DNA from: Alphaproteobacteria bacterium
Lineage (GTDB): Bacteria; Pseudomonadota; Alphaproteobacteria; CALKHQ01
Assembly: GCA_965227515.1 (NCBI GenBank)
Contig: CBDDFZ010000001.1
Span: 1,952,001-2,016,000, forward strand
Reading direction: 5' to 3'
Length of the DNA: 64,000 bases
Below are positions 1-64,000 of this stretch, one piece after another. The position numbers and the translations under genes are program-made. Positions within the stretch are counted from its first letter, which is position 1. Every line of letters starts with the position of its first letter. Below the pieces are notes generated by a model that saw only the letters and a program-made list of their open reading frames with translations, was not told where the DNA came from and did no database searches.

Positions 1-819
1 GCCGCCGGCAAGAACGTCTCGGTGCAAAAGCCGATGGCGCATTCGGTCGCCGATGCCGACGACATGTGCCGGGCGGCGGCGGATGCCGGCGTCGTGTTCA
101 AGGTGTTCGAGAATTTCGTTTTCTACCCGCCGGTGATGAAGGCGAAGGCGCTGATCGACGATGGCGCCATCGGCAAGCCCCTGTCGATCCGCATCAAGTC
201 CAACCCGGGCGTCAGCCGTGGCGCCTGGCCGATCCCGGCCTCCGCCGAGGCCTGGCGCTTCAATCCCGACACGTGCGGCGGCGGGCCGTTGGTGTTCGAC
301 GACGGCCACCACAAGTTCGCGCTCGGCTGGCACTTCATGGGCCAGGCCGAGGAAGTGCACGCCTGGATCGGCGAGACCAAGGTGCCGGCGGGCGTGCTGG
401 ACGCGCCGGCGATGATCTCGTGGCGGTTTTCGGAGGGGCGGTTCGGCAACATGGAGTGTGTCCACTCGCCCGGCCTGGAGGTCGACACTGCGACGTACCC
501 GCAAGACGACAAGGTGGAGATTACCGGCGAGGAAGGTGTCATCTGGATCACCCGCGGCCACGGCAAGATCGGCGATCAGCCGCCGGTGATCCTCTACCGG
601 AATGGCGAGACCACGGGCTTCTCCGACCTGGAGAGCCACTGGGAGTCGAGCTTCGTGCACTCCACCCGGCATTTCATCGACGTGCTGTGCGATGGCGGTG
701 TGCCCTCGCTGACCGGCGTTGAGGGCCGCGAGGTGCTGCGCTTCGCGCTCGCCGCCCTGAAGTCCGCGGAGTTGGGGCGCGCGGTGACCTTGGACGAAAC
801 CGCGCCTGCGCCGGGATAA
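1..819 (+). CDS. Gfo/Idh/MocA family oxidoreductase (5'-truncated by window edge)
   Basis: QKPMA motif (family EKP), GGGPLVFDDGHH motif; frame is open from the window start. Confidence 0.8.
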   Translation, partial: AAGKNVSVQKPMAHSVADADDMCRAAADAGVVFKVFENFVFYPPVMKAKALIDDGAIGKPLSIRIKSNPGVSRGAWPIPASAEAWRFNPDTCGGGPLVFDDGHHKFALGWHFMGQAEEVHAWIGETKVPAGVLDAPAMISWRFSEGRFGNMECVHSPGLEVDTATYPQDDKVEITGEEGVIWITRGHGKIGDQPPVILYRNGETTGFSDLESHWESSFVHSTRHFIDVLCDGGVPSLTGVEGREVLRFALAALKSAELGRAVTLDETAPAPG

Positions 820-831
820 GCACCGATGCCC

Positions 832-916
832 GTAGCCTGGGTGGAGCGCAGCGGAACCCGGGTTCGTCGCCACCTGCATTGTCAGTCCCCGGGTTTCACT
901 TCGTTTCACCCGGGCT
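832..916. repeat. GTAG-type REP doublet, interrupted at its right end by IS copy 1 (remainder at 2337-2344)
   Basis: GTAGCCTGGGTGGAGCGCAGCGGAACCCGGG...CCCGGGTTTCACTTCGTTTCACCCGGGCT|ACGGGCAT; similar doublets at 27276 and 56833. Confidence 0.85.
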
Positions 917-1180
917 TCTGTAACGGGCCATTGTTGGTCAATCCCTTTTTCGTCGTCCCGGCGCCTGGGTCATGCTTCTGTACGGGGTCGGCGCAGGGCC
1001 GCCGCCAAGATGGATATGCGAGGATCGGTCGGTCCAATCTACGGAAGCGTGCTCTCATGCGAGGCGACATCCCGGATGGCGGCCTGACCTGATCCATCGT
1101 CCCGGCGCGGGACGGCGCTCGACGGGCCGGTGTCGGTGCCCGTCGAAGCTCGTGTGTCGGTTCTCCTTATGCCGCGGCCA
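917..1180 (-). ncRNA. Putative bridge/seekRNA region of IS copy 1
   Basis: Non-coding 3' end of the IS with guide-like matches to target (1069-1078, 1039-1044) and donor junction (1008-1013, 975-982); exact RNA ends unknown. Confidence 0.75.
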
Positions 1181-2224
1181 TCATGCTGTCGCCATCGCCG
1201 GGCGCACCGGTCCGGCATGGTTGAACGGTGTGCCGTCAACCCACATCCGGTGCATGATCACGGCGAGCCGGCGCGCCAGCGCGACCTTCGCCTTCCTCAT
1301 GCCCGCACGCCTGGCCAGCTTCATCGCCCAGCTCTTCAGCCAGCCGCCCTCGATCGGCCGGGTCAGAACCACGTGTGCCGCCTCATAGAGGGCCGAGCGC
1401 ACATCGGCGTCCCCTACCTTCGATATCCGCCCCATCACCTCGCTCTCGCCCGACTGGCGCTTGGTCGGCGTCAGGCCGAAGTGCGCACCCACCAGGCGCG
1501 ACGAGGCAAACCGCCCGGGGTCGTCCACTCCCGACAAGTAGGTCAGTCCGACAATGCTCCCCACGCCCGGCACCGTCATCAGCAGGCGAGCGCGATCGTC
1601 GGCCTGCGCCGCCGCCCGGACCTGCCGGTCCAGCGCCGTGAACGATAGCAACAGGCCATCGCGTGCCGACAGCAGCGCCCCCGCCACCGCCTCCAGTACC
1701 GGATGCCCCGCCACAAGCTCCGAAATACGTGTCGAAAAGCTGCGCCTGGTGGTGTGCCCTACCTTCAGCCCGAAGTTCCGCAGCTGACCACGAAGGTGCA
1801 TCTCAAGATCGTGCAGCTTCGCGCGGAGCTGGTCGCGACCCTTCAAAAGGGCCCGCATCTCCTGGGCCGCCAAAGACTTGCAGTGAACCGGACGAAACCA
1901 GCCCACACGCATCAGCTGAGCAATCCCGCGTGCGTCCGAGCGGTCCGACTTCACCGGCATCGTCGAAAGCGCTCGCGCAACATGACGCGTCTCCAGCAAC
2001 TCAACCGAAAGACCGCCCTCGCTACATCCCCGCACAAGCCATTGCGACAACGGCCCCGCCTCAAGACCAATCCGCTCAACCGAAATCCCCAAAGACCCAA
2101 ACCACAACAACAAACCCGCCGGCGTGCTCGCAATACGAGCCTCGCAGACAATCCCGCCCGCGCCGTCAACAACGCACACCGATGACCATTCCAAAGAAAC
2201 GTCAATCCCGGCATAGTAGTTCAT
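1181..2224 (-). CDS. IS110-family DEDD transposase/recombinase (347 aa)
   Basis: MNYYAGIDVS (D), IGLEAG (E), KSDRSDA (DD); C-terminal GLTPTKRQSG with catalytic Ser; RBS GAGGAG before ATG. Confidence 0.95.
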   Translation of the reverse strand: MNYYAGIDVSLEWSSVCVVDGAGGIVCEARIASTPAGLLLWFGSLGISVERIGLEAGPLSQWLVRGCSEGGLSVELLETRHVARALSTMPVKSDRSDARGIAQLMRVGWFRPVHCKSLAAQEMRALLKGRDQLRAKLHDLEMHLRGQLRNFGLKVGHTTRRSFSTRISELVAGHPVLEAVAGALLSARDGLLLSFTALDRQVRAAAQADDRARLLMTVPGVGSIVGLTYLSGVDDPGRFASSRLVGAHFGLTPTKRQSGESEVMGRISKVGDADVRSALYEAAHVVLTRPIEGGWLKSWAMKLARRAGMRKAKVALARRLAVIMHRMWVDGTPFNHAGPVRPAMATA

Positions 2225-2858
2225 GGTCGTCTCTCCTCGATGTCTTGGAGCGGCAAACCCGACTCCGTGTATGACACCGACATCTTGAGGGACGACCACT
2301 CATGCACGCCACCAAACAAGGGCCGTTAGCCCATCTACGGGCATGAAGGTCCGCCATCTCGGCCAACTTGGCGACAGTGTTGAGGTTGCGGCCGGTGCCC
2401 GTGGCGGCGGCGGGAATGACGAGTTTCGATGGGCCCTGGCCGTCCGGGTAATGGACGTAGATTTCGCGTTCCCCAAGCGCGATCTCCTCGTTCTTGAAGC
2501 CCCTGGCGGTTTCCGCGGCGTCGTCGGGCGGCGGTTGGTCAAGAAACAGCACGATGACCCGGTTCGGCGCGGCGTCCCGGAACGGGTTGCCGGCGAGCAC
2601 CCGCGCCATTTCGGCGGACGTGCGCAGCACCACGCCCACCGGCTTGCCTGTGTGGGCTTCCAGCCGCGATTCCAGCGCTACTTTCACTTGGGCACGCGAC
2701 ACGTCGGCCGTGAACACGACGTTGCCGATGGCGATGTAGGTGCGGGCGCCGGTGAAGCCCGCATCCGCGCATATCTGGCGCAGGTCGACCATCGCGAGCT
2801 TGCCGGTGCCGCCGACGTTCACCGCGCGGAGGAGGGCGATGTAGGTTTGGGCGGTCAT
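2202..2858 (-). CDS. DUF1697 family protein (C-terminus altered by IS insertion)
   Basis: YIALLRAVNVGG, TYI.xGNVVF and TGRNLNTV.KL motifs. Confidence 0.85.
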   Translation of the reverse strand: MTAQTYIALLRAVNVGGTGKLAMVDLRQICADAGFTGARTYIAIGNVVFTADVSRAQVKVALESRLEAHTGKPVGVVLRTSAEMARVLAGNPFRDAAPNRVIVLFLDQPPPDDAAETARGFKNEEIALGEREIYVHYPDGQGPSKLVIPAAATGTGRNLNTVAKLAEMADLHARRWANGPCLVACMSGRPSRCRCHTRSRVCRSKTSRRDDHELLCRD

Positions 2859-2869
2859 CTCTTCACCGT

Positions 2870-2979
2870 CGTCATTGCGAGGAGCGCCAACTGGCGCGAC
2901 GCGGCAATCCAGAGCAACGCATCCGCATTCACGGCAATCGCCTGGATCGCCGCGCCGCTTTCAGCGGCTCGCGATGACG
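2870..2979. repeat. CGTCATTGCGAG-type palindromic intergenic repeat
   Basis: CGTCATTGCGAGGAGCG...GCGGCAATCCA...TGGATCGCCGCG...CTCGCGATGACG; related copies at 26197 and 62181. Confidence 0.8.
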
Positions 2980-2990
2980 CCAATGTGAGA

Positions 2991-4940
2991 CTACCCCGCG
3001 GTCAGGTACCCGCGCTCTTCAAGGTAGGCGACGATGCGTTCGGCCAATGCCTCGGCGTCGTCCTCGGCGGTGTTGACCGTGATCTCCGGGTTCTCCGGCG
3101 CTTCGTAGGGCGCGGAGATGCCGGTGAAGTTCTTGATCTCGCCGCGCTCGGCCTTGGCGTAGAGCCCCTTCACGTCGCGCGCCTTGCAGACCTCAAGCGG
3201 GGTGTCGACGAAGATCTCGATGAACTCGCCGTCCTCCACCAGCTCGCGCGCCATCCGGCGCTCGGCCCGGTAGGGCGAGATGAACGACACCAGCACGATG
3301 GTGCCTGAGTCCACGAACAGCTTCGCCACCTCGCCGATGCGGCGGATGTTCTCCACCCGGTCGGCTTCCGAGAACGACAGGTCCCGGTTCAGCCCGTGCC
3401 GCACGTTGTCGCCGTCCAGCAACTGGGTGTGGCGGCCACGCGCGTGCAGCGCCTTTTCGACCAGGTTGGCGACCGTCGATTTGCCGGACCCCGACAACCC
3501 GGTGAACCACAGCACCACCGGACGCTGGCCCTTCAGCCGGGCGCGCGCCCCCTTGTCGACGTCGAGCGCCTGCAGGTGGATGTTGGCCGCGCGCCTCAGC
3601 GCGAAGCGCACCATGCCGGCGCCGACGGTGGCGTTGGTGTAGCGGTCGATCAGGATGAACGACCCGGTGTCGCGCACCCGCTCATAGGCGTCGAACGCCA
3701 CCGGCTCGGCCAGCGCCAGGTCGCAGAGCGCGATCTCGTTCAGCTCCAGCGTCTTGCCGGCCAGCCGGTCGAACGAGTTGACGTCGGTCTTGTATTTGAT
3801 GTCGGTGATGTGGGCGGCGACCGTGCGGGTGCCGATGCGCATCATGTAGGAGCGCCCGGGGATCATCGGCTCGTCGTTCATCCACACGATCTCGGCCGCC
3901 ATCAGGTCGGCGACATCCGGCCGGTCGGTGTCGGCCGCCAGCATGTCGCCGCGTGCGATGTCCAGCTCGCGGTCCAGCGTCAGGGTCACCGCGTCGCCGG
4001 CGAACGCCTCGTCCAGGTCGCCGTCCATGGTGACGATGCGGTCAACTGCCGCCGGCTTGCCGTTGTCGGCCACCACGATGCCATCACCCGGCGCCACCCG
4101 GCCGCTGGCGATGGTGCCGCTGTAGCCGCGGAAATCCTGGTTCGGGCGGTTCACCCACTGCACCGGCATGCGGAACGGCAGATCGTCGGCGGTCTGGCCG
4201 ATCGGCACCGTCTCCAGGAAGCCCAGCAGGTGCGGGCCGTGATACCAGGGCATGCGCTCGCTGGAGCGGACCACGTTGTCGCCATAGCGCGCCGACATCG
4301 GGATCGCGACCACGGTCTGGAACGCCATGTTGCTGGCGAACGCGCCGAAGTCGGCAACGATGCGGTCGAACACCTGGCGGTCGAAGTCGACCAGGTCGAT
4401 CTTGTTCACTGCCAGCACCACGTTGCGGATGCCGAGCAGGTTGGCGATGTAGGCGTGGCGCCGGGTCTGGGTCAGCACGCCCTTGCGCGCGTCGACCAGG
4501 ATAACCGCCACCTCGGCGGTCGACGCCCCAGTCGCCATGTTGCGGGTGTACTGCTCGTGGCCCGGCGTGTCGGCGACGATGAACTTGCGCCGGTCGGTGG
4601 CGAAGAAGCGATAGGCGACGTCGATGGTGATGCCCTGCTGGCGCTCCGCCTCCAGGCCGTCGACCAGCAGCGCCAGGTCGATGTCGTCGCCGGTGGTGCC
4701 ATGCTTGCGGCTGTCGTTTTCCAGGGCCGCCAGATGGTCCTCGAACAGCACCCGGCTGTCATAGAGCAGGCGGCCGATCAGGGTCGACTTGCCGTCGTCG
4801 ACGCTGCCGCAGGTCAGGAACCGCAGCAGCTCCTTGTCTTCCTGCGCAGCCAAGTATTTGGCGACCGCCTCGGCGCTGTCCTTCTGCGCGTCGGGCGACA
4901 CGACGGTCAATGTGGGCGTGAGCTTGGGTGAGGTGCTCAA
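2991..4940 (-). CDS. cysNC: Bifunctional sulfate adenylyltransferase subunit 1 / APS kinase
   Basis: [21 protein letters not shown] GTPase motif; C-terminal [12 protein letters not shown] and [13 protein letters not shown] kinase motifs; TTG start overlaps the cysD stop. Confidence 0.95.
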
Positions 4941-5845
4941 AAGTAGCCCTCCCGCTTCTTCTTTTCCATGGAGGCACTGTCGTCGTGGTCGATCAGCCGA
5001 CCCGACCGCTCGGAGGTCTGGGCGGTCAGCATCTCGCGCACGATGCCGTGCAGGTCGTCGGCGTCGGACTGGATCGCGCCGGTCAGCGGATAGCAGCCCA
5101 GGGTGCGGAACCGCACCTGCCGCATCTCCGGCGTCTCGCCATCGGCCATCGGCAGGCGGTCGTCGTCGGCCATGATCAGCATGCCGTCTCGTTCCACCAC
5201 CGGGCGTTTCTTGGCGTAGTAGAGCGGCACGATGGGGATGTCCTCGGCCAGGATGTACTGCCAGATGTCGAGCTCGGTCCAGTTCGACAGCGGGAACACC
5301 CGGATCGACTCACCCGGCTTCACCCGCGTGTTGTAGAGCCGCCAGAGCTCCGGGCGCTGGTTCTTCGGGTCCCAGGTGTGGGTGGCGGTGCGGAACGAGA
5401 ACACGCGCTCCTTGGCGCGGCTCTTCTCCTCGTCGCGGCGGGCGCCGCCGAACGCGGCGTCGAACTTGTAGTGGTCCAGCGCCTGCTTCAGCGCGTCGGT
5501 CTTCATCACCTGGGTGTAGAGCGCCGAGCCGTGGTCGAACGGGTTGATGCCGCGCGCCTTGCCGTCCTGGTTGGTGTGGACGATCAAGTCCATGCCGGCA
5601 TCCTTCGCCGCCTTGTCGCGGAACTCGATCATCTCGCGGAACTTCCACGTCGTGTCGACATGGAGCAGCGGGAACGGCGGGCGGGAGGGGTGGAACGCCT
5701 TCCGCGCCAGGTGAAGCATCACCGAGGAATCCTTGCCGATGGAGTAGAGCATCACCGGGTTGCGGAACGACGCCGCCACCTCTCGGATGATGTCGATGCT
5801 CTCGGATTCCAGGCGTTGCAAATGGGAGCGGCGCTGCATGGCCAT
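4937..5845 (-). CDS. cysD: Sulfate adenylyltransferase subunit 2
   Basis: [26 protein letters not shown] and [11 protein letters not shown]; 302 aa from ATG 5845. Confidence 0.95.
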
Positions 5846-6002
5846 CGTGTCTTTCGGTCTTTTGTGCAGGTGCGAAGGGAGGGCTTGCCCCAATGCGCCG
5901 GTACAGTCAAGCACAGCCGTAGGATTGATGACATAGGTCACGACGTAGGAACGGCAATCGCCCAGCTTCTTTTGCGCCCGTCGCCGTGCCATAGTCCGGC
6001 CC

Positions 6003-7439
6003 ATGCTGACAGACGCCCACGATACCGGGCTGGCCGCGGGCCAGCCGGCGCCCCGCCTGCGTGCCGGGTGGGTGGGCGAGGTGCGCCCGCTGCTGACGCT
6101 GGCCGCACCCATGATCCTGCTGCAACTGGCGCAGATGGCGATCGGCGCCACCGACGTGCTGATGATGGGCTGGCTGGGGCAGGACGCGCTGGCCGCCGGC
6201 GCGCTCGGCGCCCATGCCCATCACGCGCTCTACCTCTTCGGGCTGGGCGTGTGCGTGTCGGTCTCCGCGCTGGCGTCGCAGGCCCTGGGGGCGCATCGGC
6301 GGCGCGAGGTGCGGCGCATCGTGCGCCATGGGCTTTACGTGGCCGCCATCATCACCGCGCCCTTGGCGCTGATCCTGGCCTTCTTCGGGCCGATCGCGCG
6401 GCTGCTCGGCCAGCCCGACGACATGGTCGCCACCGCCGCGCCCTATGTCTGGATCATGGCGGCCGGCCTGCTGCCCAGCCTGGGCTTCGTGGTACTGCGC
6501 AGCTTCTGCGGCGCGCTCGACCGGCCGACGGTGCCGATGACGGTGATGATCCTGGCCATCGGCGCCAATGCGCTGCTGAACTATGTGCTGATGTTCGGCC
6601 ATTTCGGCCTGCCGCGGCTGGAACTGATCGGCGCGGGCATCGCCAGCGTGGTGGTGGAATGGGCCATGTTCCTTGGCCTGCTGGTGTTCGTGGTCCGCGA
6701 CCGCCGGTTCCGGCGCTACACGATCCTGGTCCGCTTCTGGCGGGTGGAATGGCACCGCATCCGCCAGATCCTGCAGGTCGGCCTGCCCATCGGGGCTGCG
6801 ATCCTGATGGAGGCCGCCATGTTCACCGCCGCCATCTTCCTGATGGGCGTGATCGGCAAGGCCTCGGTGGCGGCGCACCAGATCGCCATCCTGTGCGGCG
6901 CCATCACCTTCAACATTCCGCTGGGCCTGGCGCAAGCCACCACCATCCGGGTCGGTCATGCCGCCGGCCGGCGCAATCGGCCGAGGATCAGGTCCATCGG
7001 GATCGCCGGCCACGTGCTCAGCGGCGCCTTCATGACCGCGATGGCAGTGATGTTCATCGCGATACCGGAGACGCTGGCCGGCCTGTTCCTGGATGCGTCG
7101 GTGGAGGAGAACCGGCCGGTGATCGACCTCGCGGTGACGTTCCTGTTCGTGGCCGCGCTGTTCCAGGTGGTCGACGGCGCGCAGGTGATCAGCCAGAACT
7201 GCTTGCGCGGCCTGAAGGACACGCGCACGCCGATGCTCATCGCCATTGCCGGCTATTGGGGCATCGGCTTTCCGGTCTGCGCCCTGCTGGGCCTGGCCAC
7301 CGACCTGGATGGCATCGGCGTGTGGATCGGGCTGGCGCTCGGGCTTGCCGTGGCGGCGGTGGCGTTGACCGTCCGGTTCGTGCGGGAAACCTCGCCGGAG
7401 CGGATCGGCCACTGGTTCGCGCTGGTCGACAGGTCATGA
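6003..7439 (+). CDS. MATE family efflux transporter (NorM-like)
   Basis: About 12 TM segments; [20 protein letters not shown] and LRGLKDT motifs. Confidence 0.9.
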
Positions 7440-8170
7440 CCCGCGCCGATGTCGCCCTGGTCGAGCGTGGCCTCGCGGTGTCGCGGGCCAAGGCACAGGC
7501 GCTGATCCGCCAGGGCTGCGTGGTGCTGGACGGCGCGCCGGTGGCGCGGCCGAACCAGCCGGTGGCGATGGGTGCTGCGCTGGCCGTGGTGGACGATCCC
7601 TGCCCATGGGTGTCGCGCGGCGCGTTGAAGCTGGTCCATGCGCTCGACCGTTTCGGGCTTGAGGCCAGTGGGCGGGTGGCGGCGGACATTGGCGCCTCCA
7701 CCGGCGGCTTTACCGAGGTGCTGCTGAGCCGGGGCGCCAGCCGCGTCTACGCCATCGATGCCGGGCACGGCCAGTTGGCGGCGTCGCTGGCTGGCGACCC
7801 AAGGGTGGTGTCGATGGATAGGACCAACGCGCGCCACCTGGCGCCCGGTGCGATCCCGGAGCCGCTTGGCGCCGTCGTCTGCGATGTCAGTTTCATCAGC
7901 GCCACCAAGGTGCTGGGCCCGGTGGTGGCGCAGGCCGCACCGGACGCCTGGGCGGTGGTGCTGATCAAGCCGCAGTTCGAACTGGCGCCGGAGCACATCG
8001 GCAAGGGCGGCATCGTGCGCGACCCGGCGTTGCGGCAGCAGGCATGCGACGCCGTCGAGCTCTGGTGGGGCGAGCAGCCGGGCTGGCGCGTGCTGGGCGT
8101 GATCGACAGCCCGATTGCCGGCGGTGACGGCAACGCGGAGTTCCTGCTCGCCGCGATCTCAAATGCCTAG
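7436..8170 (+). CDS. tlyA: TlyA family rRNA 2'-O-methyltransferase
   Basis: S4 domain, WVSRGALKL, DIGASTGGFT, DVSFIS, LIKPQFE and GDGNAEFL; ATGA overlap with the MATE stop. Confidence 0.93.
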   Translation: MTRADVALVERGLAVSRAKAQALIRQGCVVLDGAPVARPNQPVAMGAALAVVDDPCPWVSRGALKLVHALDRFGLEASGRVAADIGASTGGFTEVLLSRGASRVYAIDAGHGQLAASLAGDPRVVSMDRTNARHLAPGAIPEPLGAVVCDVSFISATKVLGPVVAQAAPDAWAVVLIKPQFELAPEHIGKGGIVRDPALRQQACDAVELWWGEQPGWRVLGVIDSPIAGGDGNAEFLLAAISNA

Positions 8171-9479
8171 AGGGAGACGGGGACCGCCCCGGCGCAAGAA
8201 GCTGGCCGACGCCGGCAAGGTCGTGGAGCTGACCGTCGAGCGGCTGGGCGCCCAGGCCGACGGTATCGCGCGCCACGATGGCAAGACGATCTACGTCGCG
8301 GGCGCACTGCCGGGCGAGGCGGTGACGGCCAGGATCGTGGACCGGCGGGGCGACGGGCTGGTGGCGACGCTTGAGGCGGTGGCGGAGCCGTCGCCCCAGC
8401 GGATCGCGCCGGTCTGCCCGCATTTCGGCACCTGCGGCGGCTGCGCGCTGCAGCATCTCGCGCCGGATGCGGTGGCCGACTGGCGGCGCGACCAGGTGGC
8501 CCAGGCGTTGGCGCGGCGAGGGTTCGACGTGCCGCTGGAAGTACACACGCCCGGTGCGGCGACGCGCCGGCGGCGGGCGCGGTTTGCCTTGGCAGTCGGG
8601 CGGGACGGCCGCGTGCGGGTGGGCTTCCACGGCCGGCGCCAGCGCCAAGTGGTTGCCGTCGATACCTGCCCGCAGGTCGACGGGCGGCTGCTGGCGGCGG
8701 CTCAGACGCTTGCTGCGGCATTGTCCGGGCATGTTGGTCCGCGCGGTCCGGTGGACGTCGCTGCGACGTTGCCCGACACCGGCATCGACCTGCTGCTGGT
8801 CGGTCCGGCGGACCTGTCCGCGCCGGCCCGGCTGGCGCTCGCAGGCTGTTCCGGCGACGGCGATATCGCGCGCCTGTCATGGCAGCCCGACGACAACGCG
8901 GCGTCGGAGCCGCTGGCCGTCCATCGCGCGCCCATGGTGACGTTCGATGGCGTGGCGGTCGACGTCCCGCCGGGCGGCTTCCTGCAACCGACGGCAGCGG
9001 GCGAGGCGTGCCTCGCCGGGATTGTCACCGAGGCCGTGGCCGGCGCCCAGCGCGTGGTCGACCTGTTCGCCGGTCTCGGCACCTTCAGCCTGCCGCTATC
9101 GAGAGGCGCGAACATCGTGGCGTTCGAGGGCGATGCGACGCTGGTGGCCGCGCTGAAACAGGCGGCGGGCCGGGCCGGCCGCGGCGGGCGGCTGAGCGCT
9201 CATGTCCGCGACCTGGAACGCCAGCCCTTGCCGGCGAAGGACTTCGCCAAGGCCGATGCCGTGGTGCTGGACCCGCCCCGCACCGGTGCGCCGGCGCAGT
9301 GCCATGCGCTGGCTGGAGCCGGCGTGCCGCTGATCGTGATGGTGTCGTGTCACCCGGCGACATTCGCACGCGACGCCCGCACGCTGGCCGATGGCGGCTA
9401 CACGCTGGAGCGGGTCAGCGTCGTCGACCAGTTCGGCTGGTCGCACCACACCGAACTGGTCGGCGTCTTCAAGCGGTAG
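8163..9479 (+). CDS. 23S rRNA m5U methyltransferase (RlmD/TrmA family)
   Basis: TRAM domain, CPHFGTCGGCALQH Fe-S motif, DLFAGLGTF, LDPPRTG, VSCHPATFARD and HTE. Confidence 0.9.
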   Translation: MPRGRRGPPRRKKLADAGKVVELTVERLGAQADGIARHDGKTIYVAGALPGEAVTARIVDRRGDGLVATLEAVAEPSPQRIAPVCPHFGTCGGCALQHLAPDAVADWRRDQVAQALARRGFDVPLEVHTPGAATRRRRARFALAVGRDGRVRVGFHGRRQRQVVAVDTCPQVDGRLLAAAQTLAAALSGHVGPRGPVDVAATLPDTGIDLLLVGPADLSAPARLALAGCSGDGDIARLSWQPDDNAASEPLAVHRAPMVTFDGVAVDVPPGGFLQPTAAGEACLAGIVTEAVAGAQRVVDLFAGLGTFSLPLSRGANIVAFEGDATLVAALKQAAGRAGRGGRLSAHVRDLERQPLPAKDFAKADAVVLDPPRTGAPAQCHALAGAGVPLIVMVSCHPATFARDARTLADGGYTLERVSVVDQFGWSHHTELVGVFKR

Positions 9480-9499
9480 TTGAATGGCTGCCTGTCGCC

Positions 9500-9533
9500 A
9501 AAAAGGGCGCCTGCTTGCGCAAGCGCCCCTTTC
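9500..9533. terminator. Putative bidirectional hairpin terminator
   Basis: AAAAAGGGCGC...GCGCCCCTTT between convergent ORFs. Confidence 0.5.
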
Positions 9534-9567
9534 TGAACATCCTGTCAATCGAGAGGTAGCGGTATCG

Positions 9568-9660
9568 CTACTTCTTCGGGCCGCCCTGCTGCTGGCCAGG
9601 CTTGGCGGGCGCGCCGCCCTTCTGGCCCTTGTTTGCTGCACCAGGTTTGCTGTTCGGCAT
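9568..9660 (-). CDS. Candidate 30-aa basic low-complexity microprotein
   Basis: MPNSKPGAANKGQKGGAPAKPGQQQGGPKK; GGAG RBS 9 nt upstream, AT-rich upstream region, downstream hairpins. Confidence 0.5.
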   Translation of the reverse strand: MPNSKPGAANKGQKGGAPAKPGQQQGGPKK

Positions 9661-9815
9661 TTGCGTTTGCTCCAATGGTCGGCGACCAATTCGCCAACCA
9701 ATTTTCACATGGTCTGCTTGAGGCGGAACGCAATCACCGCCAGAAAATATTTTTTTGTTTTGCGCATCCAAGTAGATCGCGGCCAACAACTTGGCCCGCC
9801 CGATCCGGCGCCAGG

Positions 9816-11078
9816 TTAGGTGGTGAGCCGTTCGGAGGGCTGCCACTGGAAGCCGGCGGTGTCCGGCAGCCCCTTCAGAGGCTCCAGATCGAGGGCGCGC
9901 CAATACCCGGGGCCGGGCGTTGCCATATCTCGCACCGACTGGTCGGCCAGGATGGTGCCGGCTTCCGCCCGCGCGGCCAGGCGCGAGGCGCGATTGACCG
10001 TGGTGCCGAAGATGTCGCCATCGCGGGACAGCACCGGTCCCGCCGCCAAACCGACGTGAACCGGCAGCAGTCCGGCCTGTGGCGCCGCCGCAACGATGGC
10101 GATTGCCGCGCCCAATGCCGCGGTGGGCGTCGGGAAATGGATCAGCAGGCCATCGCCGAGCGACTTGACGATTCGGCCATGCGTGCCGCTGAGGCACCCG
10201 AGCACGAGTTCTTCGAATGCGGTGGACAGCTCCATCGCCGCAGCATCCCCGGCGCGCCGCACATAGTCGGTGTATCCGGACATATCCGCAAAGGCTATCG
10301 CCTGGACATGCGCGTGCTGCGCCGGGACGAAGTCCAACGCCGACAGCCCCGCATGCAGCCGGATCGCCACATTCTCGAACACCAATTCCTCCAGCATGCG
10401 GCGAAACAGCAGGTTCGAGACCTCGAAACCGGCGGCCTGCAGCGACTTGCGACGGGCCGCCGTCTCCATCAGCAGGGCCTGCAGCGGCAGGTTCTTCTCC
10501 GACAGCGGCAACTCGACCTCGTAGCGAAACAGATCGCGCTGGGCTTCGACGATGCGGCGCAGGGAGCTTCCATAGACGCGCATGATGCGGCGCTGCGCGC
10601 GCCGCGACAGGCCACCTGCATCCACCGCCTTCACGATCTCCAGCAGGCGCTCGTCCTCCTGCCGTGCCGTGCGCGCCAGGTCCAGGTACGGCAGACCGGC
10701 GGCGCTGAACATCGCGGTGGCGTGTTCGGTATCCAGATCGAGTTCGGCCAGGACTTCGGCATAGGTGCGTGTCGACATGGCCGCCGGCGCGGCCATCATG
10801 TTCAACGCAAACGAGAACGAGAAGATGCCGGCGGCCACGGCCTTTGCCATCTGGTCGGCGGACAGGCCGCCGTACTCGAGGCTCTCGATCAGCCTGATGA
10901 CGGTCACCCCGCCGTCATTCAACCACGCAGGCTCGATCAGCTTGAGGTCGAGATAGCGCCTGACCTGCTCTGGTTTGCAGCCGGCCAACGCCGCCATCGC
11001 GACAACCGCGCTCGCTGTCACGCCGTCCTGCGGGCGTGCCGGCACAGGATCGTCTTCGTTGGCGGCGACGGTGGACAT
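9816..11078 (-). CDS. Class III adenylate cyclase with N-terminal regulatory region
   Basis: FADMSGYT, VKSLGDGLL, HVGLAAGPV and DIFGTTVNRASRL motifs. Confidence 0.88.
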   Translation of the reverse strand: MSTVAANEDDPVPARPQDGVTASAVVAMAALAGCKPEQVRRYLDLKLIEPAWLNDGGVTVIRLIESLEYGGLSADQMAKAVAAGIFSFSFALNMMAAPAAMSTRTYAEVLAELDLDTEHATAMFSAAGLPYLDLARTARQEDERLLEIVKAVDAGGLSRRAQRRIMRVYGSSLRRIVEAQRDLFRYEVELPLSEKNLPLQALLMETAARRKSLQAAGFEVSNLLFRRMLEELVFENVAIRLHAGLSALDFVPAQHAHVQAIAFADMSGYTDYVRRAGDAAAMELSTAFEELVLGCLSGTHGRIVKSLGDGLLIHFPTPTAALGAAIAIVAAAPQAGLLPVHVGLAAGPVLSRDGDIFGTTVNRASRLAARAEAGTILADQSVRDMATPGPGYWRALDLEPLKGLPDTAGFQWQPSERLTT

Positions 11079-11176
11079 GCACCACTCTCGGGCCGGCGTT
11101 CGGCCGTGACGATTCGGTCAACGTTCCGGCAATTGGTGTGCCGAATGCCGGGGGGCAAGTCGGCACGAACTATGCG

Positions 11177-12595
11177 TCAGGCGCGCCGCAACGGCACCGC
11201 GCCATTGGCCTCGACCTCGGAAACGTCGGGCCCGATGCCGAGCAGGATCGACTTGATGTCCCGGGTCATCATGGTCTGGGCGCTGAGGTTGGCGTGGTGG
11301 ATGGTGTTCTCCATCTCGCCGGGCCAGAGCCCGCGCACGTGCGCGTCCTTCGGGTCGACCGAGATCTTCATGTCGTGCAGCAGGTCGCGCAGGGTCGCCT
11401 CGCTCAGGTCGCGGCACAGCACCCACTTGTCGCGGCCCGCCTTGGTCACGTAGCCCGCGTTCCGCAGCCGCTGCAGCACCGGCTCCACCTCGCCGGGCGC
11501 CAGCATCGCGCGCCGCTCCAGCCGAAAGCGCTTCATCGGCTTGCCGACCTTGGCCGCGCGCAACAGGACCGACAGCACCGCCGTCGCCGAGCGCAGGATG
11601 CGGGTCGGGTTGGTCTCCAGCATGGTCGAATCGCCGATGGCCACCCGCCAGTTGCCCAGCGACGAGGCGATGCAGGCGCCGATCAGGATCACCACCCAGG
11701 CGAAGTACGTCCACATCAGCAGCAGCGGCAGGATGAAGATCGTCGAGTAGATCGTCTCGTAGAGCTCGGGCTTGATCAGGTAGGCCGTGAAGGTCTCGCG
11801 CAGCAGCGCGAACGCCACGGCGGTGAAGACGCCGCCAATGAAGGCGTGCAGCCACGGCACGGTACAGTTCGGCAGGATCTTGTTGAGCAGCGTGAAGCCC
11901 GCGACCGACAGCACCGCCGGCATGATGTAGATGAGGGTCTCCACGAACCAGCCGCGGTCGACGTCCGGAATGACGATGGGCTCCATCGACTTCGCGCCGT
12001 CGGTCAGCATGGTGAAGGCATCGCTGGACAGCGACAGGCTGGCGCCCAGCAGCAGCGGGCCCAGGGTGATGACGGTCCAGCCGGTGAGGATGCGGATCGC
12101 CAGCGAGCGGGATTCGCCGACCCGCCACACCCGGTTGAAGGCGCTTTCGATGTTGATGACCAGCAGCACCGAGGTCACGGCCAGCGCAACCACGCCGACT
12201 GCGGGCAGGCCGCCGGTATTGCCGATGTAGTCGGCCACGTATTCTGAGACCTGGTTGCCGAATTCCGGCACGAAGTTCGCGAGCACGAACTCCTGCAGCT
12301 GCGCCTGCGCATCCTCGAACACCGCGAAACCGGTCAGGATGGTCACGGCGATCGCGATCAGCGGCACCAGGGCCAGCAGGAACGAGAACGCCAGCGAAGC
12401 CGCCGACGTGGTGCCGCCATCGTCGATGAAGCGGTTGGTCACGTAGACGACGAACATGCCCAGATTGCGCAGGCCACGCAGGGTGGCGGCCGCGAAGTTG
12501 CGCGGCTTCACGCCGTCCGCGTCGTCGACCGCGCCATCCGGGTCCAGGTCGTCCTGATCCAGTTCACCCGGGCCTTTGCCGGTAATGTCGCTCAT
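11177..12595 (-). CDS. YihY/BrkB family membrane protein with C-terminal winged-helix extension
   Basis: AASLAFSFLLALVP, IESAFNRVW and W.YFAWVVILIGA motifs. Confidence 0.88.
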   Translation of the reverse strand: MSDITGKGPGELDQDDLDPDGAVDDADGVKPRNFAAATLRGLRNLGMFVVYVTNRFIDDGGTTSAASLAFSFLLALVPLIAIAVTILTGFAVFEDAQAQLQEFVLANFVPEFGNQVSEYVADYIGNTGGLPAVGVVALAVTSVLLVINIESAFNRVWRVGESRSLAIRILTGWTVITLGPLLLGASLSLSSDAFTMLTDGAKSMEPIVIPDVDRGWFVETLIYIMPAVLSVAGFTLLNKILPNCTVPWLHAFIGGVFTAVAFALLRETFTAYLIKPELYETIYSTIFILPLLLMWTYFAWVVILIGACIASSLGNWRVAIGDSTMLETNPTRILRSATAVLSVLLRAAKVGKPMKRFRLERRAMLAPGEVEPVLQRLRNAGYVTKAGRDKWVLCRDLSEATLRDLLHDMKISVDPKDAHVRGLWPGEMENTIHHANLSAQTMMTRDIKSILLGIGPDVSEVEANGAVPLRRA

Positions 12596-12785
12596 ATCGT
12601 GCTCTCGGTTTCGCGCTCCTGCACCCCGCGTCGCCAAGTATAGCGCAAAAGTGGATTATTTGCGGCAACCTCCGTTACGGGTGCCGCTGGGCTGTTGCTG
12701 CGGTGCTGCATTTGTGTAGATTCCGGCCACTTCGAGGCGCCCCGACATTGCGGACTCGGCGCCGGGCTTCAAAAAGGACGTGGCA

Positions 12786-13625
12786 ATGAGCGAAAGCACG
12801 GCGTTGATGGCTGGCAAGCGCGGCTTGATCATGGGGGTCGCGAACGACCGATCCATCGCCTGGGGCATCGCCAAGGCCGTCGCCGCCCATGGCGCGGAAC
12901 TCGCCTTCACCTACCAGGGCGAGGCGTTGGAGCGCCGGGTGCGCCCGCTGGCCGAGAGCCTGGGCGCGCCGGTGCTGCTGCCGTGCGACGTGACCGACGA
13001 GGCCAGCATGGACGCCCTGTTCGACAACCTGGCCGAGCGCTGGGGGCAGATCGACTTCGTCGTCCACGCCATCGCGTTCGCCGACAAGGAAGAGCTGAAG
13101 GGCGGCTATGTCGACACGTCGCTGAAGAACTTCCTGAATTCGATGCACATCTCCTGCTACTCGTTCACCGATGTCAGCCGCCGCGCCGCCAAGCTGATGC
13201 CCGAGGGCGGCAGCCTGCTGACCATGACCTACTACGGTGCCGAGCAGGTGATGCCGCACTACAACGTCATGGGCGTCGCCAAGGCGGCGCTGGAGGCCAG
13301 CGTGCGCTATCTCGCCGCCGACCTGGGGCCGAAGGCGATCCGCGTCAACGCGGTCTCGGCCGGGCCGATCAAGACGCTGGCGGCCTCCGGCATCGGCGAT
13401 TTCCGCACCATCCTGCGCTGGAACGAGCTGAACGCGCCGCTGCGCCGCAACGTCACCGTCGACGATGTCGGCGGGGCCGGGCTCTACCTGCTGTCCGACC
13501 TGGGGTCGGCGGTCACCGGCGAGGTCCATCACGTCGACTGCGGCTACCACACCGTCGGCATGATCGCGGTCGAGCAGGCCGAGGCCATCGCCGAACTGCT
13601 GAAGGCGCACGGCAAGGCGAGTTAA
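12786..13625 (+). CDS. fabI: Enoyl-ACP reductase
   Basis: GKRGLIMGVANDRSIAWGIA, YNVMGVAKAALE and SAGPIKTLAASGI. Confidence 0.96.
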   Translation: MSESTALMAGKRGLIMGVANDRSIAWGIAKAVAAHGAELAFTYQGEALERRVRPLAESLGAPVLLPCDVTDEASMDALFDNLAERWGQIDFVVHAIAFADKEELKGGYVDTSLKNFLNSMHISCYSFTDVSRRAAKLMPEGGSLLTMTYYGAEQVMPHYNVMGVAKAALEASVRYLAADLGPKAIRVNAVSAGPIKTLAASGIGDFRTILRWNELNAPLRRNVTVDDVGGAGLYLLSDLGSAVTGEVHHVDCGYHTVGMIAVEQAEAIAELLKAHGKAS

Positions 13626-13646
13626 GCTTTAACATTTCAGTCGGCA

Positions 13647-13718
13647 CCGGCCCTCACCCCCACCCGGCCGCCCACTCAGGATACTACCGTTGGGTGGCCG
13701 GGTAGGGGTGAGGGCTGG
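13647..13718. repeat. Palindromic element with 28-bp arms
   Basis: CCGGCCCTCACCCCCACCCGGCCGCCCA / TGGGTGGCCGGGTAGGGGTGAGGGCTGG. Confidence 0.75.
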
Positions 13719-13757
13719 CGCAGACTTCGGCGCGAGCATCGCACGAGGAATTTCGGC

Positions 13758-14861
13758 TTGTCAGCAAACGGCTTCGGCCACCTGTTTCGGTTCACCACCT
13801 GGGGCGAGAGCCACGGCCCTGCCATCGGCTGCGTGGTCGACGGCACCCCGCCCGGCGTGCCGCTGAGCGAGGCCGACATCCAGCACTGGCTGGACCGCCG
13901 CAAGCCGGGGCAGAGCCGGTTCACCACCCAGCGCCGCGAGGCTGACGAGGTGGCGATCCAGTCCGGCGTGTTCGAGGGGGTAACCACCGGCACGCCAATC
14001 GGGCTGGTGATCCACAACACCGACCAGCGCAGCCGCGACTATTCGGAGATCAAGGACCAGTTCCGGCCCGGCCACGCCGACTACACCTATCAGGCCAAAT
14101 ATGGCGTGCGGGACTATCGCGGCGGCGGCCGCTCGTCGGCGCGCGAGACCGCCATGCGGGTCGCGGCCGGCGGCATCGCCCGCAAGGCGCTGTCCCATCT
14201 GCTGGGCAAGGCGTTTTCGGTGCGCGGCGCGCTGGTGCAGGTCGGCCCGCACCGCATCGACCCGGCGCGCTGGGACTGGGCGGAAGTGGAGAACAACCCG
14301 TTCTGGTGCCCGGATGCCGAGATGGCGGCGCAATGGACCGATTTCCTGGATGACGTGCGCAAGGCGGGCTCGTCGGTGGGTGCGGTGATCGAGGTTCATG
14401 CCAGCGGCGTGCCGGTCGGGCTCGGCGCGCCGGTCTACGACAAGCTCGACGCCGACCTGGCCAAGGCGCTGATGAGCATCAACGCCGTGAAGGGCGTGGA
14501 AATCGGCGACGGATTTGCCACCGCCGCGCTGCGTGGCGAGGAGAACGCCGACGAGATGCTGCCGGGCAATGACGGCCATCCGGTGTTCCTGTCGAACCAC
14601 GCCGGCGGCATCCTGGGCGGCATCTCCACTGGCCAGAACATCGTTGCCCGCTTCGCGGTGAAGCCGACCAGCTCGATCCTGACGCCCCGCCGCTCGGTCG
14701 ACGTGTCGGGGGACGCGGTGGAGGTGCGGACGAAGGGGCGCCACGATCCCTGTGTCGGCATCCGTGGCGTGCCGGTGGGCGAGGCTATGGTCGCCTGCGT
14801 GGTGCTGGATCATCTGCTGCGCCATCGCGGCCAGTGCGGCATTCGTCACGACGATGACTAG
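13758..14861 (+). CDS. aroC: Chorismate synthase
   Basis: [25 protein letters not shown] and GRHDPCV; TTG start with GAGG RBS. Confidence 0.97.
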
Positions 14862-14866
14862 AGAAG

Positions 14867-16681
14867 ATGACTAGACAGGCCGCGCCGCACTACGTCCCGT
14901 CCGGCCAACGCCGTGGTTTCTGGCGGCGCCTGGGCCGGATCGTGGTGGTGGCGCTGGCGGTGTTCGGCGGCCTCTCGATCGTCGGCAATGGCATCGGCAT
15001 CTTCCTGCTGACGCGGATTTCGTCCACCGACGACCTACCCGACGGTGATCTGATCCTCACGGTCGACCTTGGCGCCGGGGTGGAGGAACTGCCGACCGCC
15101 GGTCCGTTCGGCCTGGGTGGGCCGACCGGCCTGTCGCTGCCGACCCTGGTGGCCACCCTGAACGACGCCGCGACCGACCCGCGCGTGGTCGCGGTGGCGG
15201 TCGACCTGGGCGGTGCGGCGCTGGGCCTGGGCACGGCCGAGGAACTGCGTCTGGCGCTTGGCGAGGTGCGGCTGGCCGGCAAGCCGGTCTACGCCTATGC
15301 CACCACGTTCGGCGCCATCGGCAACGGCACCGTGCCTTACTACCTCGCCAGCATCGCCGACGAGGTGTGGATGGCGCCCGCCGGCTCGGTCGGCCTGATC
15401 GGGCTGATGCTGGAGCAGCCATTCTTCGGCAATGCGGTGGACTGGCTGGGCCTGGAGGCCCGCGTCGTGCAGCGCGAGGCCTACAAGTCGGCGGCCGAGC
15501 CGATGACCCGGGACGGTTTCAGCCCGGCTGCGCGCGAGAGCCTGCAACGGCTGGTCGACAGCTTCATGGAGACCATCGTCGGCGCCATCGCGCACGACCG
15601 TGGCCTCGACCTGGATGTCGTGGCCAGCCTGGTCGACGACCCGCCGCAGGAGCCGGGACAGGCGATCTTCACCCGGCTGGTCGACGCACTGGGCTTCCGC
15701 GACCAGATGGACGCCGAGATCGCGGCGCAATTCCCCGCCGCCAGCACGGTCACATACGACGACTATCGCGCCAATCGGCCCGAGCACGAGACGGTTGCCA
15801 AGGTGGCGCTGGTGATGGCGGTCGGCCTCGTCGTCGACGACGGCGTCGGCGTGCCGCTGGACGAGCCGATGGTCACGCCGTCCACCGTCGGCCAGGCGCT
15901 GGTCGACGCGCTGGAGGACAACAGCATCCAGGCCGTCGTGCTGCGCATCGACAGCCCCGGCGGATCCTATCTCGCCTCCGACGCCATTTGGCGCCAGGTG
16001 GTGCGTCTGACCGAGGCCGGCAAGCCGGTGATCGCCAGCATGGGCGACGTGGCGGCGTCGGGCGGCTACTACATCGCGATGCCGGCCGACGAGATCGTGG
16101 CCCAGGCCGGCACCCTGACCGGCTCCATCGGCGTCATCGCCGGCAAGCCGGTGATCGACGAGATGACGGCGCGCATCGGCATCACCTGGGACCGGGTGAC
16201 GGTGGGCGAGAACGCGGCGATGTTCTCCTACGCGTCCGATTTCACCGAGGCGCAGTGGGACGCCTACAACGCCACCCTCGACCGCATCTACCAGGACTTC
16301 GTCGACAAGGCGGCGGCCGGCCGCGGCATGGAGCCCGACGAGATGCAGCAATATGCGCAGGGCCGGGTGTGGAGCGGGGCCGACGCGCTGGAGCGCGGCC
16401 TGGTCGACCGGATCGGCGGCTATGGCACCGCCTTCGATGCCGTGCGCGATCATCTCGGCCTGCCGCAGGACGCAGCACTGGAGGTGGTGACGTTGCCGGA
16501 GCAGCCCTCGGCCCTGGACATGCTGCTGGGCCTGTTGCAGGCACCGGCGCCCGGCGTCGTCACGGTGATGCCGTCGCCAAGCGTGGCGATCACGCTGCCT
16601 GCGCCGGCTGGCGCGCTGGTCGAAGCGCTGACGCCGCCGGTCGGCGTGCTGCAGCTGCCCTATTTCAGGATCGGCGGTTAG
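14867..16681 (+). CDS. sppA: Signal peptide peptidase SppA (67K type, S49)
   Basis: N-terminal TM, YKSAAEP (Lys), LRIDSPGGS, AASGGYY (Ser), TGSIGV and AQGRVWSG. Confidence 0.9.
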   Translation: MTRQAAPHYVPSGQRRGFWRRLGRIVVVALAVFGGLSIVGNGIGIFLLTRISSTDDLPDGDLILTVDLGAGVEELPTAGPFGLGGPTGLSLPTLVATLNDAATDPRVVAVAVDLGGAALGLGTAEELRLALGEVRLAGKPVYAYATTFGAIGNGTVPYYLASIADEVWMAPAGSVGLIGLMLEQPFFGNAVDWLGLEARVVQREAYKSAAEPMTRDGFSPAARESLQRLVDSFMETIVGAIAHDRGLDLDVVASLVDDPPQEPGQAIFTRLVDALGFRDQMDAEIAAQFPAASTVTYDDYRANRPEHETVAKVALVMAVGLVVDDGVGVPLDEPMVTPSTVGQALVDALEDNSIQAVVLRIDSPGGSYLASDAIWRQVVRLTEAGKPVIASMGDVAASGGYYIAMPADEIVAQAGTLTGSIGVIAGKPVIDEMTARIGITWDRVTVGENAAMFSYASDFTEAQWDAYNATLDRIYQDFVDKAAAGRGMEPDEMQQYAQGRVWSGADALERGLVDRIGGYGTAFDAVRDHLGLPQDAALEVVTLPEQPSALDMLLGLLQAPAPGVVTVMPSPSVAITLPAPAGALVEALTPPVGVLQLPYFRIGG

Positions 16682-16793
16682 CGGCAGGTAGCGGCCAAGC
16701 GGCGGATTGTGCACAATCGCCGGTAGCGATATGCGGCCATGCGTGCCGCGATAACTCAATGAGAACGACAGCCCGTTGGGGAGGGAAACCACG

Positions 16794-17708
16794 ATGTTGA
16801 AGCAGATATTGATTGCTGCCGCCATGGCAGGCGTTGCGGCGCCGGCGATGGCGCAGGAGCGGGTGGCCATCGGCACCGGCGGCACCGGCGGCGTGTTCTA
16901 CGCGGTCGGCGCCGGCATGGCCGAGATCATCAACGAGCATCTGGACGGCGTGACCGCCAATGCCGAGGTGACCGGCGCGTCCATCGAGAACATCCGCCGC
17001 GTTTCCATGGGCGAGATGACCATCGGGTTTTCCAGCGCCTCGACGCTCTATGCCGGCGCGCAAGGCGAGGAGCCGTTCGACGAGGTGCAGAACGTCGCCG
17101 CCATCGCCTATCTCTATCCGGCGGTGCTGCAGATCGCGGCGTCCGACGGTGCCGGCGTGCTGTCGATCGAGGACCTGGCCAACGTCGCGGTCGGCATCGG
17201 CCCGCCCGGGTCGAACTCCTCGGTGATCTCCGAGCGGCTGCTCACCGCCTATGACGCGTTCAACATCGACAACGTGCAGTTCCTCTCCTACGGCGAGGCG
17301 ACGGCGGCGATCAAGGACGGCAATCTGGACGCGACCATGGTGCTGGCCGGCGTGCCGGCAGCGGCCCTGATCGAGCTGATGACGACCACCGAGTCCAGCC
17401 TGGTGGCGGTGGACCCCGACCGGGTGGCAGGCCTGCTGGAGGAATACTCGTTCTACCGCCTGGTCGACATTCCGGGGGGTATCTACGAGGGCGAGGACGA
17501 CGCTGTCGCGGCGTTGGGCGACCCGGCGATCCTGTTCGCGTCGTCGGAAGCCGACGAGGAGCTGATCTACAACATCACCAAGACGCTATTCGACAATCTG
17601 GAGGCCCTGGGTGCCGTGCACCCGGCGGCGGCGAAGATCACGGCGGAAGGCGCCCCCGACACGCCCATCGACCTGCACCCCGGCGCCGCGCGGTATTTCA
17701 ACGAGTAG
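16794..17708 (+). CDS. TAXI family TRAP transporter solute-binding protein
   Basis: Signal peptide, IGTGGTGGVFY, TGASIEN and LHPGAARYF. Confidence 0.92.
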   Translation: MLKQILIAAAMAGVAAPAMAQERVAIGTGGTGGVFYAVGAGMAEIINEHLDGVTANAEVTGASIENIRRVSMGEMTIGFSSASTLYAGAQGEEPFDEVQNVAAIAYLYPAVLQIAASDGAGVLSIEDLANVAVGIGPPGSNSSVISERLLTAYDAFNIDNVQFLSYGEATAAIKDGNLDATMVLAGVPAAALIELMTTTESSLVAVDPDRVAGLLEEYSFYRLVDIPGGIYEGEDDAVAALGDPAILFASSEADEELIYNITKTLFDNLEALGAVHPAAAKITAEGAPDTPIDLHPGAARYFNE

Positions 17709-17744
17709 TCGCTTCGGCGCACGGCCAACAAGGTAGTCTCAATC

Positions 17745-17919
17745 GTCGCCCTCGCCCTTGTGGCGAGGGCCCATCCTTGGCCAACCTGCTGGCGCAGAAG
17801 CAAGCAGTTGAGGTGTCGATGGCCGGATGACCAGCCGACGCGCATCGCGCTGCGCAGCCTCGCCTGGCAACACAATGCGTGGCACAGCGATGGGCCCTCG
17901 CCACAAGGGCGAGGGCGAC
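17745..17919. repeat. 175-bp element with perfect 31-bp terminal inverted repeats
   Basis: GTCGCCCTCGCCCTTGTGGCGAGGGCCCATC and its exact reverse complement at 17889-17919; second copy at 32743. Confidence 0.85.
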
Positions 17920-17947
17920 AAGGATTGTTGGGTTGCGGCAAGGCGCA

Positions 17948-19903
17948 ATGACACCCGATAGCAACAACACCGTGCCGCAAACCCACCTCCACGCCTTCGC
18001 CGCCAAGGCGCTGCCGGGCGCCACGGGCGGGCGGCGCGAGCGGGTGGCGGCGGCGCTGGCGGTTGCCGTGCTGTCGGTCGCGGTGTGTGTGCTGATCCTG
18101 TGGACCGCCTATTTCGGCGGCTTGACCGCCCTCCTGCTGCGCTCGCTGTTCTTCTCGCTGATGGCCGCCGCCGGGCTGGTGGTGATCGCCAGCCGGCAAC
18201 CGCAGGCGTGGCTGCGCGCCGCACTCTACCTGCTGGCGGCGGCAGCGCTGCTGCCCGGCCCCTACCTCTATTTCAACTACGTCGACATCATCCGCGGCGG
18301 CGCCATCGCCAACGGCATCGACCGCGCGCTGTTCGTGCTCTGCATCGTCGTCATCGTCGTGCTGTCGCGGGCCACCATCGGCTGGGTGATGGTCGGGCTG
18401 TCGGTGGTGGCGCTGGCCTACGCCTATTTCGGCGACCTCATCCCCGGTGCCTACGGCCATGGCGGCTACACCACAGGACGGCTGACCTCCAACCTGTTCC
18501 TGCGCACCGAGGGCATCTTCGGGCTGCCGATGGGGGTGGCGGCGCAATACATCTTGCTGTTCTCGCTGCTCGGCGGCATCCTGATCAAGTCGGGGCTGGG
18601 CCAGGTGTTCGTCGATCTGGCACACGCGCTGACCGGCCGCGTACAGGGCGGGCCGGGGCTGACCGCCGTGGTCTCGTCGACCATGTTCTCGTCGATCAAC
18701 GGGTCGGCGGTGGCCGGCGTCGTCACCACCGGCACCTTCACCATCCCGCTGATGAAGCGCACCGGCTACCGGCCGAAGGTGGCGGGCGCCATCGAGGCCG
18801 CGGCATCGTCGGCCGGCCAGATCATGCCGCCCGTAATGGGGGCCGCCGCCTTCCTGATGGCGGAGATGACCGGGATCGAATACGCCGAGGTGGCCGCCGC
18901 CGCCCTGATCCCGGCGTTCATGTACGTGTTCGCGGTGCTGGTGGCGGTGCGGCTGGAGGCGGGCAAGTTCAACCTGGCCCGCAGCGACCCCGCCGACGTG
19001 CCCTCGGTCTGGTCGGTGCTGCGCCAGCGCGGCTACATGCTGCTGCCGCTGGTCGCCCTGGTCGGCTTCCTGGTCTACGGCTACACGCCGGCCAAGTCGG
19101 CGGTGATCTGCGTGGTCGCCGCGCTCCTGATCTCGCCCTGGTCGAGGGCGACCCGCATCGGCCCGCGTGCGCTGGTCGAGGTGGCGGTCGACACCGTGCG
19201 CAACATCCTGCCGGTGCTGGCCGCCGTCGCCACCGCCGGCGTGCTGATCGGTGTGCTGACGCTGACCGGGCTGGCACTCCAGATCTCGTCGCTGATTCTG
19301 GCGGCGGGCGGCGACAGCCTGTTCCTGGTGCTGGTCTTCACCATGGTGGCGTCGTTCGTCTTGGGCCTCGGCATGCCGACATCGGCGGCCTACCTGCTGC
19401 TGGCGATCCTGGTCGCCCCGGCGCTGGAAGGCTTCGGCCTGCCGGTGATCGCCGCCCATATGTTCATCTTTTACTACGGGCTGCTGTCGGCGATCACGCC
19501 GCCGGTGGCTCTGGCCGCCTATGCCGGTGCGTCGATCGCCGGGTCGCGCCCGAACGAGACCGCGCTGGAGGCGATACGCCTCGGCTTCGTGAAGGTGATC
19601 GCGCCGTTCCTGTTCGTCTACGCGCCCGAACTGCTGTTGATCGGCTCGCCGCTGGAGATCGCGATTGCCGCCGCCGCCGCGTTCGCCGCGGTGTTCGCGC
19701 TGGGGGCTGCGATGACCGGGTGGATCGGCCGCCTGCTCTGTGTCGCGGAACGCGTGGCGCTGGTGGGGGCAGCGGTGCTATTGATTGCCCCACTGGCCGA
19801 CGCGCAAACCGAAGCGCTGTCGCTGGTTCTGAAGGCAGCGGGCGGCGCGATCCTTGCAGCCGTGCTCTGGCTCAGCATCAAAGGACGCACGCGTATTGTC
19901 TGA
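17948..19903 (+). CDS. TRAP transporter fused 4TM/12TM permease
   Basis: GSAVAGVVTTGTFTIPLMK, AASSAGQIMPPVMGAAAF, LGLGMPTSAAY and ITPPVALAAY. Confidence 0.93.
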   Translation: MTPDSNNTVPQTHLHAFAAKALPGATGGRRERVAAALAVAVLSVAVCVLILWTAYFGGLTALLLRSLFFSLMAAAGLVVIASRQPQAWLRAALYLLAAAALLPGPYLYFNYVDIIRGGAIANGIDRALFVLCIVVIVVLSRATIGWVMVGLSVVALAYAYFGDLIPGAYGHGGYTTGRLTSNLFLRTEGIFGLPMGVAAQYILLFSLLGGILIKSGLGQVFVDLAHALTGRVQGGPGLTAVVSSTMFSSINGSAVAGVVTTGTFTIPLMKRTGYRPKVAGAIEAAASSAGQIMPPVMGAAAFLMAEMTGIEYAEVAAAALIPAFMYVFAVLVAVRLEAGKFNLARSDPADVPSVWSVLRQRGYMLLPLVALVGFLVYGYTPAKSAVICVVAALLISPWSRATRIGPRALVEVAVDTVRNILPVLAAVATAGVLIGVLTLTGLALQISSLILAAGGDSLFLVLVFTMVASFVLGLGMPTSAAYLLLAILVAPALEGFGLPVIAAHMFIFYYGLLSAITPPVALAAYAGASIAGSRPNETALEAIRLGFVKVIAPFLFVYAPELLLIGSPLEIAIAAAAAFAAVFALGAAMTGWIGRLLCVAERVALVGAAVLLIAPLADAQTEALSLVLKAAGGAILAAVLWLSIKGRTRIV

Positions 19904-20801
19904 CACATGCTTGCCTGGCGCACCGTCGCGCAACGTGACGGTGCACGCGGTCGCGTGGCTGGCGCTTGGCGTCAGCCATTCGGCGCTGATCGACGGCATC
20001 GCCAAGGAACTGAGCGACAGCATGGGCGTGATCCAGATTACCTGGGCGCGCTTCGCCTTCTTCCTGCTGCCGCTGCTGCTGATCACCCCGGTGAGCCAGT
20101 GGAGCGGCGCACTGCGCGGCCCCCAACTGGGGCTCAACCTGTTTCGCGCGTCGCTGCCGTGCGTGGCCGGGGCGTGCGCGGCGCTGGCGGTGGCGACCGA
20201 GCCGCTGGACCTGGTGACCGCGATCATCTTCGCCGCCCCGCTGATGGTGACCGCGCTCGCCGGGCCGTTCCTGGGCGAGAAGCCCGGCCTCAGCCGCTGG
20301 GCCGCCGTCATCGTCGGCTTCGGCGGCGTGCTGGTGATCGCCCGGCCGTGGAACGAGAGCTTCGGCGTCGGCATCCTGTTCGCGCTCGCGCTCGCCTTCC
20401 TGTTCGCGATCTACCAGTTGCTGACCCGCAAGCTGACGGCACGGGGCAACCCGCGCGCGATGCTGCTGCAGGTGGCCGGCGTCGGCTTCGTCATGACCAC
20501 CATATTGCTGCCGTTCGACTGGGTCTGGCCCGACTGGCAGGGCTGGGCCTGGATGGTCGCCTCCGGCCTGACCCACCTGGTCATCCATTTCTGCATGCTG
20601 CGCGCGTTCAGCATGGCGCCGGCCTCCACCCTGGCGCCAGTGATCTATTTCCAGATCGTGGTCGCCATCGCGTTCGGCTACGTGATGTTCGGCGACGTGC
20701 CGGACCTCTCCACCCTGATCGGTGCTGCGATCGTGATGGCCTGCGGCCTGTTCGTGGTGAAGTCGGCGGGTCGGCCGGACAAGGGCCCATCGTCCGTATG
20801 A
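19896..20801 (+). CDS. DMT/EamA family transporter (start uncertain)
   Basis: LGEK.GLSRW.AVIVGFGGVLVIARP and APASTLAP..Y.QIV motifs. Confidence 0.85.
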   Translation: MSDTCLPGAPSRNVTVHAVAWLALGVSHSALIDGIAKELSDSMGVIQITWARFAFFLLPLLLITPVSQWSGALRGPQLGLNLFRASLPCVAGACAALAVATEPLDLVTAIIFAAPLMVTALAGPFLGEKPGLSRWAAVIVGFGGVLVIARPWNESFGVGILFALALAFLFAIYQLLTRKLTARGNPRAMLLQVAGVGFVMTTILLPFDWVWPDWQGWAWMVASGLTHLVIHFCMLRAFSMAPASTLAPVIYFQIVVAIAFGYVMFGDVPDLSTLIGAAIVMACGLFVVKSAGRPDKGPSSV

Positions 20802-21682
20802 GCGGGCAGCCGGCTGACATGACGGACCCTCGCGCCGTGCTGGTCGGTGCCGCATGGCTGGCGCTCGGCGTCACCTGCTTCGCGGTCATCGACGCCATTG
20901 CGAAGTATCTGAGCGACGACTACGGCACCGTGCAGATCACCTGGGCGCGCTACGCGTTCTTCGTTCTGCCGTTGGCGATGTTCACGCCGTTGCGCATCTG
21001 GCGAGAGACCGCGCAGGGCCCACGCCTGGGGCTCAAGCTGTTGCGCGCCTCCATGCCGACCTTCGCCACCATCTTCGCGGTGATCAGCCTGTCGACGGTG
21101 CCGCTCGACCTGTTCACCGCCATCAGCTTCGCCGCACCCTTGATCGTGACCGCACTTTCGGGGCCGTTCCTTGGCGAGCATCCGGGATGGCGGCGCTGGA
21201 GTGCCGTCATCGTCGGCTTCTGCGGTGTGCTGGTGATCGCCCGGCCGTGGGACGAAAGCTTCGGAATCGGCGTGGTGTTCGCGGTCGGGCTGACGATGTT
21301 CTTCGCCTTCTACCAGCTTCTCAACCGCAAGCTGGCCGGCGACGGCACGCCGCGGGCGATGCTGCTGCAGGTGGCGCTGATCGGCTTCGTTGTGACCATG
21401 ATCGCGTTGCCGTTCGACTGGACCACGCCGGATGCGGAGGGATGGGCGCTGATGGTCTGCTCCGGCCTGGTCCACACCGCGAGCCACTTCAGCATTATTC
21501 GGGCATTCAACTACGCGCCTGCCTCCACCCTGGCGCCGTTCATCTATGTGCAGATCGTCAGCGCTGTGGCGCTGGGCTACTTCATGTTCGGCGACCTGCC
21601 GGACTGGACCACCATCGGCGGTGTCGCGGTGGTCATCGGCTGCGGCATCTATATCGTGCAGCTCGAGCGGCGGCGCCGATAG
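20798..21682 (+). CDS. DMT/EamA family transporter (paralog of upstream gene)
   Basis: Same motifs as the upstream gene; ATGA overlap. Confidence 0.88.
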   Translation: MSGQPADMTDPRAVLVGAAWLALGVTCFAVIDAIAKYLSDDYGTVQITWARYAFFVLPLAMFTPLRIWRETAQGPRLGLKLLRASMPTFATIFAVISLSTVPLDLFTAISFAAPLIVTALSGPFLGEHPGWRRWSAVIVGFCGVLVIARPWDESFGIGVVFAVGLTMFFAFYQLLNRKLAGDGTPRAMLLQVALIGFVVTMIALPFDWTTPDAEGWALMVCSGLVHTASHFSIIRAFNYAPASTLAPFIYVQIVSAVALGYFMFGDLPDWTTIGGVAVVIGCGIYIVQLERRRR

Positions 21683-21705
21683 CCTGAAACGCGGGAGAGG
21701 GCAGG

Positions 21706-22512
21706 ATGAGCGGGATCGAGCCGTACGAGGTCTATGCGATCAAGTACTCGCAATGCACCATGCGGGTGTCGGAGACAATTTTGGACGGTCCGCGCGACGA
21801 CCGCGTCATCGATTTCGACTTCTATGTCTGGGCGGTGATCGGCCCGGGCGGCAGCTTCGTCATCGACACCGGCTTCGACAAGGACGTCGGCCGCAAACGC
21901 GACTTGCCGGTGGTTCAGGACACTGGGACGGGACTGGAATCGGTGGGCCTGCCGCCGGGCGACGTGCGCGACGTCATCATCACCCACATGCACTACGATC
22001 ATTCGGGCAATGGCGACCTGTTCCCGCATGCCACCTTTCACATCCAGGATTTGGAGATGGCGTACGCGACCGGCCGGCACATGTGCCACGAGGTCAGCGG
22101 CGGCGCCTATGAGGGCCGCTACGTTGCCGACATGGTGCGTCGGCTCTATCGTGGCGAGGTCAGGTTCCATGACGGGGTGGACGAGGTGGCGCCGGGTGTG
22201 ACGGTGCATCATGTCGGCGGCCACACCCTCGGCATGCAGGTGGTGCGGGTGTGGACCCGGCGCGGCTGGGTGGTGCTGGCCTCGGACGCGACCCACCTTT
22301 ACCGCAATATCGAGCAATGGCGGCCTTTCCCCTCGGTGTTCAATGTCGGTGACGTTGTCGAGGGCTTTCGCACGCTCCACAAGCTGGCGAGTTCGCCGAA
22401 CCACATCATTCCGGGCCACGACCCGCTGGTGCTGAAGCGCTATCCGCCGCCGCGGCCGGAGTTGGCCGGCCTTGTCGCGCGGCTGGATGCGGATCCAGTG
22501 GACGCGGCCTGA
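21706..22512 (+). CDS. N-acyl homoserine lactonase-like metallo-beta-lactamase fold hydrolase
   Basis: VIDTG, THMHYDH (HxHxDH), GGHT.G, LASDATH and IPGHDP. Confidence 0.85.
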   Translation: MSGIEPYEVYAIKYSQCTMRVSETILDGPRDDRVIDFDFYVWAVIGPGGSFVIDTGFDKDVGRKRDLPVVQDTGTGLESVGLPPGDVRDVIITHMHYDHSGNGDLFPHATFHIQDLEMAYATGRHMCHEVSGGAYEGRYVADMVRRLYRGEVRFHDGVDEVAPGVTVHHVGGHTLGMQVVRVWTRRGWVVLASDATHLYRNIEQWRPFPSVFNVGDVVEGFRTLHKLASSPNHIIPGHDPLVLKRYPPPRPELAGLVARLDADPVDAA

Positions 22513-22722
22513 AAGGCCTGCCCCACCGCCGGCGCAATCGCGCCAAAGCGTGGCGGTTCCTGGGCGATTCCGTGATTTCGACCATTCTCTCCGCAGGGAC
22601 CGGTGCCGCGTGCCGTAACAGGCCCGTCAACCGTGCAATCCCGCACACACACAACACCGCAAGACGAGCCCCGATCTCCGGTTTCTCCGGCACGGGGCCG
22701 CGCGGCCTGAGGAGCAATTACA

Positions 22723-24084
22723 ATGGCAAACTTTTTCGGCACCATCGGCACCGACACCTTCATCGGCACGGACAACGTGCAGGACGTCTTCTACTTCAGC
22801 GACACGACACTGGACGGCAGCGACATCGTCGAGGCGGGCCACGGGTTCGAGACCGACGTCATGTATCTCACGGCCGGCACTTACGATGCCGCCATGTTCG
22901 CCGGCGTCGACGGCATCGATGCCATTCGCCTGAACAACAACGCCGGAACGACGCTGACGATTGACGATGCGCTTTCGAGCCAGGGCGGCGTGGCCGCAGA
23001 CGATGGCCGCCTGCTCATCCTGACCAGCAGCGGCAACGATACTGTCGATGCCTCCGGTGTCACCACCGACGGCGTCCACTTCGATCATGGCGGCGGGGCG
23101 GACGTCATCTATGGCAGCCAGGCGGATGACGTGATCGACGCGGCCGTCGGCGGCAGCACGTTGAGCTTCCTCTCGTTCTTCGGCAATGACGGCAACGACG
23201 TGGTCAACACCGGCGTCGGCCAAAGTGCCGCCGGCATCCAGTATCTCGACGGTGGCGACGGGGTCGACGAGCTGCACTTTGTCAGCGGCAACGATGTCCG
23301 GCTCGACCTGAATGCGGCCGGCACGCAGTTCGATATCGACGGCGCGCTGCTGGGCGTCGTGACCAACTTCGAGAGCTATCACGCCGATGGCGTCAGCGCG
23401 GTCATGCTGGGCGACAGCGGTGACAACGAGTTCCATGGTTCCGCGTTCAGCGACACGTTGCACGGCCGGGCAGGCGACGACATTCTGCGCGGCGGCGACG
23501 GCGACGATATCCTGGGTGGCGGCGCCGGCGATGACACGCTGGATGGCGGCATCGGCAACGACATCATCTTCGGTGGCTTCGGCAACGACACCCTGGACTA
23601 TTCCGAGGCGACCAACGACATGGATATCGACCTGGCCGCCCACACCGCGACCGACGGTGTCGAGCGGTTCCATGCCTTCCTGGGCATCGAGGGCGCCATC
23701 GGCGGCAGCGGCGACGACACGCTGTCGGGCGACAACCGCGACAACATGCTGGCCGGCAGCGGCGGCGACGACACCCTGTTCGGCCAGGATGGCGACGACA
23801 TCCTGCTCGGCATGAGCGGGTCGAACGAGGTCCACGGCGGGGCGGGCGCCGACGACTTCTTTTTCATCGACATCGGCAATGGCTACGGCAACGACACCAT
23901 CGCCGACTTCGAGGATGGCAGCGACGTGCTGCACTTCGTCGGCGTGGACTCCGTCCAGGTGGCCGATGTCGGCGCCGATGCGGTGGTCACCATGCTCGAC
24001 CAGTATGGCGTGTCGATCGGCTCGGTGACCGCAACGGGTGCGGCCGGCCTGGTCGACAGCGCGGACTACGTGCTGTGGTCGTAA
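22723..24084 (+). CDS. RTX/hemolysin-type calcium-binding protein
   Basis: Multiple GGxGxDxL nonapeptides, DTIADFEDGSDVL, no Sec signal peptide. Confidence 0.9.
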   Translation: MANFFGTIGTDTFIGTDNVQDVFYFSDTTLDGSDIVEAGHGFETDVMYLTAGTYDAAMFAGVDGIDAIRLNNNAGTTLTIDDALSSQGGVAADDGRLLILTSSGNDTVDASGVTTDGVHFDHGGGADVIYGSQADDVIDAAVGGSTLSFLSFFGNDGNDVVNTGVGQSAAGIQYLDGGDGVDELHFVSGNDVRLDLNAAGTQFDIDGALLGVVTNFESYHADGVSAVMLGDSGDNEFHGSAFSDTLHGRAGDDILRGGDGDDILGGGAGDDTLDGGIGNDIIFGGFGNDTLDYSEATNDMDIDLAAHTATDGVERFHAFLGIEGAIGGSGDDTLSGDNRDNMLAGSGGDDTLFGQDGDDILLGMSGSNEVHGGAGADDFFFIDIGNGYGNDTIADFEDGSDVLHFVGVDSVQVADVGADAVVTMLDQYGVSIGSVTATGAAGLVDSADYVLWS

Positions 24085-24109
24085 TCGCCTAGGCGGCTGA
24101 CGGGCCATG

Positions 24110-24142
24110 ACGCGGCGGGCGGGTCTGGTACCTGCCCGCCGC
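24110..24142 (+). terminator. GC-rich hairpin after first RTX gene
   Basis: GCGGCGGGCGGGT-loop-ACCTGCCCGCCGC; no U-tract. Confidence 0.4.
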
Positions 24143-24446
24143 AGTTGCGTCGGATCCGCAATAAGGCGCGCTGCCCCGCTTTGCACCCGCCCGCGCCACA
24201 CCGTGTCGGTGCCAGGGCTTTTTCGCGAAATCCGAAGCATGGTGCAACGGAATGCCTACCGCTGTGCGTATCAGTGGTCGAGTTCCAATCGCAAAAAGAC
24301 CAGACGCCCGGGATCTGAGGATAATCGACGGAGCTCTTTGACCAGGAACGCGGCCGCGCCCGGCACAGACCGGTGGCTGCCGCCAGTCCCCTGCCTGCCG
24401 AAACTATGTCGCTCGGCGGGCCCAGCGGCAAAGGGAGCTACAAGAC

Positions 24447-26186
24447 ATGACATTTTTCACCGGGACCACCGGCACCGACACCTTCGTCGGGGCCGATTTC
24501 GTGCAGGACCATTTCTTCTTCGATGCAACGACCCTGAGCTCCGGAGATACGATCAAGGCCGGCGGCAACACCGGCTCGATGGCCGATATCCTGCATCTCG
24601 ACGGCGGGACCTACCTGCCCCGGATGTTCGATGGCGTGCACGGCATCGACGCGATCTGGCTCAGCGACGCCTCGACCTTGATCATCGACGATCACCTGGC
24701 GGCCCAGGGCGGCGTTGTGTCGGCGGAAGGCCGCCTGCAGGTGCGCACCAGCATCTTCGACGACGTGGTCGACGCCTCCGGCGTCACCAGCAACGGCATC
24801 ACCTTCCAGTACTACGGCGGCACCGATGTCATCGTCGGCACCGAGCTGTCCGACGAGTACTACCAAATGGCGTTCACCGGCGGCGACGTGACGTTCAACG
24901 CGGCCGGCGGCGACGATTTCGTGCTCATCGGCACCATCTTCGCCACCAGCGGGGTGCAGGCGTTCGACGGCGGCACCGGCGTCGACGAGCTGACCTTGTT
25001 CAGTGAGACCGGCCTGCTGCTGGACCTGCAGTCCCCGTCCCAGCAGTTCGACATCGGCGACGGCCTGATCACCGGCACGCTGGCCAATTTCGAGCGCTAT
25101 TTCGCTCATGCCGAGACCGCGACCATGAACGGCAGCGCCGGTGATGACGAGTTCCATGGCTCTGACGGTGACGACACGCTGTTCGGCCGCGCCGGCGCCG
25201 ACACGCTCAGCGGCAATGACGGCGACGACATCATGCGCGGCGGCAATGGCGACGACACGCTGGACGGCGGCGCTGGCAGCGACACCGCCTACTACGGCAA
25301 CACCGGCGACGGCATGGATGTCGACCTGGAGCGCGCGGTCGACCAGGCGGTCGGCAGCGGCAGTGTCGGCACCGACCAGCTGATCTCGATCGAGAACGTG
25401 GTCGGTGGGCTGAACGACGACATCCTGGCCGGCGACGACCTGGCCAACATCCTCAAGGGACGGTCCGGCGACGACACGCTGCTCGGCCGCGACGGGGCCG
25501 ACACGCTGGTCGGCAACACCGGCGAGGACACGCTGGACGGCGGCAACGATGCCGATGAGCTGCGCGGCGGCTACGGCAACGATCTGCTGCTGGGCGGCGA
25601 CGGCAACGACACGTTGCTGGGCGAGGGCGACGACGACTGGCTCGACCCCGGTATCGGCACCGACACCGTCTCCGGCGGCGCCGGGTTCGACATTGTCGAC
25701 TATTCGGACGCGGCGGTCGCGCTCGACGTCAACCTGTTCACCGGCGTCGCGACCGACGGTGGCGCGCGGTCCCACACCATCGATACCGTCGAGGGCGTGA
25801 TCGGTGGCGCGGCCGGCGATGACCTGACCGGCAACCAGGCGGACAATCTGCTGGAGGGCCGCGACGGCGGCGACACCCTCAACGGGCTTGCCGGCAGCGA
25901 CACGCTGATCGGTGGGTCTGGCCTGGACGTGCTGATAGGCGGGACCGAGGCCGATGTGTTCGTGTTCTCCGACACCGGCGCGGGCTATGGCGACGACGTG
26001 GTGCAGGACTTCGAGGACGGCATCGACGTGCTGCACTTCCAGGGAGTCGATTCCGTGCAGGTGAACGATGTCGGCGCTAACGCGCAGGTCACCATGTACG
26101 ACGCCGGCGGCAACATCCTGGATACGGTGGTGCTGCTCAACGTCGCCGGGCTGGTCGACGCCAGCGACTACGTGCTTTGGGCTTAA
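24447..26186 (+). CDS. RTX/hemolysin-type calcium-binding protein (paralog)
   Basis: GGxGxD repeats; N- and C-termini similar to 22723-24084. Confidence 0.9.
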   Translation: MTFFTGTTGTDTFVGADFVQDHFFFDATTLSSGDTIKAGGNTGSMADILHLDGGTYLPRMFDGVHGIDAIWLSDASTLIIDDHLAAQGGVVSAEGRLQVRTSIFDDVVDASGVTSNGITFQYYGGTDVIVGTELSDEYYQMAFTGGDVTFNAAGGDDFVLIGTIFATSGVQAFDGGTGVDELTLFSETGLLLDLQSPSQQFDIGDGLITGTLANFERYFAHAETATMNGSAGDDEFHGSDGDDTLFGRAGADTLSGNDGDDIMRGGNGDDTLDGGAGSDTAYYGNTGDGMDVDLERAVDQAVGSGSVGTDQLISIENVVGGLNDDILAGDDLANILKGRSGDDTLLGRDGADTLVGNTGEDTLDGGNDADELRGGYGNDLLLGGDGNDTLLGEGDDDWLDPGIGTDTVSGGAGFDIVDYSDAAVALDVNLFTGVATDGGARSHTIDTVEGVIGGAAGDDLTGNQADNLLEGRDGGDTLNGLAGSDTLIGGSGLDVLIGGTEADVFVFSDTGAGYGDDVVQDFEDGIDVLHFQGVDSVQVNDVGANAQVTMYDAGGNILDTVVLLNVAGLVDASDYVLWA

Positions 26187-26196
26187 GCCTAACCAT

Positions 26197-26309
26197 CGTC
26201 ATTGCGAGGAGCGTCGACCAGACGCGACGCGGCAATCCATAGTTTTCTGGGTCGATCGAGGAGTGATCGCTTGGATTGCCACGCCCGCTCTCGCGGGCTC
26301 GCAATGACG
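26197..26309. repeat. CGTCATTGCGAG-type palindromic repeat
   Basis: CGTCATTGCGAGGAGCG...GCGGCAATCCA...TGGATTGCCACG...CTCGCAATGACG. Confidence 0.82.
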
Positions 26310-26344
26310 GCAGTTGTTGAGTACGTGCGGCGCGGCGCGGCGGG

Positions 26345-27247
26345 TCAGGCCCCGTTGCGCCGCCGGTCGCGCAGCCACTGGATGATGCCTGAGAAGTCGC
26401 GGCCCAGATCGTCGTCGTCGCAGAACGCCTGGTAGAGCGCGGTCGCCTCCGCCGCCAGCGGGGTGGAGACGCCGACCGATGCCGCGGCGTCCTGGCCCAG
26501 CTTCAGGTCCTTCAGCATCATGGTGGCGGCGAAGCCGGGCTTGTAGTCCTTGTTGGCCGGGCTCTCGGCCACCGGGCCGGGCTTCGGGCAGTACTTGTTC
26601 AGGGACCAGCACTGGCCGGTCGCGTTGCTGGAGATGTCGTAGAGGGTCTGGGCGTCCAGCCCCAGCTTCTCGGCCAGGTTGAACGCCTCGCAGACCGAGA
26701 TCATCTGGATGCCGAGCATCAGATTGTTGCAGATCTTGGCCGCCTGGCCCGCCCCGGCGTCGCCGGCATGGATCACCGCCTTGCCCATGGGGTCCAGGAT
26801 CGGCTGCGCCCGCGCGAACGCCTCCGCCGTGCCGCCGACCATGAAGGTCAGCGTGCCGGCCGCGGCCCCGGCCACGCCACCGGAAACGGGCGCGTCGACC
26901 ATCGCCACGCCCTTGTCGGCAGCGGCGGCGATGACGTCACGCGCAGTCGCGACATCGATGGTGGAACAGTCGATGGCTAGTGCGCCATCGGACGCTGCCG
27001 ACAGCACGCCGCCGTCGTCGCAGTAGGCCGCGCGGACGTGGCTGCCGGCGGGCAGCATGGTGATGATCACGTCGGCGCCGGACGCCGCCTCGGCGATGTT
27101 GGGCGCTGCGGTCATGCCGGCCTCGACCGCCGCCCTGAGCTGGACGTCGGAGATGTCATGGCCATGCACCTCGTGGCCGGCGAGCACCAGATTGCCGGCC
27201 ATCGGCAAGCCCATGTTGCCGAGGCCGATGAAGCCGATCCGCGCCAT
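26345..27247 (-). CDS. mmsB: 3-hydroxyisobutyrate dehydrogenase
   Basis: IGFIGLGNMG, DAPVSGG, AAKICNN, CPKPGPV and MLKDL. Confidence 0.92.
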   Translation of the reverse strand: MARIGFIGLGNMGLPMAGNLVLAGHEVHGHDISDVQLRAAVEAGMTAAPNIAEAASGADVIITMLPAGSHVRAAYCDDGGVLSAASDGALAIDCSTIDVATARDVIAAAADKGVAMVDAPVSGGVAGAAAGTLTFMVGGTAEAFARAQPILDPMGKAVIHAGDAGAGQAAKICNNLMLGIQMISVCEAFNLAEKLGLDAQTLYDISSNATGQCWSLNKYCPKPGPVAESPANKDYKPGFAATMMLKDLKLGQDAAASVGVSTPLAAEATALYQAFCDDDDLGRDFSGIIQWLRDRRRNGA

Positions 27248-27275
27248 GGTTTCCGTCCCCCTCGTTTATCGTCTT

Positions 27276-27359
27276 GTAGCCCGGGTGGAGCGCAGCGAAA
27301 CCCGGGAAAATCGGCGCGTCTTGTAGTCCCTGGGTTGCGCTTCGCTTCACCCAGGCTAC
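27276..27359. repeat. Uninterrupted GTAG-type REP doublet
   Basis: GTAGCCCGGGTGGAGCGCAGCGAAACCCGGG...CCTGGGTTGCGCTTCGCTTCACCCAGGCTAC. Confidence 0.88.
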
Positions 27360-27364
27360 GGCAC

Positions 27365-28429
27365 CTAGTTCTCGGGCGAGAATACCAAATCCGGGCCGTC
27401 GATCGGCGCGAAATAGCTCTCGACCATGTCGAGGGTGACGTCGGCCAGGCTTGGCGGCTGCCATTGCGGGTCACGGTCCTTGTCGATCAGCATCGCGCGG
27501 ATGCCCTCGTAGAACTCGTGACCGGCCATGAAGTGCTGGCTCATGCGAAACTCGATGGTCATGCATTCCTCGAACGACAGCCCGCGCGTGCGCAGCAACT
27601 GCGCCAGCGTCACCCGGCAACTGGTCGGCGACATGCGGTCCAGGCTGGCCAGCAGCTTGCCGGCGAAGGGGTCGGTCTCGTGGCGCAGCGCGGCGGCGAA
27701 CTCGTCCACCGTGTCGTAGTTGAAGCAACGCTCGATCAGCGCCTCGTGCTGCATGATCGGCGCGTCGGGCGGTGTCTCGTTCATGCGGTCGAGCACGGCG
27801 GCGACATTGCCCGGCATCCCGGCGAGCGCAAGCTGCAACGCCTCCAGCCGGTCGGAATCCAGATAGTGGGTGGCGATGCCCAGCGCCACGCAATCGGCGC
27901 CGTTCAGCCGCCAGCCGGTCAGCGCCAGGAACGCCGCCATCGCCGGCGACAGCATGTTCAGCGCGTGGCTGGCGCCGACATCGGGGAAGAAGCCGATGGC
28001 TGTCTCCGGCATCGCCAGCATGGTGCGCTCGGTCGCCACCCGGTAGCGGCCGTGCACCGACAGGCCGACGCCGCCGCCCATGGTGATGCCGTCGATCACC
28101 GCGACATAGGGCTTGGTGCAGCGGTAGATGGCGTGGTTCAGGGTGTATTCGCGGCGGAAGAAGTCCCAGGTCAGGCGTCGCATGTCCGGGTCGTCGGACC
28201 GGCCGGCCAGGGCCACCGCGCGCACGTCGCCGCCGGCGCAGAATGCCTTGTCACCGACGGCGTTGATTATGATCGCCTCGATCGCCGGGTCCGCCTCCCA
28301 CGCCGCCAGTTGCGGCGCGATGGCGTCGATCATGTCCAGGGTCAGCGCGTTCAGCGCCTTCGGGTTGTCGAGCGTGATGATCGCGAGCCCGTCATCGGCC
28401 CGCAGCTTCACGCGATCGCTGTCAGTCAC
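27365..28429 (-). CDS. 3-hydroxyisobutyryl-CoA hydrolase-like enoyl-CoA hydratase/isomerase
   Basis: AFCAGGDV, GITMGGGVG, AMPETAIGFFPDVG and EGIRAMLIDKD. Confidence 0.9.
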   Translation of the reverse strand: MTDSDRVKLRADDGLAIITLDNPKALNALTLDMIDAIAPQLAAWEADPAIEAIIINAVGDKAFCAGGDVRAVALAGRSDDPDMRRLTWDFFRREYTLNHAIYRCTKPYVAVIDGITMGGGVGLSVHGRYRVATERTMLAMPETAIGFFPDVGASHALNMLSPAMAAFLALTGWRLNGADCVALGIATHYLDSDRLEALQLALAGMPGNVAAVLDRMNETPPDAPIMQHEALIERCFNYDTVDEFAAALRHETDPFAGKLLASLDRMSPTSCRVTLAQLLRTRGLSFEECMTIEFRMSQHFMAGHEFYEGIRAMLIDKDRDPQWQPPSLADVTLDMVESYFAPIDGPDLVFSPEN

Positions 28430-28468
28430 GCTCGTTAATCCGATCCGGTTGCAGGCGGGAGTGGCTGG

Positions 28469-28840
28469 TTATTCCGGCGCGACCCATTCCACGTCGGCGC
28501 CCGAGCCGGCATCGGCATCGGCCGTCGCGTCCGGCTGGTCGAGCGGCTGCAGCACCAGCACCTCGACCGAGGTATTGGTCTGTGAATCCGCCGCGGCAGG
28601 CGCCTCGCAGCGCGGCTGCAGCACGCTGCAATCCCAACGGTAGCCTTCCGGCTGGCCGGAGGCGGTGCCGCCGGATTCGTACACGCATTCGCACGAGACG
28701 CCGCCCTGGCACGAGCGCTGCCCGGCCGTCGCCTGGGTGCATTGCGGTGCCTGGGCGAATGCCGCCGAAACCGTGGTGAGCATCAGTCCCGCGGCGCCGA
28801 ACGCGATACCTGCGCGTGATGTCCATCTGGATACGATCAT
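28469..28840 (-). CDS. Small secreted cysteine-rich hypothetical protein
   Basis: GGGAG RBS, signal peptide ending AFA, six Cys in about 45 aa, acidic tail. Confidence 0.65.
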   Translation of the reverse strand: MIVSRWTSRAGIAFGAAGLMLTTVSAAFAQAPQCTQATAGQRSCQGGVSCECVYESGGTASGQPEGYRWDCSVLQPRCEAPAAADSQTNTSVEVLVLQPLDQPDATADADAGSGADVEWVAPE

Positions 28841-29099
28841 CGGATACTCCCGATCATATGAGTATGTCCCAGCCCGCACTTCTCAGTGCCCCAATAACCT
28901 TTGGGCGAGGTGGAACACCACAATTGCGGCGCTCAGGTGGCAGGCGCGCCATATTGCGGCCTTTTCACGCTGCGGGCGCACCATGCCCGAAGCGGCGCGA
29001 CTTGTTAAGGGTCGTCGACTTGCCGGCGGAGCGGGCGTGGTGCATCGGCCTCACGCAGTTTCGCCTTGCATAACGCGTCAGGGGAACAATCTTTGCGCC

Positions 29100-30152
29100 A
29101 TGTCGTCATCTTCGCCCCCCCAAGCACCGCCCCATGCGCCCGCCGGCCACCCGCCGATTCCGGAGCGCAAGGTCGGTGTGCTGATCATCAATCTCGGCAC
29201 GCCGGACGCCACCGACTACAAGTCGATGCGCCGCTATCTGTCGGAGTTCCTCAGCGACCGGCGCGTCGTGGAGGTGAACCCGGTGCTGTGGCAGCTCATC
29301 CTGCAGGGCCCGATCCTGACCTTCCGGCCGAAGAAGAGCGCCGAGGCCTACCGCAAGGTCTGGAACGCCGAGCGCGACGAGTCGCCCCTGCGCACCATCA
29401 CCCGCGCCCAGTCGGAGAAGCTGGCGGCCGCCCTGGCCGACCGGCCCGCCGTGATGGTCGACTGGGCGATGCGCTATGGCACGCCGTCGATTGCCGACAA
29501 GCTGGGCGCGATGCAACAGGCCGGCTGCGACCGCATCGCGCTGATCGCGCTCTACCCGCAGTACAGCGCCGCCACCACCGCCACTGCCTACGACAAGGCG
29601 TTCGAGGCACTGAAGTCCATGCGCTGGCAGCCAGCGGTGCGCACCGCGCCGCCCTATCACGACGACCCGGCATACATCGCCGCCCTCGCCAATAGCCTGA
29701 CCGCGCACCTGGCCACGTTGGACTGGCAGCCCGACGTGGTGCTCGCCTCCTATCACGGGCTGCCGAAGGACTATTTCGACAAGGGCGACCCCTATCACTG
29801 CCACTGCGCCAAGACCACGCGGCTGCTCAACGAGCATCTCGGCTGGCCCGAGGGGCGGCTGCGCATGACGTTCCAGTCGCGCTTCGGCCCGCGCGAATGG
29901 CTGCAGCCCTACACCGACAAGACGCTGGAGGCGCTGCCGGGCGAGGGCGCGAAAAAGGTCGCGGTGATCATGCCGGGCTTCGCCGCCGACTGCGTCGAGA
30001 CCCTGGAGGAGATCGCCATCGAGGCGGCGGAGACGTTCAAGGCCGCAGGCGGCACCCATTTCAGCGCCGTGCCGTGCCTGAACGACAGCGACGGCGGTGT
30101 TGCGCTTTTGAAGCACCTGGCGCTCCGGGACCTCGCTGGCTGGGTGGGGTGA
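29100..30152 (+). CDS. hemH: Ferrochelatase
   Basis: LIINLGTPD, LYPQYS, SYHGLP, FQSRFG..WLQP and DCVETLEEI. Confidence 0.96.
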   Translation: MSSSSPPQAPPHAPAGHPPIPERKVGVLIINLGTPDATDYKSMRRYLSEFLSDRRVVEVNPVLWQLILQGPILTFRPKKSAEAYRKVWNAERDESPLRTITRAQSEKLAAALADRPAVMVDWAMRYGTPSIADKLGAMQQAGCDRIALIALYPQYSAATTATAYDKAFEALKSMRWQPAVRTAPPYHDDPAYIAALANSLTAHLATLDWQPDVVLASYHGLPKDYFDKGDPYHCHCAKTTRLLNEHLGWPEGRLRMTFQSRFGPREWLQPYTDKTLEALPGEGAKKVAVIMPGFAADCVETLEEIAIEAAETFKAAGGTHFSAVPCLNDSDGGVALLKHLALRDLAGWVG

Positions 30153-30217
30153 ACCCGCCGACGGTTGCCGATGCGCGCCGTAGTTGATACCTCCGGGCAT
30201 CATTGCGATGGTGTGAC

Positions 30218-30925
30218 ATGGCCGAGTCGCCGTCACCGAACCTGCGTATCGCCCCGTCCATCCTGTCCGCCGATTTCGCGCGGCTGGGCGAGGACGTGCG
30301 CGCGGTCGAGGAGGCCGGCGCCGACTGGATCCACGTCGACGTGATGGACGGGCATTTCGTGCCCAATCTCACCATCGGCCCGGCTGTCCTGCGGGCCCTG
30401 AAGCCGCACACCACCAAGCCGATGGACGTCCACCTGATGATCAGCCCGGCCGACCCGTACTTGGAGGCGTTCGCCGATGCCGGTGCCGACGGGCTGACCG
30501 TGCATCCCGAGGCGGGTCCCCATGTCCACCGCTCGGTACAGGCGATCCGCCGGCTCGGCAAGCGGGCGGGCATCGCGCTCAACCCGGCGACGCCGGTGTC
30601 GGCGCTCGACCACCTGCTCGACGACATCGACCTCGTGCTGGTGATGACGGTCAATCCGGGCTTCGGCGGCCAGCGTTTCATCTCCGGCATGCTGGCCAAG
30701 ATCGCCGCCGTGCGCGAGCGGATCGACGCCACCGGGCGGGCCATCGACTTGCAGGTCGATGGCGGCATCAATGCCGAGACCGCGCCGCTGGTGATCGCCG
30801 CCGGGGCCGACGTGCTGGTCGCCGGCTCGGCGATCTTCAGCGCCGGCGAGGACCAGTACCGGGCCAAGATCGAGGCGCTGCGCGCGGGCGTGCGCGCGAC
30901 CGGCCAGATCGCGGCGGCGGTCTAG
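30218..30925 (+). CDS. rpe: Ribulose-phosphate 3-epimerase
   Basis: [30 protein letters not shown] and VDGGI. Confidence 0.96.
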
Positions 30926-30938
30926 GCGGCCGGCTGAC

Positions 30939-32639
30939 ATGAGCCAGATCGACATCTTCGCCGGCGATTTCGGCTGGCCGCGCCTGCGCCGCGAGCGGTC
31001 CGGCGCCGCCGTGCTGCGGCCCGCCGGCATGCGCCTGTTGGGCGCGCGGCTGATGCTGCTGCCGCCCTTACAGGCGATCCGGCCTGGCGCCGAACTGCAC
31101 AATCCCTGGGTCGGCGGTGCCGATCTGTGGCCGGGCGATGCCGCCAAGGGCGCCGGCTGGCTGGCCGCGTTCTCCAGCCAGGGCACGCCCGGTGCCGAGC
31201 TGATCACACAATTGGTCGCCGATCCAGCGCCGCAGGTGCACGAGTTCGGCTGGGTGCGCGACGTGCGCGCGCTCGGCGGCCCGGCTGCCCAGGCGCTGGC
31301 GCAAGCAATCCTGAGCGCTTGGCTGCCGCGCCACCGCCGCTGGTCGTCGGCGGTCTGGCGCAGCGACGTGATGGCGCGCCGGCTGGCGGCATGGTTCGCG
31401 CACTGGCGCTTCCTGGTCGACGGCCCGGCGGAGTCTTCCAGCGGCGGGCTGCAAGATGCGCTGGCCGCCGCCGCGCGCACCCAACTGGCATTTCTGCACC
31501 GGGTGCGCGGCGATGACGTGACCGGGGCACCGCGGCTGGCCGCGCTTGCCAGTACGGCTGTTGCGACACTGGCCGCGGCGGCGCCGAAGCCGGCCGATGC
31601 CGCCGGCACGCCGGCGCTGCGCCGCACGCTCCAGCATCTGGAGCGCGAGGTGGAGCGGCAGGTGAACGCAGACGGCGGCCACATTGCCCGTGCGCCGGAT
31701 GCGCAGTACACGGTGGTGCGCGCCCTGGTCGACCTGCGTGCGGCCCTGTCGGCTGCCCGCGCGGAGACGCCGCCATGGCTGCAGCACGCCATCGACCGCG
31801 CGACACCGATGCTGCGCTTCTACCGCCATGGCGACGGCGGCTTCGCGCTGTTCAACGGCGTCGCCGCCAAGCCGCCCGCCGGCATCGAGCGCGTTCTGGG
31901 CAAGGCCGGCGCGCGCGGCCGCAGCCCGGTCAGCGCGCCGCACACCGGCTTCCACCGCATCACCGCCGACAAGACGCTCGTCATCGTCGATTGCGGGGCG
32001 CCCGCGCCACGTGGGGCCGGGGCGGCGGTGCATGCCGGGCTGCTGTCGTTCGAGCTGTCGCTGGCCAAGCGCCGGATGATCGTGAACTGCGGCGCGCGCC
32101 CGGCCGGTGTGGATGCCTGGCAGCAGGCGCAACGCTCGACGGCGGCGCACTCCACCCTGGTGCTGGAGGACAGCAACGCCATCCCCGCCGGCGGGCGCCA
32201 TTTCGTGGTGACCAGCGACTTGGTGGAACAGAACGGCGCCTGGCTGCTGGAGGCCGAGCACGCCGGCTATCTCACCCGCTTCGGGCTGGCCCATCGCCGC
32301 CGGCTCTATGTCGCAGAGGATGGCGCGGATATTCGTGGCGAGGACAGCCTGCTGGTCCGCCGCGACACCGCGCCCGTCTCCGGCAAGCGCTTCGCGGTGC
32401 GGTTCCACCTGCACCCGTCGGTCAGCGTCTCGCTGACCGGCGACGGCGCCACCGCCCTGATCCGCTTGCCCGACCGCAGCGGCTGGAAGTTCCAGGCCGC
32501 CGGCTGCCACATGCAGATCGAACCCTCGATCTATCTCGGCGATGGCGACGCGCCGATCCGCTCCGAGCAGATCGTGCTTTCCGGCGTCACCGCCGACAGC
32601 GGCGCCCAGGTCAAATGGGCGCTGCGCAAGGTGGGGTAG
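30939..32639 (+). CDS. Heparinase II/III family protein
   Basis: DGGH..R.P, RHGDGGFALFNG, HAG.LSFE, RSTAAHSTL and RFHLHP. Confidence 0.85.
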   Translation: MSQIDIFAGDFGWPRLRRERSGAAVLRPAGMRLLGARLMLLPPLQAIRPGAELHNPWVGGADLWPGDAAKGAGWLAAFSSQGTPGAELITQLVADPAPQVHEFGWVRDVRALGGPAAQALAQAILSAWLPRHRRWSSAVWRSDVMARRLAAWFAHWRFLVDGPAESSSGGLQDALAAAARTQLAFLHRVRGDDVTGAPRLAALASTAVATLAAAAPKPADAAGTPALRRTLQHLEREVERQVNADGGHIARAPDAQYTVVRALVDLRAALSAARAETPPWLQHAIDRATPMLRFYRHGDGGFALFNGVAAKPPAGIERVLGKAGARGRSPVSAPHTGFHRITADKTLVIVDCGAPAPRGAGAAVHAGLLSFELSLAKRRMIVNCGARPAGVDAWQQAQRSTAAHSTLVLEDSNAIPAGGRHFVVTSDLVEQNGAWLLEAEHAGYLTRFGLAHRRRLYVAEDGADIRGEDSLLVRRDTAPVSGKRFAVRFHLHPSVSVSLTGDGATALIRLPDRSGWKFQAAGCHMQIEPSIYLGDGDAPIRSEQIVLSGVTADSGAQVKWALRKVG

Positions 32640-32742
32640 GGCATTCGGCCTTTTCGTTCGTCGCGAACGTCATCCGCGTCCTGGCGGCTGCTTGTTTCAC
32701 GCATCTTGCGTGCAGTGGTGCGATCTTCGACAAATACATTCC

Positions 32743-32917
32743 GTCGCCCTCGCCCTCTGTGGCGAGGGCCCATTTGCGGGGCGGTCCGAGCTCGTGCCGA
32801 AGGAAGCTGGCAAATCATCCCGTCGCAACCAGCCGACGGCCAACTCAGATGCGACTGCCCCTCAACGTATTGAATTGTTGGACAAAAATGGGTCCTCGCC
32901 ACAAGGGCGAGGACGAC
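32743..32917. repeat. Second 175-bp inverted-repeat element
   Basis: GTCGCCCTCGCCCTCTGTGGCGAGGGCCCAT...ATGGGTCCTCGCCACAAGGGCGAGGACGAC. Confidence 0.82.
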
Positions 32918-32966
32918 ACTGGGAGAATTTGTTGAAGTTCGTCGGCTCTAATGAAACGGCTTGGCG

Positions 32967-33980
32967 ATGACACCCTGGTGGCCATACGTGCTGGTGCCGC
33001 TGGTCGGGTTCGCGACGTGGTTTGCGACCGGGCGGCTGGTCGACGTGCTGGTCCGGCGGCAGATCCTCGACCGGCCCAACGAACGCTCGTCCCACGAGCA
33101 GCCGACCCCGCGCGGCGGCGGTCTGGCGGTGGTCGCGGTTCTGCTGCCCGCGCTGACCCTGGTGTGGATCGCCCGCGCCCCCGATGCGCTGGTCAGCTAC
33201 GCGGTGCCTTTGGCGATGCTGGCGCTGGCGGCGGTCTCCTGGCTCGACGACTTGCGGAGCCTCGGCGCGCCGGTGCGCCTTGCCGTGCACCTGGGCGCGA
33301 GTGCGGCGGCCTGTTTCGCGCTCCCCACCGAGCTGGCGCTGTTCGACGGCCTGCTGCCGCTGTGGCTGGACCGTGTGGTGTGCGCGTTCGCGCTGACGTA
33401 TTTCATCAACATTTTCAACTTCATGGACGGCATCGACGGTATCAGCGGCGTCGAGACGATGGCGATCGGTGTCGGCGTGTTCGCGGTGACCTCGGTCCTG
33501 ATCTGGCCGGGCGCGCCGGAGGGGCTGCTCGTGGCCGCAGCCGCGCTCGGCTTCCTGGGCTGGAACTGGCACCCGGCGAAGGTCTTCCTGGGCGATGTCG
33601 GCAGTGTGCCGCTGGGCTTCGTCACCGGCTGGATGTTGCTGCAACTGGCGCTGGCCGGGTTGTGGCTGCCGGCGCTGCTGCTGCCCGGCTACTACCTGGT
33701 CGACGCCACCTCGACGCTGATCCGCCGGCTGTTGCGCGGCGAGCGCATCTGGCAGGCGCACCGCGAGCACACCTACCAGCACGCCGTGCGCCACGGCATG
33801 AGCCACGCGGCGGTCAGCATCTGGGTCGGGCTGACCGGCATCGACCTCGTGATCTGCGCGGTGCTGGCGGTGGCGTGGCACTGGGCCGCCGGCCTGTTCC
33901 CCGCGCTGGTCGTGCTGGCGCTTTCCATCGCGCGGTTAAGGCTGGCGGGTAGGTCCAACGGCAAGACCGATATCAGCTAA
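32967..33980 (+). CDS. MraY/WecA-like glycosyltransferase family 4 (WbpL-like)
   Basis: DRPNERSSH..PTPRGGG, NFMDGIDG, FLGDVGS and AHREH.YQ. Confidence 0.9.
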   Translation: MTPWWPYVLVPLVGFATWFATGRLVDVLVRRQILDRPNERSSHEQPTPRGGGLAVVAVLLPALTLVWIARAPDALVSYAVPLAMLALAAVSWLDDLRSLGAPVRLAVHLGASAAACFALPTELALFDGLLPLWLDRVVCAFALTYFINIFNFMDGIDGISGVETMAIGVGVFAVTSVLIWPGAPEGLLVAAAALGFLGWNWHPAKVFLGDVGSVPLGFVTGWMLLQLALAGLWLPALLLPGYYLVDATSTLIRRLLRGERIWQAHREHTYQHAVRHGMSHAAVSIWVGLTGIDLVICAVLAVAWHWAAGLFPALVVLALSIARLRLAGRSNGKTDIS

Positions 33981-33990
33981 ATACCAAACG

Positions 33991-34082
33991 CGTCATGCTC
34001 GGGCTTGACCCGAGCATCCACGAAAATGGCCGCACAAGCGGCCAACAAGACGTGGATGCCCGCAACAAGTGCGGGCATGACG
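33991..34082. repeat. CGTCATG-type REP doublet
   Basis: CGTCATGCTCGGGCTTGACCCGAGCATCCACG...CGTGGATGCCCGCAACAAGTGCGGGCATGACG. Confidence 0.82.
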
Positions 34083-34988
34083 TCACAAAATCTGGGAAAA
34101 CGCCGCCTCGCGGTAGCCCTGCAGGTACAACAGCGCGGTCAGGTCGCCGTGGTTGATGCGGGTCGAGGCGGCGGCGGCGACCACTGGCTTGGCGTGCCAG
34201 GCCACCCCACGGCCGACCGCCATCAGCATCGCGAGGTCGTTGGCGCCGTCGCCGACCGCCAGCGTGTCGCCGAGGCCGACACCGTACTCGCCGGCGAAGC
34301 GGAGGGCGGCGGAGACCTTGCCATCACGGTTGAGCACCGGTTCGATCACCCGGCCGGTCAGCCTGCCGTCGGCCGTTTCGAACCGGTTGGCCTCGAACCC
34401 ATCGAAGCCGGTGCGGTCCGCCACCAACTCCGCGAAGTCGACGAACCCGCCGGAGACAAGCGCGGTGCGCGCGCCATGCGCCTTCATGGTCGCGACAAGG
34501 GTCGCGGCGCCGGGGTTCAGCGTCACGGTGGCCAGGGTCTCGGCAATGGCCGTCACCGGCAGGCCTTCCAGCAGGCGCACCCGTGCCCGCAGCGCCTGCT
34601 TGAAGTCGAGCTCGCCGGCCATCGCCCGCGCGGTGATCTTCGACACCGCGTCCTTCACGCCGGCATGGGCGGCCAGCTCGTCCAGCGTCTCGTGCGGGAT
34701 GATGGTGGAGTCCATGTCGGCGATCAGCAGGCGCTTGGCGCGGCCCAGCGTGCCGACGATGTTGACGTCGACGGGCCGGCCGGCCAGCGCGGTCGCGATC
34801 CTGTCGGCCAGGCCGGGGGCGGGGGCGTGCACCGGAATGTCGCAGGCGAGGCCCTCGGCCAGCCAGACTGGCGTTCTGGCCGCCGCGCCGCACAGGCGCG
34901 CCACCTCCGCCACGGCGCTCTCATCGAGCACCGGGCGCTCTGCGGGGTTGCCGATCAGCGAGACGGTGTGGGAGCGTGTGTCCGTCAT
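34083..34988 (-). CDS. serB: Phosphoserine phosphatase
   Basis: LLIADMDST, ETLDELA, LVSGGF and AVGDGANDL. Confidence 0.94.
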   Translation of the reverse strand: MTDTRSHTVSLIGNPAERPVLDESAVAEVARLCGAAARTPVWLAEGLACDIPVHAPAPGLADRIATALAGRPVDVNIVGTLGRAKRLLIADMDSTIIPHETLDELAAHAGVKDAVSKITARAMAGELDFKQALRARVRLLEGLPVTAIAETLATVTLNPGAATLVATMKAHGARTALVSGGFVDFAELVADRTGFDGFEANRFETADGRLTGRVIEPVLNRDGKVSAALRFAGEYGVGLGDTLAVGDGANDLAMLMAVGRGVAWHAKPVVAAAASTRINHGDLTALLYLQGYREAAFSQIL

Positions 34989-36063
34989 GGAAGGCGATCT
35001 GTCCACCGATGAAGGGAGCACTGACCCGGATACAGCTCCGGGTGCGGGCCATCGCGCGGTGGTTATCGCCGGCCCGACCGCCAGCGGCAAGTCCGCTCTG
35101 GCCCTGGCGGTGGCCGAGGCCTTCGACGGTATCGTCGTCAATGCCGACAGCATGCAGGTCTATCGCGACCTGAAGGTGCTGACCGCCCGTCCGGGCAAGG
35201 ATGAGACCGGGCGCGTGCCGCACTGCCTGTATGGCGTCATCGACGGTGCCCAGCGCTGCTCGGTCGCCCGCTGGCTGCGGTTGGCGGTGCGCGAGGTGGA
35301 GAAGATCACCGACGATGGCAGGCTGCCGGTGTTCGCCGGCGGCACCGGGCTCTACATCGACGCGCTGATCAACGGCCTGAGCGCGATTCCCGACATCGAC
35401 CCCGAGATCCTCGACGCCGCCACCCGGTCCTACGACGCCCAGGGCGGGCCGGCATTCCATGCCGCCCTGATGGCGGACGACCCGGAAACGGCGGCGCGGC
35501 TGGAGCCGGGCGACCGGCAGCGCCTGCTCCGCGCGCGCAGCGTGCTCGACGGGACCGGGCGCGGGCTGTCCGACTGGCATGCCGAAGGACGGACGCCGCC
35601 GACCGGGCTCGATTTCCACGTCGTCCAACTGTCGCCGCCGCGCGACCAGCTCTATCGGCGCTGCGATGCGCGGGTCGAGGCCATGATCGACGCGGGCGCC
35701 CTGGACGAGGTCGCCAAGCTGTGTGCCCGCGGGCTCGATCCGGACCTGCCGGTGATGAAGGCGATCGGCGTGCCGGAGTTCGCCGCGTACCTGGCCGGCG
35801 CCACACCTTTGGAGGACGCGATTGCCGCAGTGCAGCAGGCCACACGGCGCTATGCCAAGCGTCAGATGACGTGGCTTCGCAATCAGATAATTTCAAACCA
35901 GGTCGTTGAAGTGTTATTTTCTGAAAGCCTGATCGATGAAATCTTTATAAAAATTCGCGCTTGGGGGTTGACGCCACGCGGCGATGGCGATATCGATCCG
36001 CTCGACGCACACTCCGGCTCTTCGCAATTGCACAATTCAACGCACAATTCGGGCCAGGATTAG
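34987..36063 (+). CDS. miaA: tRNA dimethylallyltransferase
   Basis: IAGPTASGKS, NADSMQVY, GGTGLY and TRRYAKRQMTW; start uncertain. Confidence 0.93.
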   Translation: MEGDLSTDEGSTDPDTAPGAGHRAVVIAGPTASGKSALALAVAEAFDGIVVNADSMQVYRDLKVLTARPGKDETGRVPHCLYGVIDGAQRCSVARWLRLAVREVEKITDDGRLPVFAGGTGLYIDALINGLSAIPDIDPEILDAATRSYDAQGGPAFHAALMADDPETAARLEPGDRQRLLRARSVLDGTGRGLSDWHAEGRTPPTGLDFHVVQLSPPRDQLYRRCDARVEAMIDAGALDEVAKLCARGLDPDLPVMKAIGVPEFAAYLAGATPLEDAIAAVQQATRRYAKRQMTWLRNQIISNQVVEVLFSESLIDEIFIKIRAWGLTPRGDGDIDPLDAHSGSSQLHNSTHNSGQD

Positions 36064-36131
36064 GGGGCACATCCTCGTGGCCTCGCGCGGCCTGAGCTGC
36101 AAGAACAGAACACCTGACGGGACGACCTGAG

Positions 36132-36578
36132 ATGAACATGACCTCGATTGGATTGGCCGCGGCCCTGGCCTGCGCCACCGCGCTCGCCGGCTGCCAGTCC
36201 ACCGACAGCACGACCACCGAGACTGCAGAGACCCAGGACGTCTCGCACAATGTCGGCGGCGTGGTCACGGCGACCGGCATGTTCTCGGGCCTGAGCGACC
36301 ATGTGGTCACCGGCACCGCCTCGGTATTCTGGGTGGACGAGCGCTGGGTGGTGAGCCTCGGCTCCGACTTCGAGCTCGACGGCGCGCCGGATCCGATCGT
36401 CGGCCTCGGCAACAACGGCTACATCCCGGAAGCCAAGCTCGGCCCGCTGACGGCGGAGAGCGGCGCGCAGACCTACACCCTGCCAGCCGAACTGGATATC
36501 GGCGACTACCTGCAGGTCTACATCTGGTGCGAGGAGTTCAACGTGCCGTTGGGTGTAGCCGAGCTGACCCTACTGTAG
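36132..36578 (+). CDS. DM13 domain lipoprotein
   Basis: LAGC lipobox; HVVTG, GAPD and Y..V.IWCEEFNV..G.A motifs. Confidence 0.8.
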   Translation: MNMTSIGLAAALACATALAGCQSTDSTTTETAETQDVSHNVGGVVTATGMFSGLSDHVVTGTASVFWVDERWVVSLGSDFELDGAPDPIVGLGNNGYIPEAKLGPLTAESGAQTYTLPAELDIGDYLQVYIWCEEFNVPLGVAELTLL

Positions 36579-36640
36579 GGGTCGGCGCACCGGTGAGTTA
36601 GACGCCTGCCGCCGGCGCGGCAGTTTTCAACACGTTTTTC

Positions 36641-38476
36641 ATGAGCGGACCAATGACGACATCCACCGCGCAATCGGATGCGCAAACCGATACGAATGCC
36701 CCGAACGACGGTCAGGGCGACAACCGCATGACCGGTGCCGAGATGGTGCTGCGCGCGCTGGTGGACCAGGGCGTGGACACGGTATTCGGCTATCCGGGCG
36801 GCGCGGTGCTGCCGATCTATGACGCGCTGTTCAAGCAAAACTCGGTGCGCCACATCCTGGTCCGTCACGAACAGGCTGCCGTGCACGCGGCCGAGGGCTA
36901 TGCGCGCTCCACCGGCAAGGTCGGCGTCGTGCTGGTCACCTCCGGCCCCGGCGCCACCAACGCAGTCACCGGGCTGACCGACGCGCTGATGGACAGCGTG
37001 CCGATCGTCTGCCTGACCGGGCAGGTGCCGACCCACCTGATCGGCAACGACGCGTTCCAGGAGTGCGACACCACCGGCATCACCCGGCCGTGCACCAAGC
37101 ACAACTACCTGGTGAAGGACGTCGACCGGCTGTCGCATACCATCCACGAGGCGTTCTATGTCGCCTCCCACGGCCGGCCCGGCCCGGTGGTGGTCGACCT
37201 GCCGAAGGACGTGCAGTTCGCGTCGGGCACCTACAAGGGCCCGGAAGATGCCGCCCACCGCAGCTATCGCCCGCAGGTCGAGGGCGATGCCAGCGCGCTG
37301 GATGCCGCGTTCGAGCTGATCGCCAATGCCAAGCGGCCGATCTTCTACATCGGCGGCGGCACCGTGAACGCCGGCCTGGAAGCCTGCGCGACGGTGACCG
37401 AGCTGGTCCGCGCCACCGGCTATCCGGCGACGATGACGCTGATGGGGTTGGGCGCGTTCCCGGCCTCCGACAAGCTGTCGCTCGGCATGCTGGGCATGCA
37501 CGGCACCTACGAGGCCAATCTGGCCATGCACCATTGCGACGTGATGGTGGCGGTCGGCTCGCGCTTCGACGACCGGGTGACCGGCCGGCTGGACGCGTTC
37601 GCGCCGGGCTCGAAGAAGATCCACATCGACATCGACCCCTCGTCGATCAACAAGAACGTTGCCGTCGACGTGCCGGTGATCGGCGACGTCGGGGCGGTCG
37701 CCAAGGCGCTGCTGCAGCGCTGGAAGAAGCGCAAGCCGAAGGTCGACAAGGCGGCGCTGGCCGATTGGTGGGGCCGCATCGACCAGTGGCGCGCGGTGGA
37801 CTGCCTGCGCTTCGACCAGTCGGGCGACGTGATCAAGCCGCAATACGCCATCCAGCGCCTGTACGAGCTGACCAAGGACCGCGAGACCTTCATCACCACC
37901 GAGGTCGGCCAGCACCAGATGTGGGCGGCCCAGTTCTTCAAGTTCGAAAGCCCCTGCCACTGGATGACCTCGGGCGGACTCGGCACCATGGGTTATGGCC
38001 TGCCGGCGGCGATGGGCGTGCAATTGGCCCATCCGGACGCCTTGGTGGTCGATATCGCCGGCGAGGCGTCGATCCTGATGAATATCCAGGAGATGTCGAC
38101 GCTGGGCCAGTACAAGCTGCCGGTGAAGGTGTTCATCCTGAACAACGAGTACATGGGCATGGTGCGCCAGTGGCAGGAACTGCTGCACGGCGGCCGCTAC
38201 TCGGAAAGCTATTCGTCGTCGCTGCCGGACTTCGTGAAGCTGGCGGATGCGTTCGGCGGGGTCGGGCTGCGCGCGACCAAGGCCGACGAGGTCGACAGCG
38301 TGATCAAGGAGATGCTGGCCATCGACCGGCCGGTCATTGTCGACATGGTGGTCGACAAGGCGGAGAACTGCTTCCCGATGATCCCGTCCGGCGCGGCCCA
38401 CAACGAGATGCTGCTGGGCCCGAACGGCGATAAGGACGAGCAGACGGTATCCGAGGACGGCATGGTGCTCGTATAG
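36641..38476 (+). CDS. ilvI: Acetolactate synthase large subunit
   Basis: FGYPGGAVLP, RHEQ, TSGPGATN, EVGQHQMW and SGGLGTMG. Confidence 0.96.
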   Translation: MSGPMTTSTAQSDAQTDTNAPNDGQGDNRMTGAEMVLRALVDQGVDTVFGYPGGAVLPIYDALFKQNSVRHILVRHEQAAVHAAEGYARSTGKVGVVLVTSGPGATNAVTGLTDALMDSVPIVCLTGQVPTHLIGNDAFQECDTTGITRPCTKHNYLVKDVDRLSHTIHEAFYVASHGRPGPVVVDLPKDVQFASGTYKGPEDAAHRSYRPQVEGDASALDAAFELIANAKRPIFYIGGGTVNAGLEACATVTELVRATGYPATMTLMGLGAFPASDKLSLGMLGMHGTYEANLAMHHCDVMVAVGSRFDDRVTGRLDAFAPGSKKIHIDIDPSSINKNVAVDVPVIGDVGAVAKALLQRWKKRKPKVDKAALADWWGRIDQWRAVDCLRFDQSGDVIKPQYAIQRLYELTKDRETFITTEVGQHQMWAAQFFKFESPCHWMTSGGLGTMGYGLPAAMGVQLAHPDALVVDIAGEASILMNIQEMSTLGQYKLPVKVFILNNEYMGMVRQWQELLHGGRYSESYSSSLPDFVKLADAFGGVGLRATKADEVDSVIKEMLAIDRPVIVDMVVDKAENCFPMIPSGAAHNEMLLGPNGDKDEQTVSEDGMVLV

Positions 38477-38554
38477 GCCCCGACCACGGGCCCCGAACCT
38501 TCTCGGGGCCCGCTCTGACCGTTCCTTGTCCCATCAGATCGAAGTGCGAATACC

Positions 38555-39079
38555 GTGACCGACGCAACCGACCCATCCATTGAAAGCCATACGTTCGCCG
38601 TCATCGTCGACAACGAGCCGGGCGTGCTCGCCCGTGTGATCGGCCTGTTCTCCGGCCGCGGCTACAACATCGACAGCCTGACCGTCGCCGCGGTGCAGGA
38701 GGACGACGCCGTATCGCGGATCACGCTGGTGACGTCGGGCACGCCGATGATCATCGAGCAGATCAAGGCCCAGCTCGCGCGCCTGGTGCCGGTCCGCGAG
38801 GTGCGCGACCTGACCGAGGAGGGGGAGTTCGTCGCCCACGAAGTGGCGCTGATCAAGGTGCGGGCGACGGGCGCGGAACGCCGCGAGAGCCTGCGCATCG
38901 CCGACATCTTCAAGGCAACCGTCTCCGACACCACGCTGGACTCGTTCGTGTTCTGCCTGACCGGCAATGCGGAGACCGTGGACAGCTTCATCGCGCTGAT
39001 GGACGCGCTGGGCGACATCGAGGTCGCGCGCTCCGGCGTGGTCGCCATCAGCCGCGGCAACGTCGTGGCCAAGCTCTAG
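38555..39079 (+). CDS. ilvH: Acetolactate synthase small subunit
   Basis: VDNEPGVLARVIGLFSGRGYNIDSL ACT domain. Confidence 0.95.
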   Translation: MTDATDPSIESHTFAVIVDNEPGVLARVIGLFSGRGYNIDSLTVAAVQEDDAVSRITLVTSGTPMIIEQIKAQLARLVPVREVRDLTEEGEFVAHEVALIKVRATGAERRESLRIADIFKATVSDTTLDSFVFCLTGNAETVDSFIALMDALGDIEVARSGVVAISRGNVVAKL

Positions 39080-39141
39080 GCCACAGCCTGCCCATTCTCT
39101 GTCATTTCACGGAAACACTCGCCTCGCCGGCAACGAAATGA

Positions 39142-40254
<1,113 letters not shown>

Positions 40255-40353
40255 GCTTATTCGTTGCCGGCCGGTCGCCGTAGGCGCCGGCCGCACGTCC
40301 GGCGGGTGCAACGGGTTCGCGCTGTTGCGTTAGCCTGCGCCCGGTCCGGATGA

Positions 40354-41427
<1,074 letters not shown>

Positions 41428-41682
41428 GATGTGTTCGACTCAGTCGGCCGGCGCCGCGCTCAGCGTAAGCTGAGCCAGACCACGCCCACATTTCGGTCGC
41501 AAAAAACGGCCAAGTCGTTATTCTGTCGCCCAATTCAGGCGGCGTTTGGGGTGATGGGCCGGCACGGCGGGCATGCGGATATGCCTGCTGCCGGACAACG
41601 GCGCAGTGGCCTCATGTCCGTTGGCAAGACGTCCACGGATGCGATGACCACCTGCGCGTGACCGTCGGAGCAATCGAGCACG

Positions 41683-42690
41683 ATGGCAAAACTGCAGCGC
41701 ACGCTGACACTCGCCAAGGTCGCCTTGCCGGTCAAGGTCTGGCTGCAGCGCTTTGCCGTGGTCAGCTTCGTCACCCTGGCGCTGGGCGTGATGCTGCTGG
41801 GCAAGGTCAACACCTCCCTGGTTGAAAGCGCGCGGGTATCGGTGACCGATGCGTTCGCGCCGATCCTGGACGTGGCGGCGGAACCGGCCCAGGGCGTTGC
41901 CGACTTCATGGAGGGGCTGACCGAACTCGCGGTGCTGCGCGAGGAAAACCAGCGCCTGCGCGAGGAGAATCAGCGGCTGCTGGAGTGGGAGCGCACCGCC
42001 CGCGCGCTGGAGGCGCAGAACCAGGCGCTGCGGGAACTGACGAGCTTCCTGGATGTGCCCGCCGCGTCCCAGATCGCGGCGCGGATCATCACCGACGGCG
42101 GCGGGGTCTATGTCCGCAGCCTGCTGATCGCTGCCGGCACCGCGCAAGGCGTTGCCAAGGGCCAGGCGGTGGTGACCGGCGCGGGCCTGGTGGGGCGTAT
42201 CTCGGAGGTGGGCCAGCGCGCCGCCCGCGTTCTGCTGGTCACCGACCTGAACTCCCGCATCCCGGTGCGAATCGAGCGCACCCGCGACCGGGCCATCCTG
42301 GTCGGCGACAATACCGACCGGCCGCTGCTGCAGTACCTGCGCACCTCCGAGGAGGTGGCGCCGGGCGACCGCATCGTCACGTCGGGCGATGCCGGCGTGT
42401 TCCCGTCGGGCATCGCGGTCGGCGAAGTGGTGGCGGTGACCGACGGCATCATCCGGGTGCAGCCGTTCATCGACTGGGACCGGTTGGAGTACGTCCGCGT
42501 GCTCGACTACGCGCTGCCGGAAGTGCTGGAGCAGTTCCTCGCCGAGTCCGAGGCGCGGGAGGGTGGGGCGGCGGCGCCGCTCGGCCTGCCGATGCCGGAT
42601 GTGGAGGCCGAGGGACCGCCGAACGTGGCGCCGGACCCGCCCGCCGATGCGGGCGCGGACCCGGATGCCGAGGTGGAGAACGCGCAATGA
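41683..42690 (+). CDS. mreC: Rod shape-determining protein MreC
   Basis: TM, coiled coil (LREENQRL), GLVGRI and VTSG..G.FP.GI.VG; operon position. Confidence 0.93.
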   Translation: MAKLQRTLTLAKVALPVKVWLQRFAVVSFVTLALGVMLLGKVNTSLVESARVSVTDAFAPILDVAAEPAQGVADFMEGLTELAVLREENQRLREENQRLLEWERTARALEAQNQALRELTSFLDVPAASQIAARIITDGGGVYVRSLLIAAGTAQGVAKGQAVVTGAGLVGRISEVGQRAARVLLVTDLNSRIPVRIERTRDRAILVGDNTDRPLLQYLRTSEEVAPGDRIVTSGDAGVFPSGIAVGEVVAVTDGIIRVQPFIDWDRLEYVRVLDYALPEVLEQFLAESEAREGGAAAPLGLPMPDVEAEGPPNVAPDPPADAGADPDAEVENAQ

Positions 42691-42720
42691 GCGCGTGCCG
42701 CTAATGGTCCGGGGGCGATA

Positions 42721-43254
42721 ATGGCGCGGGGCCGGGGAGACATCGTTCAGCGCGGGCTGCACCGCTTCGACGAGGCGGTGCGCCAGACGATTCCGTTCGC
42801 CATCACCATGACGCTGTTGCTGGCGACGACATTGCCCTCGCCGGTGCCGTTCCTGGACGACATCGGCCCGGCCTGGGTGCTGATCGCGATCTTTCACTGG
42901 AGTGTGCGCCGGCCCGACCACATGCCGCTGACGGCCGTGTTTGTGCTCGGCATTCTGCAAGACCTGCTGCTCGGTTATCCGGTCGGTCCGAGTGCGCTGG
43001 TCTACGTGCTGATCCGCGCCAACGCGGCGCATCTGGCGGAATGGGCGGGCGGCCGGGGCATGGCCCGGATGTGGTGGATGTTCTGCGTCACCGCCGTGAT
43101 CGCCTGCACGGTGCATTGGCTGCTGGTGGTGATCCTGATGATGCAGTGGATTCCGCCGGTGCCGGCGCTGCTGCAATTGATGATGACGGTGGCGATCTAT
43201 CCAGTGGTCGGCTGGGTGCTGTCCCAGCTGCAGCGGGTCTTGACCCCGAACTAG
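42721..43254 (+). CDS. mreD: Rod shape-determining protein MreD
   Basis: Hydrophobic, W...RP..P, GILQDLL.G.P.G; position between mreC and mrdA. Confidence 0.88.
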   Translation: MARGRGDIVQRGLHRFDEAVRQTIPFAITMTLLLATTLPSPVPFLDDIGPAWVLIAIFHWSVRRPDHMPLTAVFVLGILQDLLLGYPVGPSALVYVLIRANAAHLAEWAGGRGMARMWWMFCVTAVIACTVHWLLVVILMMQWIPPVPALLQLMMTVAIYPVVGWVLSQLQRVLTPN

Positions 43255-43326
43255 CGCGGGAAGAATGTGGTGGCCGACATGACGATGGGGCGGTGAGACG
43301 TGCGTTTCCAACGCAAATCGCTGAAT

Positions 43327-45180
43327 ATGTTGAACATCAAGCTGCGAGCGGATCGCGACGAGACGCGGCACGGCAACTTCAAGCGGCGCACGGTGCTGAT
43401 CGCCGGCGGACAGGTTGCGATGTTCGGCGTGCTTGGCGCGCGCATGTACCAGCTCCAGATCGAGGATACCGACCGCTTCGTCACCCTAGCCGAGGACAAC
43501 CGCGTCAACATGCGGCTGATCCCGCCGCCGCGCGGCGACATTCTGGCCCGCCGCGGCGAACCCATCGCCACCAACGAGTTGAACTACCGGGTCCAGGTGG
43601 TGCCGGAGCAGGCCGGCGACGTGAAGGCGGTGCTGCGCACGCTGGCAGGCATCGTCGATGTGTCGATGGACCGGCAGGAACGCGTATTGGAGGAAGTGTC
43701 GCGCCAGCGCGGGTTCGTGCCGGTGACCGTGGTCGAGAACCTGACCTGGCAGCAGGTCGCGCGGATCGAGGTCAACGCGCCGGACCTGCCAGGTGTGTTC
43801 GTCGACCTGGGGTACCGCCGCATCTATCCGCAGGACACGTTTCTGGGCCACCTGACCGGATACGTGGCGCCGCCGCGGCCGGAGGACCTGAACGGCGACC
43901 CGCTGCTGGAGCTGCCTGACTTTCGCATGGGCCGCAACGGCCTGGAGCGGCACTACGATATGGAACTGCGCGGCACCGCCGGGGTGCGCCATGTCGAGGT
44001 CAATGCCGTCGGGCGGGTGATCCGTGAGCTGGCGCGCCAGGAGGGGGCGCCCGGCAAGACCGTTCAATTGACCGTGGATATCGGGCTGCAGCGCTATGTG
44101 ACCGAGCGCCTGGGCGAGGAAAGCGCGTCGGTCGTGGTGATGGACGTGCATTCCGGCGACGTTCTGGCGCTGGTCTCCAACCCCGGTTATGACCCGAACG
44201 CCTTCATTGGCGGCATTTCGGTGGACGACTGGACCGCGCTGATCGAGAACCCGCGCGCGCCGCTCAGCAACAAGGCGATCTCCGGCGTCTATTCGCCGGG
44301 CTCGACCTTCAAGATGGTGGTGGCCTTGGCCGGGCTGGAAACCGGCGTCATCGACGGCGGCACCGACATTTTCTGCCCCGGCCACTTCGACTATGGACCC
44401 AACCGGTTCCACTGCTGGAAGCGCGCCGGCCACGGCAAGATGAACATGATGCAGGCGATCCAGCAGTCCTGCGACGTCTATTTCTATGAGACCGCGCTGG
44501 AGATGGGCATCGACCGGCTGAACGAGATTGCCCGCCGTTACGGCTTTGGCGAGCCGCTTGGCATCGATCTGCCGGGCGAGCGCAGCGGGCTGATGCCGAC
44601 CAAGGCGTGGAAGGAAGAGCGGTTCAATCACTACTGGGTGCCGGGCGACACCATCAACGCCGGCATCGGCCAAGGCTATGTGAACTGCACGCCGCTGCAA
44701 CTGGCGGTGATGACCGCGCGCATCGTCAATGGCGGCTATGCCGTGGTGCCGCGCGTGGCGCACCCGGTTGACGGCGCCGCGATCGCCCGCGCACCGAAGA
44801 TCGACGTGCGCGAGGACTGGCTGCGCTGGATCAACGACGCGATGTCGATGGTCGTGAACAGCCGCGCCGGCACCGCCAACGACGCGCGCATCGAGGACGA
44901 GCGGATGGCGATGGGGGGCAAGACGGGCACCGTGCAGGTCCGCCGCATTACCCAGGCGGAACGGGCCGCCGGCATCATCCGCGACGAGGACCGGCCGTGG
45001 GAGCACCGCAACCACGCGCTGTTCGTCGGATACGCGCCAATACATAGCCCCCGGTTCGCGGTCTCGGTGGTGGTCGAGCACGGCGGTGGCGGCTCCACGA
45101 CGGCGGCGCCGATCGCGCGCGACGTGCTGATCGAGACTCAGAAGCGGCTGGGTCCGACCGAGTTGTCGCAAAACGGCTGA
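43327..45180 (+). CDS. mrdA: Penicillin-binding protein 2
   Basis: PGSTFK (SxxK), SCD (SxD) and GKTGT motifs. Confidence 0.95.
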   Translation: MLNIKLRADRDETRHGNFKRRTVLIAGGQVAMFGVLGARMYQLQIEDTDRFVTLAEDNRVNMRLIPPPRGDILARRGEPIATNELNYRVQVVPEQAGDVKAVLRTLAGIVDVSMDRQERVLEEVSRQRGFVPVTVVENLTWQQVARIEVNAPDLPGVFVDLGYRRIYPQDTFLGHLTGYVAPPRPEDLNGDPLLELPDFRMGRNGLERHYDMELRGTAGVRHVEVNAVGRVIRELARQEGAPGKTVQLTVDIGLQRYVTERLGEESASVVVMDVHSGDVLALVSNPGYDPNAFIGGISVDDWTALIENPRAPLSNKAISGVYSPGSTFKMVVALAGLETGVIDGGTDIFCPGHFDYGPNRFHCWKRAGHGKMNMMQAIQQSCDVYFYETALEMGIDRLNEIARRYGFGEPLGIDLPGERSGLMPTKAWKEERFNHYWVPGDTINAGIGQGYVNCTPLQLAVMTARIVNGGYAVVPRVAHPVDGAAIARAPKIDVREDWLRWINDAMSMVVNSRAGTANDARIEDERMAMGGKTGTVQVRRITQAERAAGIIRDEDRPWEHRNHALFVGYAPIHSPRFAVSVVVEHGGGGSTTAAPIARDVLIETQKRLGPTELSQNG

Positions 45181-45198
45181 TCGGACGGACCTTTCCCC

Positions 45199-46356
45199 AT
45201 GGCATTGAATGTCCATAACGGCCCGGAACAGCACCTGACGCTGGCGCGGCGCGTGCTTGGCCTGCACTGGGTGCTGCTGTTGCTGGTGGTCGCGATTACC
45301 GGCGCCGGTCTGGCAATGCTCTATTCGGCCGCCAACGGCGACGTCGACCCCTGGGCATCGCGCCAGGCCATGCGGTTCGCGATGTGTGTGGTGCTGACGC
45401 TCGCCATCGCGCTGATCGACATCCGCATTCTGCTGCGCATGGCCTACCTCATCTATTTCCTGACCTTCATCCTGCTGGTGGCGGTGGAGGTGATGGGCTC
45501 CATCGGCATGGGGGCGCAGCGCTGGATCGATCTCCAGGTCATCCGCCTGCAGCCGTCGGAGCTGATGAAGATCGCGCTGGTTCTGGCGGTGGCGCGCTAT
45601 TTCCATGGCTGTTCCGACGAGGACATGGGCAAGGTCAGGAAGCTGATCCTGCCGGTGCTGATGGTGATGGCGCCGGTGGCGCTGGTGCTGAAGCAGCCGG
45701 ACCTGGGCACCGCGGCGATGTTGGGTGTCGGCGCGCTGGCGCTGTTCTTCGTTGCCGGCGTGCGCCTGTGGATGTTCGGCGTCATTCTGCTGGCGGCCGC
45801 GGCGGGCGGGCCGATCGCCTGGAACTTCCTGCACGACTACCAGCGCCAGCGCATCCTGACCTTCCTGGAGCCGGAGAGCGACCCGCTGGGCGCCGGCTAT
45901 CACATCCTGCAATCCCAGATCGCGCTGGGATCGGGCGGGCTGACGGGCCGCGGGTTCCTGCAGGGCTCGCAAAGCCACCTGAGCTTCCTGCCCGAGAAGC
46001 ACACCGACTTCATCTTCACCATGCTGGGCGAGGAGTTCGGGCTGGTCGGCGGCGTGGCGCTGCTGGGCCTGTTCCTGTTCGTCCTGTTGCTATGCGCCGG
46101 CGTGGCAATGCGCGCGCGCAACCAGTTCGGCCGCCTGATCGCCATCGGCGTCTCGATCGTGCTGTTCCTCTATGTGTTCATCAACATCGCGATGGTGATG
46201 GGCCTGGTGCCGGTTGTCGGCGTGCCGCTGCCGCTGATTTCCTATGGCGGGACCGCGATGCTGACGATCATGATCGGCATCGGCCTGGTGCTGAACGTTC
46301 ACGTCAACCGTCATGTCCGGCTCGGCCGCCGCGCGGCCTCCGGCGAGGAAGACTGA
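45199..46356 (+). CDS. rodA: Rod shape-determining protein RodA
   Basis: GAQRWI, QPSELMK, QPDLGT, PEKHTDFIF and LPLISYGGT. Confidence 0.96.
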   Translation: MALNVHNGPEQHLTLARRVLGLHWVLLLLVVAITGAGLAMLYSAANGDVDPWASRQAMRFAMCVVLTLAIALIDIRILLRMAYLIYFLTFILLVAVEVMGSIGMGAQRWIDLQVIRLQPSELMKIALVLAVARYFHGCSDEDMGKVRKLILPVLMVMAPVALVLKQPDLGTAAMLGVGALALFFVAGVRLWMFGVILLAAAAGGPIAWNFLHDYQRQRILTFLEPESDPLGAGYHILQSQIALGSGGLTGRGFLQGSQSHLSFLPEKHTDFIFTMLGEEFGLVGGVALLGLFLFVLLLCAGVAMRARNQFGRLIAIGVSIVLFLYVFINIAMVMGLVPVVGVPLPLISYGGTAMLTIMIGIGLVLNVHVNRHVRLGRRAASGEED

Positions 46357-46360
46357 CCAT

Positions 46361-47983
46361 ATGCGAAACTTGCAGGCCTCTGCTGGTGTCCTGGCCGCTG
46401 CATCGCTCGCGCTAATGGTAGCCGGCGGCACGGCCGCTGCTCAGACCGAGGCGCCTGCGCAATGGTGCGCCGAAGAGGCCGAGGCCTGTGAAGCAATGGC
46501 TACGGCTGTCGCGTACGTCCAGACCATCGTGGAGCCAAAGGAGAAAGCACAGGGTTGGGCGGAGGTCGGGAGCGGATGGGTCTTGCTCGGTCATGCCGAC
46601 CTGGCGGAAGCGGCGTTCGTGCGGGCCCATGCCGCCGTGGACGAACTCCACGAGTACGCAGGCGACCAGTATGACGCGATCGCGGCAATCGTGGCCGCTC
46701 AGGGCGCGTACGGCGCTGACGAAGCGGCACGGCAATCGGTTGCGCGCGCGCTCGAACTGTTCGCGACATTCGAGTCCGAGAGCATCGTGAGCCGAGCGGC
46801 GACAAATCTGTTCAAGACCTTGGCCAATGCCGGGCTGTGGGAAGATGCGCTGGCTGTCGACGCATGGCATCAAGACGAAGATGACCATTTTTCCCGGTTG
46901 GCGGAACTTGCCAGCATCTATGCGGGCGCCGGCGAAGACGAGCGGGCCAACGAGGTGCTCGACCAAATACAAAGGGAGTCTGAAACCGAGATCACCGGCT
47001 CCAACTATTTTCGCGCCTTGGTTGATTTGGGCCGATGGGAGGAGGCCATGGCGCTCGCCCGTCGAGACTTCGACGCGAACGTCGTCGTTGGCATTGGTGA
47101 CCTGATGGCGATAGCTGGCGCGCAGGCAGACAGCGGCATGACCGAACAGCCGTTGGCACTGGTCGATGAGGCGCTCGCTCTGGTGGACCAGTTCGCCGCC
47201 CTCGCGCCCGCTGGCACGCCGAAGTCGACCATCGCCATCGCCGCGGTCCTGGCATTGTCCGAAATCGCGGCGACACAGGCGGTGATCGGCCAGGATGAGG
47301 GGGCAACTCAGTCGTTCGAGACCGCGCTGGACTTGTTGTCGACGTTGTCGGACGAAGAAATCGAGGAGTCCAGGTTCGGCAATCCATACAATTGGCTCAT
47401 ACGGAGCTTGGCCGGTGCCGGATATGTCTCCTGGGCGATCGACATTGCTGGCGCCGAATTAAGCGGTTACGACCAGTACTCGGCGTACCGCACGATTCCG
47501 AGCGCCGTGCCAGACGTTGCCTCCTGGTCCGCGGCCATGGATGCCGTCGCGGACATGGACGATGCCAGCGTTCGCGCGAAAATGCTCGCCACTGCGGCTG
47601 TCGAGTACGCTAAGGCAGGCCTGGACGATGACGCGGATAGCCTACTGTTGGAGGCGATCGAGGCCGCTGAGATCTTGGTTGCCGAGGGCGATATCAGCGA
47701 TGGTTCGATTGCCTACGACACCGTCGCGTTGGCCATGGTCGATATGGGCATGATCGACCGGGCCGCCATGTTGGCTGACCAGTCGCCGGGCGGTTTCACG
47801 GGGCCGATCTGGAAAGAGCTGATCATAGCCTGGACCGAGGCTGGCGAGATTGAGAAGGCGGAAGCGGCACTGGTCCATATTGCGCATCCCATCAGTGTGT
47901 CCGAAACGGCGGTCGTGTTGGCGCGGGCCTACATCGAGATGGCATTGACCGCCGCAGGCGTCGACCGGCTCGAGGTGGACTGA
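46361..47983 (+). CDS. Secreted acidic alpha-helical repeat (TPR-like) hypothetical protein
   Basis: Signal peptide; recurring Ala-rich helical repeats such as AxAGxxxxA. Confidence 0.7.
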   Translation: MRNLQASAGVLAAASLALMVAGGTAAAQTEAPAQWCAEEAEACEAMATAVAYVQTIVEPKEKAQGWAEVGSGWVLLGHADLAEAAFVRAHAAVDELHEYAGDQYDAIAAIVAAQGAYGADEAARQSVARALELFATFESESIVSRAATNLFKTLANAGLWEDALAVDAWHQDEDDHFSRLAELASIYAGAGEDERANEVLDQIQRESETEITGSNYFRALVDLGRWEEAMALARRDFDANVVVGIGDLMAIAGAQADSGMTEQPLALVDEALALVDQFAALAPAGTPKSTIAIAAVLALSEIAATQAVIGQDEGATQSFETALDLLSTLSDEEIEESRFGNPYNWLIRSLAGAGYVSWAIDIAGAELSGYDQYSAYRTIPSAVPDVASWSAAMDAVADMDDASVRAKMLATAAVEYAKAGLDDDADSLLLEAIEAAEILVAEGDISDGSIAYDTVALAMVDMGMIDRAAMLADQSPGGFTGPIWKELIIAWTEAGEIEKAEAALVHIAHPISVSETAVVLARAYIEMALTAAGVDRLEVD

Positions 47984-47996
47984 CTGGCCTGGTGGA

Positions 47997-48467
47997 TTAG
48001 GACCGCCAAAACTCTCGGTGCGGCGCGATAAGCTCATCCTCGATCTCGGGGAAGGGGCCGTGCACCGCGATGTCCTTCTGCCCGTGGCCCAGCACGGTGC
48101 GGCAGGGCAGGTCCATGGTCGGGTTCGCGTCGTGGTTGCCGGTCAGGGCGAGCAGCTTGGCTTCCTCAAAGCCATAGACCAGGCGGCCGATATTCGCCCA
48201 ATAGAGCGTACCGGTGCACATGGCGCATGGCTCGCAGGTGGTGACCAGCGTGCAGGTCCACAGGTAGTCGGGCGCGTAGGCGGTTGCGGCGCGCCGGGCG
48301 AGTTCGGTCTCGGCATGACGCACGGTGTCGATGTTGGCCTGCCGCATCAGGATGGCGTCGTCGGGACCGGCCAGCACCGCGCCGAACGGATGATGGCCAT
48401 GCTCGGCCGCGCTACGGGCAACCGCATTGGCCGTGCGCAAGTGGGCGATCATCCGGTCGCGGGTCAT
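47997..48467 (-). CDS. Nucleoside/nucleobase deaminase (CDA/TadA-like)
   Basis: PFGAVL, HAE and EPCAMC zinc motifs. Confidence 0.9.
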   Translation of the reverse strand: MTRDRMIAHLRTANAVARSAAEHGHHPFGAVLAGPDDAILMRQANIDTVRHAETELARRAATAYAPDYLWTCTLVTTCEPCAMCTGTLYWANIGRLVYGFEEAKLLALTGNHDANPTMDLPCRTVLGHGQKDIAVHGPFPEIEDELIAPHREFWRS

Positions 48468-48491
48468 GCCGGGTGCCTGATCGAAAAAGCT

Positions 48492-49676
48492 CTAGTACCG
48501 GCTGTCGCAGGTCAGCTCGAGTTCCCAATAGATCAACTGGGTCATCAACGGCACCCACCCGCCGCGATCGAAGGCCGTCATCATCGGCGCGGTCACCGCG
48601 AACGGATCCTCGGCGTAGGGACCCTCGGCGATATGGAACAGCATGTCGCCCATGTTGTCGAACGGCGGCCGTTCGCCGGCCAGATAGTCGAAGTCGAACA
48701 TATGCAATCGTTCGATGGCGACGACGATCAGTTGGTCGTCCTGCCCGAAGATCGGCTCGGCAGGCTCCAGCGTTTCGGCAAATGAGACGAAGTTGGGAAA
48801 CTGGTCCACACGCGCTTGCAGGAGCTGGCCGAGGAGGCGCTCCGACTCCGCAACCGCGTTCATCCAGTACGCGAACAGGCCGCCCAGCCCGCGCGCCTGC
48901 ATCTCCTGCCAAGTGTCGATTGCGCCTTCCACCCCCCTGATCTGCCGGGCGACCTCCTCCTTCGCCGCGTCCGAGAACAGGTAGTCCTCACCGGCAACCA
49001 GGGTCTCGGCGATGGGCCACAGGCACTCGTAGTGCAGGCCGATGCTGATCTCGGCAACGGCAGCCAGCAGGCCGACCATGCGGGCCACGTCCGGATCCGT
49101 GCGCACATAGGAGTGGACGACACCGTTCAGGTCCTGCACCGCCAGCGTCGCGTCGTCCAATGTCACGATCCGGATCTGCGCGGTGCCGACCGCCGTCCCC
49201 GTGGCTTGCTGGAAGGGGCTGTAGCGGATGACCTGGTCGGCGTCCTGCCCGGTGCGTAGCGCCAGGGCCGGCTCGTTCAGGGTCGGTGCAAACACGTCCG
49301 GCTCCCATGTCCAGACATCGGCGCCGGTGTCGAGCCGTCCGGTGACCGTGATGCGCCGCGTATTGACCAGGTCCAGCTTGCCGAAGTCGGTGACCTGCCG
49401 GTCCCAGTGGTAGTACTCGCTGACCAGGATGTTCAGCATCGATTCCGGCATGGGCAGCAAGTGCTGGTAACCGATCTCGAGTTCCTGCGCGCCCAGCATC
49501 GAACGGCTGACCTTCACGTACTCGATGATGGGAATGATGATGCCGTCGTCGACCAGCCGGAAATCGTCAGTCGACAGATAGAACGCGCCGGGCGAATCCG
49601 ACTGCGCATGGCCCGCGGTGGGCAGCGCAAGCGCAGCGGTTAGTGCAAGTGCGGTGAAGTGCAGTCGGCGCGGCAT
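48492..49676 (-). CDS. Secreted hypothetical protein
   Basis: Signal peptide ending GHA-Q; 394-aa protein-like ORF. Confidence 0.65.
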   Translation of the reverse strand: MPRRLHFTALALTAALALPTAGHAQSDSPGAFYLSTDDFRLVDDGIIIPIIEYVKVSRSMLGAQELEIGYQHLLPMPESMLNILVSEYYHWDRQVTDFGKLDLVNTRRITVTGRLDTGADVWTWEPDVFAPTLNEPALALRTGQDADQVIRYSPFQQATGTAVGTAQIRIVTLDDATLAVQDLNGVVHSYVRTDPDVARMVGLLAAVAEISIGLHYECLWPIAETLVAGEDYLFSDAAKEEVARQIRGVEGAIDTWQEMQARGLGGLFAYWMNAVAESERLLGQLLQARVDQFPNFVSFAETLEPAEPIFGQDDQLIVVAIERLHMFDFDYLAGERPPFDNMGDMLFHIAEGPYAEDPFAVTAPMMTAFDRGGWVPLMTQLIYWELELTCDSRY

Positions 49677-49754
49677 GGCATGGGCTCGCAGAGTGTGCAG
49701 GGAGCCTCAGCCTATGCCGGTTCCAGTGCAGCGTCCATGCGCTGCATGGGTGGG

Positions 49755-50585
49755 TTACTTCAGGTTCGCTTGCATCCGGTCCAGGTCGTCGATCGCAGCC
49801 GCGCCGTAGCGTGCGACCAGGGCTGCCAGGCTATTGTCGTCGCGCCGGCGCTGGAACAAATCCTCGAACAGCAGCGCGAACACCGCGCTGAACGCGCGGG
49901 CATCCATCACGCAGGTTGCGTGGGAGAGATTGCCATGCGAATCCGGGCCGTCCGGCACCACCTGGTGGCGGTCGACCACGCCCAGGAACCAGTCGCGCCG
50001 CTTGGCGAAGTCGCGGAAGTAGGGCAGCACAGACATCAGCACGTCGTCGACGTGGGTGCGGGCATCCGCGTTGGCACGCATGCGCTCCCACAGTTCGGAC
50101 GCCGTGTTGTGGATTTGCAGCTCGACGATCAGGTCGACGCAGGCCTGCCGGGCGCGGGCCCAAAGGTCGCCCGGCACCATGGTTGCCATCGCAGACATGA
50201 AACCGCCGATCACCTGGCGGTTGACGCGGTATTGACCGTCGCTCATTTCCCCGCCGGCATGGCCGTACGGAGCCAGTATGTCTTCGAACCGCTCGATCAG
50301 CAGGCGCTGCAGCGGGGCAGTGCGCCTGTCCGGCATGTCCTCGCCGGGCCGGGTCCAGCCGGCCGCGCGCCACAGCTTCTCGTAGGTCTCGTCCAGCCCC
50401 ACCGGGTGGGCGTTGAACTTGGTCGCGAACGCCTTCAGCTGTGCCGGCGTGACCGGCTGCTCGCCAGCCATGCGCTCGACGAATGCGACGAATGCGTCAA
50501 TGGCATGGTGGCCAACCAGGTGGCACCATTCCGGGCCGGACTTCGGCCCATCCATCGTCATCACCGTGGAGTCAGCGGTCTGCAT
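49755..50585 (-). CDS. Hypothetical protein
   Basis: 276-aa ORF with GAGG RBS and protein-like composition. Confidence 0.65.
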   Translation of the reverse strand: MQTADSTVMTMDGPKSGPEWCHLVGHHAIDAFVAFVERMAGEQPVTPAQLKAFATKFNAHPVGLDETYEKLWRAAGWTRPGEDMPDRRTAPLQRLLIERFEDILAPYGHAGGEMSDGQYRVNRQVIGGFMSAMATMVPGDLWARARQACVDLIVELQIHNTASELWERMRANADARTHVDDVLMSVLPYFRDFAKRRDWFLGVVDRHQVVPDGPDSHGNLSHATCVMDARAFSAVFALLFEDLFQRRRDDNSLAALVARYGAAAIDDLDRMQANLK

Positions 50586-50726
50586 TGTTGCGCCTCATCC
50601 GATTGATTTGCATAACCGCAAATCTCCGCTATCTACTTGCGCCGGTGCGGGGCGGTCCGGGCTCGGTTCTCGTCAGCGCGCGGGCGCACCCTATCTGACG
50701 TGAAACGCGCTAAGTTTTCGTAAACC

Positions 50727-52415
50727 GTGACGGATGCGGATTCCGCCAGCCAGCCCATGACCGACCGCCTCAAGATCGCCATTGCCCAGTTGAACCCGGT
50801 CGTCGGCGATATCGACGGCAATGTCGCCAAGCTACTGGCGGCGCGCGATGCGGCGCCGGACGCGGACATCATATGTGCCGGCGAGCTGGTGCTCAGCGGC
50901 TATCCGCCCGAGGACCTGGTGCTGAAGCCGGTGTTCATGGAGCGCCTGGCCCAGGCCGTGGACAAGGTGGCGGCGGCCACCAAGGATGGCGGGCCGGCGG
51001 TGCTGGTGACCGTGCCGTGGCGGCATGACGCCCTGACCTACAACGCCGTGGTGGCGGTGGACGCGGGCGAGATCGTCGGCTGGCGCGCCAAGGTGCACCT
51101 GCCCAACACCCACGTGTTCGACGAGGTGCGCACGTTCGCCCATGGGCCGATGCCGGGGCCGCTCAGCCTGCGCGGCGTCCGGCTGGGGGTGCCGATCTGC
51201 GAGGACATCTGGCACGAGGACGTGGTGGAATGCCTGCAGGAGGCTGGGGCGGAACTGCTGATCGTGCCCAACGGCTCGCCGTGGGAGATCGACAAGCACG
51301 ACCTGCGCCTCAGCCTGACGGTCAGCCGGGTGACCGAGAGCGGCCTGCCGATGATCTACATCAACCAGGTTGGCGGCCAGGACGAGCTGGTGTTCGACGG
51401 CGCCTCGTTCGCGCTCAACGCCGACCGCTCGCTCGCCGTGCAATGCCCGTCGTGGCAGGAGGCGGTGATCACCACCGAATGGCGGCGTGGCGATGATGGG
51501 GGGTGGCACTGCGATCCGGGGCCGATGGTGCCGCCGGACGAGGGACTTGGGGCGATCTACCAGGCGATGACCATCGGCCTGCGCGACTATGTCGACAAGA
51601 ACCGCTTCCCCGGCGTGGTGCTGGGCCTGTCCGGCGGCATCGACAGCGCACTGTCGGCGGCGGTTGCGGTCGACGCGCTGGGGCCGGATCGGGTGCACAC
51701 CATCATGATGCCGTCGCCCTACACCAGCCAAGAAAGCCTGGACGACGCGGCCGGCGTCGCCGAATTCCTCGGCATCAGGCTCGACGAAATAAACATCGGC
51801 CCCGGCATGCAGGCGGTGGAGGGCATGGTCACGCCGCTGTTCAATGGCGCGGCGCCCGACACCACCGAAGAGAACATCCAGAGCCGGCTGCGCGGGCTGA
51901 CCCTGATGGCGATCTCCAACAAGCTCGGGCCGATGGTGCTCTCCACCGGCAACAAGTCGGAGATGGCGGTCGGCTACGCCACCCTCTATGGCGATATGTG
52001 CGGCGGCTACTCGGTGCTGAAGGACGTCTACAAGTCGACTGTGTTCGCGCTGTCGCGCTGGCGCAACCAGCACCATCCCGAGGGTGCGCGCGGGCCAGCC
52101 GGCCGGGTGATGCCGGAGCGGGTGATCGACAAGCCGCCTTCGGCCGAGCTGAAGCCGGACCAGACCGACCAGGACACGCTGCCGCCCTATGACGAGCTGG
52201 ACGACATTCTTGAGCGCCTGATCGAGCACGAGGAAGGCGTCGACGACATCTCCGGGCGCGGCCACGACCCGGCGGTCGTGCGGCGGGTGTGGCGGATGCT
52301 GGACCTGGCCGAGTACAAGCGCCGGCAGGCGCCGCCGGGGGTGAAGATCACGCCGCGCTCGTTCGGCAAGGAGCGCCGCTACCCGATCACCAATCGCTTC
52401 CGCAACCACATCTGA
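50727..52415 (+). CDS. nadE: Glutamine-dependent NAD+ synthetase
   Basis: Nitrilase domain (GYPPEDL, ICEDIW) plus LGLSGGIDS, TGNKSE, YATLYGD and EYKRRQAPPG. Confidence 0.96.
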   Translation: MTDADSASQPMTDRLKIAIAQLNPVVGDIDGNVAKLLAARDAAPDADIICAGELVLSGYPPEDLVLKPVFMERLAQAVDKVAAATKDGGPAVLVTVPWRHDALTYNAVVAVDAGEIVGWRAKVHLPNTHVFDEVRTFAHGPMPGPLSLRGVRLGVPICEDIWHEDVVECLQEAGAELLIVPNGSPWEIDKHDLRLSLTVSRVTESGLPMIYINQVGGQDELVFDGASFALNADRSLAVQCPSWQEAVITTEWRRGDDGGWHCDPGPMVPPDEGLGAIYQAMTIGLRDYVDKNRFPGVVLGLSGGIDSALSAAVAVDALGPDRVHTIMMPSPYTSQESLDDAAGVAEFLGIRLDEINIGPGMQAVEGMVTPLFNGAAPDTTEENIQSRLRGLTLMAISNKLGPMVLSTGNKSEMAVGYATLYGDMCGGYSVLKDVYKSTVFALSRWRNQHHPEGARGPAGRVMPERVIDKPPSAELKPDQTDQDTLPPYDELDDILERLIEHEEGVDDISGRGHDPAVVRRVWRMLDLAEYKRRQAPPGVKITPRSFGKERRYPITNRFRNHI

Positions 52416-52423
52416 GGCCGGCC

Positions 52424-52948
52424 TTGCCCGATCTCTCTACGGCGCATCGCATGGCGGCCTACATGGCGTGGGCCGACGACGTGATGCTGAACAACGCCGC
52501 CCAGTTGCCGGAAGCGGAGCTGATGGCGCCGCGCGACGCCCTGTTCGGCAGCATCGCCGGCACCTTCGACCACATCCTGGTGGTGGCGGAGATCTTCAGG
52601 GCGCACCTGGAGGGCACCGGCCACCCGCACCGCGCGCGCTACCGCAGCGAGACGCTGCCATTCGCGGAGGTTGCGCAGCGGCTGCGCCAGATGAACGAGC
52701 ATTACGTCGGCCTCGCGCGGGCCTGGACCCCGGCCGAGTTGGCGGAAACCATCGCGTTCGAGTTCATCGGCGGCGGGGCCGGCGCGATGACGCGGGAGGA
52801 CATTCTGCTCCACCTGGTCAACCACGCGACCTACCACCGCGGGTTCGTCAGCACACTGCTCTACCCGTTCAAGACCAAGGGCGCGCCGACCGACCTGACG
52901 GTGTTCCTGCGCGACATCTGGCCGAAAGTTAGCGCCGTATTCAGTTAA
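52424..52948 (+). CDS. DinB family protein
   Basis: YMAWAD, FGSI.GT..H and HLVNHATYHRG. Confidence 0.88.
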   Translation: MPDLSTAHRMAAYMAWADDVMLNNAAQLPEAELMAPRDALFGSIAGTFDHILVVAEIFRAHLEGTGHPHRARYRSETLPFAEVAQRLRQMNEHYVGLARAWTPAELAETIAFEFIGGGAGAMTREDILLHLVNHATYHRGFVSTLLYPFKTKGAPTDLTVFLRDIWPKVSAVFS

Positions 52949-54473
52949 ACAGCCGGCCGCAGCTCGCCGCGAACTGCTCGTAGGCAGGCACGGCACCCCC
53001 CATGTCGCTGACCAGCTTGGCGAAGTCCGGATTGGCGGCGAGCAAGGGACCGGCAACGTGCAGCAACGCGCTGACCTGGCGCTCGGTCAGGGTCCAACTG
53101 GTCGGAATGGTGCGGAAGGCATCGCGGCAGGCCCGATCGCCGATCAGTTCGAAGTCCACTACCAGGGCGAACCGGTCGACATCGGGCGCCACGCCCTCGG
53201 CCACCTGCAGCAGCCGCTCCTCGTCCTCCTTGATCACGGTGCGGCCGTACTGCGCCAGTTCCGCGCGGTAGTTCTCCGCCCCGCGCTCGATCAGGCTCTT
53301 CAGCCGTTGGATCAGTCCGAACGAGGCGGCGTTGATCGGGTTGGAGATGGTCGCCGACAGCATAGTGAACAGGCCCGGCGCCTCGCCGCTGTCGTGGATG
53401 TCGAAGTCGTTGCCAACGCGGGCACTGATCACCAGCACCACCACCCGCTTCACGTTGCCCGACACGATATCGAGCAGGAAGTAGGGCGGCACCTCCTGGG
53501 TCGAGATCAGGCGCAGGGGCTCGGTCAGGCCCAGATTGTCGACCGTGCCGCCGTCCAGCAGGTGGATCCAGGCCTTGCGGGCGTCGTCCGAAGCGGCGAC
53601 GCAGGGGCCGCTATCGGGACACTCCATGTTCAAATAGCTGAGCGCGACATGGGCGCGTTGCAGCCGTTCGATGTCGCGATGGCGGTCGAACGCCAGCCCG
53701 TCGCGCACCCACGTAGTGCCGGGGGGCAGCGCCAGCCCGGCGTCGCCATCCGGGCCGGCCTGGGCGGGGCAGGGGGATTGGTTCTGCAGTGCCAGCGGCG
53801 CGAACGCGATCGGCACCGCGGCGGAGGCGGCCACCGCATCCGCCACCGGGAACGCGGTCAGGTCGGCGCACAACAGGTCGAACCAGGGCTGGGTGAACGC
53901 GAACGCGGTGCCCTCGCCCATGTCGGCGGCATTGACGATCAGATAGGGGCGGCGGCCCATCAGGTCGGCATAGGTGGCGTCGCCGAACAGCGTGTCCTCG
54001 AAATACTCGATCACCGGGTCGAGCCGGGTGTAGCCGGGGCCGGCGAGCTGGGCGAGCGTGATGGGGTTGGCCGCAGCTCCCATCAGGGCGGCGTTGCCGG
54101 ACTGGCGCAGGAACTCCCGCTCCAGGGTGTCGAAGCCGTCGCGGCCGGCCAGCGCGAACCAGGCCGAGGTGACGCTGCCGCCGGAGACCGACGAGATGAC
54201 GTCGACCTCATCGAGCATGGTGCGGCCGGGCCCGATGGGAATGGCGTCCAGCGCGCGCAGCGTGCCCAGCGTCAGGGCGGCTGCCCGCTGCCCGCCGCCG
54301 GACGCGGTGACGATGAACAGGGTCTCGCGATCGGAGTTGACGTCGCCGGGCCAGATGTACTGGTCGGCGCGCTCGGGCGTCAGCGCCTCGGTGCGCGGCG
54401 GCGTCTCGCAGCCGGCGAGCAGTGCGACGGGCGCGGTCAGCAGCGCGCACGCCGCCATCTTCCACTTCGCCAT
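52941..54473 (-). CDS. Patatin-like phospholipase, lipoprotein
   Basis: LAGC lipobox, SGGGQRA, SVSGGS nucleophile, ASAAVP and LLDGG. Confidence 0.88.
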   Translation of the reverse strand: MAKWKMAACALLTAPVALLAGCETPPRTEALTPERADQYIWPGDVNSDRETLFIVTASGGGQRAAALTLGTLRALDAIPIGPGRTMLDEVDVISSVSGGSVTSAWFALAGRDGFDTLEREFLRQSGNAALMGAAANPITLAQLAGPGYTRLDPVIEYFEDTLFGDATYADLMGRRPYLIVNAADMGEGTAFAFTQPWFDLLCADLTAFPVADAVAASAAVPIAFAPLALQNQSPCPAQAGPDGDAGLALPPGTTWVRDGLAFDRHRDIERLQRAHVALSYLNMECPDSGPCVAASDDARKAWIHLLDGGTVDNLGLTEPLRLISTQEVPPYFLLDIVSGNVKRVVVLVISARVGNDFDIHDSGEAPGLFTMLSATISNPINAASFGLIQRLKSLIERGAENYRAELAQYGRTVIKEDEERLLQVAEGVAPDVDRFALVVDFELIGDRACRDAFRTIPTSWTLTERQVSALLHVAGPLLAANPDFAKLVSDMGGAVPAYEQFAASCGRLFN

Positions 54474-54555
54474 GCCATGCCCCTCCGTGCGTTGTGCCGC
54501 GCCGGGGATGGTGCGGGTTTTAATGAAGGGACGCAAGCGAGATGCATTGTGATGG

Positions 54556-54584
54556 TTGACATAATTGTCCCAATATCGTACAAA
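54556..54584 (+). promoter_or_regulatory. Sigma70 promoter of hicAB with overlapping palindrome
   Basis: TTGACA-17 nt-TACAAA; GACA-TAAT-TGTC overlaps the -35 element. Confidence 0.7.
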
Positions 54585-54632
54585 AAGAGACCTGTTGGAG
54601 GCGAAAATAACCCTGGGACGTGTTCGTCTTTG

Positions 54633-54842
54633 ATGAGGGGGGATCGCCTCCACAAGAATGCGAAGGAATTCGAGCGTTGGTTGCGCAAGCAAGGGATCGA
54701 GATCGACCGAACCCGCGGAAAGGGTGGCCACGTGAAACTGACCAATCCGGCCAACGGCAAGGTCAGCACCATGACCAGCGGCAAACGCGATCTGCCCAAG
54801 GGGCTGGTCGAGGGCATCAAGAAGCAGCTTGGACTGAAGTGA
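54633..54842 (+). CDS. hicA: HicA family toxin (mRNA interferase)
   Basis: EFERWLRKQG...RGKGGH (catalytic His)...GIKKQLGLK; lies directly upstream of hicB; start uncertain. Confidence 0.85.
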   Translation: MRGDRLHKNAKEFERWLRKQGIEIDRTRGKGGHVKLTNPANGKVSTMTSGKRDLPKGLVEGIKKQLGLK

Positions 54843-54867
54843 CGGCGCATCTGGACAGGACCGGTTG

Positions 54868-55323
54868 ATGTACGCCTTTCCGATGACATTTACCGACGCA
54901 AGCCAATGGGACCCGGATGAGTCCGGTGTCGTCGTCGCTTGTGCCGATCTGCCAGAACTGCAAACGGCGGGCGACGACATGAGCGACGCGTTGTCGATGG
55001 CGCGCGATGCGCTCGCCCTGGTGCTGCAGATCTATGTCGAGGACAAGCGCCCGGTGCCGGCGCCATCCGCCCCGCGCAAGGGCGAAGTGGTGGTGGAGCC
55101 GGACCTCGTCACCGCGTTGCGGACGAAGCTCTATGAGGCGTTGCGCGACCGTGGGGTGACTCAGGTTGCGCTGGCCGAGCGGATGGGCACCAACCGGCGG
55201 ATGGTCGCGCGGTTGTTGGACTGGAAGCACAACGCCAACCCGGCGACGCTGGCCGATGCCCTGCGCGCCCTGGACTACAGACTCGATATCCGTGCCGTCG
55301 ATACGGCACCCCGGGCGGCCTAG
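54868..55323 (+). CDS. hicB: HicB family antitoxin with C-terminal XRE-type HTH
   Basis: Y.F...DLPELQTAGD...AL.MARDAL, P.PS, then TQVALAERMG HTH. Confidence 0.88.
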   Translation: MYAFPMTFTDASQWDPDESGVVVACADLPELQTAGDDMSDALSMARDALALVLQIYVEDKRPVPAPSAPRKGEVVVEPDLVTALRTKLYEALRDRGVTQVALAERMGTNRRMVARLLDWKHNANPATLADALRALDYRLDIRAVDTAPRAA

Positions 55324-55331
55324 CTGACCAG

Positions 55332-55392
55332 AAGACGTGGATGCCTCCTCGGAACAAGTCCGAGGACAGGCTCCACAAGTCCGCGCATGACG
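55332..55392. repeat. Degenerate CGTCATG-type REP half copy
   Basis: AAGACGTGGATGCC...ACAAGTCCGCGCATGACG resembles 34057-34082. Confidence 0.6.
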
Positions 55393-55522
55393 GAGTGAGG
55401 TAGAAAGCGTAGATGGGCTAACGGCCCTTGTTTGGTGGCGTGCATGAGTGGTCGTCCCTCAAGATGTCGGTGTCATACACGGAGTCGGGTTTGCCGCTCC
55501 AAGACATCGAGGAGAGACGACC

Positions 55523-56566
55523 ATGAACTACTATGCCGGGATTGACGTTTCTTTGGAATGGTCATCGGTGTGCGTTGTTGACGGCGCGGGCGGGATTGTC
55601 TGCGAGGCTCGTATTGCGAGCACGCCGGCGGGTTTGTTGTTGTGGTTTGGGTCTTTGGGGATTTCGGTTGAGCGGATTGGTCTTGAGGCGGGGCCGTTGT
55701 CGCAATGGCTTGTGCGGGGATGTAGCGAGGGCGGTCTTTCGGTTGAGTTGCTGGAGACGCGTCATGTTGCGCGAGCGCTTTCGACGATGCCGGTGAAGTC
55801 GGACCGCTCGGACGCACGCGGGATTGCTCAGCTGATGCGTGTGGGCTGGTTTCGTCCGGTTCACTGCAAGTCTTTGGCGGCCCAGGAGATGCGGGCCCTT
55901 TTGAAGGGTCGCGACCAGCTCCGCGCGAAGCTGCACGATCTTGAGATGCACCTTCGTGGTCAGCTGCGGAACTTCGGGCTGAAGGTAGGGCACACCACCA
56001 GGCGCAGCTTTTCGACACGTATTTCGGAGCTTGTGGCGGGGCATCCGGTACTGGAGGCGGTGGCGGGGGCGCTGCTGTCGGCACGCGATGGCCTGTTGCT
56101 ATCGTTCACGGCGCTGGACCGGCAGGTCCGGGCGGCGGCGCAGGCCGACGATCGCGCTCGCCTGCTGATGACGGTGCCGGGCGTGGGGAGCATTGTCGGA
56201 CTGACCTACTTGTCGGGAGTGGACGACCCCGGGCGGTTTGCCTCGTCGCGCCTGGTGGGTGCGCACTTCGGCCTGACGCCGACCAAGCGCCAGTCGGGCG
56301 AGAGCGAGGTGATGGGGCGGATATCGAAGGTAGGGGACGCCGATGTGCGCTCGGCCCTCTATGAGGCGGCACACGTGGTTCTGACCCGGCCGATCGAGGG
56401 CGGCTGGCTGAAGAGCTGGGCGATGAAGCTGGCCAGGCGTGCGGGCATGAGGAAGGCGAAGGTCGCGCTGGCGCGCCGGCTCGCCGTGATCATGCACCGG
56501 ATGTGGGTTGACGGCACACCGTTCAACCATGCCGGACCGGTGCGCCCGGCGATGGCGACAGCATGA
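55523..56566 (+). CDS. IS110-family DEDD transposase/recombinase (347 aa)
   Basis: Identical translation to copy 1; DEDD and SG motifs. Confidence 0.95.
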   Translation: MNYYAGIDVSLEWSSVCVVDGAGGIVCEARIASTPAGLLLWFGSLGISVERIGLEAGPLSQWLVRGCSEGGLSVELLETRHVARALSTMPVKSDRSDARGIAQLMRVGWFRPVHCKSLAAQEMRALLKGRDQLRAKLHDLEMHLRGQLRNFGLKVGHTTRRSFSTRISELVAGHPVLEAVAGALLSARDGLLLSFTALDRQVRAAAQADDRARLLMTVPGVGSIVGLTYLSGVDDPGRFASSRLVGAHFGLTPTKRQSGESEVMGRISKVGDADVRSALYEAAHVVLTRPIEGGWLKSWAMKLARRAGMRKAKVALARRLAVIMHRMWVDGTPFNHAGPVRPAMATA

Positions 56567-56830
56567 TGGCCGCGGCATAAGGAGAACCGACACACGAGCT
56601 TCGACGGGCACCGACACCGGCCCGTCGAGCGCCGTCCCGCGCCGGGACGATGGATCAGGTCAGGCCGCCATCCGGGATGTCGCCTCGCATGAGAGCACGC
56701 TTCCGTAGATTGGACCGACCGATCCTCGCATATCCATCTTGGCGGCGGCCCTGCGCCGACCCCGTACAGAAGCATGACCCAGGCGCCGGGACGACGAAAA
56801 AGGGATTGACCAACAATGGCCCGTTACAGA
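56567..56830 (+). ncRNA. Putative bridge/seekRNA region of IS copy 2
   Basis: Hairpin 56601-56628; guide-like segments at 56669-56678, 56703-56708, 56734-56739 and 56765-56772 inside predicted internal loops. Confidence 0.78.
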
Positions 56831-56832
56831 AG

Positions 56833-56917
56833 CCCGGGTGGAGCGGAGCGCAACCCGGGGCCTTCATTGCCGTGATAAGATTTGTCCCCGGGTTTCACTG
56901 CGTTTCACCCGGGCTAC
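56833..56917. repeat. GTAG-type REP doublet interrupted at its left end by IS copy 2
   Basis: (GTAG)CCCGGGTGGAGCGGAGCGCAACCCGGGG...CCCCGGGTTTCACTGCGTTTCACCCGGGCTAC. Confidence 0.88.
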
Positions 56918-56994
56918 GGTTCCACGCACTTCAATTGTCAGCCTCGACATTGCCCAATGGGCGCGCGTCGAGCGTGACAGCCATTGAGGGAATG

Positions 56995-57040
56995 GAAAGG
57001 AAAGAAGGCGGCGGGCCGGTTGCGGAGCAGCCCGCCGCCT
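56995..57040 (-). terminator. Rho-independent terminator of metE
   Basis: Minus strand AGGCGGCGGGC-loop-GCCCGCCGCCT followed by TCTTTTCCTTT. Confidence 0.7.
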
Positions 57041-57051
57041 ACCGCCGGGCA

Positions 57052-59346
57052 TCACTCCGCGGCGGCTTGGGGGCGCGCCAACTGAGAGCGGAGGTCGCGC
57101 GCGGCGGTAACCATGTTGGCGAGGGCAGACTCGACCTCCGGCCAGTCACGGGTCTTCAGCCCGCAGTCCGGATTGACCCACACCTGCTCCGGCGCCAGCA
57201 CCTTCAGCGCCTTTTCCAGCAGGTCGCGCATCACCGATGTGTCCGGCACCCGCGGCGAGTGGATGTCATAGACGCCGGGGCCGATCTCCGCCGGGTAGCG
57301 ATAGGCGGTGAACGCGTCCAAGAGCTCCATGTCGGAGCGCGATGTCTCTACCGAGATCACGTCGGCGTCCAAAGCGCCGATGGACTCGATGATGTCGTTG
57401 AACTCCGAGTAGCACATGTGGGTGTGGATCTGGGTGTCGTCGCGCACGCCGCTGGCCGACAGCCGGAACGCCTCGACCGCCCACTTGAGATAGGCCGGCC
57501 AGTCGGCCTGGCGCAGGGGCAGGCCCTCGCGCAGGGCGGGCTCATCGATCTGCACCGCGCGGATGCCGGCGGTCTCCAGGTCGACCACCTCGTCGCGGAT
57601 GGCGAGCGCGATCTGCTTGGTGGTTTCCGAGCGCGGCTGGTCGTCACGCACGAACGACCACTGCAGGATGGTCACCGGGCCGGTGAGCATGCCCTTCATC
57701 GGCTTGTCGGTCTGCGACTGGGCGTAGCGCGACCATTCCACCGTCATCGGGTTCGGGCGCGACACGTCGCCGAAGATGATCGGCGGCTTCACGCAGCGCG
57801 AGCCGTAGGACTGGACCCAGCCATTGGCGGTGAAGGCGAAACCGTCGAGCTGCTCGCCGAAATACTCCACCATGTCGTTGCGCTCGAACTCGCCGTGCAC
57901 CAGCACGTCGAGGCCGATCGCCTCCTGGCGGCGGATGCAGTCGTCGGTCTTCTCCTGCAGGAACTTGGTGTAGGCCGCGTCGTCCAGGTCGCCGCGGCGG
58001 TTGGCAGCGCGGGCCTGGCGCACGTCCTTGGTCTGCGGGAACGAGCCGATGGTGGTGGTGGGCAGCGGCGGCAGGTCGAGCGCCGCGCGCTGCGCCTCCC
58101 GGCGCGCCGGATAGGGGCTCTGCCGGGTCAGCCAGGCGTCGTTCACGCTGGCGGACCGCGCCTTCACCTCGTCGTTGTGGATCCGCTTCGAGGTCTTGCG
58201 GCTGGCCACGGCGGCATCGCTGTCGACGAAGGAGTCGGCGGTGGAGGGCAGGGTGCCGTTGGCCGCCTGCGCGATGGCCACGACTTCGTCCACCTTCTGC
58301 ACCGCGAAGGCGAGCCAGCTCTTCAACTCGTCGTCCAGCTTGGTCTCGCGGTTCAGGTCGACCGGACTGTGCAGCAGGGAGCACGAGGAGGCGACGATCA
58401 CCCGCTCGTCGCCGAGCTTCGCGGCGGTATCGCGCACGGTCTGCAGGGCGGCCGTCAGGTCGGTGCGCCAGATGTTGCGGCCGTCAACGAGGCCCAGCGA
58501 GGCGACCTTGTCGCTGCCGAGGGCATCGAGACCGGCGGCCAGCTCCTCGCCGCCACGGGTCAGGTCGAAGTGCAGGCCGGCCACCGGCAGGCCCGCGGCG
58601 CGCTTCAGGTTCGGGCCGTACGGGCCGAAATAGCTGGTCAGCAGGATCTTCAGGTCGGGCGCTGCCGCGGCCAGCGACCCGTAGGCGGTCTCCAGCGCGT
58701 CGAGCTGCGCATCATCGAGGTCGAGTGCCAGCACGGGCTCGTCGATCTGCACCCACCCCACGCCGGCGCCGGAGAGCTCGGACAGCACCTGCGCGTAGAC
58801 AGCAACCAGGTCGTCAATGCGTTGCAGCGGGTCGAACCCCTCCTCCTTCGACTTGGCGAGCACCAGGAACGAGAGCGGACCCACCAGCACGGGCCGGGTC
58901 TCGACGCCCAGCGCCTTCGCCTCGTTCCAGGCGTCGAGCGGGCGGTTGGCGGTCAGCCGGAAGCTGGTGTCGGCAGTCAGCTCGGGCACCATGTAGTGGT
59001 AGTTGGTGTCCAGCCACTTGGTCATTTCCAGCGCCGGTGCGGCGTCGCTGCCGCGTGCCATCGCGAAATAGGTGTCGAGCGCCGTCGCCTCGTCCCCGAA
59101 GCGCGGCGGGATCGCACCCACCATCACGGCGGTGTCCAGCACGTGGTCGTAGAACGAGAAATCGTTGCTGGCGATGTGGTCGACGCCGGCATCGGCCTGG
59201 CGCCGCCAGTTGGCGGCGCGCAGCTCGCGCGCGGTCGCCTCGAGCGCGTCGGCGGCGATCTCGCCGCGCCAGAACTGCTCCAGCGCCTTCTTTAGTTCGC
59301 GGCGCGCGCCGATGCGCGGAAAGCCGAGGATGGCAGATTGCACCAT
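57052..59346 (-). CDS. metE: Cobalamin-independent methionine synthase
   Basis: LGFPRIG..RELK, KWLDTNYHY, HGEFERNDMVEYF, HTHMCYSEF and WVNPDCGLKTR. Confidence 0.97.
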   Translation of the reverse strand: MVQSAILGFPRIGARRELKKALEQFWRGEIAADALEATARELRAANWRRQADAGVDHIASNDFSFYDHVLDTAVMVGAIPPRFGDEATALDTYFAMARGSDAAPALEMTKWLDTNYHYMVPELTADTSFRLTANRPLDAWNEAKALGVETRPVLVGPLSFLVLAKSKEEGFDPLQRIDDLVAVYAQVLSELSGAGVGWVQIDEPVLALDLDDAQLDALETAYGSLAAAAPDLKILLTSYFGPYGPNLKRAAGLPVAGLHFDLTRGGEELAAGLDALGSDKVASLGLVDGRNIWRTDLTAALQTVRDTAAKLGDERVIVASSCSLLHSPVDLNRETKLDDELKSWLAFAVQKVDEVVAIAQAANGTLPSTADSFVDSDAAVASRKTSKRIHNDEVKARSASVNDAWLTRQSPYPARREAQRAALDLPPLPTTTIGSFPQTKDVRQARAANRRGDLDDAAYTKFLQEKTDDCIRRQEAIGLDVLVHGEFERNDMVEYFGEQLDGFAFTANGWVQSYGSRCVKPPIIFGDVSRPNPMTVEWSRYAQSQTDKPMKGMLTGPVTILQWSFVRDDQPRSETTKQIALAIRDEVVDLETAGIRAVQIDEPALREGLPLRQADWPAYLKWAVEAFRLSASGVRDDTQIHTHMCYSEFNDIIESIGALDADVISVETSRSDMELLDAFTAYRYPAEIGPGVYDIHSPRVPDTSVMRDLLEKALKVLAPEQVWVNPDCGLKTRDWPEVESALANMVTAARDLRSQLARPQAAAE

Positions 59347-59368
59347 GTGGAAATCTCCGTGGATTTGA

Positions 59369-60295
59369 TCAGTTGGCGAGCGCGCGGTCCGGGCGCACGC
59401 CGAGCCGCAGGCACAGCGCGCGCGTCAGGTCGGCGCGGTTGAGGGTGTAGAAATGAAAGGCGTTCACGCCTTCGGCCTGCAGCAGGCGGCATTGCTCCGA
59501 GGCGACGGTGGCGGCAACGAGTTGGCGCGCCTCCGCGTCCTGGTCCAGGTCGTCGAACAGCTCGGCGATCCAGTCCGGCACCGCAGCACCGCACGCCTTC
59601 GCGAACTCGGCCGCGCGCCCGAAGTTGGTGATCGGCAGAATGCCGGGCACGATGGGCGCAGTGATGCCGGCCGCCGCCGCGCGGTCGCGGAACCGCAGGA
59701 ACGCGTCGACATCGAAGAAGAACTGGGTGATGGCGCGGCTGGCGCCCGCATCCAGCTTGCGCTTCAGATTGTCCAGGTCATCGCCGGCCGAGCGTGCCTG
59801 CGGGTGCACCTCCGGGTAGGCGGCGACGGAAATCTCGAAGTCGGCAATGCGGCGCAAGCCGGCGACCAGGTCGCTGGCATAGGCATAGCCGCCCGGGTGC
59901 GGCACGTAGCCGGAACCGACCCCCTCGGGCGGGTCGCCGCGCAGGGCGACGATGTGGCGGATGCCGGCGTCCCAGTAGCCGCGCGCGATCTCGTCGATCT
60001 CGGCGCGGTCGGCGCCGACGCAGGTCAGGTGGGCGGCGGCGCTCAGCGGGGTTTCCGCATTGATGCGCTTCACCGCCTTCACGGTGCGGGCGCGGGTGCT
60101 GCCGCCGGCCCCGAACGTGACCGAGACGAAGCGCGGGTTGAACGGGATCAGCTGCTGCACCGCCTGCCACCAGCCTTCCTCCAGCTTGGCGGTCTTCGGC
60201 GGGAAGAACTCGAAGCTCACTTCCGGCGCCGGCAGGCCGGTGAAGGGCAGGGTGGCGGAGCGGGTCAGGTGCTCGGGCGCGTGCATGGCGGTCAT
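59369..60295 (-). CDS. metF: Methylenetetrahydrofolate reductase
   Basis: VSFEFFPPK, AAHLTCV, ALRGDPP, AITQFFF and FHFYTLN. Confidence 0.96.
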   Translation of the reverse strand: MTAMHAPEHLTRSATLPFTGLPAPEVSFEFFPPKTAKLEEGWWQAVQQLIPFNPRFVSVTFGAGGSTRARTVKAVKRINAETPLSAAAHLTCVGADRAEIDEIARGYWDAGIRHIVALRGDPPEGVGSGYVPHPGGYAYASDLVAGLRRIADFEISVAAYPEVHPQARSAGDDLDNLKRKLDAGASRAITQFFFDVDAFLRFRDRAAAAGITAPIVPGILPITNFGRAAEFAKACGAAVPDWIAELFDDLDQDAEARQLVAATVASEQCRLLQAEGVNAFHFYTLNRADLTRALCLRLGVRPDRALAN

Positions 60296-60298
60296 GAC

Positions 60299-61273
60299 TC
60301 AGGCCTCGTCGGCGGGTTGCCAGGTTGCGGTATCGGTGGCGGCGCCGTCGCCGCGGCGGGTCAGGCGCCAGACCATGACGGTCAGCGGGTCGCCCTCCAG
60401 CCGGCGAACGGTGTCGATGGCGAGCCCGGCGCGCGCGGCCCAGCCGGCCAGCTCGGCGCTGTCGATGCCGAGCCGGATGTGGGCGTGGTCGATGCGCAGG
60501 CTCTCAAGGTCGTGGCGGTCCAGGTCGACGACGATCAGCGATCCGCCGGGGCGCAGCACCCGCGCCGCCTCGGCCAACACGTCGGCGGGCAGTTCGGCGT
60601 AGTGCAGCACCTGGTGGATGATCGCGACGTCGAACGACGCGGCCTGCAACGGCAACTGGTACATGTCGGCCTGGCGGACGCGGCAGTGGCGCAGCCCGTC
60701 GCGCTCCAGATTGGCGCGGGCGACGGCCAGCATCTCGCGCGACATGTCGACGCCAAGCGCGTTCTCGGTGCGCTCGGCGAACAGCTCGAGCATGCGGCCG
60801 GTGCCGGTGCCGATGTCCAGCAGCGCATCGCAGCGCGCCGGCACCAGGTCCAGCAACGTCGCCTCGACGTCTTTTTCCGGCACGTGGAGCGCGCGGATTT
60901 CGTGCCAGCGTCCGGCGGTCTCGCGGAAATAGGCGGCGGCGGTCTCGGCGCGGTGTCGGCGCACCGTCTCCAGCCGCTCCAGGTCGAGCGCGATCACCGG
61001 ATCGTCGCCGTCCACCGCGTCGATCAGGGTGCGCGCGACGTCGGCGACCTCGGAGTCGGCAGCAAGCCGGAAATAGGACCAGGTGCCCTCGCGCGAGCGT
61101 TCCAGCAGCCCGGCCTCCGACAGCAGCTTCAGGTGGCGGCTGACCCGCGGCTGGCTCTGGCCCAGGATCTGCGTCAGCTCCGACACCGAAAGCTCGGCAT
61201 GCCCGCACAGCACCAGCAGGCGCAATCGCGTCGGCTCGGCGGCGGCCTTCAGGGCATTGAGCAGTGTTTCCAT
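60299..61273 (-). CDS. sahR: ArsR-HTH / SAM-methyltransferase fusion regulator (SahR-type)
   Basis: SQPRVSRHLK ArsR HTH plus LLDIGTGTG domain; first gene of the metF-metE operon. Confidence 0.85.
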   Translation of the reverse strand: METLLNALKAAAEPTRLRLLVLCGHAELSVSELTQILGQSQPRVSRHLKLLSEAGLLERSREGTWSYFRLAADSEVADVARTLIDAVDGDDPVIALDLERLETVRRHRAETAAAYFRETAGRWHEIRALHVPEKDVEATLLDLVPARCDALLDIGTGTGRMLELFAERTENALGVDMSREMLAVARANLERDGLRHCRVRQADMYQLPLQAASFDVAIIHQVLHYAELPADVLAEAARVLRPGGSLIVVDLDRHDLESLRIDHAHIRLGIDSAELAGWAARAGLAIDTVRRLEGDPLTVMVWRLTRRGDGAATDTATWQPADEA

Positions 61274-61311
61274 GGCGCGCGGGCCCGTTCATCGCTGCGG
61301 GGAACGATGAC

Positions 61312-61340
61312 TACATAAAGATATCCTTATATTTCGTCAA
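61312..61340 (-). promoter_or_regulatory. Sigma70 promoter with overlapping palindromic SahR-like operator
   Basis: Minus strand TTGACG-17 nt-TATGTA; palindrome ACATAAAG-ATAT-CCTTATAT at 61313-61332. Confidence 0.78.
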
Positions 61341-61418
61341 AGACAAAAGTGGGACGCGTGGGAAGTTTCCCCGGAGGGTGGGGTGGCATGGTGGATATTC
61401 TGGATGGAGTCCGGCAGC

Positions 61419-61468
61419 CAAGCGGCCAAAAAAAGACGTGGATGGCCGGGTCAAGCCCGGCCATGACG
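61419..61468. repeat. CGTCATG-type REP half copy
   Basis: CAAGCGGCCAAAAAAAGACGTGGATGGCCGGGTCAAGCCCGGCCATGACG resembles 34045-34082. Confidence 0.75.
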
Positions 61469-61498
61469 TGAGGAGATGTGCGAGTGGCCTCGGCCGGC

Positions 61499-62020
61499 CT
61501 ACCCGTTCGACGGTGGCGGCGCCTGGGCCGCATTGCGGGCCAGGAAGCGTTCGACCAGCGCCATCAGCAGGGCCGACAGCACGAACGTCATGTGGATGAT
61601 CACCAGCCACAGCAGCTTGTCGTTGGCGGTTTCGTTCACGTTCATGAAGGCCTTCAGCAAGTGCACCGAGGATATGGCCACGATGGACGAGGCGACCTTG
61701 AGCTTAAGCGTGCCGGAATCGAGCTTGCCGACCCAGGACAGCCGCTCCTCGCCATCCTCCAGTTCGATGCGCGAGACGAAGTTCTCGTAGCCGGAGATGA
61801 TCACCATCACCACCAGGCTGCCGACCAGCGCCAGGTCGATCAGCGACAGCGCCGCCAGGATCGCGTTCTTCTCGCTCAGCTCCAGCAGGGTCGGGATCAG
61901 GTGGACCAGATCGGCGACGAACACCACCGTCAGCACGATCAGCAGGATGGCCAGCCCCAGGTACATCGGCACCAGCAGCCAGCGGCTGTGGTAGAGGATG
62001 CGCTCGATCGTCCGTTCCAA
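61499..62020 (-). CDS. YqhA/UPF0114 (TIGR00645) family membrane protein
   Basis: SRWLL.P.Y.GL, ISGYENFVSR, LKLKVASSIVAISSVHLL and IHMTFV.S. Confidence 0.92.
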   Translation of the reverse strand: MERTIERILYHSRWLLVPMYLGLAILLIVLTVVFVADLVHLIPTLLELSEKNAILAALSLIDLALVGSLVVMVIISGYENFVSRIELEDGEERLSWVGKLDSGTLKLKVASSIVAISSVHLLKAFMNVNETANDKLLWLVIIHMTFVLSALLMALVERFLARNAAQAPPPSNG

Positions 62021-62180
62021 GGCGGGTCGACCTCTCGATTTTCGCTTGCGAGTCGGGCGGGCGGTTCAAGCCCCCATAGCCGATTTCGCGGCGCCGGGCA
62101 AAAGCCCGCGTGCCTGATGTCGCGGCGCCGGCGGATACGCGACGGGCGGCAAGCCGGCAGCGGAGGCCACCATCCCCTCT

Positions 62181-62265
62181 CGTCATTGCGAGGAGTGCTC
62201 ATACGAAGGGCGCGACGCACCATTCCAAGCCGTCATGCCCGCACAGATCAGGTCCGCGCATGACG
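62181..62265. repeat. Hybrid/degenerate CGTC-type repeat
   Basis: CGTCATTGCGAGGAG...GCGACGC arm joined to CGTCATGCCCGC...CGCGCATGACG. Confidence 0.6.
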
Positions 62266-62312
62266 TCATATGTTTTGGCGTTGAGTAATTGCGGGCTGTG
62301 CCAGTGTGGGCC

Positions 62313-63692
62313 CTAACCGCCCCAGAGTGCGGTTCCGGGATGGAACTGCGACCAGGCGAACCAGAACGCCTGGTGGCTGGCGATGTCGGAGCCGTCCGCA
62401 TCCACCGCCCTGATCCCGCCGGCATCGAGCACCAGGCGGACGTTCTCGAACGCGACCGCGTTGCCGTTGCTCAGCGCGACGAAGGCGGTGCTGCGCGGGA
62501 ACGCCACCGGGGTGCCGGACGCCGTGATGACGCCGATAATGTCCTCGTGCACTGGCAGGCGCGGGTCGACATCGCCGACCGGGAAGATCGGGCCATCGGC
62601 GTCGCGGTTGTTGCGGAAGTCGAAGTCGCGGCCCAGCGCCAGCGCCTCGACCAGCACGGTGGTCTCCGGGTAGGCCTCCTTCCAGCGGCCCCATTCAGTG
62701 GTGATGACGGTGACCGGCTCCAGCTGCAGGCCGATCTCCGCCAGCGGCCCGGTCACCGCGCGGCCCAGGAACGTGTCGAACACCGAATAGGTGGTGATGT
62801 CGTACATCACCTTGTTGGAGCGGATGAGCAGGCCCGACGTGCGCAGCACCGGCCGCGCAACGCCTGCGGGCATGCGGTCGGTGAAATAAGCCTGCGCCGC
62901 ACCGCACAAGGTGCAGTACGGAATGCCCAGGTCGCGCCCGCCCAGCGTGTCGTTGACCATCTCGCGCACTTCCATGATGCGGCGCGGATAGGCCCGGTAC
63001 TCGCCGTTCACCTCGATGCCGAAGACGATGGCGTCGTCGGCGAGCCAGGTGGCGTCCGCCGCGCTGGACACCTCCGGGTTGTCGGCCGCTGGGATACAGT
63101 TGCACGGCTCATCCGTGGTGTCGTAAGGGCGGTCGTCGATCAGCACGCCGCCCCAGGACACCAGCCGCCAGTCGATGTCGCCCTCGACGAAGATCCGGTC
63201 CCAGCCCGGCACGATGGTGGTGAAGATGGTGCGTTTGATACGCAGGTAGTCGGGCGGTGCCGGGATGTCCCAGGCGATCAGGTGGTCGGTGAGCGTGCCC
63301 CACGGGTTCTCGTTCGACAGGTCCTTGCCCAGCAGGTCGGACGCGGCGGCGACCAGCCGCTCATTCAGGGGGCGCCCGGAGGTGAAGCGCATCAGATCGC
63401 TGATGATCCAGGCCAGGCGCGGGTCGCGGGACGCCCCGACGACCTCGAGGGCCGCAACCTGTTCCGGGCCCCAGTTGCCCTGCACCATGCTGTCGATGAA
63501 GGCCGTCTTGACGGCAGCCTCAACCTCGGCCGGCAGCGGGCCGTCCGGTATGGCGGGCGGGTGCCCGTATGTCTCGATCACGTAGGCGGGCAGCGTGTCC
63601 TGAGCACGCAGGGCGGCGGACCAGAACAGGCTTAGCAACAGCAGCGGCACGCCCAAGAACATGCGGATTTGAAGCCCGAGCATCGCTGTCAT
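62313..63692 (-). CDS. DUF3179 domain protein (secreted, CxxC)
   Basis: IPA.DNP, RAYP, EMVND..GG, YCTLCG, SGLL..SN.VMYD..T.S and FWFAW..FHP.T. Confidence 0.85.
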   Translation of the reverse strand: MTAMLGLQIRMFLGVPLLLLSLFWSAALRAQDTLPAYVIETYGHPPAIPDGPLPAEVEAAVKTAFIDSMVQGNWGPEQVAALEVVGASRDPRLAWIISDLMRFTSGRPLNERLVAAASDLLGKDLSNENPWGTLTDHLIAWDIPAPPDYLRIKRTIFTTIVPGWDRIFVEGDIDWRLVSWGGVLIDDRPYDTTDEPCNCIPAADNPEVSSAADATWLADDAIVFGIEVNGEYRAYPRRIMEVREMVNDTLGGRDLGIPYCTLCGAAQAYFTDRMPAGVARPVLRTSGLLIRSNKVMYDITTYSVFDTFLGRAVTGPLAEIGLQLEPVTVITTEWGRWKEAYPETTVLVEALALGRDFDFRNNRDADGPIFPVGDVDPRLPVHEDIIGVITASGTPVAFPRSTAFVALSNGNAVAFENVRLVLDAGGIRAVDADGSDIASHQAFWFAWSQFHPGTALWGG

Positions 63693-64000
63693 GTCCCCCA
63701 CCTTGTCCGTGCCGATTGCCAAGCTGCTCCCAACACACTCGGCCTTGATGCTCCCCGCGGCCAGTCACGATTGCTCAGCAAGCGGTGAGAGTGGCATCAG
63801 CAGGAACGCGGCGCTCGCAAGGCATGGTTGCGTGTTCCTATCTTGTCATTACCTGTTACGATGTGCGTTCTAATAGTCGGCGAGCGATATTGGCCCTTAG
63901 CCAAGCTGGTCTCTGTTGAGGCCGAGACCGGTATGTACAAGGTCATCGACTTCCTCCTCGCACAGGTGATGTGTGCGGGGCGAAAGAGTTGGAGGGAGAG

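Follow-up and report, generated by a model that had tools for sequence, protein, structure and literature searches.

An IS1111-type element at the GTAG tag of REP repeats in an alphaproteobacterium, with a predicted guide RNA

Two copies of one insertion sequence (IS) interrupt GTAG REP repeats in the window, by which we mean the whole 64,000-nucleotide stretch of alphaproteobacterial DNA that was analysed, and they raise the question of how the insertion site is chosen. Our preferred answer, to which we assign a probability of about 0.88, is that an IS110-family element of IS1111 type inserts site-specifically at a 2-bp core within the GTAG tag of a RAYT-associated REP, probably under the guidance of a bridge or seek RNA.

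IS copy 1 lies at 915-2334 on the minus strand (1,420 bp including one 2-bp core) and IS copy 2 at 55413-56832 on the plus strand, both placed by reading their junctions, and the two are identical across 1,420 nt. In the transposase sense, which for copy 1 is the minus strand of the window, the left flank of copy 1 terminates in ...CATGCCCGTAG, where GTAG corresponds to window 2335-2338 in reverse complement. From window 2334 the element extends down to 915, starting ATGGGCTAAC... and finishing ...GTTACAGAAG, and the right flank opens CCCGGGTGAAACG (reverse complement, window 914 and below). The left flank of copy 2 terminates in ...AAAGCGTAG, with its GTAG tag at 55409-55412 on the plus strand (junction reading), and its right flank opens CCCGGGTGGAGCG at 56833. 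These junctions agree with each other, as the initial annotation had claimed in placing both copies at one nucleotide of the repeat and in the same orientation. On the plus strand the core copies of copy 1 are CT at 915-916 and CT at 2335-2336. Since the ends are ambiguous by 2 bp only (left GT-AG versus right GA-AG), 'element plus one core' correctly describes what must be removed to restore the REP arm.

The doublet struck by copy 1 survives at 832-914 (plus strand), with an intact far arm, GTAGCCTGGGTG, from 832 and a near arm that ends CACCCGGG at 914. The severed CTAC tag of this arm (GTAG on the other strand) lies across the element at 2335-2338, plus strand, and begins with the two bases of the second core copy. 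The interval 826-2344 previously given for copy 1 does hold the element but is too wide, and should be divided in the annotation into REP remnant (832-914), element (915-2334) and CTAC tag with six flank bases. To the right of copy 2, a doublet at 56833-56917 (plus strand) begins with the flank already described, and its far arm ends CACCCGGGCTAC, a free target on the other strand. The intact, empty doublet of the same family that had been reported at 27276-27359 is real and carries the target motif on both strands.

The genome contains 20 full copies and one that is internally deleted. A genome-wide check for insertions at unrelated sites or at variable offsets, the outcome named beforehand as fatal to the proposal, returned identical junctions in 20/20 full copies and in the deleted copy: each is preceded by xGTAG and followed by CCYGGRTG. 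Orientation relative to the REP arm is uniform in 21/21 copies, and the 2-bp core reads AG in the transposase sense and CT on the opposite strand at 20/20 full-copy junctions. Twenty-one identical 12-nt junction contexts cannot have arisen by chance. Insertion is thus site-specific and without duplication beyond the short core, as in the IS110 family, and all 21 copies show the type 1 IS-REP association of Tobes and Pareja (2006).

The repeat itself has the features of a RAYT-associated GTAG REP, namely a tagged palindrome, many intergenic copies and inverted copies around a RAYT gene. The gene for the cognate RAYT (REP-associated tyrosine transposase), for which a search had been recommended, scores 189 bits with NF047646 (cut-off 80) and lies between inverted REP copies at C1:1603786 and ∼ 1604421. 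The GTAGCCYGGRTG motif occurs at 114 empty and 20 occupied sites, which bears out the proposed use of a multicopy repeat as landing site. Empty sites here are paralogous REPs; a search for empty alleles in related strains found none. The element is absent at the DNA level from three same-family genomes, and among 40 relatives we obtained only three short, weak matches. When window 1-3400 was compared with four sequencing runs of other organisms, the element (∼ 910-2338) was present and the flanks of copy 1 were absent; no contig spanned the element in those runs. Among the 80 loci kept from a metagenome scan for the adjacent DUF1697 protein, none exceeded 66% identity. At copy 1, the DUF1697 reading frame continues over the junction into the element, resulting in an altered C-terminal tail. 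The earlier description of the repeat as a safe harbour is therefore only partly apt. A candidate preference for the base 5 nt to the left of the insertion point was rejected: C stands there in 15/20 occupied sites versus 86/123 GTAGCCNGGNTG motifs (a broader pattern than GTAGCCYGGRTG), and there is therefore no visible preference from left pairing beyond GT.

The transposase gene of copy 1 (1181-2224, minus strand; 55523-56566, plus strand, in copy 2) encodes a 347-residue IS110-family protein with DEDD/RuvC-like and Transposase_20 domains. It matches PF01548 in its N-terminal part (E = 9.5e-13), PF02371 in its C-terminal part (E = 2.3e-20) and NCBIfam NF033542 (237 bits, cut-off 140), and PDB entries for the transposases of IS621 and ISCro4 resemble its C-terminal domain (E ∼ 1e-11). 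The nearest hits in named collections are annotated merely as 'IS110 family transposase', and the nearest plasmid-borne Sinorhizobium homologues are ∼ 63% identical. PMC11187229 describes the IS1111 group by a transposase of 330-350 residues with the motif GL-P----S(T)G; both the length and a matching motif, GLTPTKRQSG, are found here. The non-coding ends are unequal, 110 nt 5' of the gene and 266 nt 3' of it. Subterminal inverted repeats lie at 921-929 (right, GGCCCGTTA) and 2320-2328 (left, TAACGGCCC), both on the minus strand; the left repeat matches the reverse complement of the right one at 8/9 positions, with an imperfect extension to ∼ 20 bp, and both are kept in relatives. Outside these repeats the left end extends for 6 bp (ATGGGC) and the right end for 4 bp (CAGA) followed by the 2-bp core. 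The count shifts with the assignment of the core and yields no 7/3 pattern; the asymmetric extensions of the IS1111 group measure 7 (or 6) bp at the left end and 3 bp at the right. AG directly precedes the left end in 15 relatives, that is, in all those whose left end is readable. Judged by its transposase, its subterminal repeats and its long 3' non-coding region, the element is a member of the IS110 family with IS1111-type organisation.

Two segments of the 3' non-coding region relate to the insertion site: CCATCCGGG is the right flank CCCGGATGG in reverse complement, and CCGTAGAT reproduces the left junction. We infer that an RNA of ∼ 150 nt from this region acts as a bridge or seek RNA, and RNAalifold analysis of 15 sequences places it at 961-1109 (minus strand) in copy 1 and at 56638-56786 (plus strand) in copy 2. 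For annotation we recommend the label 'predicted guide RNA' for the 3' non-coding region. The predicted fold has an outer helix that encloses a domain for target binding and a multiloop for donor binding. The model comprises four helices with 20 pairs, of which 13 show compensatory change on both sides. Paired cells amount to 92.9%, compared with 76.4% in shuffles (0/500 shuffles reach the observed value) and at most 53% in slid controls; because close kin are among the 15 aligned sequences (two from this genome and one cluster of five), the shuffle statistics are inflated. Folded on its own, as one sequence, the region is unremarkable (z = -1.58), and support for the predicted structure is wholly comparative. 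Rfam 15 (E up to 1) gave no match to a bridge RNA family and two sub-threshold hits to miRNA models, both on the REP doublet. A simple scan of window 800-2450 detected no sigma-70-like promoter, and among 24 sequencing runs no RNA run with the element was listed.

Four putative guides fall in unpaired stretches of the predicted RNA. The right-target guide (1071-1079, minus strand) carries a G/A subfamily polymorphism at window 1073. The left-target guide CCGUAGAU (1037-1044, minus strand) equals the left flank, the AG core and the first two element bases; as it is identical to the left junction, it would pair with the bottom strand. The right-donor guide CCAUCUU (1007-1013, minus strand) is the complement of AAGATGG, the presumed circle junction of right end, core and left-end start. 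The left-donor guide GUACAGAAG (975-983, minus strand) ends in the eight nucleotides UACAGAAG, which equal the right-end terminus TACAGAAG including the core; this terminus is found in copy 2 at window 56825-56832. The guides of copy 2 lie at 56668-56676, 56703-56710, 56734-56740 and 56764-56772 (plus strand). At the sequence level the region thus offers what is expected of a bridge or seek RNA: segments for both target strands, with the top-strand complement first (on the minus strand the right-target guide is 5' of the left-target guide), and donor segments, of which CCATCTT corresponds to AAGATGG and ACAGAAG to the right-end terminus.

A single-base difference (G/A) in the right-target guide divides the copies into two subfamilies. 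The 13 copies with the G-type guide CCAUCCGGG occupy CCCGGATG (nine copies), CCCGGGTG (two) and CCTGGGTG (two), while the seven with the A-type guide CCAUCCAGG occupy CCTGGGTG (six) and CCTGGATG (one). In other words, G-guide copies are mostly at CCC-type arms and A-guide copies only at CCT-type arms (guide G/A versus target C/T, Fisher p = 4.6e-4). G-guide copies are at one site type in 9/13 cases although this type forms 27/134 of the sites (binomial p = 1.8e-4), and A-guide copies are in 7/7 cases at types that form 45/134 of the sites (p = 4.8e-4). For the first (G) guide, sites that are a perfect 9-nt complement are divided into seven occupied and ten empty, and one-wobble sites into one occupied and 48 empty. 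Three mosaic copies separate the gene from the non-coding region. C1:927759 has a gene body of the first type joined to a non-coding region of the second type, and it occupies a CCT site; C1:1656598 and C2:1239890 have second-type gene-body SNPs, first-type non-coding regions and CCCGGATG sites. The recombinants follow the non-coding region, which locates the effect there.

These patterns incline us, by a modest margin of confidence, to the view that two co-resident lineages split one REP family through a one-base guide change, G leading to CCC arms and A to CCT arms, with wobble limiting each. If so, a natural single-nucleotide retargeting event has been caught within one genome, and the mosaic copies are natural swap experiments that locate specificity in the RNA region. 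Four first-subfamily copies are at sites that require one or two wobbles, and two of these (C1:392227 and C1:3233658) fit the other subfamily's guide better. These two may have been inserted in trans by the RNA of the other lineage; guide RNAs would then be common to lineages with identical ends.

Relatives in other genomes carry different guides beside different flanks. The aligned guide and flank are CATGCGGG and CCCGCATG in L049, AATCCGCC and GGCGGATT in L046, CAAACCTT and AAGGTTTG in L062, and GTAGTG and CACTAC in L067; L055, L057, L060 and L068 have the guide ATGTCCG, extending up to CGCATGTCCG, and the flank CGGACATG. Contiguous guide-flank matches of at least 6 nt occur in 8/13 cognate versus 3/134 non-cognate pairs (different target classes). 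Both donor guides covary in the L055 group and in L062, the left-donor guide being AGAGAAG in the former and AGCGAAG in the latter. The left-target guide covaries with the flank in L056 and in L057/L059. In L056 the left guide matches (CCCGAT, 6 nt upstream of the core; CCCGATAG with the core) and the right guide does not; in L048 neither target guide matches the flanks. For the short left guide, a crude longest-common-substring test did not separate cognate from non-cognate pairs, with matches of at least 4 nt in 28/134 non-cognate pairs. The case for this guide rests on the anchored sequence matches in L056, L057 and L059 and on the copies of this genome. The earlier suggestion that an RNA guide specifies the site gains sequence-level support from the matching segments, from the G/A versus C/T tracking and from the differing guides of relatives.

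In the model we propose, site-specific recombination would occur at the 2-bp core inside the GTAG tag that starts each REP arm. A structured RNA transcribed downstream of the transposase gene would be bound by the transposase and would carry two target segments in one domain, of which CCGUAG(AU) would pair with the bottom strand left of the core. The second domain, a multiloop, would pair through CCAUCUU and ACAGAAG with either side of the junction at which the element ends meet in a circular intermediate. Site choice would then be driven by pairing, with the 9-nt right-target guide supplying most of the specificity. G:U and U:G wobbles would be tolerated, making several REP variants usable. 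The two subfamilies, one guide base apart, use different ones.

We consider it very unlikely that recognition of the REP hairpin, or of the GTAG tag, is due to the transposase alone, with the complementary RNA segments incidental. The target is indeed a strong palindrome, and a preprint reports that the target stem-loop of ISPpu10 gives specificity beyond base pairing (10.64898/2026.03.19.712850); since the right flank here consists of the 5' arm of the hairpin, structure may plausibly contribute in this case as well. However, protein recognition by itself does not account for a single guide base that tracks the REP variant, for recombinants that follow the non-coding region and not the gene body, or for relatives in which protein and ends are conserved at unrelated sites that match their own guides.

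Less probable again is a larger mobile unit in which the right-hand REP travels with the element, so that the common flank reflects co-mobilisation and not target choice. Several occupied CCCGGATG doublets do share a similar spacer (...GAGGTGAAGGTATGT...), and PMC12288879 reports movement of ISPpu9 in modular forms. Yet the right flanks vary in arm sequence, spacer and form (tight palindrome or spaced doublet) while the element ends are constant, and the 114 empty motif copies include CCCGGATG doublets whose arm sequence and spaced-doublet form are like those at occupied sites. The left flanks, moreover, have only GTAG in common before they pass into unique DNA, and relatives carry the same ends beside unrelated flanks. 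That the copies spread by segmental duplication or by homologous recombination between REPs, and not by transposition, seems to us the least probable of all. The mosaic copies do show recombination or gene conversion between copies, but the 21 copies are spread over two replicons in both orientations, each with a different, unique sequence as its left flank, and the element is bounded with single-base precision. Guided, site-specific insertion remains the reading that we prefer.

That bridge or seek RNAs direct IS110/IS1111 elements to REPs has been published (IS621, ISPa11, ISPpu9/10 and ISRm19). Both REP targeting and RNA-guided site choice being established, the element described here offers no new principle. 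Its 21 insertions and 114 free sites, together with a known RAYT, make this alphaproteobacterial element of IS1111 type a convenient natural collection in which perfect, wobble and mismatch sites can be compared for guide tolerance. It also gives a within-genome example of guide drift that tracks target-repeat variation, and a comparative RNA model (15 sequences, four covarying helices) for this branch of the family, whose RNA escaped detection by Rfam 15.

IS621 of Escherichia coli (IS110 group), which had been cited as precedent, holds as an example of REP targeting but not of layout. Its target is a ...GGCCTAC-type end of a REP. It shares with the present element a recombinase with DEDD and serine domains and a CT core. 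The C-terminal domain of its protein is detectably similar (E = 7e-11), with a weak whole-protein match that covers residues 209-336 only. IS621 encodes its RNA upstream of the gene, in the left end and with reversed guide order, whereas the RNA predicted here is downstream; IS621 has subterminal repeats of 2-3 bp against at least 9 bp here, and a simple internal donor loop where our model has donor guides in a multiloop. Left and right target and donor guides, four in all, are common to both, and PMC11208160 describes four guide pairings with the core within each. The published IS621 pairing takes in the core, whereas the guide here has AU in place of the core-complementary CU. The same paper places IS1111 RNAs in the right end, with donor nucleotides often in a multiloop.

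By analogy of layout, ISPa11 of Pseudomonas aeruginosa (IS1111 group) is the closer precedent, its RNA being downstream of the gene. According to PMC11187229, IS1111-type elements have the non-coding region downstream, with the top-strand complement 5' of the bottom-strand match; REPs are the targets of ISPa11, and RNA from its non-coding region co-purifies with the transposase. In PMC1525189, 6/6 ISPa11 copies lie between REP bases 6 and 7. The likeness is one of layout (downstream non-coding region, fixed position near the REP start, same guide order); the differences are host class, an alphaproteobacterium here, the REP sequence, and an RNA that here is predicted. The GTAG REPs with RAYT of Di Nocera et al. 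(2013; PMC3733652) resemble the present repeats in their GTAG tag, GC-rich hairpin, inverted doublets and REP-flanked RAYT; that paper mentions REP targeting by IS solely through a citation of Tobes and Pareja and does not contain the term 'IS110'. ISPpu9 and ISPpu10 (Pseudomonas putida) and ISRm19 (Sinorhizobium meliloti) are IS110-family type 1 REP occupants with one fixed REP position, as here. PMC1525189 gives that position as constant in 7/7, 7/7 and 4/4 copies, respectively, and reports a 2-bp repeat at the insertion point of ISPpu9 and ISPpu10. ISRm19 is alphaproteobacterial, like the present element, which differs from all three in its higher copy number (21) and in having two guide alleles side by side.

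The interval 826–2344 consists of the remnant of a REP doublet (832–914), copy 1 of a 1,420-bp IS110-family insertion sequence (915–2334, transposase on the minus strand) and the REP arm's CTAC tag, displaced to 2335–2338 and followed by unique DNA. Read in the transposase sense, copy 1 and its flanks run ...CATGCCCGTAG / ATGGGCTAAC ... GTTACAGAAG / CCCGGGTGAAACG...; copy 2 (55413–56832, plus strand) runs ...AAAGCGTAG / same element / CCCGGGTGGAGCG..., and the two copies show no difference over 1,420 nt. Exactly two bases are common to GT-AG at the left junction and GA-AG at the right end, and a 2-bp core therefore delimits the element (AG in the transposase sense, CT on the opposite strand). 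The target of copy 1, CACCCGGG-CT-AC on the plus strand, is a REP-arm tail. The initial annotation had both copies inserted at the same site of a REP arm in the same orientation, which the junctions of both bear out at base level, and the intact doublet it reported at 27276–27359 is present. Its description of the landing site as an intergenic repeat holds for the multicopy REP target but not, at copy 1, for a strictly intergenic position: a DUF1697 reading frame (2202–2858, minus strand; translation and Pfam) continues over the junction into the element, and its last few residues are therefore swapped for a longer element-encoded tail.

The window belongs to a two-contig genome (C1 and C2, 5.52 Mb), in which BLAST with the element as query located 20 full copies plus one with an internal deletion (C1:998352–999210). 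The junctions read xGTAG / element / CCYGGRTG in 20/20 full copies and likewise in the deleted one. All genomic copies were checked for insertion at unrelated sequences or variable offsets; 21 of 21 occupy the same site, and same-site REP insertion is confirmed. Sequence upstream of GTAG is unique and different at each left flank, while the right flanks are REP arms of variable sequence and spacer, some tight palindromes and some spaced doublets. In the most diverged full copy (C1:694743–696207, 89.6% identity), a partial REP head (CCTGGATGGAACCCC) separates the right end from a second GTAG with full REP arm, an arrangement that could be a tandem REP or a footprint. Same-family genomes and relatives, other organisms' sequencing runs and a metagenome scan with the DUF1697 neighbour protein yielded no empty allele.

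Searching both strands of the whole genome for the GTAGCCYGGRTG motif gave 114 unoccupied sites, with arms of type CCCGGGTG (60), CCTGGGTG (33), CCCGGATG (18) and CCTGGATG (3). The cognate RAYT (REP-associated tyrosine transposase) gene, for which the initial annotation proposed a search, was found as one of two Y1 transposase genes. It lies at C1:1603908–1604246 (175-aa frame; NCBIfam REP_Tyr_transpos 189 bits, cut-off 80), bracketed by inverted copies of the target REP. The second, a RAYT-like gene of 230 aa ∼ 1 kb past the window end (C1:2016998–2017690; 1411–2103 of locus L031), passed Pfam Y1_Tnp at 34 bits and scored 59.9 bits for NCBIfam RAYT, under the cut-off of 80. Since a different inverted repeat (GTGACAGTTTACTAAATAC...) flanks it, this gene may act for another repeat family. 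Window 17745–17785, 17879–17920 and 32877–32918 are copies of a further, unlike hairpin repeat (GTCGCCCTCGCCCTTGTGGCGAGGGC...), by its look a CGTC-tagged REP class. At 23437–25943, runs of a 27-nt periodic repeat rich in GGCGACGAC (22 units) have an RTX-type pattern (nonapeptide calcium-binding repeats), within a putative large secreted protein gene.

The 347-aa transposase matches Pfam DEDD_Tnp_IS110 and Transposase_20 and NCBIfam 'IS110 family RNA-guided transposase' (237 bits), and its C-terminal domain is similar to the solved IS621 and ISCro4 transposases; the closest proteins found are 68–69% identical. The gene is preceded by 110 nt and followed by 266 nt of non-coding sequence, with subterminal inverted repeats TAACGGCCC / GGCCCGTTA. 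Judged from sequence by the criteria described in PMC11187229 (layout, subterminal inverted repeats, 330–350 aa, GL-P----SG motif, here GLTPTKRQSG), the element is IS1111-type. Its terminal extensions (left 6 bp, right 4 bp plus core) do not reproduce the usual IS1111 7 and 3 bp. The 5′ untranslated region (2225–2300, minus strand) is predicted to fold into a long hairpin (MFE −49.1 kcal/mol, z = −2.67) in which a CCCUC stretch pairs with the GAGGAGAG ribosome-binding site downstream of it; the hairpin arms look conserved at the relatives' left ends. By analogy with the translational control reported for ISPpu9, it may act likewise. A TTGAC at 936–941 (minus strand), which lies ∼ 35 nt from the element's right end and is kept in 13/15 aligned elements, may supply the −35 half of a promoter that becomes complete on joining of the ends, as in IS621, where a natural sigma-70 promoter forms in this way (PMC11208160); no −10 partner was identified for it.

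The 3′ non-coding regions of 13 relatives (43–69% protein identity) were aligned with those of two copies in the source genome. RNAalifold of these 15 sequences gave four helices, with both-sided changes in 13/20 pairs by pair counting. Paired cells amounted to 92.9% against 76.4% in shuffles, a value reached by 0/500 shuffles but generous because the aligned sequences include close kin; firmer support for the structure comes from sliding the partners by 1–3 columns (pairing at most 53%) and from several independent pair types per column. On the minus strand, helix 1 closes the predicted RNA (961–1109) and helix 2 encloses a domain whose 5′ side carries CCAUCCGGG (1071–1079), the reverse complement of the right target, and whose 3′ side carries CCGUAGAU (1037–1044), equal to left target, core and two element bases. 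Helices 3 and 4 form a hairpin in a multiloop between CCAUCUU (1007–1013), the reverse complement of left-end start plus core, and GUACAGAAG (975–983), equal to right-end terminus plus core. [quoted passage not shown] Rfam 15 does not recognise it. On the left side, GT and the core seem to be all that pairing requires. Five nt to the left, the base is C in 15/20 occupied sites and 86/123 motifs, and the guide has AU in place of the CU of a full core complement. The REP hairpin itself may add to recognition, by analogy with the contribution reported for ISPpu10 (preprint 10.64898/2026.03.19.712850).

Copies fall into subfamilies of 1,420 and 1,429 nt, whose right-target guides differ by one base (window 1073 in copy 1). 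The 13 copies with the G-type guide CCAUCCGGG occupy CCCGGATG (9), CCCGGGTG (2) and CCTGGGTG (2), with none at CCTGGATG; the seven with the A-type guide CCAUCCAGG occupy CCTGGGTG (6) and CCTGGATG (1), with none at CCCGGATG or CCCGGGTG (guide G/A against target C/T, Fisher p = 4.6e-4). Thus 9/13 G-type copies lie at a site type making up 27/134 of sites (p = 1.8e-4) and 7/7 A-type copies at types making up 45/134 (p = 4.8e-4). Over the first eight guide positions all observed pairings are Watson-Crick or G:U/U:G. Where complementarity to the G guide is perfect over 9 nt, 7 sites are occupied and 10 empty, against 1 and 48 for one-wobble sites; window copies 1 and 2 are both in the less-favoured CCCGGGTG class. 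Mosaic C1:927759 joins a G-subfamily gene body to an A-subfamily 3′ region and lies at a CCT site, and C1:1656598 and C2:1239890 show the opposite pattern. These mosaic copies show that site preference goes with the non-coding region, not with the gene body. Two G-guide copies (C1:392227 and C1:3233658) lie at CCTGGGTGA arms, a better fit to the A-type guide (7 Watson-Crick plus 1 wobble, versus 6 plus 2 for the G-type); the RNA of the other subfamily may have directed their insertion in trans.

Across relatives in other genomes, AG directly precedes the conserved left end ATGGGGTAA(C/T)... wherever that end is readable, and the aligned guide positions shift in sequence along with the flank. 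Guide and right flank are CATGCGGG and CCCGCATG in L049, AATCCGCC and GGCGGATT in L046, CAAACCTT and AAGGTTTG in L062, and GTAGTG and CACTAC in L067; L055, L057, L060 and L068 have guides from ATGTCCG up to CGCATGTCCG and right flank CGGACATG.... At least six contiguous complementary bases occur in 8/13 cognate pairs versus 3/134 non-cognate pairs of different target classes. The left guide matches the left flank in L056 (CCCGATAG), which fits its left target guide only, and in L057 and L059 (CACTTAG). Donor guide variants track the right-end terminus (ACAGAAG, AGAGAAG, AGCGAAG). L048 fits neither target guide, and the right end of L045 is missing. Covariation within and across genomes and the comparative RNA model support the proposal that a guide RNA, here a predicted one, sets the landing site; the reading of a multicopy REP landing site specified by such a guide is likewise supported.

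Insertion of IS621 copies at one REP position has reportedly been demonstrated experimentally. A 2006 catalogue uses 'type 1 association' for IS110-family elements whose copies all occupy one REP position, and lists ISPa11, ISPpu9, ISPpu10 and ISRm19, which the present element resembles in this respect (PMC1525189). RNA guidance was demonstrated in 2024 (PMC11208160; PMC11187229). Since both were already established, the element is a further case of the known REP-targeting, RNA-guided kind, and adds, modestly, two guide alleles dividing REP variants between them in one genome and a comparative model of the predicted RNA for this branch of IS1111-type elements.

Follow-up and report, generated by a model that had tools for sequence, protein, structure and literature searches.

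The RNA-guided recombinases closest to the locus described here belong to the IS1111 group of the IS110 family of insertion sequences (IS). Bridge RNAs encoded in the right end were predicted for 93% of the catalogued members of this group, with the donor bases placed in a multiloop (Durrant 2024, PMC11208160). An RNA was shown experimentally for four members, ISEc11, ISPa11, ISKpn4, and ISPst6, and in these seekRNAs the match to the top strand precedes that to the bottom strand in the 5' to 3' direction (Siddiquee 2024, PMC11187229). The RNA of IS621, encoded upstream of the gene in the left end, is bispecific and carries four guides, two with the sense of their DNA and two complementary to it, core included (Durrant 2024, PMC11208160; Hiraizumi et al. 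2024, PMC11208158). ISPpu9, an IS110-family element that resides in REP sequences, has the small-RNA gene of Ssr9 3' of its transposase gene and extra stand-alone copies of that RNA gene (Pares-Guillen et al. 2025, PMC12288879). The RNA architecture reported below was already published in 2024 (Durrant; Siddiquee), and the present element may itself figure among the bridge RNAs predicted in Durrant 2024. Its recombinase and RNA are a well-supported new example of known bridge/seek-RNA-guided recombinases and no new type of system. A sequence-only reading of this DNA had called the recombinase "distinct"; given the 93% prediction and the four experimental members, the word holds for another member of the group but not for another kind of recombinase.

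The element occupies positions 55411-56832 (+) of the window (the whole 64,000-nt stretch of alphaproteobacterial DNA analysed) and is a 1.42-kb IS of the IS1111 group. A second copy with both cores, at 915-2336 (-), is 100% identical to it between the borders ..CGT-AG and AG-CCCGGGTG.., so that the guide-RNA region recurs at ~917-1180, where it had been placed earlier. The genome holds 20 full copies (89-100% identity) and one deletion derivative, and all share a single insertion point, a spot in a REP-like hairpin. On the left, the AG core dinucleotide (CT when read on the opposite strand) occupies 55411-55412 (+), where identity between the copies begins at ..CGT-AG; the IS body with the right core (55413-56832, +, 1420 bp) is delimited by the genome copies and by contig breaks in public sequencing runs. 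Contigs from four runs, of which X1 may be the source sample and hence not independent, break at 55408/55434 and 56833/56834, i.e., at the ends of this multi-copy IS; none of them bridges the IS in the empty-site form, and no circle junction was found among them.

All 21 insertions read GT-AG at the left junction and AG-CCYGGRTG at the right one, consistent with the site-specific insertion, lack of terminal inverted repeats, and short core at both junctions that mark the IS110 family. A further hallmark of the IS1111 group is a pair of subterminal inverted repeats, 7-17 bp long, flanked by short terminal extensions. Here, 55419-55436 pairs with 56809-56826 (18 nt, 78% complementary), beginning 6 nt from the left end and stopping 4 nt short of the right end of the IS body. 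Imperfect repeats are common in GC-rich DNA, and it is therefore the position and conservation of these repeats that carry weight: their end pattern, TAA(C/T)(C)GG../..CC(G)(A/T)TTA, is retained in relatives. In three other genomes of the same taxonomic family the non-coding region had no matches. Unlike the RNA gene of ISPpu9 (PMC12288879), which has stand-alone copies, it matches the present genome only inside the IS copies or the deletion derivative (all 21 matches).

The recombinase gene (55523-56566, +) encodes 347 amino acids comprising an N-terminal DEDD RuvC-like domain (PF01548, 9.5e-13, 48.6 bits, cutoff 29) and a C-terminal Tnp domain (PF02371, 2.3e-20, 73.2 bits, cutoff 21.3), and the protein matches the equivalog NF033542, "IS110 family RNA-guided transposase," at 237.4 bits against a cutoff of 140. 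IS1111 transposases are described as 330-350 residues long, with a GL-P----S(t)G motif and a longer non-coding region 3' than 5' of the gene (PMC11187229); the present gene has 266 nt downstream versus 110 nt upstream, and its motif reads GLTPTKRQSG. Similarity to the IS621 and ISCro4 chains is limited to ~128 C-terminal residues (E 7e-11 and 1e-11). The motifs GIDVS, LEAG, KSDRSDAR, and RQSG nevertheless align with matching motifs of both chains, so that D8, E55, D94, D97, and S258 stand opposite the motifs that in IS621 hold the catalytic residues D11, E60, D102, D105, and S241 (PMC11208158/PMC11208160); since the N-terminal alignment is weak (4.5 bits), this correspondence was drawn by eye. 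Enterobacterial plasmid matches of the IS110 family, which carry no IS names, are 26-28% identical in protein. The nearest relatives, L023-L056, are IS110-family transposase genes of alphaproteobacterial genomes and plasmids with 43-68% protein identity; Methylocystis and Acidiphilium plasmids show ~68% nucleotide identity to the IS.

A stem-loop in the 5' leader (55448-55524, +) pairs the ribosome-binding site and start codon (MFE -39.9 kcal/mol, z -4.23, 1/200 shuffles as good). A promoter scan of 55300-57000 found no promoter-like sites in the linear element. TTGACC at 56806-56811 (+) resembles a -35 hexamer and stands 17 nt from the last four IS bases; it could serve as a promoter element only in the excised circle, with a poor -10 (3/6 by eye). 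TTGAC is found at the same distance in the alignment rows WIN, L026, L024, L025, L041, L030-group, and L039. A promoter formed solely at the circle junction is also what is described for seekRNA-encoding IS1111 members (PMC11187229). Three terminator-like sites in 55300-57000 fall on the subterminal repeats and were not accepted as terminators.

Downstream of the gene, a ~160-nt core (~56634-56792, +, in the sense of the recombinase gene) is, with high probability on the sequence evidence, the bridge/seek RNA of this IS. Its guide function is supported by covariation with the target, in this genome and in relatives, by covariation with the IS ends, and by compensatory changes in its stems. When 55300-57000 was scanned against Rfam at E up to 10, no family matched 56567-56832. 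Four segments were located exactly where the sequence-only reading had put them: CATCCGGGAT at 56669-56678, CCGTAG at 56703-56708, CCATCT at 56734-56739, and TACAGAAG at 56765-56772. A hairpin with a perfect 9-bp stem in the MFE fold precedes the core at 56601-56628 (+), and relatives have a hairpin of different sequence here. The closing stem is slightly displaced from the position given by the earlier hand folding (56633-56643/56782-56793): in the alignment fold, 56634-56646 (+) pairs with 56779-56792 (+) in a helix of 12 pairs, 7 with both-sided changes and 90% of cells paired. The outer stem of the target loop, 56652-56666 (+) with 56712-56725 (+), appears in both the alignment fold (9 pairs, 6 both-sided changes) and the MFE folds, and the inner hairpin, proposed earlier as well, forms at 56682-56696 (+) in the MFE fold and varies in length among relatives. 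On the donor side, the two remaining segments flank a hairpin at 56742-56763 (+; helices 3 and 4, 7 pairs, 4 both-sided changes), as had been suggested.

The target of these insertions could be read from the genome itself. The REP-like hairpin bearing it spans 56833-56919, with the occupied arm starting at 56833 and an unoccupied target on the - strand at 56906-56919. The empty target reconstructed in the earlier reading is real, as the 13-mer CGTAGCCYGGRTG occurs 81 times in the genome versus 0 for a reversed control, once on the opposite arm of the same hairpin (56906-56918, -). Left of the core, GT is present in 21/21 insertions compared with 114/181 unoccupied AG-CCYGGRTG sites, and by simple arithmetic (0.63^21) the chance of such uniformity is ~6e-5. 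CCGTAG had been equated with the left target plus core; of its six bases, only ~(C)GT plus the core (3-4 bases plus core) are constrained by the insertion sites. Guide reading explains, for the annotation of this genome, why the IS is confined to one arm of REP-like hairpins. The only Rfam matches, sub-threshold miRNA-like ones on the REP-like hairpin and a psaA fragment, were set aside as hairpin artefacts.

The right-target guide (56669-56678, +) pairs through 56669-56676 with 56840-56833, and 56677-56678 lie opposite the core; the match of the window copy is 8/10, with one mismatch opposite the core. A single base of this guide, position 56674, sorts the 20 insertions. Thirteen copies have the guide CATCCGGG (G at 56674) and seven diverged copies have CATCCAGG (A at 56674), all seven in CCTGG.. 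targets; these diverged copies also show a T>C change in the loop of the inner hairpin. Among the G-type copies, the target base opposite 56674 is C in 11 cases and T in 2, compared with T in 7/7 A-type copies (Fisher p = 0.0005). When availability is considered, 9/13 G-type copies occupy the perfectly matched CCCGGATG, which makes up 27/134 sites (20%; binomial p = 1.8e-4), and 7/7 A-type copies occupy CCT.. sites (p = 4.8e-4). A opposite C was seen in no copy, although CCC.. accounts for 89/134 sites. G tolerates T as a wobble and A:C is absent; hence the asymmetry obeys pairing rules.

The same dependence was seen between genomes. We compared 16 classes drawn from 17 elements, L031 being dropped as a near-duplicate of L030; L028, L029, L033, L034, L037, L038, L040, L042-L045, L047, L048, L050, and L051 were unused as duplicates of an included class, truncated, or without ends. 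The truncated L049, L039 with its extra module, and L046, with a broken gene and no recognizable RNA, were left out of both the structure alignment and the permutation tests. The 5' strand of the target loop matched its cognate core and right target at 129/160 positions, a score that 0/100,000 permutations reached (mean 92.2, maximum 116), and the cognate flank was the best or tied best in 11/16 rows. Because the relatives share ancestry (~12 independent clades by our own grouping), such permutation figures overstate independence. Matches of 10/10 were found in the L030 group and L035, and of 9/10 in L024, L023, and L054. Exceptions to the covariation are L025 and L032, which match their own right flank at only 6/10, L053 (7/10 ungapped), and L055, better fitted by the flank of L041 (9) than by its own (7). 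Across the 16 classes, the right-target guide changes with the flank. For the left-target guide, changes accompany those of the left flank in L030/L040 (7/8), L032 (8/8), and L031 (6/8); the overall cross-genome signal is weak (cognate 5.5 versus 4.4 of 8). In L036 the left-target and left-end guides were not confidently placed and, where scored, count as a miss.

Covariation also extends to the donor ends, and it is here that the strongest competing explanation has to be weighed: that the RNA is a seekRNA reading only the target, the protein recognizing the IS ends via the subterminal inverted repeats and the donor matches being conserved for another reason, e.g., descent from the ends. We regard this as improbable. 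In the segment 56765-56774 (+), made up of TACAGAAG and the following CA, an RNA 7-mer equals the right end plus core of the DNA in 17/17 elements and does so via three different 7-mers. The complementary donor segment (56734-56739, +) is kept as CC(C)CAT directly 5' of the donor hairpin where the left end reads ATGG(G), and where the left end is ATGCC (L041, L055) the RNA reads GGCAT, a compensatory double change in two elements. The independent events are nonetheless few, since donor ends vary little: two right-end substitution events and one left-end double change. The left-end match is short (5-7 of 8), and in L025, L035, and L054 a base of the left end has changed with no compensating change in the RNA, as would be expected if only the target were read. 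A short 82-nt RNA, described as holding two target matches, moreover sufficed for movement of a mini-IS (Siddiquee 2024, PMC11187229). A further observation is hard to reconcile with target-only reading: the dinucleotide 3' of the right-end guide tracks the target, in 22/32 positions, which makes sense only if this stretch of the RNA is involved in strand exchange. Its first base equals the first target base in 13/16 classes (C in the window copy) and both bases match in 8/16, whereas 3/16 classes lack a match; permutation p values for these handshake-like matches are 0.007, 0.0003, and 9e-5. On the left-target guide (56703-56710, +), CCGTAG is likewise followed by AU, which matches the two bases that open the IS left end; AG-AT is found in 16/17 elements and AG-CT in L039, whose left end begins with CT. 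Finally, the covariation-supported fold leaves both donor segments single-stranded. We therefore favor a bispecific guide, the reading first proposed for this region, which withstood each test applied to it, on the basis of target and donor covariation, compensatory stems, and an IS110-family DEDD/Ser protein. For the complementary guides, handshake pairing by the bases 3' of 56678 was considered separately and dropped, as no consistent pattern was apparent by eye.

A second alternative, that the matches are protein-binding sites or copied relics of targets and ends in DNA from which no functional RNA is made, draws on the absence of promoter-like sites inside the element and on unexceptional single-sequence folding energies (z -1.58 and -1.79; 12 and 11 of 200 shuffles equal them). 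The case for structure rests on covariation instead: in the alignment of relatives the consensus has 28 pairs, and 17 of them stay paired through compensatory both-sided changes, with guides presented in loops; 89.7% of cells are paired, compared with 39.6-45.2% when the partner is slid, and 0/500 shuffles reached the covariation score. G:U cells (32) outnumber A:C cells (11), which favors the + strand as the RNA, albeit with a bias, since the fold prediction used that strand. The target variants that are tolerated coincide exactly with those compatible with wobble pairing, and family relatives co-purify with such RNAs (Siddiquee 2024, PMC11187229). A purely DNA-level feature is for these reasons very unlikely. 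Chance resemblance beside a repeated palindromic target is hardly credible: when the non-coding region of this GC-rich element, itself full of imperfect inverted repeats, was shuffled 20,000 times by mononucleotide, an 8/10 right-target match arises somewhere in 28% of shuffles, so that this segment alone is weak, but CCGTAG arises in 7.3%, CCATCT in 3.0%, and TACAGAAG in 0.16%, giving a product of ~1e-6 for all four, and chance is contradicted by the sorting of 20 insertions by one base, the cross-genome permutations, the handshake-like bases, and the donor matches.

With the bispecific guide RNA as the preferred reading, the following mechanism can be proposed. The RNA would be transcribed through the gene, probably from the circle-junction promoter, and would be bound by the 347-aa DEDD/Ser recombinase. 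Its long closing stem encloses an internal loop that would bind the target and a three-way junction that would bind the donor. In the target loop, 56703-56708, which is same-sense with the left target and core, is expected to pair with the bottom strand, where it would effectively read only (C)GT+AG. In the donor junction, 56734-56739 would pair with the core and left end, the two IS ends being joined in the excised circle. The RNA-bound protein would then bring the circle junction and the REP-like target together, and strands would be exchanged at the AG (CT) core. The bases 3' of the same-sense guides match the partner DNA (AU the IS left end, C(A) the right target), the pattern that handshake pairing would call for once the first strands have been exchanged.

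When compared with the four experimentally studied IS1111 members (PMC11187229), the present element resembles them in the long non-coding region 3' of the transposase gene, the subterminal inverted repeats, and the order of the guides, with the segment complementary to the top strand 5' of that complementary to the bottom strand. Its transposase length and GL-P----SG motif agree with those of the seekRNA IS1111 members; like ISPa11 it has a REP-like target, and like ISEc11 and ISXne4 in the same report it shows natural retargeting through changed guide bases. It differs from ISEc11, ISPa11, ISKpn4, and ISPst6 in sequence and target and in being known from sequence alone. The present evidence extends to donor matches and handshake-like positions, where the accounts in PMC11187229 concern target matches and an altered donor flank. 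ISPpu9 shares with it the IS110-family assignment, the REP location, and an RNA gene 3' of the transposase gene (PMC12288879).

The parallels with IS621 (PMC11208160, PMC11208158) are closest when the element is read on the CT-core strand, as the earlier reading had suggested: the guides then follow the IS621 order (left-target, right-target, left-donor, right-donor), the left target being long (8 nt versus 7 in IS621) and the right one short (3-4 nt versus 4 in IS621). Also common to both are a bispecific RNA with two same-sense and two complementary guides including the core, a REP-like target, the DEDD and Ser motifs, and handshake-like bases 3' of the right guides. Unlike in IS621, it is the right end, 3' of the gene, that encodes the RNA; the subterminal repeats are long, pairing of the complementary guides with the core is only partial, and the donor guides lie in a three-way junction rather than an internal loop, an arrangement reported for many IS1111 orthologues (Durrant 2024, PMC11208160).

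The element is thus a well-documented IS1111-group orthologue with 20 natural insertions and two guide variants, and it gives a view of mismatch and wobble tolerance in vivo, G opposite T being accepted and A opposite C absent. Target reading is asymmetric: 8 bases are read on one flank, and 3-4 together with the core on the opposite flank. Two co-resident sub-lineages, one guide base apart, may divide the ~134 REP-like sites as wobble pairing predicts. We would give roughly even odds to the broader view in which this genome is a natural experiment on IS1111 specificity, with handshake covariation, an IS621 mechanism unchanged in IS1111, and modular retargeting in L039. If true, the strand-exchange mechanism of IS621 would carry over unchanged to the IS1111 group, with the RNA gene at the opposite end.

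The relatives L023-L056 share the RNA architecture, AG core, and end motifs of the present IS, but each has a target of its own with a guide to match; none is identical to it and all are annotated only as "IS110 family transposase." Together they make up a small set of guides reprogrammed in nature, which could guide the choice of orthologues for engineering and, as Rfam holds no model matching the RNA, could seed a covariance model. One of them, L039, has a further target loop, free-standing and matching the site that the element actually occupies, which hints at modular retargeting.

The feature under study belongs to an insertion sequence (IS) of 1.42 kb and sits in its right end. The two window copies, at 55411–56832 (+) and 915–2336 (−), are 100% identical between a left border ..CGT-AG and a right border AG-CCCGGGTG.., beyond which they are unrelated; AG (CT on the other strand) is the core found at both borders. 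The sole gene of the IS (55523–56566, +) codes for a 347-aa recombinase with DEDD_Tnp_IS110 and Transposase_20 domains, which scores 237 bits, above the cutoff of 140, with the NCBIfam equivalog "IS110 family RNA-guided transposase". The only solved structures matching it were the IS621 (E = 7e-11) and ISCro4 (E = 1e-11) transposases, over ~128 C-terminal residues, and its GIDVS, LEAG, KSDRSDAR, and RQSG align opposite the corresponding IS621/ISCro4 motifs. The features listed for the IS1111 group in passages of Siddiquee et al. (PMC11187229) are all present: a 266-nt non-coding region 3′ of the gene, a protein length within 330–350 aa, a GL-P----SG motif (here GLTPTKRQSG), and subterminal inverted repeats (55419–55436 with 56809–56826).

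Contigs assembled from public sequencing runs, one of which is possibly the source of the window, end at 55408/55434 and 56833/56834, in agreement with the IS ends, and in run X3 a single 1,438-base contig covers exactly 55409–56834. Mapping of runs X2–X4 to 55100–57150 showed that close variants of the IS are present in other organisms. The X3 contig carries 40 differences from the window IS, including a loop change at 56690 typical of the diverged copies in the genome studied, and has ~9x the depth of the flank contigs. Directly upstream of the IS lies a HicA/HicB-like toxin-antitoxin pair (54633–55323, +); the hicA-like gene matches HicA_toxin (E = 9.8e-11), and the hicB-like gene matches HicB_lk_antitox just below the Pfam cutoff (E = 2e-5) and, weakly, HTH_3.

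A complete search of the genome (5.5 Mb, two contigs) returned 20 full IS copies (89–100% identity) and one internal-deletion derivative. Every insertion has the form GT-AG/element/AG-CC(C/T)GG(G/A)TG, with the insertion point in one arm of a REP-like hairpin. Since the outer flanks of the copies differ, the insertions are separate. The empty target exists in the genome as reconstructed: the 13-mer CGTAGCCYGGRTG occurs 81 times, compared with 0 for the reversed control, and one occurrence (56906–56918, −) is on the free arm of the hairpin into which the 55411–56832 copy has inserted. Genome-wide, 181 AG-CCYGGRTG arms are unoccupied, and in 114 the core is preceded by GT. The REP-like paired palindromes form a genome-wide family, exemplified in the window at 831–914 and 56833–56919; Rfam miRNA-like matches at 56830–56916 were rejected as artefacts of this hairpin. 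The deletion derivative (L021/L022, at 998356–999181 of genome contig G000:C1) fuses IS bases 1–710 to 1300–1421. It lacks the 3′ half of the gene and the target loop, retains the two IS ends together with the donor portion of the RNA, and occupies a CCTGGGTG site.

The sequence-only reading had proposed that the 3′ non-coding end of the IS holds four segments of a bispecific guide RNA, and all four were found in place: a right-target guide (56669–56678, matching the flank 3′ of the right core), a left-target guide (56703–56708), and two donor guides (56734–56739 and 56765–56772). When the non-coding region was shuffled 20,000 times, an 8/10 match to the right target arose somewhere in 28% of shuffles, and the other three segments in 7.3%, 3.0%, and 0.16%; the product of the four frequencies is ~1e-6. 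No Rfam family matched the RNA.

The non-coding ends of all copies were aligned to find guide variants. The right-target guide is CATCCGGGAT in 13 copies (L001–L013) and CATCCAGGAT in seven (L014–L020), the single change being G or A at window position 56674, whose predicted partner is the third base on the right side of the core. That base is C in 11 and T in 2 copies of the G group, and T in 7/7 of the A group (Fisher p = 0.0005). Within the pool of 134 GT-AG-CCYGGRTG sites (114 empty, 20 occupied), CCC.. sites make up 89, yet none is used by an A-group copy (p = 4.8e-4). The perfectly complementary CCCGGATG, with 27/134 of the pool, houses 9 of the 13 G-group copies (p = 1.8e-4). Departures are tolerated where G stands opposite T or U opposite G, and forbidden where A stands opposite C. 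This wobble-type pattern is predicted by RNA pairing with the top strand; a DNA-reading protein would not obviously yield it.

Relatives were sought by scanning one genome per species (29 loci, 43%–68% protein identity) and in plasmid records, which yielded more, and their ends were placed by conserved end motifs. For 17 elements, a fixed 30-nt window after a conserved GGACG was scored against the reverse complement of the core plus 8 flank bases; leaving out L031, a near-duplicate of L030, gave 16 classes. The cognate guide/target score was 129/160, compared with a permuted mean of 92.2 and maximum of 116 (129 was reached in 0/100,000 permutations), and the cognate was best or tied best in 11/16 rows. 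Targets as diverse as GGCGGATT, CCTGATCT, CGGACATG, AAGGTTTG, ATCGCATA, and CGGAAGTT are each matched by a guide of their own. Poor cognate fits were seen for L025 and L032 (6/10 each), L053 (7/10, improved by a one-base bulge), and L055 (7/10 on its own flank, 9 on that of L041). The misfits of L025 and L032 suggest drift of the guide after insertion or mobilization via the RNA of another copy. Either may hold for L025, whose site is, in our reading, fitted on both sides by the RNA of L053, a Methylocystis plasmid element.

The closest relative, L023 (68% protein identity), carries ~1 kb of foreign DNA within its non-coding end (L023:3766–4833), directly ahead of the −35-like box; beyond this insert come the true right end and a matching target (9/10). 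L039, a Hyphomicrobium sp. MAG contig with an IS at ~2423–4081, has a complete bridge-like RNA in the non-coding end (3545–4081), whose right-target guide scores 8/10 on its own flank and 9/10 on that of a related IS in L046. It also contains a second, free-standing target-loop-like module (~3760–3850) with a guide at 3779 complementary to its own flank at 10/10; this module folds into a stem with an internal loop, with an energy that is not unusual (z = +0.64). L039 may be a modular or dual-target element.

On the left side, the segment read by the RNA is short. GT precedes the core in 21/21 insertions, compared with 114/181 unoccupied AG-CCYGGRTG sites (~6e-5 by our own arithmetic); C at −3 shows no clear enrichment (16/21 versus 106/181), and position −4 is unconstrained. 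The left-target cognate mean across genomes was only 5.5/8, compared with 4.4. In the L030 clade the segment shifts with the flank, to CACTTAG in L030 and L040 and CCCGATAG in L032, with one mismatch in L031.

In 17/17 elements, the 7-mer that precedes the closing stem in the RNA is identical to the right end plus core, in the forms ACAGAAG, AGAGAAG, and AGCGAAG. Ahead of the donor hairpin, the RNA reads CC(C)CAT in elements with a left end starting ATGG(G), and L041 and L055, with a left end starting ATGCC, have GGCAT; L025, L035, and L054 each have one uncompensated left-end change. Because independent donor changes are few, the bispecific reading is less certain than the target reading, and use of the donor matches is the least certain part of the proposal. 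In IS621, according to passages of Durrant et al. (PMC11208160) and Hiraizumi et al. (PMC11208158), strand exchange is followed by pairing of the partner DNA with bases on the 3′ side of the two right guides (right-target and right-donor). Here, the first base after the right-end guide equals the first right-target base in 13/16 classes (permutation p = 0.007), and both bases equal the first two in 8/16 (p = 0.0003); overall, 22/32 bases at these handshake-like positions match the target (p = 9e-5). Directly 3′ of the left-target guide, 16/17 elements have the two bases AU, and their left ends start AT; both L039 target loops have CU, and the L039 left end starts CT.

RNAalifold of 12 sequences gave a closing stem (56634–56646 with 56779–56792, +), a target-loop outer stem between its strands (+), and a donor hairpin (56742–56763, +), with the guides in unpaired stretches between stems. 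Both-sided changes occurred in 17/28 consensus pairs, and the covariation score was reached by 0/500 shuffles. Paired cells amounted to 89.7%, compared with 39.6%–45.2% when partners were slid by 1–3 columns, counts that are inflated by four close kin. G:U cells outnumbered A:C cells (32 versus 11), as expected if the RNA is the sense strand of the gene, a comparison biased by prediction of the fold on the + strand. Single-sequence folding recovered the closing stem and 5′ hairpin of the earlier hand fold, as well as its outer stem and inner hairpin, at an unexceptional energy (z = −1.58 and −1.79). Across homologous IS ends, guides vary with target and donor and stems vary compensatorily, in support of the bispecific guide reading.

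A three-way junction holds the donor guides, as described for many IS1111 orthologues in passages of Durrant et al. (PMC11208160). The top-strand complement is 5′ of the bottom-strand complement, the same order as in the IS1111 passages of Siddiquee et al. (PMC11187229). On the CT-core strand left and right swap, giving the order left-target, right-target, left-donor, right-donor guide, with a left target of 8 bases and a right target of 3–4. This reading, inferred from the sequence and published passages, matches the IS621 layout, for which those passages give a 7-bp left donor and a native 4-bp right-target pairing (PMC11208160, PMC11208158). We conclude that the 3′ non-coding end is very probably a functional bridge/seek RNA; it is a new member of an already known kind of guide.

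A promoter scan found no promoter-like site inside the linear IS. A −35-like TTGACC (56806–56811), conserved in relatives at a constant spacing from the IS end, is separated by 17 nt from the last four IS bases; in the circle, these four bases and the first two of the left end (55413–55414) would make a weak −10 (3/6 by eye). Such a promoter would exist only in the excised, circular form, and the RNA would arise from it as the 3′ tail of the gene transcript and then be trimmed. ISEc11 likewise lacks a promoter except the junction one, according to passages of Siddiquee et al. (PMC11187229). A leader stem-loop (55448–55524, +; −39.9 kcal/mol, z = −4.23, equalled by 1/200 shuffles), with arms conserved in relatives by eye, pairs the ribosome-binding site and AUG of the recombinase gene. 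Such a structure would block translation of read-through transcripts, for which fold-back inhibition in other IS elements offers a comparison.
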